Both the position numbers and the translations under genes were made by a program. Shown here one piece after another: positions 1 to 32,000 of a stretch of 32,000 bases of DNA; the stretch's first letter is position 1, and every line of letters starts with the position of its first letter. The DNA lies in contig CAUQSD010000019.1 in NCBI GenBank assembly GCA_963520685.1, forward strand, positions 1 to 32,000, written 5' to 3'. This DNA comes from an uncultured Kingella sp. (GTDB lineage Bacteria > Pseudomonadota > Gammaproteobacteria > Burkholderiales > Neisseriaceae). The notes beneath the pieces were generated by a model. It saw only the letters and a list, made by a program, of their open reading frames with translations. It did not search any database and was not told the DNA's origin.

Positions 1-53
1 GCGATGCTGTTGCTTTGAACTGTGCTCAAATCTGGGGTTTTGCAAAGGTCTCA
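1..53 (-). mobile_element. Partial MITE copy A (truncated by window start), inverted relative to copies B/C
   Basis: 1-53 is near-identical to the reverse complement of the first ~54 nt of the copy at 20685-20830 and ends in TTTTGCAAAGGTCTCA, the family terminal inverted repeat. Confidence 0.75.
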
Positions 54-137
54 AACCGGTGTTGCGGGTATCGGATTCCGTGTAGGACTGATGCGTGTGG
101 TAGGCGGGGTATTTGTTCCCGCGCGTTCGCGCTATCA

Positions 138-175
138 AGGCAGCCTGAAAACGGATTGGGGTTTTCAGGCTGCCT
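138..175. terminator. Inverted DUS pair hairpin (AGGCAGCCTGAA ... TTCAGGCTGCCT), likely the original grxB-side terminator
   Basis: A perfect 12-mer at 138-149 and its reverse complement at 164-175 are separated by 14 nt. A GCCCCGATGGGGC hairpin follows at 186-198. Confidence 0.6.
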
Positions 176-322
176 TATATATTCGCCCCGATGGGGCAAA
201 ATCCTGACAAGTATCTTTGAGATAAACTCATGATCTGTTTGTAAGGCTGGTTTAGCCCCAAAAATCAAGGGGCATTAAAGTATATCTGAACAAGCCCCTT
301 GTGTAACCAAGGGGCTTTAATT

Positions 323-535
323 ATGTCTAAAAGTATCAATCAGGCACAAGAGAGTGGTTTACATATTGATTTTTCAGCAGACAAAGTTACTTTTTACAGA
401 TTCGGAAAAGAAGTAGTAACTGTAAAACTGCAAAAAACATTAAATGATTTATCAGATGACGAAGAATTAAGTAAATCAGTAGATTATTTTTTAAAAACAG
501 GCATTTTTGATTATAAAGGCATAACAATCTTATGA
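323..535 (+). CDS. Hypothetical small phage protein (70 aa)
   Basis: ATG at 323 is preceded by AAGGGG. The ORF is AT-rich and is the first ORF inside the prophage. No recognisable motif. The TTG start at 299 in the ORF track is less likely. Confidence 0.45.
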   Translation: MSKSINQAQESGLHIDFSADKVTFYRFGKEVVTVKLQKTLNDLSDDEELSKSVDYFLKTGIFDYKGITIL

Positions 536-573
536 ATCAAGGTCATAAAAGACAGAGCCAAACAAGGGCGCAA

Positions 574-653
574 GCCGACGGCGCAGGCAGACAGCGCGCC
601 AGCGCGGCTGCCTGCGGCGGTGGCGAAAGCCCCCCCTAGGCTAAAAGGGGGGG
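574..653. promoter_or_regulatory. GC-rich hairpin cluster upstream of rep; candidate phage origin or packaging signal
   Basis: An imperfect 17-bp inverted repeat lies at 574-590/608-624 (14/17 by hand). A C7/G7 hairpin lies at 630-636/647-653 with a 10-nt loop. Both sit in a GC island within otherwise AT-rich phage DNA. Confidence 0.35.
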
Positions 654-736
654 AGCGGATAAAACCCCAAGTAAACTAAACGGGGGAGCAGAAAACAGTA
701 GGGATTATTTTAAAGAAGGTCAAATTCAGTAGCATC

Positions 737-2065
737 ATGGAATTAAATTTTCAGAATTACAATTATTTCAATCATGCTGTAACTGTTGGCGGTAAGGTTA
801 TTGAAATCCCTTTGCGTAAAGGCATTAAGGATTCGGCTTTTATTGATGCGCTTACGTTTACGATTAAGAAGGAAACTATAGATATCGTAAAAGGTATCTG
901 TTTGGACGATAGTCAATATATCGCGGCATATAGCGAAATCCTTATAGATATTTTCGGGTTCGGGGTAACGGAACATTTAGGCAAGGGGCGTTATTTTTAT
1001 AAGGCGTTTTATCGTTTGGGAGACGAAAAAGCAGAATACGGCACGCTGCATATAGGCGGGCAGCGTGAAACCGTTTTAGTGGAATTGACGGGTACGGGCT
1101 GTCAAGCGGCAAAAGCAGGGTGGGAACAGCGGCTTTATGATTTCTTAAGTCAGGCGGTTCGTCCACAAATCACACGGATAGACTGCGCACATGATTTTTT
1201 TAACGGGGAGTACACGCCCGAACAGGCACTTATCGATCATAACAACGGCTTATTCAACCGATCCAACTGTAAACCTAAGTCCGAGTTACGGGGTACGGCA
1301 TGGCGCGAAGAAGACTATTCGGGCAAAACTTTTTATGTCGGACGGCGCGGTAGTTCCAAGTTGACACGTGTTTACGAGAAAGGCAGGCAGTTAGGCGATA
1401 AAGACAGCCCTTGGGTAAGGTTTGAGGTTGAGTTTAGAAACAAGGATTGCGTTATCCCATTAGAGATACTGACTGCACCGGGCGAGTATCTTACTGGTGC
1501 TTATCCAGTCGGTGAGAAGCTGTTTGGCAGTCCTGCTATATCTATACGTGCCTCAGAAGAAAAGGTAAACATCCATTTTGACAGCAAGCTTGGCCATGCT
1601 AAAAACCAAGTCGGGCGGATGGTACGTTTACTGAAAGATGCAGGCTGGAGCAGTGATGAAATTGTAGAAGCCTTAATTGCCGATGAAGGCAAGTATCCTA
1701 AGGGTTTGAATCCTGAAGAATATGACTGCACCAAATCTCAAGCCGTTTATATAACGCAAGGTGATGAAATACCTGAAGATTTACAACCTGACGAACTGGA
1801 TGAAGCAGTTGGTATCAGTGAAGCAGTTAGGATTTTTAATGAAACCGTGCCTGATGAAGAGAAAACAGAGCATCAAAAGCAATTGGTTTTTGAAGTTTCG
1901 GACGATATTAAACGTTATCTTGAAGTGTGGAAGCAGCAGGAATATTTCGTTTCGGTGGGCAAACTAACTATGGCGGAGCGAATTAAACAGGAGCAAGACC
2001 AGTATCTTGATTACCTCTATATGAAGTACGGTACACTTTTCCCAACCAACCGACATAAACGATAA
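737..2065 (+). CDS. Rolling-circle replication initiation protein (Rep_trans / RstA / Nf ORF1-like)
   Basis: 442 aa with motifs RIDCAHDFF and YVGRRGSSKLTRVYEKG...VRFEVEFRNKD, typical of the PF02486 replication initiation factor. It is the first large gene of the inovirus module. Confidence 0.85.
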   Translation: MELNFQNYNYFNHAVTVGGKVIEIPLRKGIKDSAFIDALTFTIKKETIDIVKGICLDDSQYIAAYSEILIDIFGFGVTEHLGKGRYFYKAFYRLGDEKAEYGTLHIGGQRETVLVELTGTGCQAAKAGWEQRLYDFLSQAVRPQITRIDCAHDFFNGEYTPEQALIDHNNGLFNRSNCKPKSELRGTAWREEDYSGKTFYVGRRGSSKLTRVYEKGRQLGDKDSPWVRFEVEFRNKDCVIPLEILTAPGEYLTGAYPVGEKLFGSPAISIRASEEKVNIHFDSKLGHAKNQVGRMVRLLKDAGWSSDEIVEALIADEGKYPKGLNPEEYDCTKSQAVYITQGDEIPEDLQPDELDEAVGISEAVRIFNETVPDEEKTEHQKQLVFEVSDDIKRYLEVWKQQEYFVSVGKLTMAERIKQEQDQYLDYLYMKYGTLFPTNRHKR

Positions 2066-2075
2066 AGGATTTATT

Positions 2076-2402
2076 ATGTCATTGAATTTTAATGCTCAGG
2101 TAGAGCTTACTTATCAACGTAAAATTGTAATGGGCGTCACCAAGTTTAAGGGTGAAATCGAAGGTAATGTAATTGATAGCTGTTCTGTCTTGATTGCCGC
2201 GCCTTTAAGTGATACTTCCGGCAATGCCAAAGGTTTCGGGGTGGCAAAAGTTCCTTTCGGGCAATCTGACAACTTTAACCGTTTTGCAGGCGCGCAGTTC
2301 CCCTGTGAAATGGATTTGGCGTTTCAAACGGAGACCAACGCATCGGGGCGGCAGCGTGAAGTATTGAAGGATATAAAACTTGTTTCCGGAGCGAAAGGGT
2401 AA
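2076..2402 (+). CDS. Putative ssDNA-binding protein (gV-like, by size and position)
   Basis: 108 aa, immediately after rep, with RBS AAAGGA. The assignment is positional only. Confidence 0.45.
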   Translation: MSLNFNAQVELTYQRKIVMGVTKFKGEIEGNVIDSCSVLIAAPLSDTSGNAKGFGVAKVPFGQSDNFNRFAGAQFPCEMDLAFQTETNASGRQREVLKDIKLVSGAKG

Positions 2403-2406
2403 ATTG

Positions 2407-2610
2407 ATGCAGGCTTTCTACATCGTTCAGGATTTAGAAACATTTGAGTTTCTTTTTCCGTCTTCTGACGGCGGTGTAGGACAAACGTCCTACATCAAAA
2501 AGGCAGGACATTTTGAAGAGTTTGAGGACGCATTGTCGGCGGGTGAGGATTTAGGTGTGCCGTTTGCAGTCTTCCGTTTCTACCTGTCCGAATCAATTAA
2601 GGCAGCCTGA
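2407..2610 (+). CDS. Hypothetical phage protein (67 aa)
   Basis: ATG at 2407, tightly packed after the previous ORF. The last codons GCA GCC TGA are supplied by a perfect DUS 12-mer at 2600-2611. Confidence 0.4.
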   Translation: MQAFYIVQDLETFEFLFPSSDGGVGQTSYIKKAGHFEEFEDALSAGEDLGVPFAVFRFYLSESIKAA

Positions 2611-2620
2611 AGATTAAATT

Positions 2621-2902
2621 ATGACACGGGATGAAATAGATGCTGAAATTCAGCGATATGCAGATGCTATAAATGAAGCATGGGTCGTCATTAATAATGA
2701 AGATTTATATCATAATCATCTTGTAGAGTCAGCAAGAAATGTCGTTAATTATGCTTCAAGAAGGATTTCAGAGTTATCAGAAATGCTTGGTGACGATGAA
2801 ATTGAAGAATATGAGCGGGATGCTTTTATTGTTGATGCTTTTGAAGAGGAACAAGATGAGCTGGATTATGCAGCAGATTTAGAAGATTATGATTTGTATT
2901 GA
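2621..2902 (+). CDS. Hypothetical acidic phage protein (93 aa)
   Basis: Uninterrupted ORF in the phage operon with a D/E-rich C-terminus. No recognised domain. Confidence 0.4.
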   Translation: MTRDEIDAEIQRYADAINEAWVVINNEDLYHNHLVESARNVVNYASRRISELSEMLGDDEIEEYERDAFIVDAFEEEQDELDYAADLEDYDLY

Positions 2903-3029
2903 TTTTATAAATCAGATTCTTAAATCAATAGCAATATGGATTATTAGTATTTTAGTGCGTTCGGGCGGCGCGCGCTAATTTTGCCCTATCAGCCGCCCAT
3001 TTTTATCAATTTTTTATAGGAAGTTCATC

Positions 3030-3239
3030 ATGAACAAATTATCCAAAAAAACCGCACTCGTTCTTGCGTCTGCAGGTTTACTCTCATCCAATGCCTTTGC
3101 AGGCGAGTTGCTTCAAGCCGCACAGACTGCAACTACAGATTTCAAAGCCGATTTGACAGCCGCAGGAGGCTTGGTTATCGGTATCGCACTGATTTCTGTG
3201 GGTGTGGGTTTGATGATCCGCATGTTCCGTAAGGCGTAA
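3030..3239 (+). CDS. Major coat protein (gVIII-like)
   Basis: 69 aa with signal peptide MNKLSKKTALVLASAGLLSSNAFA, an amphipathic mature N-terminus, TM segment GGLVIGIALISVGVGLMI and basic tail RMFRKA. RBS is TAGGAAG. Confidence 0.8.
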   Translation: MNKLSKKTALVLASAGLLSSNAFAGELLQAAQTATTDFKADLTAAGGLVIGIALISVGVGLMIRMFRKA

Positions 3240-3262
3240 AGTGTAAAAGCAAAGGAGTAACC

Positions 3263-3562
3263 ATGGGATACCGCGTAGGAGGTCAATGCTTCGCAAATTT
3301 TGAGGAAGCGTCCGATTATCGGATGAGCATGGTTACTCCCACTATTATTAATGACGGCAGTCTAAAAATGCCGGTACGAAAATCAGACGGCTGGTATTAC
3401 GAAAACATTAAAGTACAACTAACCTATCCAACTTGTGATCCAGTATCACCTTTTGAAGATGGCGTTAAATTAGGACTATTAATAATGACTATGTTTGTTT
3501 TAGTTTTTGGTGTAAAAACAATGATTAAGATGTTTGAAATGGCAGGCGCGTCAAAGGATTAA
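3263..3562 (+). CDS. Hypothetical membrane / minor coat protein (99 aa)
   Basis: RBS AAAGGAG, C-terminal TM LGLLIMTMFVLVFGV, located in the structural module. Confidence 0.5.
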   Translation: MGYRVGGQCFANFEEASDYRMSMVTPTIINDGSLKMPVRKSDGWYYENIKVQLTYPTCDPVSPFEDGVKLGLLIMTMFVLVFGVKTMIKMFEMAGASKD

Positions 3563-3564
3563 GA

Positions 3565-4047
3565 ATGGAAACAAACAAACCCAAAGGCGGTAATGGTCTG
3601 TCCGCAGTAGTCAAAACCGAAATTTCAGAGATGAAGAAGGATTTAAACCTATCAGGCGAATTAGTTTTAGGAATTACCCTTATTATAATATTTGTATATT
3701 TAATAATTAATATTTTTAAGAATTTAAATGATAAAGATAAAGTTGAAAAAGAATATGAAGAAGAAAATTTAGAAGAAGACACATTAGAAATAGAAAAAAA
3801 TCTACCTAATCAGGAATTAGAAGAATTTAAAAAACCATTAGAAGAAGTACAGGCAGAAGTAGATGAAATACTTTCACGAATGGTAGAGATTACTTCAAAA
3901 TTGGAAGCGACAGAAAATGAACAGGAAAAAGAGAAGCTAAATAAAGAGTTTCAGGAGTTAATGGAAAAATTATCAGAGATAGAAGCACAAAATCCTGAAT
4001 GGGTGGCAGCCGATCAACGCAGGCGCATGGAAGAAGAAAATGTATAA
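3565..4047 (+). CDS. Single-pass membrane protein with E/K-rich coiled-coil tail (160 aa)
   Basis: Start overlaps the previous stop region. TM is LVLGITLIIIFVYLIINIF, followed by a long acidic heptad-like region. Very AT-rich. Confidence 0.5.
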   Translation: METNKPKGGNGLSAVVKTEISEMKKDLNLSGELVLGITLIIIFVYLIINIFKNLNDKDKVEKEYEEENLEEDTLEIEKNLPNQELEEFKKPLEEVQAEVDEILSRMVEITSKLEATENEQEKEKLNKEFQELMEKLSEIEAQNPEWVAADQRRRMEEENV

Positions 4048-4131
4048 CTACGATGTGTTAATTTTCATACTAGGGATAGTATTTACGATACCTTTTTGGA
4101 TATTATTTATAAAATAAACAAGGATTAAGAA

Positions 4132-5550
4132 ATGAAGAAAATATTTTTATTCGTGATGATTTTAATGTCTCTTTATGCTAATGCAGGAGAAAATAATAGT
4201 GGTAATAATGATGTTTTAGATCAGGATTTGAATGATGTTAGTGTTACTCCATGTACTAAAGAACCTGATGGTTTGAAAAAAAATTTTAAAGGTAGAAAGT
4301 ATTATTGTTATAAGGGCAATATGATTGAAGAGGGAGCTGATTTAAGTAAGTTGAAAGAGTGTGGTCCTAATGATAAATATTGCGGAAGTGTAGTTTTAAA
4401 AAAAGAGAAAACACAGGAAGATTATGAAAAAGAAGGTTATGTTTTTTATGATTTAGGAAAGCCGAAAGATATTGGTAGGAAAGAAGAACCTAAAAGTTCA
4501 AATGGCAATAATAATTCTCAAGGAAATTCTAATTCGTCAAATAATGGTACGCAAGCCTCCAATAAACCCGCCGAACCTAACAAGCCACAGCAACCTACTC
4601 CACAACCTACCCCGCAACCCACCCCACAACCTACCCCCAATCCCCAGCCCGCTCCAGTCCCAACACCTAAAATTCCCAATGTGCCTAAAATCCCATCTGA
4701 GGAGTGGATAAACAAATGGCGGGATCATTGGATTGAGGTTTTTGACAGTTTTTCTAAAAAAATTGAAAACGAAAGAAAAATTCTGGCTATAAAGATACAA
4801 GACTGTAGGTCTATTTATACTGCCGGAACGAAGCAATCATCTGATTGCGTTGATAGGATGTTACAATCTTATAAAAAAACCATAGAAGAGATTAAAGAGA
4901 AAATTGAGCGGGCAAGATCCGATATGCAGAAAGAAGCCGCCGAATTATCAAAATCTGTTAAGAACGTTAATAAAAATGTCCCATATCCAAATACCGGGGG
5001 AGATAATACAAATAGTGAAACAAGTCAAAATGGAAATGGGAATAATAATGTAAACCTAAACGGAGACAATAATTCAGGCTCTGGAGACACTACTAATAAT
5101 TTTGGTGGTGATACCAATGTTACGAATAATAATGTTACCGTTAATAATAATACCTCAAAAACTGTGGTTAATAAGGGTGATGGTGGCGGCGGTAATCAAG
5201 TAGGTATTGATAAAGGAAATGGTGATGGTAACGGCAAAAAGGGGAACTGTGAAGGTGATAAAGGTACGGTTGGATGTGCCCAGTTAGGCAGCGAAAAGGA
5301 CTATCCCAAAGACGGATCAATCAGCATAGGTAAAAGCGATTTTGGATTACCATCTTTTTCTCGCTCGAATAACTTTGTTGAACAGGGCTCTTGCCCAGCA
5401 CCGAAATCAATTACTTTAATGGGTACGGTTCAAGTGGTTGATTATTCCCAGTTATGTAGTGGGGCTTTAAAATTAAGACCTATTATTATCGCATGTGCAA
5501 TATTTATAGCATTTGGAATCGTACGTTCAGCGATTATTTCTAAAACCTAA
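4132..5550 (+). CDS. Adsorption / minor coat protein (gIII-like)
   Basis: 472 aa with a signal peptide and a Cys-containing N-domain. It has a (PQPT)n proline linker, N/G-rich low-complexity linkers and a C-terminal TM anchor PIIIACAIFIAFGIV. It occupies the position before g6p-like and Zot. Confidence 0.65.
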   Translation: MKKIFLFVMILMSLYANAGENNSGNNDVLDQDLNDVSVTPCTKEPDGLKKNFKGRKYYCYKGNMIEEGADLSKLKECGPNDKYCGSVVLKKEKTQEDYEKEGYVFYDLGKPKDIGRKEEPKSSNGNNNSQGNSNSSNNGTQASNKPAEPNKPQQPTPQPTPQPTPQPTPNPQPAPVPTPKIPNVPKIPSEEWINKWRDHWIEVFDSFSKKIENERKILAIKIQDCRSIYTAGTKQSSDCVDRMLQSYKKTIEEIKEKIERARSDMQKEAAELSKSVKNVNKNVPYPNTGGDNTNSETSQNGNGNNNVNLNGDNNSGSGDTTNNFGGDTNVTNNNVTVNNNTSKTVVNKGDGGGGNQVGIDKGNGDGNGKKGNCEGDKGTVGCAQLGSEKDYPKDGSISIGKSDFGLPSFSRSNNFVEQGSCPAPKSITLMGTVQVVDYSQLCSGALKLRPIIIACAIFIAFGIVRSAIISKT

Positions 5551-5561
5551 GGGATTTTAAA

Positions 5562-5846
5562 ATGCCGGTATTTATCAGACTATTAGGCGGATTGCTCACG
5601 ACGTTTGTCGGGCAGATATTCGCCGCGCTCGGTTTATCGGTAGTGAGTTACGGTGGTGCGAAGCTGTTGCAAAATCAGTTTGTAAACTATATTTCGGGCA
5701 GCCTGAACAGTATTCCTCCAGAAATCTTACAGATTTTTTATCTGGCAGGCGGTGGCGTAGCTTTGAACTGGATATTCGGTGCAACCTCTTTTGCGTTAAG
5801 TCTTTCAGCAGTCTCAAAGCTTGGCAGTATCTTTAAAGCCAAGTAA
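5562..5846 (+). CDS. gVI-like small membrane protein (94 aa)
   Basis: Three hydrophobic segments, located between the adsorption protein and Zot as in other inoviruses. Confidence 0.5.
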   Translation: MPVFIRLLGGLLTTFVGQIFAALGLSVVSYGGAKLLQNQFVNYISGSLNSIPPEILQIFYLAGGGVALNWIFGATSFALSLSAVSKLGSIFKAK

Positions 5847-5858
5847 GGAAACTTAAAA

Positions 5859-6929
5859 GTGATAAGCTTGATTACAGGTCTTCCAGGTTCAGGTAAAACA
5901 AGCCTGATGGTGCATATGTTGATGACCCGTCCAGATTTACAGAATCGTCCTTTATATGTAGATGGGATACCTGAATTAAAAATACCGCATATGCCTATAC
6001 CCGACGGCGAAGATATGACCACATGGCATAACTGGGCTCCCACAGGAGCGGTATTGGTTATAGACGAGGCACAGCGGATATTCCGTCCCCGCCCTGCCGG
6101 AGCGAAAGTACCCGATTTTGTGCAGGAGTTGGAAACTCACCGTCATAAAGGCATAGATATTTTTATCCTGACCCAATCTCCGCGCTTGATTGATGTCAAT
6201 GTCCGTGCATTGGTTGGAGAACATAGAAATATCAGTAGAACCATGCTCGGTTTGAAACGTGTCAGTTATTGGCAGAAATGTGCTAATCCTGAAAGCAGGA
6301 ACGACGTTGCAGAAGCTAAGAACAGCATTTTTACCATGAAAAAAGATGCATTCGGCATGTATAAAAGTGCCGAAGAGCATACCAAACTTAAAGGCGCGTT
6401 ATCATCTTGGGTGTGGTTTATGCCGGTGCTTCTATTTGCTTTGGTTTACGTTGGAATGGGTCTTAAACAGAGTTATGAAGCGAAAATACAGCCTGAAAGC
6501 GCACAGCAGCAAACGGCAAAGACACCGCAAAGCGTGGATGAGCCGCAAGGCACGGTAGGGGGGAGCTCAAAGCATGAGAGCAACAGAGATATAGGGATGG
6601 GAGAGGCATCCGAACAGATAAAACCCTTGGCCGCATCGGACTTTGAGCCTTCCATAGAGGGCCAACCTTGGACGGCCGCTATTTATAACGGACTCAATCG
6701 CAACGTACAAACCATGCCCTATCCTGCCGGATGTGTTAAATCTGCGGATAAATGTACGTGCTATACAGACCAGGCAACCCCGATAAGAGAGATCAAAAAA
6801 GACGTATGTATAGACTACGCCGAAAACGGAATCTATAACCCTTATATCAATTCGGAGTACGCGCAAAATACAGTTATGCCTAGAGAGGTTGAGCAGCCTC
6901 AAACTAAGGTTTTACAACTTGGGCAATAG
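5859..6929 (+). CDS. Zot / pI-like phage assembly ATPase
   Basis: GTG start after TAAGGAA. Walker A is GLPGSGKT, Walker B is VLVIDEAQ, and there is a central TM WVWFMPVLLFALVYVGMGL. This is the typical Zot N-domain architecture. Confidence 0.9.
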   Translation: MISLITGLPGSGKTSLMVHMLMTRPDLQNRPLYVDGIPELKIPHMPIPDGEDMTTWHNWAPTGAVLVIDEAQRIFRPRPAGAKVPDFVQELETHRHKGIDIFILTQSPRLIDVNVRALVGEHRNISRTMLGLKRVSYWQKCANPESRNDVAEAKNSIFTMKKDAFGMYKSAEEHTKLKGALSSWVWFMPVLLFALVYVGMGLKQSYEAKIQPESAQQQTAKTPQSVDEPQGTVGGSSKHESNRDIGMGEASEQIKPLAASDFEPSIEGQPWTAAIYNGLNRNVQTMPYPAGCVKSADKCTCYTDQATPIREIKKDVCIDYAENGIYNPYINSEYAQNTVMPREVEQPQTKVLQLGQ

Positions 6930-6944
6930 ATAGGCAAGTAGATT

Positions 6945-7355
6945 TTATTCCAGCTTAAATGTAAAAGATGTTGTAAATCGCGTTGTTGCAGGTTTACCGT
7001 TTATTTCTTTGGGTGCATATAAAGCATTTTTTGCTGCATTTATTGCTGCTTTATCCAAAATTTCCGAACCGCTGGATTGGATAATGATAACGTCTTTAAC
7101 TACCGCGTCAGCATCAACAATAACGGCAAGCTTTACAGTTCCTTCCTCTTCATTTTGTAGCGATTCGGGTGGATATTTAGGATTGGGTATTGTTATATAG
7201 CCACCTTCTTTTATTTCAGGTTCTTTTTGCGTTTCGGTTTTTTCTTTGAATACTACGTATTCTTTATTTACATCTTTTTTATTAACATTATGAGCTATAT
7301 ATGCCAATAATCCGCAGATTATGGATAGCAAAAAGATGATGATATTTTGTTTCAT
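6945..7355 (-). CDS. TonB C-terminal-domain protein (136 aa), antisense cargo gene in the prophage
   Basis: N-terminal TM, then YPPESLQNEEEGTVKLAVIVDADAVVKDVIIIQSSGSEILDKAAINAAKNALYAP, matching the TonB_C consensus (YP...G.V.v.f.v...G.v..v.v..SSG...LD.aA). Convergent with zot across a 15-bp gap. Confidence 0.7.
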   Translation of the reverse strand: MKQNIIIFLLSIICGLLAYIAHNVNKKDVNKEYVVFKEKTETQKEPEIKEGGYITIPNPKYPPESLQNEEEGTVKLAVIVDADAVVKDVIIIQSSGSEILDKAAINAAKNALYAPKEINGKPATTRFTTSFTFKLE

Positions 7356-7384
7356 AGGTTTTCTTTCAGATAGGAGTTATAGAA

Positions 7385-7610
7385 TAGAAGATATACAATT
7401 AACGGTACATGAAATGTGCCGTTAATTGTATATCCGCCAACCGCAGGGCGGCAGTGAAACTATAACGGTAAGGTAATTAATGTTACAATTAAGAGCCGTA
7501 TAACGCCCGCGAATCGCTGCCTTGGCAACAAGCCATCGCAAAAGATTGGTGCATACGGCTTTTTTATTTTTGTTGAAACATAACAGTATCATGGGCAATC
7601 AGCCCTTATC
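7385..7610 (+). ncRNA. Candidate structured non-coding RNA (possible IS110-type bridge RNA); extent and strand unverified
   Basis: No ORF in the 270 nt. An 18-bp stem lies at 7391-7408/7416-7433 (one G.U pair) and a GC hairpin at 7434-7438/7447-7451. An 8-bp stem at 7494-7501/7553-7560 is followed by a T-run. ACAGTATC at 7583-7590 equals the right-end sequence 8619-8626. Confidence 0.3.
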
Positions 7611-7626
7611 GTAAGGTTTGTACATA

Positions 7627-8592
7627 ATGACGACAATTTACTTGGGCTTAGATATCGGTAAAGACAATATTGATGCTGTAACTGCTCAAACACCGCACAT
7701 TACCGTCTCCAATGACGAAGCTGGCTATCGGAAACTGTTGGATTATCTGCAAATTCACCAATTGGATTTAACCCGTATCCATGCCTGCTGCGAATCCACC
7801 AATATCTATTATCTCGGCATTGCCGCCTATCTTTACCGGCACAATATTAAAATCAGCGTCATAAACCCTACCGCCATTAAAGCCTATGCCAAGATGCAGC
7901 TTAGGCGGGTTAAAACGGATAAGCAGGATGCCAAGATGATAGCCGATTATTGTCGTAAAGAGCAGCCCGCAGCATGGCAGCCTGAAAGCGATATTAAAAG
8001 GCAGCTTAAAAACCTGCACCGCCGCATAGAGCAACTTAATGAAATCCATATCCAAGAGCAAAACCGCTTACAGGTTGCCGACGACTGTACCAAAGAATCC
8101 ATAGAGTACCTGATAGCAACCCTGCAAACGCAAATCGCCGGCTGCCGTAAACAGATGCAGGACATTATAGACAAATCGGCGGATTTAAAGCGCAAGCAGA
8201 AAAACCTTGAAACCATACCCGGTATCGGCCGAACTACCGCTCAAATACTGTTGTCGGTCTTAATCGATTTGGAGCGGTTTGAAACCTCCAAGCACCTTAT
8301 CAGCTATTTGGGCTTAAGCCCTATTATCCGTGATAGCGGCAAGTACAAGGGCTTGCAGCGTGTATCCAAAATGGGTAGCCGTTCGGTACGCAAAAGTCTG
8401 TATATGCCCGCAAGGACAGCCTGCACCCGCTCCAAGCTTTGGCGTGCGTGGTTTGACTACCAAATCGGACGTGGCAAACACCCTAAGCAGGTTTACGTTA
8501 TGATGATGTGCAAAATCCTACGCTATGCCTATGCCTGTCTGAAAACGGACAAGCCTTTTGATGCTTCGCTTCATAAGAAACCAAATAGTTAA
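7627..8592 (+). CDS. IS110 / Piv-family DEDD transposase (recombinase)
   Basis: 321 aa with LGLDIGKD, CCESTNIYY and RVKTDKQDAKMIA (DEDD_Tnp_IS110), and C-terminal IPGIGRTTAQ...GLSPIIRDSGKYKG...SKMGSRSVRKSLYM (Transposase_20). ATG at 7627 after GTAAGG is preferred over TTG at 7618. Confidence 0.92.
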   Translation: MTTIYLGLDIGKDNIDAVTAQTPHITVSNDEAGYRKLLDYLQIHQLDLTRIHACCESTNIYYLGIAAYLYRHNIKISVINPTAIKAYAKMQLRRVKTDKQDAKMIADYCRKEQPAAWQPESDIKRQLKNLHRRIEQLNEIHIQEQNRLQVADDCTKESIEYLIATLQTQIAGCRKQMQDIIDKSADLKRKQKNLETIPGIGRTTAQILLSVLIDLERFETSKHLISYLGLSPIIRDSGKYKGLQRVSKMGSRSVRKSLYMPARTACTRSKLWRAWFDYQIGRGKHPKQVYVMMMCKILRYAYACLKTDKPFDASLHKKPNS

Positions 8593-8606
8593 GTTTTGTA
8601 AATTCA

Positions 8607-8612
8607 TTGACA
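8607..8612 (+). promoter_or_regulatory. Outward-facing consensus -35 hexamer TTGACA at the prophage right end
   Basis: Exact TTGACA lies 8 nt before the terminal AGTATCTTT, and no -10 follows in the integrated state. Compatible with a circle-junction promoter half-site. Confidence 0.3.
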
Positions 8613-8634
8613 AAAATTACAGTATCTTTTGGGT

Positions 8635-9288
8635 TTACAGCGCGCGGTCAAAATACAGATTGACGCTGCTTGCCGCTGCCATGTTGCGCAGATAGGTTTC
8701 CACGTTCTGCGGATAGGCGAGGGACTGGACCATACTGAGGTTGCGCAGCAGCGGGAAGACGATGATGTCTTCCATACTCAGGTTTTGGCCGTTGAGACAG
8801 CTGCTGCCTGCCGTCAGGCGGGAGAGTTCCTGCAAATCGGCCTCGGCGCGGGCAAGGTATTCGGGGGTTTCGGCAAGCATTTGGGCAAATGTTTTGCCGC
8901 TGAATGCTTCTTTTTTGGCGGTGAAATAGTCTATTGCGGACTGGGTGGCAAATTCGGGCAGGCCGAGGCGGATGCTGCGGGGATAGAGCAGGTTGGTGAT
9001 GTAGCCGCTGACGCGGTCGTACCATGCTTGGATTTCGGGGCGGATTTGGGGGGCGATGGCTTCGCCGCCGTTGCATTGGGCCAGATAGTGCACGATGTCT
9101 AGGCTCTCGCCCATGAAGCTGCCGTCCGGTTTTTCCAGAATGGGGACTTGTTTTGCACCAATCATACGGATGGGGGTTGCTTCGTCGTCATTGGCAAGGT
9201 AGGCGGTGGCAACGGGCAGCTTGCGCAGGCCGATAACGATGCGGGGGCGTACGCAGAAGGGGCAGTGGTCGTATATATAGAGTTTCAT
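8635..9288 (-). CDS. grxB: Glutaredoxin 2
   Basis: MKLYIYDHCPFCVRPR...GAKQVPILEKPDGSFMGESLDIVHY aligns along its whole length with E. coli GrxB as I recall it (CPYC-type site, about 215 aa). Confidence 0.93.
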   Translation of the reverse strand: MKLYIYDHCPFCVRPRIVIGLRKLPVATAYLANDDEATPIRMIGAKQVPILEKPDGSFMGESLDIVHYLAQCNGGEAIAPQIRPEIQAWYDRVSGYITNLLYPRSIRLGLPEFATQSAIDYFTAKKEAFSGKTFAQMLAETPEYLARAEADLQELSRLTAGSSCLNGQNLSMEDIIVFPLLRNLSMVQSLAYPQNVETYLRNMAAASSVNLYFDRAL

Positions 9289-9311
9289 GGGGTTTCCTTT
9301 CTGGGATGATG

Positions 9312-9346
9312 TTCAGGCTGCCTGTCTTGGGATGGGGCAGCCTGAA
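9312..9346. terminator. Inverted DUS pair downstream of slt
   Basis: TTCAGGCTGCCT at 9312-9323 and GGGCAGCCTGAA at 9335-9346. Confidence 0.6.
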
Positions 9347-9352
9347 AAGGGT

Positions 9353-11227
9353 TTAGCGGGCGGGAACGGTTCCCAGCCGTTGTTTGAGCGAAGTTTTCGG
9401 TTCACCTAGGATATTGGCGTAGTACACGGAGTTTGCCAGCACTTTTTTTACATAGTCGCGGGTTTCGTTGAAGGGGATGGTTTCGGCATATATCGCGCCT
9501 TCCATGGGCTGCCCCTGCCATTTGCGGGCGCGGCCGGGGCCGGCGTTGTAGCCTGCGGTGGCGAGTACTTCGCTGCCTTGCAGGTTGTTGCGTGCGTCTG
9601 CCAGATACCATGTGCCCATGCGGATGTTGCCCTCTGTGGTGTATAGGTCGTTGCTGTCCATGCCGGTTTTGCGGGCTATCAGGGCTGCGGTGGCGGGCAT
9701 CACCTGCATCAGGCCTTGTGCGCCTGCGCCTGATTTCGCGCCCATCACGAAGCGGCTTTCTTGGCGTATCAGTCCGTAAACCCATGCGGGGTCAATGCCT
9801 GCCTGACGGCTGTATTGCGTAACCGAATCGCGGTAGGGGGTGGGATAGCGCAGGTTGAAATCGAGCAGGTTGTGGGTTTTGTCTGCGCTGTAAATAGACA
9901 TTTCGTAGAACTGGTGGTTGGCGGCGAGCTTGGATGCGGCAAGCAGCGTGCCTTCGTTCATGCCGCGTGTGGCGTAACGCCATTCGGCCTGAGCCTGCCG
10001 GCGCATTTTCCAATCGCCGCCCTGCCGGCTGGTGTGGAACAGATCCAGCGCACGGGCGATTGCGCCGTCTTTTGCCAGCCGGCTGATGTGGGCATCGGCT
10101 GCGGCGGGGGCGTTGCTGCGGGTGCTGGCGCGCTGCCCCATTTCTTCGGTTGCCAGAATGGCGTAGAAATTGCGTCCGCTGGCGGCGGCTTTCTGATAAA
10201 GCGCGCGGGCTTCGTTCTGCTGCCCCTGTGCGGCGAGGCTGCGTCCCAGCCAGTATTGCCATGCGGGGTCGTTTTGCAGCTTGGGCGGCATGGAGCGGAT
10301 GATGCCTACCAGCTCTGTCCAGTTCTGCTGGCGCAGTGCGGCGCGGGCAAACCATTCAAACTGGTCGGGGGTGAGCTGGCTGCGTTCGGCATTGCGGTAA
10401 TACGCCAGTGCACCGCCCATGTTTTGGTTTTTGGCGTGTGCCAGTCCCAAAACGCCCCATGCGAAGCCTGCCTGCTCGTTGTTCAGGCTGCCTGAAATCT
10501 GTTGCAGGCGGGCGGCGGCGGCATCGGGTGTTTTTTGTGCGGCGGGACTGATGACGTTTGACAGCATATTTTCCTGTGCGCCATAACCTGATGCGGCATC
10601 CAGCGGGCTGCCGAGCGCGGCGGCCAGTGCGCCTGCATCGGTGGTTTGTCCGCTGCTGATAAGCCCGCGTACGCGCCGCCATGCGCGGCTTGGGTTGAGC
10701 TGGGTGGCGCGGGCTTGCAGCAGTGTGTTGCAGCCTGCGGGCAGTTTGCCCGTTTCTTCTGTTAGGCCGCCGATAAATTCGGCATCGTTTTCAATGCCGA
10801 ACAAATGGGCATAGCAGCGGGTTTCCTGACTGCGCCCGTCTGCATCCAACAGTGCGTATTGCTGGGCGAACAGTGCATTCTGCCCGCGCCGGCCCAGGCT
10901 TTTGAGCCATTCGTTGCGCACGCTCTCACCCATTGCGCTGCTGCTTTGGCGGGCGAGAAACTGGGCAGGGGTGTTGTCGTCGCCGCTTTTTGCCGCTGCC
11001 AACACGCTGTCCAGCATGCTGAAATCGGCCATCGTCTGCTGCGCGGCCTGATAGGGGCGTTCGTGCGGGTGGCTGAATGCAGCATCGGGGTCGGCGGAAA
11101 CGGGCGCGAGCGGCTGCTCTGCGGGCTTGTGTCGGGTGTGTTCGGATGCGCACGCTGCCAGCAGGGCGATGAAAAGCCCGCCCAAACTGTTGGCAATGGC
11201 GCGCAGGAGAGTCATCAGAAGTTCCAT
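9353..11227 (-). CDS. slt: Lytic murein transglycosylase, Slt70 / LtgA-like lipoprotein
   Basis: 624 aa with lipobox LLAAC near the N-terminus. It has a superhelical TPR-like region and a C-terminal SLT domain with ESRF, GLMQVMPATA and AGYNAGPGRARKW. Confidence 0.9.
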   Translation of the reverse strand: MELLMTLLRAIANSLGGLFIALLAACASEHTRHKPAEQPLAPVSADPDAAFSHPHERPYQAAQQTMADFSMLDSVLAAAKSGDDNTPAQFLARQSSSAMGESVRNEWLKSLGRRGQNALFAQQYALLDADGRSQETRCYAHLFGIENDAEFIGGLTEETGKLPAGCNTLLQARATQLNPSRAWRRVRGLISSGQTTDAGALAAALGSPLDAASGYGAQENMLSNVISPAAQKTPDAAAARLQQISGSLNNEQAGFAWGVLGLAHAKNQNMGGALAYYRNAERSQLTPDQFEWFARAALRQQNWTELVGIIRSMPPKLQNDPAWQYWLGRSLAAQGQQNEARALYQKAAASGRNFYAILATEEMGQRASTRSNAPAAADAHISRLAKDGAIARALDLFHTSRQGGDWKMRRQAQAEWRYATRGMNEGTLLAASKLAANHQFYEMSIYSADKTHNLLDFNLRYPTPYRDSVTQYSRQAGIDPAWVYGLIRQESRFVMGAKSGAGAQGLMQVMPATAALIARKTGMDSNDLYTTEGNIRMGTWYLADARNNLQGSEVLATAGYNAGPGRARKWQGQPMEGAIYAETIPFNETRDYVKKVLANSVYYANILGEPKTSLKQRLGTVPAR

Positions 11228-11296
11228 ATGTAAATCTTTAATCTTTATCGGTTAATAAAATCGGCAAGGGGGGCGAATCATATCAGTTTTTGGGGT

Positions 11297-11370
11297 TTCA
11301 GGCTGCCTGAAAGGGGCGGGGCAGCCTGAAAAAAGCAGCCCCTTTTGTTCGGGTTGTTCGGGCTGCTTTT
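11297..11370. terminator. DUS inverted pair plus AAGCAGCCC/GGGCTGCTT hairpin downstream of tmk
   Basis: DUS copies at 11297-11308 and 11319-11330, and a second stem at 11333-11342/11361-11370. Confidence 0.55.
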
Positions 11371-11405
11371 GTGTGCGGCGATTCCGTTTTCAGCCGCCTG
11401 CGCGT

Positions 11406-12026
11406 TCATTGTTCAAATATTTTGTCCAGCAGGGCTTCAATTTCGGTGCGCACGGTGTTTTTGCTGCGGCTGCTGTCCACCACGGCATAGCGTTCGGGCG
11501 AGGCGGCGGCGCGGGCGAGATAGGTTTGGCGGACGCGGCGGAAAAAGTCGGCCTGTTCGCGCTCAAAGCGGTCTTTTTCACGGCCGCTTGCGATGCGTTC
11601 CAGCGAAACTTCCAGCGGCACATCCAAAAGGATGGTGAAATCGGGTTTCAGGCTGCCCTGCACCCAGCTTTCCAGCGCGGCAATCCTGTCTTCCGCCAGC
11701 CCGCGCCCGCCGCCCTGATAGGCGAAGGTGGCATCGGTGAAGCGGTCGCTCACCACGTTTTCGCTGCGCAGGAGGGCAGGGCGGATGACATCGTGCAGGT
11801 GCTGGCTGCGGGCGGCGAACATCAGCAGCGTTTCGGCTTCCAGCGATATTTGTGTTTCGGGGGCGAGCAGCAGGGCGCGAAGCTGTTCGCCCAAAGGCGT
11901 GCCGCCCGGTTCGCGGGTGAACAGGGCTTGTTTTCCGTGCGCGGCGAACCATTCGCGCACCACGTTGAGCTGGGTGGTTTTGCCTGCGCCGTCTATGCCG
12001 TCCAAAACGATGAATTTTGCTGCCAT
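11406..12026 (-). CDS. tmk: Thymidylate kinase
   Basis: MAAKFIVLDGIDGAGKTTQ (P-loop), REPGGTPLGE, and a DRF motif. The longer track ORF (to 12155) runs into the MITE and is rejected. Confidence 0.93.
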   Translation of the reverse strand: MAAKFIVLDGIDGAGKTTQLNVVREWFAAHGKQALFTREPGGTPLGEQLRALLLAPETQISLEAETLLMFAARSQHLHDVIRPALLRSENVVSDRFTDATFAYQGGGRGLAEDRIAALESWVQGSLKPDFTILLDVPLEVSLERIASGREKDRFEREQADFFRRVRQTYLARAAASPERYAVVDSSRSKNTVRTEIEALLDKIFEQ

Positions 12027-12070
12027 TGCTGTGTCTCCGTGTAAAATTTCGTCGGGTTTTGCAAGCATAT

Positions 12071-12215
12071 TGAGACCTTTGCAAAACCTCAAATTTGAGC
12101 ACGGTTCAAAGCAATAGCATCGCAAAACGCGCAGATAATATTGAGATATTTTCAAGCGTTAGAGAAGCGCATTGCGAAGAAATGGGCCAAAGATGAGGAT
12201 TTTGCAAAGGTCTCA
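12071..12215 (+). mobile_element. MITE copy B (145 bp) with TGAGACCTTTGCAAAA terminal inverted repeats
   Basis: The ends are inverted repeats. It is flanked by the 3-bp direct repeat TAT and closely matches 20685-20830. Confidence 0.8.
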
Positions 12216-12329
12216 TATTGTATGGTAAAAAAATGGGCAGTGTTATAGAATACGCACGGAAAAAACGCGCATCGCGAGGTGGTGCGTGAGATGAGTTTTC
12301 CCCACCCACTCTTTTGAAAGGACATCGCC

Positions 12330-12557
12330 ATGTTCCCCGAATACCGTGATTTGATTAGCAAACTGAAACAGACGGACGCGCATTTCGCACGCGTGTTTGA
12401 CGAGCATAACGAGCTGGACGACAAAATCAACGGCTTGGAAAACAATCCTGTTACCAGCGCAACGGCAGATGCCGAAGTGCAGGCACTGAAACACAAAAAA
12501 CTGGCTTTGAAAGACGAGCTTTACCGCCTGCTTAAAGAAGCCGAAGCCAAGCTGTAA
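12330..12557 (+). CDS. DUF465 (YdcH-like) family protein
   Basis: 75 aa: MFPEYRDLISKLKQTDAHFARVFDEHNELDDKI...LKHKKLALKDELYRLL, the typical DUF465 signature. Confidence 0.85.
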   Translation: MFPEYRDLISKLKQTDAHFARVFDEHNELDDKINGLENNPVTSATADAEVQALKHKKLALKDELYRLLKEAEAKL

Positions 12558-12570
12558 ACAGACATAACGA

Positions 12571-12605
12571 AAGCCGCTGTCTCCTCCGACGGGACGGCGG
12601 CTTTT
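12571..12605 (+). terminator. Rho-independent terminator of the DUF465 gene
   Basis: Stem AAGCCGCTGTC / GACGGCGGCTT (one G.U pair) with an 11-nt loop, followed by TTTT. Confidence 0.65.
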
Positions 12606-12770
12606 ATAGTGGATTAACGATACGCGGGGCGGCGGTTGGATGCATTTGTCGGGCGGGCACTGGCTGCCCATGCGTTTCAGGCTGCCTTGGGATACGGAAC
12701 GCGCGGGCAACCAGTGCCCGCCCTACGAAAAACCGCAAACCCCGTCTCATTTCTATTTTAATCCGCTTAA
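12605..12770. repeat. Correia-like shell (TATAGTGGATTAA ... TTAATCCGCTTA) enclosing one REP-DUS-REP unit
   Basis: The left end is identical to the CREE terminus. The right end GTCTCATTTCTATTTTAATCC matches the CREE subterminus. The interior carries GTCGGGCGGGCAC..TGCCC, a DUS (12676-12687) and GCGGGCAACCAGTGCCCGCCCTAC. Confidence 0.6.
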
Positions 12771-12858
12771 AAAAACATCATGCAGACACCCCAACCCGCC
12801 GCTGCCGCGTTTTTCATTAAAACGGCACACGGCGCGGCACCACAAAAGGAGGCGCACC

Positions 12859-13536
12859 ATGCGCATACTGCTGGTTGAAGACGACGGCATGATTGCCCAA
12901 GCCGTTGCCGCAGGGCTGAAACACGCAGGCTATGCCGCCGACCATGCGGCAGACGGCGAAACCGCCGAATCCGCCCTGCGTGCGCAGAATTACGACCTGA
13001 TGCTGCTGGACTTGGGGCTGCCGAAGAAAGACGGCTTGCAGGTATTGCAGCGCATACGCCAAAGCGGGCAGACCCTGCCCGTGCTGGTGCTGACTGCGCG
13101 CGACGATTTGGACAGCCGTCTGGCCGGCTTGGACGGCGGTGCGGACGACTATATCGTGAAACCGTTTGACATGGCGGAGCTGTTGGCACGCATCAGAGCG
13201 GTATTGCGCCGCCGCATGGGGCATGCCTCCGCCGTTATCGGCAACGGCCTGATGACGCTTGACCCCGCCAGCCGCCAAGTGCACATCAACGGGCAGCCTG
13301 AAAGCATTCCGCTGAGCAGCCGCGAATTTGCCGTGCTGCACGCCCTGCTGGCCCGCGCGGGCGTTATCCATTCCCGCGCCGATTTGGAAGACAAGGTTTA
13401 TCCGTGGGGCGAGGAAGTGGAAAGCAACGCAATTGATTTTCTCATCCACGCACTGCGCAAGAAGCTTGGCAAAGACAGCATCAAAAACGTGCGCGGCGTG
13501 GGCTGGCTGGTGGACAAAGCGGACGGTGCGCCATGA
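12859..13536 (+). CDS. OmpR/PhoB-family response regulator
   Basis: RBS AAAGGAGG. MRILLVEDD...LMLLDLGLPKKDG...DDYIVKPF forms the receiver domain, and a C-terminal winged helix carries REFAVLHAL...VRGVGW. The upstream extension of the track ORF is repeat-derived. Confidence 0.93.
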   Translation: MRILLVEDDGMIAQAVAAGLKHAGYAADHAADGETAESALRAQNYDLMLLDLGLPKKDGLQVLQRIRQSGQTLPVLVLTARDDLDSRLAGLDGGADDYIVKPFDMAELLARIRAVLRRRMGHASAVIGNGLMTLDPASRQVHINGQPESIPLSSREFAVLHALLARAGVIHSRADLEDKVYPWGEEVESNAIDFLIHALRKKLGKDSIKNVRGVGWLVDKADGAP

Positions 13537-14834
13537 TACGGCGCGTGTTTTCCTCGCTCCAATGGCGGCTGGCGGCGGCGTTTTCGCTGGCCGCGCTGGT
13601 TCTGTCTCTAGCCGCCGGCGGCGCGGTGTTTTACGACATTTATCACGAAACCCACAAACTGCAAGACGACCTGCTGCGGCAGGTGTCCGCCTATGTGCAG
13701 TATTCGGGCAGCCTGAAAAAAGGTGTAAAGAGCAAAAAAGACGCACACATTCTGGTGTTCACCGAACAAAACCCGCCGCATGACGGACAGGCGGCGCAGG
13801 TGTTCGCCCGCGCCCAAAAAGGGTTTTACGAATTTGCCGAAGGCAAAAAGCGTTACCGCGCCTATCTGCGCGAAACCGATTCGGGCTGGGTGCTGGTGGC
13901 GCAGGAAACCAGATACCGTGAAGATTTGGCGATGCGTGCCGCCCAAAACAGCGCGCTGCCGCTGCTGGTGATGCTGCCGCTGATGCTGGTGCTGACGGTG
14001 CTGGTTGTGCACAGAAACATGCGCCCCGTGCGCCGCCTGTCGCAGGAAGTGGAACAGCGGGCCGCACAGGAACTTGCACCGCTGCCCGTGCAGGACGTGC
14101 CGTCCGAAATACAGGGTTTCGTGTCCGCCATCAACTGCCTGCTGGTGAAAACAGACGGTTTTGTACGCAGCCAGCAACGGTTTATCGCCGATGCCTCCCA
14201 CGAACTGCGCACCCCGCTCACCGCGTTGTCGCTGCAAACCGAGCAGTTGCAGCAGATGCCGCTGGACGGCGATGCGCGTGCACAGGTGGCGCTGCTGCGG
14301 CAGGGCATTCTGCGCAGCCGGCACCTGATGGAGCAGCTTCTGTCGCTGGCACGCCTGCAAAACGCGCCGCCCGAGCCGCCGCAGGATGTGCCGCTGGACA
14401 AAGTGTTCCGCCGCGCCATCGGCGACATTTGGCCGCTGGCGGCGGCAAAATCGCAGGATGTGGGCGACGTTTCAGGCTGCCCCGTTACCGCGCGCGGGCA
14501 GGAAGCCGATTTTTACCTGCTCGCCAAAACGCTGCTGGACAATGCCGTGCGCTACACGCCGCCCGAAAGCCGCATAGACATTTCCGCCGAAGAAACCGCA
14601 TCCGAATGGATTATCCGTGTGGAAGACAACGGACCGGGCATCCCCGAAGCCGAACGCGCACGCGCGGTTGAGCCGTTTTACCGCATACTCGGTACGCAGG
14701 AACAAGGGTCGGGACTGGGGCTGGCGATAGCGGCGGAAATCGCCCGACGCTGCGGCGGCAGCCTGAAACTGGCAGACAGCATCCGTTTCCCGCACGGGCT
14801 GCTGGCAGAAATCCGCCTGCCCAAACCGGTGTAG
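13533..14834 (+). CDS. Sensor histidine kinase (two TM segments, HisKA + HATPase_c)
   Basis: ATGA overlap with the regulator gene. H-box is SHELRTPLTAL, N-box is LLDNAVRYTP, and G-boxes are EDNGPGIP and GSGLGLAI. Confidence 0.9.
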   Translation: MIRRVFSSLQWRLAAAFSLAALVLSLAAGGAVFYDIYHETHKLQDDLLRQVSAYVQYSGSLKKGVKSKKDAHILVFTEQNPPHDGQAAQVFARAQKGFYEFAEGKKRYRAYLRETDSGWVLVAQETRYREDLAMRAAQNSALPLLVMLPLMLVLTVLVVHRNMRPVRRLSQEVEQRAAQELAPLPVQDVPSEIQGFVSAINCLLVKTDGFVRSQQRFIADASHELRTPLTALSLQTEQLQQMPLDGDARAQVALLRQGILRSRHLMEQLLSLARLQNAPPEPPQDVPLDKVFRRAIGDIWPLAAAKSQDVGDVSGCPVTARGQEADFYLLAKTLLDNAVRYTPPESRIDISAEETASEWIIRVEDNGPGIPEAERARAVEPFYRILGTQEQGSGLGLAIAAEIARRCGGSLKLADSIRFPHGLLAEIRLPKPV

Positions 14835-14910
14835 ACAGAGCCGTTGGAGACGGGGCGCACATTGCCGCTTTGTCGGGCGGGCACTCGCTGCCCACGCGTT
14901 CTGCGTCCCG

Positions 14911-14968
14911 AGGCAGCCTGAAAAAAACCGATGGACATCACAATCCATCGGTTTTTTTCAGGCTGCCT
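14911..14968. terminator. Bidirectional terminator: DUS inverted pair with nested CCGATGGA/TCCATCGG hairpin flanked by A7/T7
   Basis: AGGCAGCCTGAA at 14911-14922 and TTCAGGCTGCCT at 14957-14968, between convergent genes. Confidence 0.7.
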
Positions 14969-15768
14969 TATTGCGGCCGGTTGCGCGGGTAAAACCGCAC
15001 GATATTGGTGTTTTCGGGCAGCAGCAGCTTGCGGATTGCATGCGCCTGCACAATTTCCAGCGTGGTTTCGCGCAGGCTGCCTGCCTGCCATGCTTTGTGC
15101 GCCGCCTGCCGTGCCGCCGCAGCATCTTCGGGACGCAGTGCCTGCCAAAGCCCCAGCATCTCCGTGTCGCGCCGCCATGCGGCTTCATCCTTATACGACA
15201 GCACCAGCTTGGCGGTGTCGGCAACCGGGTCGTAAAAATCGTGTTCCAGCAGCATATCGGCCAAATCGTGCATGTCTGCCAGCGCGGGAGCGGCACAGGC
15301 AATGCCGTTTTGGCGCAGAACTTCGCGCAATTCGGGCAGGCTGTCTGCGCCGAAACCGGTGAAAAACAAGAGCCCGTTGTCCTGCAAAGCCTGCGACCAG
15401 TTTGCCAGCAGCGCGTGCAAATCCTCCGCCTGCGGCACCAGCAGGTTGCTCCACAGCATTTCCGCTGCGTTTTCAGGCAGCCTTCCGCCCAAAGGCAGGC
15501 AGGTTTGCGGAATGCCGCTCTTGGGGGTAAACAGCGCGCGCCAGCCTTTCGGGGCGCGGGCGCGGGCGGCGGCATCCAAAAAATCTCGGCGCGGGTCGTA
15601 TTCGCCGATAAAGGCAGCTTCGGGATAGCGCGCGGCAAGCAGGCTGCGGCTGGCATCACCGTCTGCACCGTGCAGCAGAATGGTGGCGGGACGGCGGCGC
15701 AGCAGCGGCAGGCGGCTGTCGGTTTCGGCGGCGGTGTGGCGGAATATCTGCCAAACATCGGCATTCAT
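14968..15768 (-). CDS. BioC-like SAM-methyltransferase-fold protein (degenerate SAM motif)
   Basis: 266 aa. The segments LWSNLLVPQAEDLHALLANWSQALQDNGLLFFTGFGADSLPELR and DMHDLADMLLEHDFYDPVADTAKLVLSY resemble BioC-type methyltransferases. The glycine-rich motif I is poor (ILLHGADGD). Confidence 0.45.
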   Translation of the reverse strand: MNADVWQIFRHTAAETDSRLPLLRRRPATILLHGADGDASRSLLAARYPEAAFIGEYDPRRDFLDAAARARAPKGWRALFTPKSGIPQTCLPLGGRLPENAAEMLWSNLLVPQAEDLHALLANWSQALQDNGLLFFTGFGADSLPELREVLRQNGIACAAPALADMHDLADMLLEHDFYDPVADTAKLVLSYKDEAAWRRDTEMLGLWQALRPEDAAAARQAAHKAWQAGSLRETTLEIVQAHAIRKLLLPENTNIVRFYPRNRPQ

Positions 15769-15802
15769 GTGCGTCTCGGGCGGTGGTTGGGGGCGCGTAT
15801 TT

Positions 15803-15875
15803 TATAGTGGATTAAAATCGCCATGCTACTGCGCCGGCCCGCCGCTTCGTGTCGTGTTTGTTTTAATCCGCCATA
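15803..15875. repeat. Miniature Correia-like element (73 bp)
   Basis: Termini are TATAGTGGATTAAAA ... TTTTAATCCGCCATA. Confidence 0.5.
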
Positions 15876-15994
15876 ACGGCAAAAGGCTTTTGCCGATGCG
15901 GCTTTTCCCTGTTTCAGGCTGCCTGAAACGGGGGGCTTGGGTTAAAATGCGCGCTTTTTTCCACATCCCAAACCTTACCGAAAAAGGAATCCCC

Positions 15995-16267
15995 ATGTCC
16001 GTATCCGTTGTTACCGTCATCGGCAAAGACCGCATCGGCATCGTCCGCGACGTATCCGCCCTGCTTGCCGACAACCGCCTGAACATCCTCAACATCAGCC
16101 AGCAGTTGATGGACAGCTATTTCACCATGATTATCCTGATTGATTCCGCGCAATGCCCCAAATCCCGACAGGAAATTCTGGATTTGCTTGCTGTGGAAGG
16201 CCAGCGGCTTGCGTTGGACATCCGCATGCAGGACGAAGAACTGTTCAAAGCCATGCACAGGATTTAA
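15995..16267 (+). CDS. ACT-domain protein (UPF0237 family)
   Basis: 90 aa: VVTVIGKDRIGIVRDVSALLADNRLNILNISQQLMDSYFTMIILID. This family normally sits directly upstream of a UPF0210/DUF711 gene. Confidence 0.8.
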   Translation: MSVSVVTVIGKDRIGIVRDVSALLADNRLNILNISQQLMDSYFTMIILIDSAQCPKSRQEILDLLAVEGQRLALDIRMQDEELFKAMHRI

Positions 16268-16304
16268 AGGCCGTTTGAAAACGGCTTTATCCGCTTCAAG
16301 CAAT

Positions 16305-16826
16305 ATGAACGCCCGCAAATTTTTCATTACCGGAACCGCCCAAACCTTCAGCCTTGCCCTAAATTTCGCCCTATGGTTGGCCATTTTTATGGCGTTGGCC
16401 TGGGGTATACGCCACCGACCGGCGCAGCCGTATGCCGAAGGCGACGAAATCAGCCCGCTGTTTGCCGTGGCCGTCCGCAACGCGCAGGGCGAAATCCAAG
16501 CCCGGCCGCTGAACCGCTGGAAAAGCAGCGAAACTTTGGTGCGCGAAGACACCGTGTTGCGCGACCGCGAAGGCATCTACCTGCAACTGACCCGCCTGCC
16601 GCCCGACACGTTCGAGCTGTTTTACGCTAGCAACAGATTAGATCCCAATGCTTTTATGACTGCGCGCTACCGAATCACCGCCGACAATAAAGTGATTCCC
16701 GTGTCGTTCAAAGTGTGGAGCGTGGGGCACGGATTTTTGGCGCTTTTGCTGTCGTTTCCCGTGTTTTTGCTTGTTAAGCGGCTGGTGTTGCGGCGGCGGT
16801 TGGGCAGGGAAAAGCAGCCTGTCTGA
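16305..16826 (+). CDS. Hypothetical membrane protein (173 aa, N- and C-terminal TM)
   Basis: ATG at 16305, with TM segments FSLALNFALWLAIFMALAWGI and GFLALLLSFPVFLLV. No known motif. Confidence 0.5.
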   Translation: MNARKFFITGTAQTFSLALNFALWLAIFMALAWGIRHRPAQPYAEGDEISPLFAVAVRNAQGEIQARPLNRWKSSETLVREDTVLRDREGIYLQLTRLPPDTFELFYASNRLDPNAFMTARYRITADNKVIPVSFKVWSVGHGFLALLLSFPVFLLVKRLVLRRRLGREKQPV

Positions 16827-16845
16827 AAACCAAAAGGAAATTTTG

Positions 16846-17355
16846 ATGAAAACACATCTGACATGGTTACTGAACCACGCCGCCGTTAAAAAAATGGGCG
16901 GCACCAACTATATTGAAATCTGCAAAGGCAGCTATGCGGGTAAATGCTGGCGGAAAGACTCCGTTTATGTTTATTACTCGCTGTGGAAAGATTTTTTCGA
17001 TACTTTGTCCCGTGAGTGCATACCTGATTATGACTTTTTTGAGTTCACCGATGTTGAGCAAGCCGATAGCCTAATTTTTGCCGAACAATTATTGCGGTTG
17101 GCAGATATGCTGCATGCTGTCAGAACGCCTCAGGATTTCGACAAACCCGAATGGTATTCCGAAAAAGTCGGCAATCATTACATTCATATCGGCGAAAACA
17201 TAGAAACCTTGGTTTGGGAAAACAAAGACAAATATATACAAAATTTTGTCGAAAAATTTGCCCAAAGGATACAAACCGCCGAACACAGCTATCGGGATTT
17301 GGCGGCATGGCTGCAACAGAACAGCGCAAACGGCAATGCCATATTGGGCATGTAG
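16846..17355 (+). CDS. Hypothetical cytoplasmic protein (169 aa), low-GC
   Basis: ATG at 16846. Composition is clearly more AT-rich than the neighbours. No recognisable domain. Confidence 0.5.
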   Translation: MKTHLTWLLNHAAVKKMGGTNYIEICKGSYAGKCWRKDSVYVYYSLWKDFFDTLSRECIPDYDFFEFTDVEQADSLIFAEQLLRLADMLHAVRTPQDFDKPEWYSEKVGNHYIHIGENIETLVWENKDKYIQNFVEKFAQRIQTAEHSYRDLAAWLQQNSANGNAILGM

Positions 17356-17409
17356 CCGATTCAGGCAGCCTGCACCCCAAACCAATCCCAAAAACAACAA
17401 GGAAATCCC

Positions 17410-18405
17410 ATGACCCATCCGCTTTCAGGCAGCCTGCTCGGCACGGCGGCGGGCGATGCCTACGGGCTGCCCTACGAAGGGCTTTCCCCGCGCCGTATTG
17501 GCAAACTCTTCGTGCCGTGCCGATACGCCCTGATACCCCTGCTGCACGGCGGCATGGTTTCAGATGACACCGAACACGCCGTGATGGCCGCCCAAGCGTG
17601 GATAGACGGCGCGGGTGACCCGGAAATCTTCCGCCGCAGCCTGCGCGGCCGTCTGAAATGGTGGTTTGCCCGCCTGCCTGCCGGAATCGGTCTGGCAACG
17701 CTGCGAAGCTGCTTGAAAATGTGGCTGGGGCTGGGGCGCACGGGCGTATATTCGGCAGGCAACGGCCCCGCCATGCGCGCACCTGTATTGGGCGTGCTGT
17801 GCGATGATTTGGACGAGCTGTGCAGGCTGGTCAAAATCAGCACCGAACTGACCCACACCGACCCGAAAGCCTATCGCGGCGCACTTGCCGTCGCCCTGCT
17901 CGCGTGGTACGAAACCCGCCATCCCGACTGGACAACCGAAGCCATCACCGCCGCCATATTGCAGCAAATCGGCGACAACGAATTTTCAAACGGCCTGCAA
18001 ACCTACGCCCCCGACCCCAAACGCGGCATCACGGGCTATATGTACCACACCGTCCCCGCCGTATTCCAAACATGGCAGGCCTACCGCGACCGCCCGGCTG
18101 AAGGCTTGGACAGCCTGATACGCCAAGGCGGCGACACCGACACCACAGCGGCCATCTTCGGCGGCATTGTCGGCGTGCGGCACGGCGAAAACCTGTTTGC
18201 CTCCGTATCGGGAACATGGTGCGAGCCCCTGCTCACGCCCGACTTTTTCGCCACTCTGGCCAAACAGGCAGACGAAGCCCGCCAAAGCGGCCGGCCGCAA
18301 AAAGCACGGCGTTTCGGCGGCATGGTAACCTTCACCCGCAACCTGATCATGATGGTAATCGTACTCGCGCATGGATTCAGGCGTTTGCTGCCGCCGCCGT
18401 ATTGA
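17410..18405 (+). CDS. ADP-ribosylglycohydrolase family protein (ARH/DraG/Tri1-like)
   Basis: GTAAGDAYGLPYEG, VSDDTEH and GGDTDTTAAIFGGIVG are the metal-binding signature motifs of PF03747. The C-terminus has a hydrophobic tail LIMMVIVLAHGF. Confidence 0.85.
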   Translation: MTHPLSGSLLGTAAGDAYGLPYEGLSPRRIGKLFVPCRYALIPLLHGGMVSDDTEHAVMAAQAWIDGAGDPEIFRRSLRGRLKWWFARLPAGIGLATLRSCLKMWLGLGRTGVYSAGNGPAMRAPVLGVLCDDLDELCRLVKISTELTHTDPKAYRGALAVALLAWYETRHPDWTTEAITAAILQQIGDNEFSNGLQTYAPDPKRGITGYMYHTVPAVFQTWQAYRDRPAEGLDSLIRQGGDTDTTAAIFGGIVGVRHGENLFASVSGTWCEPLLTPDFFATLAKQADEARQSGRPQKARRFGGMVTFTRNLIMMVIVLAHGFRRLLPPPY

Positions 18406-18449
18406 TGCAGGCTGCCTAATTTTTAACCTTCCAAAAAAAGAGAAATAGT

Positions 18450-19253
18450 ATGTCTAAAAACAAAATCAGCTTTAACGTTGCCGAAGAAAAATCCGCACGA
18501 CTGGCGGTTTTGATTGATGCCGATAATGCTTCCGCACAAACAATAGCCGCCATTCTGGAAGAAACGGCCAAATTCGGTGAAGCAATGGCAAAACGCATCT
18601 ATGGGAACTTTGTCGGCGATAACGGTAAATGGAAAGCCGTCATCAACGAACACGCCATCAAACCCATGCAGCAGTTCGCCTATACAACAGGGAAAAATGC
18701 CACAGACGGCTTTATGATTATCGATGCGATGGATTTGCTTTACACAGGCCGCTTTGATGGTTTCTGTCTGGTATCCAGCGACAGCGACTTCACCGCATTG
18801 GCCATCCGCCTGAAAGAACAAGGCGTAACCGTTTACGGCTTTGGTAAAAAGCAAACGCCCGAAGCCTTCCGCAACGCGTGCAGCAGATTTATCTATGTGG
18901 AAAACCTGTTGCCCGAAATGACAGAAACTGCTGTGGAAACGCCCAATGCGCAAAAAACGCCATCTCAAAAAGCCACCGCAAAAACAGAACCGAAAATTTC
19001 AGCCGAACATCCCGAAAATTCCCTGCCCTTGGACATCATACGCAAGGTTTTTGAGCAGTCTGACGACGAGTGGATGGCAATGACTGCATTCGGTTCAACT
19101 TGGAAGCGTCTGCAAGTTGATTTCGACCCGCGCAATTACGGCTGTAAAAAATTCACCGACCTAGTCAAAAAATATACCGACATATTTGATTATGAAATGC
19201 GGAAAACAGCCGAAGACACACAAGAACGTATGTATGTCAGACTGAAAGTCTAA
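18450..19253 (+). CDS. NYN-domain (LabA-like) predicted RNase with C-terminal OST-HTH/LOTUS domain
   Basis: [11 protein letters not shown]...IYGNF...[19 protein letters not shown]...[28 protein letters not shown] forms the NYN core. The C-terminal ~70 aa ([14 protein letters not shown]...[17 protein letters not shown]) resemble LOTUS. Confidence 0.8.
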
Positions 19254-19312
19254 CCCAGTTTTCAGGCAGCCTGAAACCGACAACCAACAGATATAGACAA
19301 GGAAACCCCAAA

Positions 19313-20671
19313 ATGTCCCAAATCCATTCCAACGAAATCCTAGAAACCATCCGCATGGTGTCCGACCAAAACTTCGACGTGCGCACCATCACCATCGGCA
19401 TCGACCTGCATGACTGCATTTCACCGGACATCAATCAATTAAACCAAAACATCTACAACAAAATCACCCGCATCGGCAAAGACTTAGTGCAGACGGCGCA
19501 ACATTTGTCCGCCAAATATGGCGTACCGATTGTGAACCAGCGTATTTCCGTCACGCCCATCGCCCAAATCGCGGCGGCCACGGGTGCGGACAGCTACGTT
19601 TCCATCGCGCAAACGCTGGACAAGGCGGCAAAAGCCATCGGCGTATCGTTTATCGGCGGCTTTTCCGCACTGGTGCAGAAGGGCATGTCGCCTGCCGACC
19701 GCGTGCTGATTAACAGCATTCCCGAAGCCATGAAAACCACCGACATCGTGTGCAGCTCCATCAACATCGGCAGCACGCGCGCGGGCATCAACATGGACGC
19801 GGTGAAACTGGCCGCCGACACGATAAAACGCACCGCCGACATCACGCCCGAAGGCTTCGGCTGCGCCAAAATCGTCGTGTTCTGCAACGCGGTGGAAGAC
19901 AACCCCTTTATGGCGGGCGCGTTCCACGGCTCGGGCGAAGCGGACGCGATTATCAACGTGGGCGTGTCCGGCCCCGGCGTGGTGCAGGCTGCCTTAAAAG
20001 ATTGCGACAGCCAAAACCTGACCGAAATCGCCGAAATCGTGAAGAAAACCGCGTTTAAAATCACGCGCGTGGGCGAACTCATCGGGCAGGAAGCGGCGAA
20101 AATGCTGGGCATCCCGTTCGGCATTTTGGATTTGTCGCTCGCGCCCACGCCCGCCGTCGGCGATTCCGTCGCCCGCATTCTGGAAGCCATGGGCCTGACC
20201 GTCTGCGGCACGCACGGCACCACCGCCGCACTCGCGCTGTTGAACGACGCGGTGAAAAAAGGCGGCATGATGGCGTCGTCCGCTGTGGGCGGGCTGAGCG
20301 GCGCGTTCATCCCCGTGTCGGAAGATGAAGGCATGATTGCGGCGGCGGAAAGCGGCATCCTGACGCTGGACAAGCTGGAAGCCATGACCGCCGTGTGCTC
20401 CGTGGGTTTGGACATGGTGGCCGTGCCGGGCGACACCTCCGCCGCCACGATTGCCGGCATCATTGCAGATGAAGCCGCCATCGGCATGATTAACAGCAAA
20501 ACCACCGCCGTGCGCATCATCCCCGTCACCGGCAAAGGCGTGGGCGAAAGCGTGGATTTCGGCGGCCTCTTGGGCTACGCGCCGATTATGCCGGTGAAGG
20601 AAGGCAGCTGCGAAGTGTTCGTGAACCGCGGCGGCCGCATTCCCGCGCCGGTGCAGTCGATGAAGAACTGA
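19313..20671 (+). CDS. UPF0210 (DUF711, PFL4705-like) family protein
   Basis: 452 aa: [27 protein letters not shown]... with full-length resemblance to the UPF0210 family. Confidence 0.85.
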
Positions 20672-20684
20672 GGCACAAATAGCC

Positions 20685-20830
20685 TGAGACCTTTGCAAAA
20701 TCCCCAGCTTTGAGCACAGTTCAAAGCAATAGCATCGCAAAACGCGCAGACAATATTGAAATATTTTCAAGCGTTAGAGAAGCGCATTGCGAAGAAATGT
20801 GCCAAAGATGGGGATTTTGCAAAGGTCTCA
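20685..20830 (+). mobile_element. MITE copy C (146 bp)
   Basis: TIR of about 27 bp, TGAGACCTTTGCAAAATCCCCA.CTTTG. Flanked by the 3-bp direct repeat GCC. Lies 14 nt after the UPF0210 stop. Confidence 0.8.
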
Positions 20831-20896
20831 GCCTCCTATATTGGGTAAGGTTCAGGCTGCCTTTCCGATTTTCAGGTAGCATGAAAAGGGCAAAAC

Positions 20897-21457
20897 ATGG
20901 ATTTCAACCAAACCGCAAGGGATACCCTAACGCAAGTCCAGTCCGAGCTGGCGCAAGGCAAAGCCGAAATTTCGTGGGCAGTTTACGAACCGATTGCTAA
21001 TCTTGACGCTTATCGGAAGTGGATAAAAAAACAATTCGGCTGGCAAGCCTATTTTATGGCAGTAATGAAGGCGTTGCTGCTGGCCTTTATTTTCGTGGCT
21101 TTGGGTTTGAATGCTTTGGGAAATATTGGCGGTGTTATCGCGCTGGTTGCAGCGGCTGCCGTCGGGATATGGTTGATGTGGCAAAACGGCAAAGAGCGGG
21201 CAAAAGCGGAAAAGATATTAAGTAGGGAATATTTTGAATACCGCATATGCGCGAATTTTAAAAAGCGGTATTTCTTGGCCATTTCCGAGGGCAAAGTAAA
21301 CAAACGTGTGAAATTCCATGATAAGAGAGACTGGACGCTGCCTGCGTTCAACCTGCCCAAAGATGCCACGCCAAACGAAATCGCCCAACGCGATGCGCTG
21401 CACAACACCTTGGTGCAGCAAATGGGTGTGCACTTTGAGGAACATAAAGTATGGTAG
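20897..21457 (+). CDS. Hypothetical membrane protein (186 aa), lower GC
   Basis: Two adjacent TM segments (AYFMAVMKALLLAFIFVALGL, GGVIALVAAAAVGIWLMW). No recognised domain. Confidence 0.5.
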   Translation: MDFNQTARDTLTQVQSELAQGKAEISWAVYEPIANLDAYRKWIKKQFGWQAYFMAVMKALLLAFIFVALGLNALGNIGGVIALVAAAAVGIWLMWQNGKERAKAEKILSREYFEYRICANFKKRYFLAISEGKVNKRVKFHDKRDWTLPAFNLPKDATPNEIAQRDALHNTLVQQMGVHFEEHKVW

Positions 21458-21646
21458 CTTGGTTTGCCCGAGTGCAGGCCAATGCGATTTTGTTTATGGG
21501 CAGACCATCAGCAGCGGCGAAAACTGGACGGCAGATGAAGCGGCAGCATTGGAAGCGGCGGTAAACCACATCGCGGAAAAGGCATTTCAGGCAGCCTGAA
21601 AACCGTAAACCAACCATAACTATTTGATTTTATGTAATTAAGAAAC

Positions 21647-23077
21647 ATGCATAGCACACATACCGAACCCACAAACACCCAGCACGAATATTTCTCCGAC
21701 AATCTGCAATTCCCCACCAAAATCATTATCGCCACCCTGTTTATCGGCGCGTTTTTCGGCTATTTGAACGATACGCTGCTCAATGTCGCGCTCACGCCCA
21801 TCATGAAAGATTTCGGCGTGGACAAAACCACCGTGCAGTGGCTGACCACGGGTTTTCTGCTGGTGATGGGCGCGTTTACCCCCATCACCGCCAACCTGAT
21901 TCAATGGTTAGACACCAAAAAAATGTTGCTGCTCACGCAGGCCACCTTCCTGCTGGGCTCGCTGATTTGCGCGTTTGCGCCCGTGTTTCCGCTGCTGATT
22001 GCGGGGCGCATGGTGCAGGCGGTGTCGGCCGCGTTCTTCGTCCCGCTGCTGTTCAACGGCATTATGGCGATTTACCCGCCGCAAAAACTCGGCACGGCCA
22101 TGGGCGTGATTACCATGATGTTCACAGCCGCCCCTGCGTTGGGGCCCACGCTGTCGGGCATTATCATCGACCACACCCACTGGCGTTTCCTGTTCGGCCT
22201 CACCATCCCGTTCATGCTGGCCGCCATGCTGCTGACAGGCAAATATCTGAATGTAAATTTAACCACCGTCACGCGCCCGAAAATCGATATTTTGTCGGCC
22301 GCATTATCCGTGCTCGGCTTGGGGTTGCTGGTGTATGCGTGCAGCAATTTCGCCAGCCTGCCGCTGGTTGCGTTTATCGCCCTGCTGGCCGTATCGCTGG
22401 TGCTGACCGCTTGGTTTGTCCGCCGCCAATTCCACATCGCCACGCCGCTTTTGAACCTGCGCGCGTTCCAATACGCACAATTCCGTTACAGCGTAATGAT
22501 TTTGGCCATTGCCTCGTTTCTGTTTTTAGGCTTGGAACTGCTCATGCCCATGTACACCCAGCAGGTTTTGCTGCTCACCGGCACGGCCACGGGGCTGATT
22601 CTGATGCCGGCCAGCATTGCCCAAGCCATTGTCGCACCGCTGTTCGGCAGGCTACTGGACAAAAAAGGCGGGCGTTTTGTCGTGCTGCCGGCTTCATGCC
22701 TGATGGTGGGTGCGCTGGCCATTTTGTGGGCAGTTTTGCGCACGGATACGCAGACTGTTGTGTTATCGGCCATGTTCACTTTGATGGCGGTGTCCGTCTC
22801 CGCCGCGATTACCGGCGAAACGCACGGACTGAACGCGCTGCCCAAACGCCTGAATGCGCACGGTGCCGCCATCATCACCACGCTGAACCCGATTGCGGGT
22901 GCGGTGGGCGCGGCGTTTTTTGTCGGCACCACCCAAATCGGCGAAAAATTATCCTCCGCCGCCACGCCGCAGCAGGCGATGCTGGACGGCATCCATTGGG
23001 CGATGGGCAGCGCGCTGCTGCTGGGCGGGTTGATGGTGTTTTTTGCCACGAAGCTGCGCGCGCATTCGGCAGAATAA
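21647..23077 (+). CDS. MFS transporter, DHA2 (EmrB/QacA-like, 14-TM) drug:H+ antiporter family
   Basis: 476 aa with about 14 hydrophobic segments, motif A-like GRMVQAVSAA and a G/P-rich motif C region. Confidence 0.85.
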   Translation: MHSTHTEPTNTQHEYFSDNLQFPTKIIIATLFIGAFFGYLNDTLLNVALTPIMKDFGVDKTTVQWLTTGFLLVMGAFTPITANLIQWLDTKKMLLLTQATFLLGSLICAFAPVFPLLIAGRMVQAVSAAFFVPLLFNGIMAIYPPQKLGTAMGVITMMFTAAPALGPTLSGIIIDHTHWRFLFGLTIPFMLAAMLLTGKYLNVNLTTVTRPKIDILSAALSVLGLGLLVYACSNFASLPLVAFIALLAVSLVLTAWFVRRQFHIATPLLNLRAFQYAQFRYSVMILAIASFLFLGLELLMPMYTQQVLLLTGTATGLILMPASIAQAIVAPLFGRLLDKKGGRFVVLPASCLMVGALAILWAVLRTDTQTVVLSAMFTLMAVSVSAAITGETHGLNALPKRLNAHGAAIITTLNPIAGAVGAAFFVGTTQIGEKLSSAATPQQAMLDGIHWAMGSALLLGGLMVFFATKLRAHSAE

Positions 23078-23183
23078 TATAGTGGATTAAAATAAAAATG
23101 AGACAAGGCGGCGAGCCGCAAGGCGTACAGGTAGTACGTCAAGGCGAGCCAACGCCGTATCATTGCAATTTTAATCCACTATA
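23078..23183. repeat. Correia-like repeat-enclosed element (106 bp)
   Basis: TATAGTGGATTAA...TTAATCCACTATA termini. The interior GACAAGGCGGCGAGCCGCA...CAAGGCGAGCCAACGCCGTA is homologous to the Neisseria Correia element. It abuts the MFS stop codon. Confidence 0.85.
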
Positions 23184-23285
23184 AAAAAGCAGATTCAGGC
23201 TGCCTCCTCTCTTGCCGGACATTCCGCCATGATGCCGGCGCAGCAGCATAGCAACTTTAACCAACGATAACCCGCCACATTCCCC

Positions 23286-24134
23286 ATGATAGACCTCCAC
23301 TGCCACTCCACCGCCTCAGACGGCGCGCTTGCCCCTGCCGAAGTTGCCGCGCTTGCCGCCGCCAACGGCTGCCGCCTGCTCGCACTCACCGACCACGACT
23401 GCACAGACGGGCTGAAACAGGCTCGTGCTGCTGCCGAGGCGCACGGCATCCGCTTCATCAGCGGCGTGGAAATTTCAGCCACTTGGCGGGAGCGCACCGT
23501 CCACATTGTCGGGCTGGATTTTGACGAAGCAGACGCGCCCTTGCAGACGCTGTTGGCCCAAATCCGCCAAGGACGCACCGAACGCCTGCACCGCATCGCC
23601 GAAAAACTCACCCAAAAAGGCATACACGGCGCGGCGGAAGGCGCACTGTCGCTGGCCGCCAATCCCGAAATGGTGTCGCGCACCCACCTTGCCGAATGGC
23701 TGGTGCGGCAGGGACACGCCCGCAACCCGCATCAGGCGTTCGCCAAATATCTGGGCGAGGGCAAAGCCGCCGCCGTTGCCCACCGCTGGGCGGATTTTGC
23801 CGAAGCCGTCGCCGCCATTAATCGGGCGGGCGGCATCGCCGTACTGGCCCATCCTATGCGCTACAAGTTTTCGGCCACCGCCAGACGCAATCTGCTGCAA
23901 GAATTTAAAGACGCGGGCGGGCGGGCATTGGAAGTGAACAGCGGCAACTGCCGCCCCAACGAACGCATAGATTGCGCCCTGCTGGCCGACCGCTTCGGGC
24001 TGCTTGCCAGCTCGGGCAGCGACTTTCACCGTATCGGCGGATACAGCGGCGGCGTGTTGGGCATCTCCCCCGAACTGCCGCCCGCCTGCCGCCCCGTGTG
24101 GGCGCATTTCAAAGTCCCTTTTCAGGCAGCCTGA
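23286..24134 (+). CDS. rnm: PHP-domain 5'-3' exoribonuclease RNase AM (YciV/TrpH)
   Basis: [13 protein letters not shown]...LALTDHD...GVEIS...VHIVGL...VLAHP...SGSDFH is collinear with E. coli YciV as recalled. Confidence 0.88.
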
Positions 24135-24162
24135 AAACCCTTCCGCCAGCCTTTCAGGCTGC
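24124..24162. terminator. DUS inverted pair between rnm and dapF
   Basis: AGGCAGCCTGAA at 24124-24135 (contains the rnm stop codon) and TTCAGGCTGC at 24153-24162. Confidence 0.5.
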
Positions 24163-24184
24163 CCCAAACCACAGGAAATCCGCA

Positions 24185-25051
24185 ATGGCCAAACTCAAAT
24201 TCACCAAAATGCACGGCTTGGGCAACGACTTCATGGTTGTGGATGCCGTACGCCAACCCTTCTTCCGTCCGGAAGCCGCCCCCATCGCCCGATGGGCAGA
24301 CCGCCACACCGGCATAGGCTTCGACCAGCTTCTTGTAGTAGAACCCGCCCGCGGCGCGGAGGCCGATTTCCGTTACCGCATCTTCAATGCCGACGGCGGC
24401 GAAGTAGAACAATGCGGCAACGGCGCGCGCTGCTTCGCCCGCTTTGTTGCCGAACAGGGCTTGACCGGCAAACGCGAAATCGCCGTAGAAACCATGCGCG
24501 GCATCATCCGCCCCAAGCTGGAAGAGAACGGGCTGGTTACGGTGGACATGGGCGCACCGCGCTTCGCCCCCGAAGACGTGCCGTTTATCCTGCTTGCAGG
24601 CGAAACGCCGCAACAGACGCAATACACGCTGACACACGGCAGCCGGCATGCACAGGCGAGCATGGTCGGCATGGGCAACCCGCACGCCGTGATGCGCGTG
24701 GACGATGTGCAAACCGCGCCCGTTGCCGAATGGGGCGCGGCATTGCAGCAGCATCCGCGTTTCCCCGAACGCGTGAACGCAGGCTTCATGCAGGTGCTGG
24801 ACGAACACCACATCAGGCTGCGCGTGTATGAGCGCGGCACGGGCGAAACGCAGGCCTGCGGCACGGGCGCGTGCGCGGCGGCGGTGGCGGGGGTGCGGCT
24901 CGGGCTGTTGGCATCGGGGAAACCCGTGCGCGTGTCGCTGCCGGGCGGCGATTTGTCCGTCTGCTGGCAGGAGGGCGGCACGGTGATGATGACGGGACCT
25001 GCGGTGCGCGTGTTTGACGGGGAAATCAATTATGCGGACGGGGCAGCCTGA
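24185..25051 (+). CDS. dapF: Diaminopimelate epimerase
   Basis: [16 protein letters not shown], both catalytic Cys contexts (EQCGNGARC and [13 protein letters not shown]), and MGNPH. Confidence 0.93.
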
Positions 25052-25083
25052 AAACCCATCGCACACAGCCTTTCAGGCTGCCC
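25041..25083. terminator. DUS inverted pair downstream of dapF
   Basis: GGGCAGCCTGAA at 25041-25052 (contains the dapF stop) and TTCAGGCTGCCC at 25072-25083. Confidence 0.6.
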
Positions 25084-25132
25084 CGTCAGGCAAGCCTTCC
25101 GCCCAACCGCACCAATTAAGGAACCAAAAACC

Positions 25133-25780
25133 GTGATTTATGCCAATGCGCTCGCTGCGGGCGCGTATTTTATTGTCTTTGCCGCCACCGCCTTCCGCCA
25201 TGCCCGCTTCCAATGGCTGTGGTTTTCAATCGCCCTGTGGCTCGTTGCCGGCATGTTTTCCGGACAACTGATGCCGGGCGTGCTGGGCATCACCCATTCC
25301 GCCAATCTTTATCTTGCCCATTTCTATATCTTTATCGGTAGCGTGTTTTTCTGGCTGAACGACGTTTCCGCCTATCCGCCGCCCGCCGCAGGGCAGCCTG
25401 AAAAGGCCGCACCGCGCAAAAAACACAAACCGAAGTGCTGGCAGGGGCAAGCCGGCGGCCTGCTCACCCTGTTTGCGCTGGCATCACTGGTGCAGCACAT
25501 TGCACTATTGGTTCTGGCAGCGGTGGCGTGGCAGATGCTGCACGTTTCGCTGTTTCCGTACGGCGCGTCCGCCATGCTGGAAATGTATGCCCTGCGTCCG
25601 CTGGTGTGGTTGCTGTTTACCGCGTTTTCCATGCTGGTGGCGCGGTTGCACCAAATGTGGCTGGGGCAGCCTGAAAACGTGTTTTCCGCAGACCAGATTT
25701 TCGGCGGCATCACGATTGCCCTCATCATGCAGGCGGCGTATTGCTACGAATCGCTGCTGTCCGTATTCATGCGGCATTGA
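25133..25780 (+). CDS. Hypothetical polytopic membrane protein (215 aa)
   Basis: GTG start with about six hydrophobic segments. Contains two in-frame DUS (GQPE). Confidence 0.5.
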   Translation: MIYANALAAGAYFIVFAATAFRHARFQWLWFSIALWLVAGMFSGQLMPGVLGITHSANLYLAHFYIFIGSVFFWLNDVSAYPPPAAGQPEKAAPRKKHKPKCWQGQAGGLLTLFALASLVQHIALLVLAAVAWQMLHVSLFPYGASAMLEMYALRPLVWLLFTAFSMLVARLHQMWLGQPENVFSADQIFGGITIALIMQAAYCYESLLSVFMRH

Positions 25781-25782
25781 TT

Positions 25783-26784
25783 ATGGAACAGGTTTTACAG
25801 ACGATGCGGCAGGCGCGCGTCATCCTCGCCCCGATGGCCGGCATCACCGACCGCCCGTTCCGCCAGCTTGCCCGCGAATTTGGCGCGGATTGGGCCGCAA
25901 GCGAGATGGTTACGGACAACCCGGATTTGCAGCAGACCGGCAAAACCCGCAGCCGCCAAAACCACGAAGGCGAAACCGGCATCATCGTGGTGCAGATTGC
26001 CGGCAGCAACCCCGCGCAGCTTGCCGAAGCCGCGCGCCGCAACATCGCCCTGGGCGCACAGGCGATAGACATCAACATGGGCTGCCCCGCCAAAAAAGTG
26101 TGCAACGTGCTGGCAGGCAGCGCGCTTTTGCAGAACGAAAAACTGGTTGCCGACATCCTCAACGCCGTTGTGCGCGCCTCGTCCGTGCCCGTTACCCTAA
26201 AAACCCGTTTGGGTTGGGACGAAGACAACAAAAACATCCTCCGCATCGCCAAAACCGCCGAAGACGCAGGCATCGCCGCCATCGCCATCCACGGACGCAC
26301 CCGCGCGCAGATGTACCGCGGGCAGGCGGAATACGGCCTGATTGCCGAAACCAAGCGCGCCGTGTCCCTGCCCGTATGGGCCAACGGCGACATCGACACG
26401 CCGCAGAAAGCCGCACAGGTGCTGGCGCAGACCGGCGCGGATGCCGTGATGCTCGGGCGCGGCGCGCAGGGGCAGCCGTGGCTGTTTGCCGATGTGCGCC
26501 ATTATCTGCGCCACGGCGGGCTCCCGCCGCCCCTGCCGTTTCAGGCTGCCTGCAAAACCATCCTGCGCCATCTGGCCGACATCCACGCGTTTTACGGCGC
26601 AACCGCAGGCGCGCGCATCGCCCGCAAACACATCGGCTGGTATCTGCAACGCCTGCCGGATAGCGCGGATTTCCGCCGCCGCATCAACCAAATAAACGAA
26701 GCCGCCGCCCAATACGAAGCCTTGGCGCAATATCTGCACACACAGGCGCAGCGGCACGAATACTGGTTTCGCGACTACGGCTGA
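25783..26784 (+). CDS. dusB: tRNA-dihydrouridine synthase B
   Basis: ILAPMAGITDRPFR, VQIAGSNP, IDINMGCPAKKV (catalytic Cys), HGRTR, and GRGAQGQPWLF. Confidence 0.92.
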   Translation: MEQVLQTMRQARVILAPMAGITDRPFRQLAREFGADWAASEMVTDNPDLQQTGKTRSRQNHEGETGIIVVQIAGSNPAQLAEAARRNIALGAQAIDINMGCPAKKVCNVLAGSALLQNEKLVADILNAVVRASSVPVTLKTRLGWDEDNKNILRIAKTAEDAGIAAIAIHGRTRAQMYRGQAEYGLIAETKRAVSLPVWANGDIDTPQKAAQVLAQTGADAVMLGRGAQGQPWLFADVRHYLRHGGLPPPLPFQAACKTILRHLADIHAFYGATAGARIARKHIGWYLQRLPDSADFRRRINQINEAAAQYEALAQYLHTQAQRHEYWFRDYG

Positions 26785-26882
26785 TACGGATAAACAGCCG
26801 CCGCACGCAAAAACCGGCGCGGCTGCTTTGGGATGCGGAACGCGTGGGCAGCAGATGCCGCCCCTGCGAAAGATAAAGTTTG

Positions 26883-26988
26883 TATAGTCGATTAAAATAA
26901 AAATGAGACAAGGCGGCGAGCCGCAAGGCGTACAGGTAGTACGTCAAGGCGAGCCAACGCCGTATCATTGCAATTTTAATCGACTATA
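26883..26988. repeat. Correia-like repeat-enclosed element (106 bp), second copy
   Basis: The interior is identical by eye to 23078-23183. The termini are TATAGTCGATTAA / TTAATCGACTATA, a compensated G>C change in both arms. Confidence 0.85.
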
Positions 26989-27065
26989 CAAAACAATGCT
27001 TTGTTTTTATTGGATACACGCTATAATGCCCGCCGTTTTAGTTTTATTACACCGTTTCCCCGCTT

Positions 27066-27308
27066 ATGGTTCTGACGCTTCTGTTTAGAGAATACTGCTC
27101 ACTCTGCCACGCCATGCGCGACGCGCTTGCCCCGTTTCAGGCGCAATACGGTTTCACGCTAAAAATCGTGGACGTGGACGAAGACGGGGATTTGACCGCG
27201 CGCTACAACGAACTTGTCCCCGTGCTGCTGCACGGAGAGCACGAAATCTGCCACTGGCATCTGGACGAAGCCGCCCTGCGTGCCTTTCTGGATGCCGCTG
27301 CCGGATAG
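27066..27308 (+). CDS. Glutaredoxin-like (DUF836, thioredoxin-fold) protein
   Basis: 80 aa: LTLLFREYCSLCHAM (CxxC) ... VPVL. Confidence 0.75.
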   Translation: MVLTLLFREYCSLCHAMRDALAPFQAQYGFTLKIVDVDEDGDLTARYNELVPVLLHGEHEICHWHLDEAALRAFLDAAAG

Positions 27309-27330
27309 TTTTCAGGGGGAGCGGTTTCAG

Positions 27331-27546
27331 ATTTGCGTAGTGTGGGTGTATGCCCACGCGTTTTCAGGCTGCTTTGTAATACCGGACGCGTGGGCAGCGA
27401 GTGCCCACCCTACCTTGCCAGAGAATCTGGGCAAAACGTCGGGCAGCCTGAAACACCAATTTGCGTAGGGTGGGTGTATGCCCAAGCGTTTCAGGCTGCC
27501 TTCGGATGCGCAACGCGTGGGCAGCGAGTGCCCACCCTACCTTGCC
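27331..27546 (-). repeat. Composite REP-DUS-REP (BIME-like) array, about 1.7 units of 128 bp, inverted relative to arrays at 29306 and 30731
   Basis: Units of GTAGGGTGGGTGTATGCCCA(A/C)GCG - DUS - ACGCGTGGGCAGCGAGTGCCCACCCTAC repeat with a 128-bp period (27331 vs 27459). Confidence 0.75.
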
Positions 27547-27639
27547 GAAAAAAGTTTCACCGGCAGCCTGAAACCGGCCGTCCCGCTTTCAGGCTGCCCG
27601 AGCCGCAATTTTTTGTTCGTCATGAAAGGAGTCTGTCGT

Positions 27640-29232
27640 ATGACAGCAATTACCAACTTCCTATCCGCGCAGCCGCTGTTTGCGCTGTTCGCCACCATCG
27701 CGCTGGGTTATGCCGTGGGTGCGGTCAGCGTGAAAGGGCTGTCGCTGGGTGCCGGTGCGGTGCTGTTTGTCGGGCTGGCGATGGGGGCGGTTGCCCCGCA
27801 GTCCGCACTGCCCGGCGTGTTCGGCAGCTTCGGGCTGCTGTTGTTTTTATACGGCGTGGGTATTTCCTACGGCGCGCAGTTCTTCCAAGGGCTGACCAGC
27901 CCGCTGGGGCTGAAAGCCAATGCCGCTTCGCTTGCCGGCGTGCTGGCTTCGCTGGGGCTGATGTTTCTGGCGATGAAGTTTGTGCCGGGCGTGGAGTTTG
28001 CCGAAGCCATCGGTGCGTTTGCGGGTGCGGGCACGAGTACGTCCGCCTTGCAGGCTGCTATGGCGGTTACGGGCGACAAGCTGCCGGCAACGGGTTATTC
28101 GGTTGCCTATCCTTTTGGCGTTGCCGTGCCGATTTTGTTGCTGGGGCTGTATAACAACGTCATCAAGCCGAAGTTTGCCCGCCCCGAGCGCGTGTCGCTG
28201 CGCGTGGTTGCCGTGCGCGTGGAAAACCCCGAACTGGTGGGGCACACCATGGGCTATGCAAACACGCTGCTGCCCGACGGGGTGAGCCTGAACAGTGCAA
28301 ACCGCGCGGGCAAAAGCCATGCGGTCGGGCATTTGGGTGGCTTGCAGATTGGCGACATCGTGCTGCTTTCCAGCGTGAGCAGCGAGAAGCTCGACCAGGC
28401 CGCGCCGCTTTTGGGCGCACGCTTGGGCGACAAGGTAAACCAGGTGCAGGGCGAACACGAATACCAGCGGTTGTTTGTGTCCAACCCCAACCTGCAAGGC
28501 AAAACCATTAACCAGATACGCGAAATGCTGCAACTGAACGTGAGCATCCTGCACGTGCGCCGTGTGGACACGGATATGGCGGTGTCGCAGAACCTGAAAC
28601 TGGAAATGGGCGACCAGATTGGTGTTTTGGCGCACAGCGAGCAGACGCAGGCGTTGCAGCATTTCTTCGGCGATTCCGTGCGTTCGGGCGGCGAGGTGAG
28701 CTATCTGTCTATGGGTGTGGGCGCGGCTTTGGGTCTGGCCGTGGGTTCAATCCCGCTGAGCCTGCCGGGCCTGGGCAAGTTTTCGCTGGGTTTGGCGGGG
28801 CTGCTTTTGGTTGCGCTGTATCTGGGTAAGGCGCGCAGCACGTGGCGTTTTGTGTGGAGTATGCCGCTGCCTGCCAGCCGCGTGTTCCGCGAGTTCGGGC
28901 TGGCGATATTTTTGGCGCAGGTGGGGATGTCGGCAGGTTCCACGTTTGTGGAAACGGTCTCCAAAAGCGGGCTGACTTATCTGCTTTTGGGCATTGCGCT
29001 GGTGTCGGTGCTGACTGTTACCGTGCTGCTGATTACCGTGTATGTGTTCCGCATCCCGTTTGACATGGCGGCGGGCATTGTGTCGGGGGCAACGGGCAAT
29101 CCGGCTATTTTGGCGTTCAGCAGCCGTGCGCTGGCTTCCGACAAACCCGACATCGGCTATGCGATGATTTTCCCGTCGATGACGATTGTGAAGATTCTGC
29201 TGATACAGATTATCGGCGCGATGATGAAATAG
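27640..29232 (+). CDS. AAE-family (YidE/YbjL/AspT-like) transporter with two RCK_C (TrkA_C) domains
   Basis: RBS AAAGGAG before ATG 27640. Internally duplicated membrane halves are collinear with E. coli YidE as recalled (GLSLGAGAVLFVGL..., LGLAGLLLVALYLGK..., SGATGNPAILAF). Confidence 0.8.
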   Translation: MTAITNFLSAQPLFALFATIALGYAVGAVSVKGLSLGAGAVLFVGLAMGAVAPQSALPGVFGSFGLLLFLYGVGISYGAQFFQGLTSPLGLKANAASLAGVLASLGLMFLAMKFVPGVEFAEAIGAFAGAGTSTSALQAAMAVTGDKLPATGYSVAYPFGVAVPILLLGLYNNVIKPKFARPERVSLRVVAVRVENPELVGHTMGYANTLLPDGVSLNSANRAGKSHAVGHLGGLQIGDIVLLSSVSSEKLDQAAPLLGARLGDKVNQVQGEHEYQRLFVSNPNLQGKTINQIREMLQLNVSILHVRRVDTDMAVSQNLKLEMGDQIGVLAHSEQTQALQHFFGDSVRSGGEVSYLSMGVGAALGLAVGSIPLSLPGLGKFSLGLAGLLLVALYLGKARSTWRFVWSMPLPASRVFREFGLAIFLAQVGMSAGSTFVETVSKSGLTYLLLGIALVSVLTVTVLLITVYVFRIPFDMAAGIVSGATGNPAILAFSSRALASDKPDIGYAMIFPSMTIVKILLIQIIGAMMK

Positions 29233-29291
29233 GCAGTCTGAAAACAAGGCCTCCCGTTTTGGCGGGGGGCTTTTTGTTTTTCAGGCTGCCT
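29231..29291. terminator. Degenerate DUS (AGGCAGTCTGAA) / DUS inverted pair after the transporter gene
   Basis: 29231-29242 pairs with TTCAGGCTGCCT at 29280-29291. An inner CCCCGCC-type hairpin and a T-run are present. Confidence 0.5.
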
Positions 29292-29305
29292 TAAAACAAG
29301 GGGGC

Positions 29306-29510
29306 GCGTGGGCATGAATGCCCACCCTACGCAAATCGGTGTTTCGGGCGGTGCGGCGGTTTGGTCGGGTTGTAATGGGGGTAGGGTGGGCACTTGTTAC
29401 CCTCGCGTTCGGTGTTGGGGGCAGCCTGAAACGCGTGGGCATAAATGCCTGCCCTACGCAAATTTGATGTTTCGGGGCAGCTTGGAAGCGTGGGCCTATC
29501 CACGCCGCCG
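29306..29510 (+). repeat. Composite REP-DUS-REP array (127-bp period)
   Basis: GCGTGGGCAT(G/A)AATGCC(C/T)(A/G)CCCTACGCAAAT occurs at 29306 and 29433. GTAGGGTGGGCACTTG lies between them, and there is a degenerate third unit. Confidence 0.75.
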
Positions 29511-29543
29511 AGAAACCGGTATTTCAGGCTGCCTGAACGGGGA

Positions 29544-30698
29544 TTATTCTTCGGAGAAACCGGCGGCGTATTCGGCGATGGCTTGGCGTAACGCGTCCAG
29601 CCCTTCGCCTGTGGCGGCGGAGATGCCGACGGCAACGGTTTTGCCTTCGCGGTTTTTCAGGCTGCCCCAGCGGCGTTCGGCTTGGGGCAGCAGGTCGGTT
29701 TTGTTGTAGACGAGTATCTGCGGGATGCGGTCTGCACCGATTTCCGCCAGCACGGTGTTTACGTTGTCTATTTGGCGGGCGCATTCGGGATTGGCGGCAT
29801 CGGCGGCGTGCAGCAGCACGTCTGCGAGCGCGGTTTCTTCCAATGTGGCGGCAAAGGCGGATATGAGCTGGTGCGGCAGATTCTGCACGAAACCGACCGT
29901 GTCGGTGAGGATGATGCTGGTTTGGGGGTTGAGATAGAGGCGGCGGGCGGTGGTGTCCAGCGTGGCGAAAAGCTGGTCTTTGGCGAGGGTGTCTGCTTTG
30001 GTGAGGCGGTTGAACAGGGTGGATTTGCCTGCGTTGGTGTAGCCGACGATGGCAAAGGTTTTCAGGCTGCCTGAAAGGCGGGCTTTGCGGCGGGTGGCGC
30101 GCTGTTTGCGGACTTCGGCGAGGCGGCGTTTGAGGGCGGCGATTTTGGTTTGGATGAGGCGGCGGTCGGTTTCCAGTTGGGTTTCGCCGGGGCCTTTGAG
30201 TCCGATGCCGCCTTTTTGGCTTTGCAGGTGGCCGTAGCCGCGCACGAGCCTTGCGCTAAGGTGGGTGAGCTGGGCGAGTTCTACTTGCAGGCGGCCTTCC
30301 TGCGTCTGCGCGCGCAGGGCAAAAATGGCGAGTATGAGGCCGACGCGGTCGAGCACGCGGCATTGCAGGGCTTTTTCCAGATTGCGTTCTTGGGTGGGGG
30401 TGAGTTCGTGGTTGAACACGGCGAGGTTGATGTTGTGTCCGCGCACGAGTTCGGCGAGTTCTTCGGCTTTGCCTGTGCCGACAAACAGGGCGGGATGGGG
30501 TCTGCTGCGTTTGGCGGTTTCGGTAAGGACGAGTTCGCCGCCGGTGGCACGCACGAGTTCGGCAGCTTCGGTGCAGGCAGCCTGAAAGGCGCGTTCCCGG
30601 GTTTCGTTTGAACCGGAATACTGTTCGGGCAGCATGACGCTGACGAGCATGATGCGTTCGGCGGGGGTTAGGGTTTTGTCGGCGGGGATACGGGGCAT
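29544..30698 (-). CDS. hflX: GTPase HflX
   Basis: 384 aa starting MPRIPADK. It has an HflX N-domain (LDRVGLILAIFALRAQT..GRLQVELAQL), then G1 GYTNAGKST, G3 DTVGF and G4 NKTD. The track ORF N-terminal extension (to 31112) is translated REP array and is rejected. Confidence 0.92.
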   Translation of the reverse strand: MPRIPADKTLTPAERIMLVSVMLPEQYSGSNETRERAFQAACTEAAELVRATGGELVLTETAKRSRPHPALFVGTGKAEELAELVRGHNINLAVFNHELTPTQERNLEKALQCRVLDRVGLILAIFALRAQTQEGRLQVELAQLTHLSARLVRGYGHLQSQKGGIGLKGPGETQLETDRRLIQTKIAALKRRLAEVRKQRATRRKARLSGSLKTFAIVGYTNAGKSTLFNRLTKADTLAKDQLFATLDTTARRLYLNPQTSIILTDTVGFVQNLPHQLISAFAATLEETALADVLLHAADAANPECARQIDNVNTVLAEIGADRIPQILVYNKTDLLPQAERRWGSLKNREGKTVAVGISAATGEGLDALRQAIAEYAAGFSEE

Positions 30699-30730
30699 GG
30701 TTTTTTTATGTGGGGTTTTGAGGTGGCAAA

Positions 30731-30973
30731 GTAGGGTGGACACTTGCTGCCTATGCGTTTGGTGTTGCGGGGCAGCCTGGAACGCGTGGGCATAAATGCC
30801 CACCCTACACAAATTGGTGTTGCGGGTGGTGGGGCGGTTTGGTCGGATTGCAACTGGGTAGGGTGGGCACTTGCTGCCCACGCGTTTGGTGTTGTGGAGC
30901 AGCCTAGAACGCGTGGGCATAAATGCCCGCCCTACGCGAATCGGTGTTTCGGATGGTGCGGCGGTTTGGCGGG
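30731..30973 (+). repeat. Composite REP-DUS-REP array (about 1.9 units, 127-bp period)
   Basis: GTAGGGTGG(A/G)CACTTGCTGCC occurs at 30731 and 30858. Same orientation and about 90% similar by eye to the array at 29306-29510. The DUS inside the units is degenerate (CAGCCTGGAA, CAGCCTAGAA). Confidence 0.75.
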
Positions 30974-30975
30974 TT

Positions 30976-32000
30976 TCAGGCTGCCTTGCGCTGCATGGCG
31001 GCGGCGAAGAATGCGTCTGTGCCGTGTTCGGCGGTATCCGGTTGCAGATAGGTTCCCGTGTCCAGCGGGATTTTTTGTGCGCGCAGGATTTCGGCGGCAT
31101 CGAGCAGTTCAAAGTCGGGGTTGTTCTGCAAAAAGCGTTCTATTTGGGCTTCGTTTTCTTCGGGCAGGATGCTGCATGTGGCGTAAACCAGCCGCCCGCC
31201 TGTGCGCACGAGTGCGGCGGCGGCGTGCAAAATGCTTTGCTGTTGGGCTTGCAAGCTGGCAAGGGTGTCGGGCGATTGGCGGTATTTTAGGTCGGGATTG
31301 CGGCGCAGTGTGCCCAGCCCCGAGCAGGGCGCATCCACCAGCACGCGGTCGGCTTTGCCTGCCAGTCTGGCGATGCGCGGGTCGGTTTCGCTGTGGATTT
31401 TTTCGGGGTGGATGTTGGTTAGCCCTGCGCGGGTCATGCGTGGTTTTAGGTTGGCAAGGCGTTTTTCGGATACGTCAAAGGCGTAGATGCGCCCTTTGTT
31501 TGCCATTTGCGCGCCGATGGCTAGGGTTTTGCCGCCTGCGCCTGCGCAAAAATCTACGATGATTTCGCCGCGTTTGGCGTTCACCAGCTGGGCGAGCAGT
31601 TGGCTGCCTTCGTCTTGCACTTCTATGGTGCCGTCTAAAAACAGCGGGTGTTGGTTGAGCGCGGGCTTGTTGGGGAAGCGGATGCCGTGCGGGGCGAGTG
31701 GGGTGGCGATGGCTTGCGGGTAGTCGGCTTGCAGTTGGGCAAGGGCTTTGTCGCGCTTGCTGTTAAGCGTGTTCACGCGCACGTCCAGCGGGGCGGGCTG
31801 GGTGATGCTGCGTCCGAAAGCGAGAATTTGTTCATCGGTGAGATGCTGTTGTAAGCGGGCAATCAGCCAGTCGGGCAGCTCGGCGGCGGTGTTTAGGCAG
31901 CCTGAAAATTCGTTTTTGCGGGCTTTCAGGCTGCTGAGTAATTCTTTTTCGTTGTCGGCGCGGTTGAGCAAATCTTCAATTTGGCTGATGCTGACGCTGC
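30976..32000 (-). CDS. rsmB: 16S rRNA (cytosine967-C5)-methyltransferase RsmB, C-terminal about 340 aa (5' end probably beyond the window)
   Basis: VQDEGSQL, DFCAGAGGKT (SAM motif), DAPCSGLGTLRRNPD (catalytic Cys) and YATCSILPEENE. RsmB is usually about 420-450 aa, so the N-terminal NusB-like domain lies outside the window. Confidence 0.88.
   Translation of the reverse strand, partial: SVSISQIEDLLNRADNEKELLSSLKARKNEFSGCLNTAAELPDWLIARLQQHLTDEQILAFGRSITQPAPLDVRVNTLNSKRDKALAQLQADYPQAIATPLAPHGIRFPNKPALNQHPLFLDGTIEVQDEGSQLLAQLVNAKRGEIIVDFCAGAGGKTLAIGAQMANKGRIYAFDVSEKRLANLKPRMTRAGLTNIHPEKIHSETDPRIARLAGKADRVLVDAPCSGLGTLRRNPDLKYRQSPDTLASLQAQQQSILHAAAALVRTGGRLVYATCSILPEENEAQIERFLQNNPDFELLDAAEILRAQKIPLDTGTYLQPDTAEHGTDAFFAAAMQRKAA

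Follow-up and report, generated by a model that had tools for sequence, protein, structure and literature searches.

The closest described systems are the filamentous phages of Neisseria and the bridge-recombinase elements of the IS110 family. The MDA phage encodes its transposase in ORF9 and TspB in ORF6, which occupies the gene III position (PMC2212043). The best match of the MDA transposase is IS621, and Nf1 integrates at a CT inside dRS3 (PMC2212043, PMC7058167). The IS621 bridge RNA is driven by a junction promoter (PMC11208160), and IS621 recombination in vitro works with separate target and donor loops (PMC11208158). Cargo-bearing "expanded" IS110 elements have also been described, in a report whose main text mentions neither inoviruses, filamentous phages, nor Neisseria (bioRxiv 10.64898/2026.08.14.744561). 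Here we analysed a stretch of 32,000 nucleotides (the window) from an oral Kingella-like bacterium. The prophage at 177-8628 is very probably an intact, Nf-like filamentous phage that moves as cargo of an IS621-type bridge-recombinase system, and it was most likely inserted by an RNA-guided recombinase of the IS621 type, with a guide RNA directed at the DNA uptake sequence (DUS) of the host.

Integration site in the host

The host uses AG-kingDUS, as represented by the 23 copies of AGGCAGCCTGAA in the window (0.01 expected), which agreed with the original prediction of a non-meningococcal DUS dialect. An inverted pair of AG-kingDUS at 138-175 (plus copy 138-149, minus copy 164-175) forms the terminator hairpin downstream of grxB, and one more copy was found by the DUS scan inside the phage (2600-2611, plus strand). 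The host grxB gene (glutaredoxin 2 by Pfam; 8635-9288, minus strand) was located 8.45 kb from its own DUS-pair hairpin.

Seven metagenome contigs with identical grxB carried the unoccupied site, ...TTCAGGCTGC-CTT-TTGGGTTTACAG, with the same DUS-pair hairpin directly after grxB; in the grxB orientation these sites (L001, L002, L004, L005, L007, L008, and L010) read CTGTAAACCCAAAAG followed by GCAGCCTGAAAA. Comparison with them delimited a mobile element of 8,452 bp on the plus strand (177-8628, equally writable as 174-8625), an inovirus prophage with IS621-type ends and a GC content of about 0.40, versus about 0.60 in the host sequence outside. The overlap CTT was common to both junctions (174-176 and 8626-8628, with the core dinucleotide CT at 174-175 on the left), and the empty site contained a single CTT. 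The right edge of the DUS-pair hairpin, GCTGC-CT, constitutes the left half of the integration target, and the right half, TTGGGT, precedes the grxB stop codon (plus-strand TTA, 8635-8637) within 8629-8637, as seen in the sequence and in the empty sites. One assembled contig joined 173 to 8626, skipping 8452 bp (174-8625) with three bases fitting either side. The target was exactly restored in contigs without the element, and the whole 8,452 bp was gained or lost as one unit. The empty-site comparison bore out the placement of the element downstream of the grxB stop codon and ahead of the DUS-pair hairpin. The left boundary of 219 in the original prediction was wrong, since the empty sites place it at 174-177, 44 bp off, and the empty site predicted from it did not match the uninterrupted locus of related genomes. 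A terminator scan of 7300-8700 gave no terminator-like site, so grxB transcription could plausibly continue antisense into the recombinase gene.

Among the contigs with identical grxB, seven were empty and at least four were occupied, and between strains with 100% identical grxB the presence or absence of the element was the only difference. This difference, together with the intactness of all the phage ORFs and of the recombinase and the occurrence of a 92-94% identical sibling at another site, makes it unlikely that the prophage is a fixed remnant that has lost its mobility at the grxB locus, although the related prophage of K. denitrificans ATCC 33394 has a recombinase inactivated to a pseudogene and the circular junction of this exact phage was not found in the reads or contigs searched.

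Genes of the prophage

The phage genes lie on the plus strand with one exception. A small ORF of 70 aa without a family match (323-535) precedes the Rep_trans rolling-circle replication initiator (737-2065; Pfam E = 7.7e-34), which shared 64% identity with the Rep of the saliva inovirus OR148976.1. The sole match of the 108-aa ORF at the position of an ssDNA-binding protein (2076-2402) was phrog_4994, a PHROG without an assigned function, which lends no support to an SSB role. The major coat protein of 69 aa (Phage_Coat_B; 3030-3239) scored 24 bits against a cutoff of 23.5 and also matched the PHROG of major coat proteins. The 472-aa gene III-position (adsorption) protein (4132-5550) was assigned by its position and had no Pfam match, Neisseria_TspB (PF05616) included; TspB-type proteins hold this position in the Neisseria relatives. 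It is followed by the pVI-like minor virion protein (DUF2523 by Pfam, and PHROG; 5562-5846) and by the Zot/pI-like assembly ATPase (5859-6929; Pfam E = 8.6e-24). Profile searches of all the element ORFs against Pfam and PHROG gave no match to a secretin family, as had been predicted, and the Pfam matches agreed with the predicted order of Rep_trans, the 69-aa coat, the gVI-like protein, Zot, and IS110 at the right end. The identification of an Nf-like inovirus prophage carrying an IS110 recombinase at its right end was upheld.

The exception is an antisense accessory gene (6945-7355, minus strand), whose product combines an N-terminal hydrophobic stretch, by eye an apparent membrane anchor, with a TonB_C domain found by Pfam. 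OR148983.1 has a TonB-like homologue at this position, and so do the sibling phage L104 (63% identity) and L084 (78% identity). This gene had been described as replacing "ORF9 (TspB)", a label that confused the MDA transposase with ORF6 (PMC2212043); as TspB belongs at the gene III position, the TonB-like gene is an extra between Zot and the transposase and not a TspB replacement.

Recombinase and ends of the element

The IS110-family (IS621-like) bridge recombinase (7627-8592, plus strand; Pfam DEDD_Tnp_IS110 and Transposase_20) is an intact protein of 321 aa that shared 36% identity with the IS621 recombinase over 317 residues. Its residues D9, E56, D98, D101, and S237 aligned with D11, E60, D102, D105, and S241 of IS621, which we take to be the catalytic positions. 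The right end (8593-8628, plus strand) contains a -35 box TTGACA at 8607-8612, the left donor arm ACAGTAT at 8619-8625, and the core CT at 8626-8627, and is homologous to the IS621 right end TTGCAG...ACAGTAT-CT. Joined together, the element ends ACAGTAT-CT-TATATATT are homologous to ACAGTAT-CT-TGTATTAT of IS621.

At 7426-7451 on the plus strand, TTGTATAT and then the stem-loop CCGCC..GGCGG resemble the IS621 left end, CT followed by TGTATTATCCC, with TT at the position of the CT core, and this stretch appears to be a fossil left end. With the complete bridge RNA next to the recombinase, it gives the block of about 7426-8628 the look of a whole IS, which could have been an independent neighbour of a prophage using another route, for example host XerCD at a dif-like site; XerCD is used by many inoviruses. 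Such an arrangement is very unlikely, since the unit of presence and absence was the whole 8,452 bp with IS621-type ends and the fossil end has TT instead of the CT core. In addition, the recombinase is part of circular phage genomes, in which the left end joined to the right end is the distal one, the left end has its own donor loop covarying with the right end, and inovirus genes were present upstream at every locus with at least 50% recombinase identity and a contig reaching far enough, the recombinase standing alone in the short contigs L024, L027, and L030.

Predicted bridge RNA and its guides

A two-loop bridge RNA was predicted directly upstream of the recombinase (7493-7620, plus strand) from a column-for-column alignment with the E. 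coli IS621 bridge RNA; its fold had a z-score of -2.24, and no Rfam family matched it. The target-binding loop consists of an outer stem (7495-7501 with 7553-7559), the left target guide GCTGCCT (7516-7522), an inner stem (7523-7526 with 7532-7535), and the right target guide CAAAAG (7539-7544). The donor-binding loop contains the left donor guide ACAGTATC (7583-7590), an inner stem (7593-7596 with 7602-7605), and the right donor guide GTAAGG (7611-7616). The left target guide equals the left flank plus the core, i.e. the end of the reverse-complement AG-kingDUS, the right target guide complements the core and the right flank CTTTTG, and the two donor guides match the two phage ends. The match of the right guide next to grxB was limited to 6 bases (CTTTTG, then GG against CG). 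Of the 14 predicted target-loop pairs, 11 kept pairing via changes on both sides. A simple promoter scan gave no canonical plus-strand promoter for this internal RNA; a possible extended -10 box, TGTTACAAT, is located at 7481-7489.

The guides varied together with the flanks of the integrated copies. In 24 copies the right guide showed 4-10 contiguous bases complementary to the right flank (at least 6 in 21 of them; the IS621 control scored 6), and 103 of the 120 variable positions matched; in cross pairs the proportion was 40%, and the observed value was not attained in any of 100,000 permutations. Compensatory guide and flank pairs included CCGAAG with CTTCGG in L024, GGAAAAG with CTTTTCC in L036, and GAG with CTC in L070 and L101. 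On the left side, 15 junctions consisted of a complete reverse-complement DUS and then TATATATT (TGTATATT in L028), and the left guides GCTGCCT, TAGCCT, ACGGCC, and ACGACC tracked the king, eik, AG, and muc dialects in 14/14 loci. The sibling phage, with a 92% identical recombinase and the same right guide, was inserted between phoH and a PAP2 gene at GCTGC-CT-TTTGCG, where the guide match was 8/8. The left guide of the K. denitrificans clade, ACCTGCAT, fits the flank GCCTGCACT only if shifted by one base. No dRS3-flanked copy was present among the 119 loci.

Before 2024, Nf integration at dRS3 was credited to the transposase alone (PMC7058167), in line with the older Piv/MooV view, under which the recombinase protein would read the DUS/terminator directly and the RNA-like region would be a 5' leader only. 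This is highly improbable here, since among close recombinases single-base differences in the guide were mirrored by single-base differences in the flank, and the loop architecture is shared with IS621, whose RNA guidance has been shown experimentally.

Predicted RNA at the left end

The left end carries a second predicted RNA module on the plus strand (fold z-score of -4.63 for 184-322). Its 5' stem-loop GCCCCGATGGGGC (185-197) is missing from the empty sites and conserved in position in the relatives, and is phage sequence, not the host hairpin for which it had been taken. A second donor-binding loop (DBL', 201-250) follows, comprising the left donor guide AGTATCTT (210-217), the inner hairpin TGAG/CTCA (218-230), and the right donor guide GTAAGG (241-246). 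The left guide was identical to 8621-8628 at the right end and covaried with the right end in relatives (in L040, GACGGTATCTTT against TTACGGTATCT), the right guide did so with the left end (GCAAGG and CTTG in both L016 and L028), and the inner hairpin showed compensatory changes. The role of this second donor loop we infer from conservation alone. In the minimum-free-energy fold, the left-end RNA probably ends at two GC-rich hairpins within 255-320, one at 255-273 and the other, with TTTAATT after it, at 292-317; neither was flagged by a simple terminator scan.

The repeat AGTATCTTT, originally reported at both edges as an attachment repeat, does not represent a duplicated junction sequence: the left copy is found 34 bp within the element, as the donor guide of the phage's bridge-RNA-like loop, and its agreement with the right end reflects its intended pairing with that end. 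An element of 219-8629, with AGTATCTTT (present at 210-218 and 8621-8629) as the duplicated attachment core and the GCCCCATCGGGGC hairpin as host sequence, can be dismissed as almost certainly wrong, since neither the hairpin nor the 44 bp to its right are present in the seven empty sites, the contig joint skips exactly 174-8625, and the hairpin-plus-repeat block is part of the phage in relatives from other hosts, circular genomes included.

Proposed mechanism of integration

In the RNA-guided integration that we favour, the double-stranded phage circle would recombine into the chromosome at GCTGC-CT-TTTG, i.e. the 3' edge of the DUS-pair terminator hairpin plus the T tract, 9 nt after the grxB stop codon; the candidate target sequence for the joined phage ends is TTCAGGCTGCCTTTTGGG. 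Two RNA loops would guide a recombinase tetramer, as shown for IS621. In the circle, TATATT at 178-183 (plus strand) lies 17 nt downstream of TTGACA, and the joined ends would thereby build a near-consensus promoter producing the left-end RNA with its donor-loop-only module; this type of arrangement was also observed in the circular OR148979.1 and OR148983.1, and in IS621. As this promoter arises by joining the ends, the circle would be the main source of the left-end RNA. An internal promoter would supply the complete bridge RNA as a leader on the recombinase transcript. Since DUS are abundant, lineage-specific, and located in terminators, the left guide would offer many harmless landing sites in the right host, with the right guide narrowing the site choice. 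If true, a DUS-reading guide would explain the integration-site choice of this phage group.

Comparison with known systems

By published description, Nf1/MDA (N. meningitidis Z2491 NMA1792-1800) resembles this phage in its size of about 8 kb, in its order of Rep, small ORFs, coat, gene III-position, pVI-like, Zot, and IS110-family transposase genes, in having no secretin gene, in CT integration inside an abundant host repeat, and in excision as a circle (PMC2212043, PMC7058167). The target there is dRS3, whereas here it is the edge of a DUS-pair terminator in a Kingella-like host with AG-kingDUS, and in the Kingella-type phage the protein at the gene III position lacks a TspB domain match and an antisense TonB_C gene is added. 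The Neisseria-type relatives recovered (L114) had recombinases of 33-38% identity and a different Rep family, PF23343.

With IS621, the prototype IS110-family bridge recombinase element of E. coli, this element shares the catalytic residues of the recombinase, the donor ACAGTAT-CT-T(A/G)TAT, a promoter across the joined ends, a bridge RNA that lies immediately before the start codon and has a target and a donor loop, and the use of a plentiful palindromic repeat between genes as target (REP in IS621, DUS pairs in this phage). The two differ in length (1.28 kb versus 8.45 kb), and here the left end has a second, donor-loop-only RNA module in addition to the internal fossil left end. Unlike in IS621, the full bridge RNA is separated from the left end by an entire phage genome, which puts it out of direct reach of the junction promoter.

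In the "expanded" IS110 elements, too, an IS110 recombinase and a bridge RNA mobilise kilobases of cargo, with guide matches to target flanks in non-coding regions (bioRxiv 10.64898/2026.08.14.744561), but the cargo there is resistance, metal-detoxification, and plasmid-like, whereas here it is a complete, autonomously replicating filamentous phage with a DUS target. The saliva inoviruses D_HF3_10 (OR148979.1) and D_HF35_23 (OR148983.1) have circular genomes that match this phage in module order and in the predicted end-to-end junction (TTGACA..ACAGTATCTTGTATATT); their recombinases are about 60% identical to its own, and OR148983.1 also has the TonB-like antisense gene. Their right target guide, GAGAAAG, differs and predicts a different site, and their records are annotated with "transposase" only and describe neither an RNA nor an integration site.

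Insertion site and boundaries

The prophage is real and probably mobile. An exact look-up of the grxB protein retrieved 17 contigs, and the prophage was absent from seven of them (L001, L002, L004, L005, L007, L008, and L010). These empty sites read CTGTAAACCCAAAAG|GCAGCCTGAAAACCCCAATCCGTTTTCAGGCTGCC in the grxB orientation and TTCAGGCTGC-CTT-TTGGGTTTACAG (also written TTCAGGCTGCCTTTTGGGTTTACAG) in that of the window. At the occupied site, CTT was found at 174-176 and again at 8626-8628, and in a contig from a public run (X1, assembled contigs only) position 173 was joined to 8626, with 8,452 bp skipped and three bases fitting either side. The insertion therefore spans 177-8628 and not 219-8629, as had originally been predicted; the empty site expected from that prediction disagreed with the prophage-free related contigs, the very comparison that it had named as its test. 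According to the empty sites and the contig joint, insertion and excision were scarless, with no target duplication beyond the core, as in IS621-type elements. The same prophage occupied the same place in L003, L006 (the same as L103), and L102, the last retrieved through an exact look-up of the Rep protein.

The hairpin GCCCCGATGGGGC (185-197), which had been assigned to the host, is phage sequence. The repeat AGTATCTTT had been proposed as an att site at both edges; its left copy (210-218) also lies in the phage, and it is explained by a donor-like guide in the left end that matches the right end, not by target duplication. The proposal that the phage separates grxB (8635-9288, minus strand) from its DUS-pair hairpin holds, the hairpin lying 9 nt after the stop codon in the empty site. 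No terminator-like site was found between grxB and the recombinase gene in a simple scan. One empty-site variant (L009, ~917-1010) contained an extra DUS-containing segment after the hairpin, and the locus downstream of grxB is thus polymorphic even without the phage.

Gene content of the prophage

The predicted gene order was confirmed by the inovirus gene set that Pfam and PHROGs identified on the plus strand, and the host DUS had likewise been read correctly, with 23 copies of AGGCAGCCTGAA (AG-kingDUS) in 32 kb versus 0.01 expected. The set consisted of a Rep_trans rolling-circle replication initiator (737-2065; Pfam, E = 7.7e-34), a 69-aa Phage_Coat_B protein as the major coat (3030-3239; Pfam and PHROGs), a 472-aa protein at the gene III position (4132-5550), a DUF2523/pVI-like protein (5562-5846; Pfam and PHROGs), a Zot/pI-like ATPase (5859-6929; Pfam), and an IS110-family recombinase (7627-8592; Pfam). 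The succession of Phage_Coat_B, DUF2523/pVI-like protein, and Zot/pI ATPase, together with Rep_trans, matches the gene order of Inoviridae. No ORF of the element matched a secretin family in the Pfam and PHROG searches, and the 32-kb window contained no rRNA or tRNA genes. The GC content was ~0.40 within the prophage block versus ~0.60 beyond 8630. In a scan of a genome collection for relatives, K. denitrificans and an uncultured Kingella MAG were the sole carriers, and the host is called Kingella-like because of these relatives and its DUS dialect. The only DUS within the 8.45-kb AT-rich element was a single perfect AG-kingDUS at 2600-2611, at the end of a 76-aa ORF, which could allow uptake of phage DNA by transformation.

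Between Zot and the recombinase, an antisense gene (6945-7355, minus strand; Pfam TonB_C) encoded a TonB C-terminal domain preceded by a hydrophobic stretch at the N terminus. Such a gene recurred at this place in the related loci L017 (1113-1619), L104 (15924-16367), and L084 (~721), with 63-78% identity in L104 and L084. TolA is the entry route of filamentous phages, and its C-terminal domain resembles that of TonB; by this analogy, a role in superinfection exclusion is conceivable.

Recombinase and predicted bridge RNA

The recombinase shared 36% identity with its IS621 counterpart over 317 residues and contained the DEDD RuvC-like domain, the Tnp domain, and the catalytic D, E, D, D, and S. 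Its residues D9, E56, D98, D101, and S237 aligned with D11, E60, D102, D105, and S241, the catalytic positions of IS621. IS621 was also noted as the best match of the MDA transposase by Bille et al. (PMC2212043). The exact protein had no record on look-up. Relatives were gathered by pattern scans, of which the metagenome scan gave 80 loci; where the recombinase identity was at least 50%, inovirus genes lay upstream of the recombinase on every contig reaching that far, and the three short contigs L024, L027, and L030 showed the recombinase alone. In the related prophage of K. denitrificans ATCC 33394 (L011, NZ_GL870929.1, 10001-10972), the recombinase was a pseudogene, interrupted by an in-frame stop and frameshifted over ~50 residues.

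Bridge RNAs act as guides for IS110 recombinases (PMC11208160, PMC11208158). In the window, the region 7493-7620 upstream of the recombinase gene aligned column for column with the bridge RNA of IS621, and likewise with the corresponding stretches from 19 relatives. Folded as a single sequence, it formed two stem-loops, each with an internal loop (z = -2.24). The target-loop stems were recovered by RNAalifold, with 11 of the 14 pairs keeping their pairing through changes on both sides, and the donor-loop stems were checked by eye. No Rfam family matched this RNA or anything else in the window.

Around a CT core, the guides assigned by homology with IS621 were complementary to both the target and the donor, as in IS621-type elements. 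The left target guide GCTGCCT (7516-7522) equalled the left flank plus the core (GGCTGC-CT), and the right target guide CAAAAG (7539-7544) was the complement of the core plus the right flank (CT-TTTG). The left donor guide ACAGTATC (7583-7590) equalled the right end, and these were its only two occurrences in the 32-kb window. The right donor guide GTAAGG (7611-7616) can pair with the left-end CTTAT, one of the pairs being G-T, as in IS621. A simple sigma-70 scan detected no canonical promoter for this internal bridge RNA; a candidate extended -10 box, TGTTACAAT, was present nearby at 7481-7489.

The right guide follows the right flank

Reverse-complemented, the right guide matched the core plus right flank over 4-10 contiguous bases in 24 integrated copies, and over at least six in 21 of them; the IS621 control gave six. 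At the five variable positions, 103 of 120 bases matched versus 40% in mismatched pairs, a level reached by none of 100,000 permutations. Single-base compensation was observed between L023 and L024 (CCAAAG/CTTTGG versus CCGAAG/CTTCGG), between L033 and L036 (GGGAAAG/CTTTCCC versus GGAAAAG/CTTTTCC), and in L070 and L101 (GAG/CTC versus AAG/CTT). The right junctions of the latter two, both Neisseria-type relatives, carried C rather than T after the CT core, and their right guide read GAG rather than AAG; it is thus the guide, rather than the enzyme, that dictates the conserved CTT.

At another locus, flanked by phoH and a PAP2 gene, lay a sibling of the window phage (Rep 94% and recombinase 92% identical) with the same right guide, CGCAAAAG; its site, GCTGC-CT-TTTGCG, matched the guide perfectly over 8 bases. 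At this site (L104, 17600-17640), the called PAP2 gene on the minus strand ran ~12 nt into the right end of the phage, and the insertion probably alters its last codons.

Match of the left guide to the DUS dialect

At the left junction of 15 loci, a 12-mer DUS was present in full and in reverse complement, with TATATATT after it (TGTATATT in L028). The left-guide word, defined as the bases just 5' of the target-loop inner stem, differed with the dialect at the junction. It was GCTGCCT with AG-kingDUS (reverse complement at the junction, TTCAGGCTGCCT), TAGCCT with AG-eikDUS (TTCAGGTAGCCT), ACGGCC with AG-DUS (TTCAGACGGCCT), and ACGACC with AG-mucDUS (TTCAGACGACCT), the 12-mers of the last two being those that we presume for these dialects. 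The longest left-guide word shared with the four dialects belonged to the junction's own dialect in all 14 of 14 loci. DUS pairs are associated with terminators (PMC3630211); the target thus combines the edge of a DUS-type terminator hairpin with a few bases from the T-tract behind it.

AG-eikDUS is the dialect of E. corrodens and AA-king3DUS that of K. denitrificans (PMC3630211). Two clades with AA-king3DUS hosts used other registers. The K. denitrificans clade was inserted after a forward DUS, GCAGCCTGCA|CT, in the hairpin loop, at five or six different sites, and the relatives L086 and L089 lay apparently inside the DUS (CT|GCA), as judged from the right flank. For the K. denitrificans prophage with the inactivated recombinase, the left guide matched the flank only with a one-base offset.

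Ends and circular form

The related prophage of K. denitrificans ATCC 33394 (recombinase 67% and Zot 63% identical) had the same ends (left, host|CTT|ATATATTCGCCCC...; right, ...TTGACACTGATTACAGTAT|CTT|host). An E. coli IS621 copy (OR844797.1) ended in ...TTGCAGGCCATAACAGTAT|CT on the right and began with CT|TGTATTATCCC on the left; the donor sequence, the CT core, and a promoter split by the junction are therefore common to both. The circle predicted for the window element joins 8628 to 177 (...ATTACAGTAT-CTT-ATATATTCGCCCCGATGGGGC), and this junction is the one present in circular inovirus genomes from saliva (GenBank OR148979.1, OR148983.1, and others), in which the transposase is followed by ...TTGACAC..ACAGTATCTTGTATATTC.... 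In the predicted circle, TTGACA (8607-8612) and TATATT (178-183), separated by 17 nt, reconstitute a predicted promoter, and the real circular genomes have the same layout. The exact junction ACAGTATCTTATATATTCGCCCC had no match in IMG/VR, and the assembled contigs of X1 contained the empty site and not the circle of the window phage.

On a metagenome contig with a coverage of 64 (L022, 1-11446), the recombinase right end was joined directly to a phage left end. A simple circle was rejected, the contig being not self-closing and carrying 6.7 kb of non-inovirus genes (DUF4376, AAA ATPase, formyl transferase) upstream of the bridge RNA and recombinase; possible explanations are a tandem, a chimeric assembly, or a larger phage that carries cargo. 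In several relatives, a conserved GC-rich block of ~170 nt (GTCAAGGGGGAAGCTTTGTAAAGG...CCCCACACTCTGCCG..AGGGCAGG...) separated the recombinase stop from the right end (L017, ~2905-3150; downstream of the recombinase in L028, L029, L037-L039, and L052). It was located upstream of the bridge RNA in L022 (6436-6600), was absent from the window phage, and may represent a structured RNA or else a small mobile insertion.

In the integrated state (156-183), host TTGGGG stands ahead of the left-end TATATT (-10 box) with a spacer of 16 nt, as a weak hybrid promoter from which the prophage could express the left-end RNA at a low level.

The ends now allow exact annotation of Neisseriaceae prophages. The left boundary is a reverse-complement DUS, then CT, then TATATATT; the right one is ACAGTAT-CT in the clades closest to the window phage and ACGGTAT, ACACTAT, ATACTAT, or AGTAGTAT elsewhere.

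Putative second donor loop in the left-end region

The left end (177-322) contained, in order, the -10 box, a 5' stem-loop, a donor-loop-like module, and two GC-rich hairpins before the first ORF, and this RNA region folded with z = -4.63. The module comprised AGTATCTT (210-217), a hairpin with the stem TGAG/CTCA, and GTAAGG (241-246). Its left guide covaried with the right end, being GACGGTATCTTT where the right end was TTACGGTATCT (L040), and its right guide covaried with the left end, being GCAAGG where the left end started with CTTG (L016, L028). The inner hairpin changed in sequence among the relatives and kept its pairing. In vitro, IS621 recombination is supported by target and donor loops on separate molecules (PMC11208158), which makes a donor-loop RNA on its own plausible. 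Lying behind the junction promoter, the module should be transcribed mainly from the circular form, and such timing may affect the direction of the reaction. A cryptic target loop in the left end, GGCTGG..CCCCAAAAA (245-264), was considered for its 6-7 base flank match in the window and was discarded, the K. denitrificans clade having no such match.

Upstream of the bridge RNA and inside the phage, a fossil IS621-like left end (7426-7451) was recognized, consisting of TTGTATAT and a stem-loop CCGCC..GGCGG, with the CT core replaced by TT. An ordinary IS621-like element may therefore have been the ancestor, later enclosing the phage genome, and the phage may have been captured by such an ordinary IS or have grown within it.

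Probable integration mechanism and relation to known systems

As judged from comparative evidence, scarless integration guided by a bridge RNA at the edge of a DUS terminator is very probably the mechanism of this phage. A broader reading is possible, and we offer it tentatively. A clade of Neisseriaceae filamentous phages in Kingella-, Eikenella-, and Neisseria-like hosts may integrate by bridge RNA with two specialised guides, the left one tuned to the DUS dialect. The uptake signal would then serve as the landing pad and the guide as a lineage determinant for lysogeny. The system would also be naturally split, with a donor-loop-only RNA from the circle-specific junction promoter and the full bridge RNA made with the recombinase mRNA, an arrangement that could tilt the reaction toward integration for the circular phage and toward stability after insertion.

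In the literature searched, no report was found of a bridge RNA in Neisseriaceae filamentous phages, of the DUS as their target, of a left guide tracking DUS dialects, or of a second donor loop at the left end. Integration of Nf/MDA-type phages at abundant repeats by their own IS110-type transposase has been known since 2005, with the choice of site unexplained; for the present phages it can be read directly from the predicted RNA guides, and the integration sites of such prophages become predictable from the phage sequence alone. The change of the left guide with the DUS across four dialects, and of the right guide with the flank, represents bridge-RNA reprogramming in evolution. Transformation and lysogeny are also linked, as the sequence that marks "self" DNA for uptake marks the phage landing site too. 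The second donor loop behind a circle-specific promoter would be a natural split-RNA design and raises a new question for bridge recombinases.

The Nf/MDA phages have the same gene order, no secretin, an IS110-type transposase, and insertion at CT in the abundant dRS3 (PMC2212043, PMC7058167). The window phage resembled Nf1-4 and MDA in the IS110-family transposase at the right end and in the missing secretin gene, but differed from them in two respects. Its target was the DUS edge TTCAGGCTGC-CT-TTTG instead of dRS3 (ATTCCCN8GGGAAT), and no dRS3-flanked junction occurred in any fetched locus. It also lacked the TspB-type protein (ORF6) at the gene III position: the 472-aa protein had no Pfam match at all, Neisseria_TspB included, whereas that of the Neisseria relatives does carry the TspB domain. 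On these two grounds, the element was filed as an Nf-like sister lineage rather than a member of Nf1-4. Identities to Neisseria-type relatives, compared in place of the MDA sequence, were 33-48% for Zot and pVI and 33-38% for the recombinase.

IS110 elements can carry large cargo (bioRxiv 10.64898/2026.08.14.744561). IS621-type elements are compact (~1.3-1.5 kb) and encode their bridge RNA in the left end, immediately after the junction promoter, whereas the window element measured 8,452 bp, its full bridge RNA lay 7.3 kb from the left end, and only the donor-loop module stood behind the junction promoter. The element thus appears to share the mechanistic features of the IS621 type and not its compact architecture.

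What the first reader, a model, noticed from the sequence alone, without database searches (positions are those of the whole stretch)
7356..8629. IS110/Piv-family recombinase with a 270-nt structured leader: candidate bridge-RNA-guided integration module carrying a whole filamentous phage
The only recombinase in the prophage is a DEDD IS110-family enzyme (7627-8592); I see no tyrosine or serine integrase and no dif-like site. Established knowledge: IS110-family recombinases such as IS621 are programmed by a structured bridge RNA. That RNA is encoded in the non-coding end beside the recombinase gene, and its two internal loops base-pair with target and donor DNA. Neisseria Nf/MDA filamentous prophages are reported to use a Piv/IS110-type transposase for integration. 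Seen here: the 270 nt upstream of the ATG contain no ORF but are highly structured. There is an 18-bp stem at 7391-7408/7416-7433 (one G.U pair) and a GC hairpin at 7434-7438/7447-7451. An 8-bp stem AGCCGTAT/ATACGGCT (7494-7501/7553-7560) encloses about 50 nt and is followed by a T-run. After that comes ACAGTATC (7583-7590), identical to the last 8 nt of the prophage right end (8619-8626). A sense-identical guide is what one arm of a donor-binding loop would look like. Inference: the phage genome (about 8.4 kb) may be the natural cargo of an RNA-guided recombinase.
Basis: partly seen in the sequence, partly recalled or inferred. Interest (0 to 1): 0.85.

Follow-up and report, generated by a model that had tools for sequence, protein, structure and literature searches.

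The report
Filamentous phage integrated by bridge RNA
An 8.45-kb filamentous prophage of a Kingella-type bacterium carries an IS621-like recombinase plus a conserved guide ("bridge") RNA whose loops match the phage ends and the host insertion site, so the virus appears to choose its landing site (the end of a DNA-uptake-sequence terminator) by RNA base-pairing.

Summary
The described features are all present. The bridge-RNA reading is supported by comparative evidence, with corrections; no expression or activity was tested.

- **Bridge RNA:** it spans 7494-7620, not the whole 270-nt leader. It has a target-binding loop (7494-7560) and a donor-binding loop (7576-7620).
- **Structure:** 21 of 21 helix pairs show compensatory changes in 36 distinct relatives. 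A covariance model hits directly upstream of 123 related recombinase genes.
- **Target guides:** the loop's 5' strand GCTGCCTT equals left target plus core. Its 3' strand is complementary to ATC-TT-TTG of attR. Across 29 loci this guide tracks each locus's own flank (0 of 10,000 permutations).
- **Boundaries:** an empty site and circular phage genomes fix the prophage at 177-8628 with a TT core.
- **Target:** the site is the end of a DNA-uptake-sequence (DUS) terminator, and the left guide follows each host's DUS dialect.
- **Left end:** the GTATCTT at 211-217 belongs to a second donor-loop-like module (193-259). It lies behind a promoter formed across the circle junction.
- **Not part of the RNA:** the 18-21-bp hairpin and the GC hairpin lie upstream of it.

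This is a new variant of a known kind.

The parts
138..175 (+). Host terminator hairpin made of two inverted AG-kingDUS copies (AGGCAGCCTGAA 138-149; reverse complement 164-175). Left target (LT) = GCTGCC, 169-174.
   Evidence: DUS sequences from PMC7371117; empty site
175..176 (+). Left copy of the TT core (attL crossover)
   Evidence: Empty site GGCTGCC-TT-TTGGGT compared with attL and attR in the window
177..8626 (+). Filamentous prophage. The inserted DNA is 8452 bp counting one core copy. It encodes Rep 737-2065, coat 3030-3239, G6P-like 5562-5846, Zot 5859-6929, a TonB_C ORF 6945-7355 (-) and the recombinase.
178..183 (+). TATATT. It is the -10 half of the junction promoter and also the start of the right donor arm (RD).
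   Evidence: In relatives with RE joined to LE: TTGACA-17-TATATT, 11/12 (L160); the same in circular genome OR148979.1
193..259 (+). LE donor-binding-loop-like module. Outer stem GGGGCAAAATCC / GGTTTAGCCCC. 5' strand ACAAGTATCTT (207-217). Inner hairpin TGAG-ATAAA-CTCA (218-230). 3' strand TGATCTGTTTGTAAGG (231-246).
   Evidence: z=-3.1. The same architecture folds in 10 loci, with six different inner-hairpin sequences that keep pairing.
7390..7451 (+). 21-bp hairpin plus GC hairpin. Not part of the bridge RNA. Candidate phage intergenic hairpin (packaging signal or terminator; inferred).
   Evidence: Same arrangement with a different stem sequence just 3' of zot in OR148979.1. Absent upstream of other homologues.
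7481..7489 (+). TGTTACAAT, an extended -10-like box 5 nt before the RNA (inferred promoter)
   Evidence: TGCTAAAAT or GGTAAAAT sits at the same place in relatives. The consensus scan found no full sigma-70 site.
7494..7560 (+). Target-binding loop (TBL). Outer helix 7494-7507/7548-7560. LTG GCTGCCTT 7516-7523. Inner hairpin 7523-7535. RTG CAAAA 7539-7543 (pairs with TT+TTG). Handshake GAT 7544-7546 (pairs with ATC of the phage right end).
   Evidence: covariation; guide/flank; attB
7560..7571 (+). T-rich linker (TTTTTTATTTTT). Possible partial terminator after the TBL (inferred).
   Evidence: T-rich in most relatives but not all. No hit in the terminator scan.
7576..7620 (+). Leader donor-binding loop (DBL). 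Closing stem AAAC/GTTT. LDG ACAGTATC 7583-7590, followed by AT 7591-7592. Inner hairpin GGGC-AATCA-GCCC 7593-7605. 3' strand TTATCGTAAGG 7606-7616, where TAAGG is complementary to CC-TT-A of attL. AAGG also serves as the Shine-Dalgarno sequence.
7627..8592 (+). IS110-family DEDD/Ser bridge recombinase, 321 aa (D9, E56, D98, D101, S237)
8607..8612 (+). TTGACA, the -35 half of the junction promoter, at a fixed distance from the right end
8619..8628 (+). Left donor arm ACAGTATC (8619-8626) plus the right copy of the TT core (8627-8628)
8629..8634 (+). Right target (RT) TTGGGT in host DNA

Best explanation
Window 177-8628 is a filamentous (Inovirus) prophage whose integration module is an IS621-type bridge recombination system.

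**Proposed mechanism**
- The 321-aa DEDD/Ser recombinase is guided by a non-coding RNA encoded directly upstream of its gene.
- Loop 1 (7494-7560) reads the host site. [quoted passage not shown] Its 3' strand CAAAAGAU pairs with the top strand TT-TTG, and also with ATC of the incoming phage end, which acts as a handshake.
- Loop 2 (7576-7620) reads the phage's own circle junction. [quoted passage not shown] UAAGG pairs with core plus A of the left end, and also with CC of the target (handshake).
- The double-stranded replicative form plays the part of the IS circle. Its RE-LE junction ACAGTATC-TT-ATATATT is attP.
- That junction also assembles a strong promoter (TTGACA-17-TATATT). The promoter reads into a second donor-loop-like module (193-259) and then into the phage genes.
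- Recombination at the TT core inserts the phage immediately after a DUS-pair terminator. The left guide is tuned to the last bases of the host's DUS dialect.

**Shown here**
- Protein family and catalytic residues.
- The conserved, covarying structure.
- Guide/flank and guide/end matches and their covariation.
- Exact attB, attP, attL and attR.
- The junction promoter sequence.

**Inferred**
- That the element is transcribed and acts as RNA.
- The promoter and terminator roles.
- Which of the two donor loops is used.
- Any role in directionality.
For: **Protein**
- Pfam PF01548 and PF02371.
- IS621 (8wt6) at E=4e-58 and ISCro4 (9t56) at 4e-57, both over the full length.
- D9, E56, D98 and S237 are invariant and D101 is nearly invariant in 32 homologues.

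**Structure**
- 14 sequences: 94% of cells paired versus 28-43% in slid controls. 17 of 21 pairs have changes on both sides, and 0 of 500 shuffles reach this.
- 36 distinct sequences: 97% paired, and 21 of 21 pairs have changes on both sides.
- The covariance model gives 123 hits at E<0.01. All are on the recombinase strand and abut the gene. They include clades at only 28-37% protein identity and hosts outside the Neisseriaceae.

**Right target guide**
- In 29 non-redundant loci the reverse complement of the loop's 3' strand matches the locus's own flank for a mean of 5.3 nt beyond ATC. Non-cognate pairs give 2.45 nt. 0 of 10,000 permutations reach the observed value.
- The modal match is ATC + TT + 4 nt, the same lengths as in IS621.

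**Left target guide**
- GCTGCC-TT in the window and L008.
- GCAGCC-TT in L010.
- ACGGCC-T in L011 and L016.
- TAGCC-TT in L020 and L090.
- Each equals its own left flank.

**Boundaries**
- Empty site GGCTGCC-TT-TTGGGT in L241 and L244.
- attP in L160 and in the circular genome OR148979.1.

**Other support**
- Junction promoter matches 11/12.
- The left donor guide covaries with the right end: ACAG or ACGG in both, and ACACTATC in a second clade.
- The first base of the right donor arm (A or G) covaries with U or C before AAGG in both donor loops.
- A compact 1.3-kb IS in the same clade obeys the same rules (L024).
Against: - No expression data are available. The promoter and terminator scans found no canonical + strand promoter or terminator in 7300-7700.
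- The right donor guide is minimal in the window. Only TT+A matches the left end (ATATATTC), and no longer complement was found anywhere in the element.
- The window's leader donor loop has AT where the core is TT. In IS621 a core mismatch is disfavoured.
- Its fold is not better than shuffles (z=-0.8).
- The window's right-target match is only TTG then 1 of 3. A 92%-identical phage with the same guide sits at a site matching just 2 of 6 bases.
- L002, L004, L009, L010 and L084 match their flanks poorly.
- L001, L002 and L005 need a 1-nt bulge in the left-target pairing.
- Covariation cannot tell RNA from folded single-stranded phage DNA.
Confidence: 0.8

Rival explanations
1. The conserved folds act as single-stranded DNA, not RNA. 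In the packaged or rolling-circle + strand of the phage, the same loops would pair with target and donor DNA, or would form the recombination site itself, as the folded attP of CTXphi does for XerCD.
For: - The element is a filamentous phage whose + strand has the sense of these modules.
- Covariation fits DNA hairpins equally well.
- No canonical promoter was found by the scan.
Against: - The same structure and guide rules occur in a compact, non-phage IS of the clade (L024).
- The protein is an IS621 homologue, and IS621 is shown to use RNA.
- A -10-like box sits at a fixed distance before the structure in most relatives.
Confidence: 0.05
2. The repeated (A)CAGTATC(T)T motifs at 207-217, 7583-7592 and 8619-8628 are protein-recognised DNA sites rather than guide-coding segments. 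Such sites could be sub-terminal repeats, pseudo-donor sites or resolution sites. The leader would otherwise be only a regulatory 5' UTR, with target choice made by the protein.
For: - There are three direct copies on one strand.
- L013 shows a DUS left target fused exactly at the leader copy. The DNA there can therefore serve as a recombination half-site.
- The AAGG in the 3' strand doubles as the Shine-Dalgarno sequence.
Against: - This does not explain the target loop. Its two strands covary with the left and right host flanks of each insertion, while the protein stays 50-90% identical.
- Recombination at guide-coding DNA is expected for bridge systems, because a left donor guide is by definition a copy of the donor arm.
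Confidence: 0.08
3. The module is a decayed or hitch-hiking IS110 copy inside the prophage. Integration would be done by a host system, for example XerCD.
For: - The guide matches in the window lineage are imperfect.
- The leader donor loop has a mismatch at the core position.
Against: - The prophage ends coincide exactly with the recombinase's donor arms and the TT core.
- attB and attP share only the TT core (TTNT if position +2 is counted) and no dif-like arms.
- The ORF is intact with all catalytic residues.
- The same gene order recurs in dozens of inovirus contigs.
Confidence: 0.03

Closest known systems
IS621 / IS110-group bridge recombinase with bridge RNA (Durrant et al. 2024, PMC11208160; Hiraizumi et al. 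2024, PMC11208158)
   Same: - The recombinase is homologous over its full length (E=4e-58) with the same DEDD+Ser residues.
- The RNA is encoded directly 5' of the CDS.
- It has two internal loops in the order target then donor.
- The 5' strands are sense copies of left arm plus core. The 3' strands are complementary to core plus right arm.
- There are handshake bases next to the core.
- The core is 2 nt.
- The -35 in RE and the -10 in LE form a promoter on the circle.
   Different: - The element is an 8.45-kb replicating filamentous phage, not a 1.3-kb IS.
- About 7.3 kb of phage genes lie between the left terminus and the RNA.
- There is an extra donor-loop-like module at the left terminus.
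- The core is TT, not CT.
- The right donor guide is reduced to core plus 1-4 nt.
- No 5' stem-loop precedes the target loop.
- The target is a DUS terminator rather than a REP element.
Neisseria Nf1-Nf4 / MDA filamentous prophages (Kawai et al. 2005, known to me only as cited in PMC7058167; PMC7058167 itself)
   Same: - Inovirus gene set with an IS110-family transposase gene at the right end.
- Integration attributed to that enzyme at a short repeated host sequence.
   Different: - The recombinase here is only about 32-37% identical to the Nf-like viral contigs.
- The target is the end of a DUS-pair terminator, not dRS3.
- None of the 10 full-text searches I ran returned a paper that links these phages to a guide RNA.
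Cargo-bearing 'expanded' IS110 loci (bioRxiv 10.64898/2026.08.14.744561)
   Same: IS110 recombinase and bridge RNA flanking kilobases of cargo, with LTG/RTG matches to the flanks.
   Different: - The cargo reported there is mainly resistance and plasmid-like DNA, with only partial donor-boundary matches. The words 'filamentous', 'prophage' and 'Neisseria' do not occur in that text.
- Here the cargo is a complete autonomous virus with both boundaries intact.
CTXphi-type XerCD/dif integration of filamentous phages
   Same: Site-specific integration of an inovirus without a tyrosine integrase of its own.
   Different: - No dif-like site is present.
- The phage encodes its own DEDD recombinase.
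- attP and attB share only a 2-nt core.
Piv invertase of Moraxella
   Same: Same DEDD recombinase superfamily, about 32% identity.
   Different: There are no inverted recombination sites. All copies of the donor motif are on one strand. The reaction is insertion, not inversion.

Membership tests
IS110-family bridge recombination system (IS621-like) | Recombinase with a RuvC-like DEDD domain plus a Tnp domain carrying the catalytic Ser | tested here: met
   PF01548 and PF02371. 8wt6 at E=4e-58, aligned over residues 5-317. D9, E56, D98, D101 and S237 are conserved.
IS110-family bridge recombination system (IS621-like) | Conserved structured non-coding element with two internal loops in the non-coding end next to the CDS | tested here: met
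   21 of 21 pairs have compensatory changes and 97% of cells are paired. 123 covariance-model hits lie directly 5' of homologous genes.
IS110-family bridge recombination system (IS621-like) | Left target guide: the 5' strand of loop 1 equals left target plus core | tested here: met
   The window has GCTGCCTT against attB GGCTGCC-TT. Five guide classes each match their own flank. Exceptions are L009 (1 mismatch) and L001, L002 and L005 (1-nt bulge).
IS110-family bridge recombination system (IS621-like) | Right target guide: the 3' strand of loop 1 is complementary to core plus right target | tested here: met
   Cognate mean 5.3 nt versus non-cognate 2.45 nt; 0 of 10,000 permutations reach the observed value. 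The window matches TT+TTG, then 1 of the next 3.
IS110-family bridge recombination system (IS621-like) | Handshake guides next to the core that match the other DNA partner | tested here: met
   The target loop GAU is complementary to ATC, the last 3 nt of the phage right end, in all 42 loci. The donor loop GG is complementary to the CC that ends the left target in 8 of 11 attL sites.
IS110-family bridge recombination system (IS621-like) | Left donor guide: the 5' strand of loop 2 equals left donor arm plus core | tested here: met
   ACAGTATC at 7583-7590 equals 8619-8626. The A/G variant covaries with the right end. In the window the core position reads AT rather than TT. The LE module reads GTATCTT.
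IS110-family bridge recombination system (IS621-like) | Right donor guide: the 3' strand of loop 2 is complementary to core plus right donor arm | tested here: inconclusive
   Only TT+A matches in the window, and up to TT+ATAT in L020. Position +1 covaries as A:U versus G:C.
IS110-family bridge recombination system (IS621-like) | Short core shared by donor and target; conservative insertion | tested here: met
   Compare the empty site with the occupied site: TT is present once in attB and once in attP, and it flanks the prophage.
IS110-family bridge recombination system (IS621-like) | Circular donor form whose junction creates a promoter (-35 in RE, -10 in LE) | tested here: met
   TTGACA-17-TATATT, 11/12, in L160. 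The same is in the circular genome OR148979.1. The window carries both halves (8607-8612 and 178-183).
IS110-family bridge recombination system (IS621-like) | The RNA is transcribed and is required for recombination | not testable with these tools
   No transcriptome or assay is available. Only a -10-like box at 7481-7489.
Insertion sequence in the strict sense (about 1.2-1.5 kb, recombinase only) | No passenger genes | tested here: not met
   The element is 8452 bp with a full inovirus gene set. Compact relatives do exist (L024).
Nf-type Neisseria filamentous prophage | Inovirus genes (Rep_trans, coat, Zot) with an IS110 transposase gene at the right end | tested here: met
Nf-type Neisseria filamentous prophage | Integration into dRS3 repeats (ATTCCC...GGGAAT) | tested here: not met
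   attB is the 3' edge of an AG-kingDUS inverted pair. The dRS3 description comes from PMC7058167.
XerCD/dif-integrating filamentous phage | A dif-like attP with XerC and XerD arms that matches the host dif | tested here: not met
   attP ACAGTATC-TT-ATATATT and attB GGCTGCC-TT-TTGGGT share only TT. Integration is next to grxB, not at a terminus site.

The most novel reading that the evidence does not exclude
The phage runs a split, duplicated bridge RNA as a topological switch.
- The target loop and a detuned donor loop (core guide AU) are made from the leader in any state.
- A fully matched donor loop at the left terminus (193-259) is transcribed strongly only from the promoter assembled on the circular replicative form.
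- Integration would then be licensed only when a free circle exists.
- Independently, the left target guide has co-evolved with the host's DNA-uptake-sequence dialect. An RNA guide would then set which Neisseriaceae genomes the virus can lysogenise.
Probability: 0.25. Interest if true: 0.85.

Novelty: new variant of a known kind. Interest (0 to 1): 0.7.

Why it matters
- **A virus as natural cargo.** This would be a clear natural case of a complete, autonomously replicating virus using bridge-RNA-guided recombination for lysogeny.
- **A testable answer to an old question.** How Neisseriaceae filamentous phages pick their repeated chromosomal targets has been open since the transposase was proposed as their integrase (Kawai et al. 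2005, known to me only as cited in PMC7058167). This family includes relatives of the meningococcal-disease-associated MDA phage. The question now reduces to reading and mutating 8+5 guide bases.
- **Use of DUS as landing pads.** DNA-uptake sequences are thousands of near-identical sites that end terminators. The phage uses them, with a guide that tracks each genus's dialect.
- **Engineering relevance.** A natural 8.4-kb donor, a TT core, a very short right donor guide and a second donor loop behind a circle-specific promoter are design variants worth testing in bridge-recombinase tools.

Tried and rejected
- **Rfam.** No family matched at gathering thresholds. Permissive scans of 7350-7650 and 130-340 returned only generic hairpin look-alikes such as miRNA models. 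No curated bridge-RNA model matched.
- **Longer right donor guide.** I searched each element for the reverse complement of the donor loop's 3' strand. Only chance 7-9-mers inside genes turned up. A contiguous guide longer than core plus 1-4 nt is rejected.
The 199-229 end is rejected in favour of 175-177.
- **Hairpins as part of the RNA.** The 18-21-bp hairpin and the GC hairpin are rejected as part of the bridge RNA.
- **Covariance model for the LE module.** The MAFFT alignments (A5, A6) put the hairpins out of register. I used per-sequence folds instead.
- **Suttonella left ends.** They were not found because the contigs are too short.
- **Regex survey for the LE module.** A survey across all loci was badly specified and uninformative.
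- **Exact-protein look-up.** The window recombinase is not on record.
- **Promoter and terminator scan.** It gave no + strand promoter or terminator in 7300-7700. The sRNA promoter and terminator remain inference.
- **Classical dRS3-targeting Nf1/MDA guides.** I glanced at these (L133) but did not resolve them.
Full report
**1. Observation**

The ORF 7627-8592 is an IS110-family DEDD recombinase. It carries Pfam PF01548 and PF02371 and matches the solved IS621 recombinase at E=4e-58 over residues 5-317.

The rest of 177-8628 encodes a filamentous-phage gene set: Rep_trans, a coat protein, a G6P-like protein and Zot. A TonB_C ORF lies on the opposite strand. There is no other recombinase.

- The long hairpin is 21 nt per arm, 7390-7410/7414-7434.
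- The GC hairpin 7434-7451 and the T-run 7560-7571 are read directly.
- The stem AGCCGTAT/ATACGGCT is real.
- ACAGTATC occurs only at 7583-7590 and 8619-8626, against 0.19 expected by chance.
- The leader's z-score of -5.4 comes mostly from the 21-bp hairpin, which alone gives z=-9.2.

**2. What is conserved**

Relatives came from one protein search and four collection scans: two of viral contigs and one each of genome and metagenome contigs. Only the last ~130 nt before the ATG is conserved across Kingella, Alysiella, Eikenella, Neisseria, Suttonella and other hosts.

The conserved element has this layout:
- A 13-pair outer helix (7494-7507/7548-7560) encloses a large internal loop with a 4-bp inner hairpin (7523-7535).
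- A T-rich linker follows.
- Next comes a second, looser internal loop: ACAGTATC, the hairpin GGGC/GCCC, and TTATCGTAAGG.

Covariation is strong.
- In 14 hand-picked sequences, 94% of cells pair, against 28-43% when partners are slid. 17 of 21 pairs change on both sides, and 0 of 500 shuffles reach this.
- In 36 distinct sequences aligned to the model, 97% pair and all 21 pairs show changes on both sides. That alignment is fitted to the model, which favours the structure.

A covariance model built from the 14 sequences gives 123 hits at E<0.01. All lie on the recombinase strand and abut the gene. They include clades with only 28-37% protein identity, as well as Cellvibrionales, Nitrospirales and soil contigs. 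Rfam has no matching family.

**3. True boundaries**

A metagenome contig (L160) and a circular saliva inovirus genome (OR148979.1) carry the right end joined to the left end...TTGACA-N14-ACAGTATC-TT-(A/G)TATATT.... Two contigs carry the unoccupied host site ...GGTTTTCAGGCTGCC-TT-TTGGGTTTACAGCG. It is identical to the window's left flank plus TT plus its right flank.

The prophage is therefore 177-8628 (8452 bp). A TT core is present at 175-176 and at 8627-8628.

**4. Guides**

IS621 sets the rules:
- The 5' strand of each loop is a sense copy of left arm plus core.
- The 3' strand is complementary to core plus right arm.
- Two adjacent handshake bases match the other DNA partner.

The window fits these rules.
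- The 5' strand of loop 1 contains GCTGCCTT (7516-7523), which equals left target GCTGCC plus TT.
- The 3' strand of loop 1, TCGCAAAAGATT, has the reverse complement AATC-TT-TTGCGA. attR reads ATC-TT-TTGGGT.

Across 29 non-redundant loci the 3' strand matches the locus's own flank for a mean of 5.3 nt beyond ATC. Non-cognate pairs give 2.45 nt. 0 of 10,000 permutations reach the observed value. The usual match is ATC+TT+4 nt.

For the 11 loci where attL is held, the left guides fall into classes that each equal their own flank:
- GCTGCC in the window and L008.
- GCAGCC in L010.
- ACGGCC in L011 and L016.
- TAGCC in L020 and L090.
- CCTGCA in L001, L002 and L005. Here the flank reads CCTGCAC, so pairing needs a 1-nt bulge.
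- L009 carries GCTGCC against the flank GCAGCC, one mismatch.

A second recombinase clade, with right end ACACTATC, behaves the same way. So does a compact 1.3-kb IS in a Cellvibrionales genome. Its left terminus lies only ~45 nt before the RNA.

**5. Donor side**

- The leader's ACAGTATC is a sense copy of the right end. Where the right end is ACGGTATC or ACACTATC, the leader copy changes with it.
- The 3' strand ends in UAAGG. That is complementary to CC (the last bases of the left target, a handshake), TT (the core) and A (the first base of the left end).
- Where the left end starts with G, both donor loops read CAAGG.
- Beyond that base, pairing with the left end is weak or absent in the window.
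- The window's leader loop reads AT at the core position.

The donor loop is the less secure half of the model.

**6. A second donor-loop-like module**

About 15 nt inside the left terminus lies a module with the same architecture:
- an outer stem GGGGC.../...GCCCC,
- ACA(A)GTATCTT,
- a 4-5-bp hairpin,
- ...GTAAGG.

It spans 193-259 (z=-3.1). It recurs in 10 loci with six different hairpin sequences that preserve pairing. It sits immediately downstream of the junction promoter TTGACA-17-TATATT (11/12). That promoter exists only when the right end is joined to the left end. The compact IS relative lacks this module. Its function is inferred, not shown.

**7. Target biology**

The left target is the reverse complement of the host's DNA uptake sequence (DUS), and the 12-mer ends exactly at the first core T.

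| Loci | DUS dialect |
|---|---|
| Window, L008 | AG-kingDUS |
| L009, L010 | AG-simDUS |
| L011, L016 | AG-DUS |
| L020, L090 (Eikenella) | Eikenella dialect |

- The first three dialect sequences come from PMC7371117. The Eikenella and K. denitrificans dialect names rest on my own knowledge.
- In L001, L002 and L005 the K. denitrificans dialect lies in forward orientation and ends one base before the core.
- The window holds 23 AG-kingDUS copies in 32 kb, so the host is Kingella-like.
- Insertion is at the T-tract that follows a DUS-pair terminator.

**8. What the other hairpins are**

The 21-bp hairpin and the GC hairpin lie upstream of the -10-like box (7481-7489). In OR148979.1 an equally long hairpin of different sequence, plus a nearly identical GC hairpin, sits directly after zot. 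I read them as phage intergenic hairpins (packaging signal or terminator). This is inference.

**9. Comparison and novelty**

The following were already known:
- bridge RNAs in IS110 elements;
- cargo-bearing IS110 loci;
- use of an IS110-family transposase by Nf phages at dRS3.

None of the 10 full-text searches I ran returned a paper connecting filamentous phages or Neisseriaceae phages with a guide RNA, or with DUS-directed integration.

The system meets all sequence-testable defining features of an IS621-like bridge system except a clear right donor guide. It is not an IS in the strict sense. I rate it a new variant of a known kind.

**10. Caveats**

- There is no evidence of transcription, and no canonical promoter or terminator was found by scan.
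- Several loci match their flanks poorly (L002, L004, L009, L010, L084).
- A 92%-identical phage with the same guide sits at a second site that matches only 2 of 6 right-target bases.
- Covariation cannot exclude action as folded single-stranded DNA.

Noticed in passing
window 6945-7355 (- strand): A 136-aa ORF with a TonB C-terminal domain (PF03544, E=2e-20) lies inside the prophage on the opposite strand, between zot and the hairpins. It is also present in L242, L243 and L249 but absent from OR148979.1. It looks like a passenger (moron) gene.
   Followed up: partly
window 7390-7451; L240 1183-1248: A 21-bp hairpin followed by the GC hairpin CCGCC-N8-GGCGG. A related circular inovirus has an equally long hairpin of different sequence, then a nearly identical GC hairpin, directly after zot. 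Candidate packaging signal or terminator.
   Followed up: partly
L013 9930-10000 and 11059-11080: In Eikenella glucosivorans the recombinase gene lacks the target loop. A DUS left target (TTTTCAGGTAGCC) is fused directly to the inner hairpin of the donor loop. This looks like recombination at the DNA that encodes the left donor guide, leaving a phage-less remnant.
   Followed up: partly
L013, L015, L020: first ~100 nt after the recombinase stop codon: Eikenella-type elements carry an extra hairpin-rich segment between the stop codon and the right end (AACAGTAG...CTGTTGC, containing GAAGATTGCC or GATGGCTATCGC). Its function is unknown. It is absent from the window.
   Followed up: no
L004, L006, L008, L012: ~300 nt between stop codon and right end: An inserted inverted-repeat element (AGTCAAGGGGGAAG...CCCCCTTGAC) separates the recombinase gene from the right end in several Kingella contigs. 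It resembles a small MITE-like insertion.
   Followed up: no
L017, L018, L023 (Suttonella ornithocola): Three copies in one genome have different left strands (TTTGGCAT, ATTGACAT, TTCTGCAT) and different right guides (TATAGT or TATATT), with a TA core. Two of the three match their own right flanks over 9 nt. This looks like natural reprogramming within one host.
   Followed up: partly
L250/L251 attR versus window 8627-8640: A 92%-identical phage with the same guides sits at a different locus. Its flank there, TT-TGGGTTTAT, resembles the window's TT-TTGGGTTTAC more than either resembles the guide (TT-TTGCGA). The shared TGGGTTTA is unexplained.
   Followed up: no
OR148979.1 (L240) 1299-1412: The deposited annotation calls a 37-aa hypothetical protein that lies entirely within the conserved bridge-RNA region. 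Probably a spurious ORF.
   Followed up: no
window 2600-2611: The prophage itself carries one AG-kingDUS. On the opposite strand this gives GCTGCCTT-AATT, a potential self-target with a non-matching right arm.
   Followed up: no
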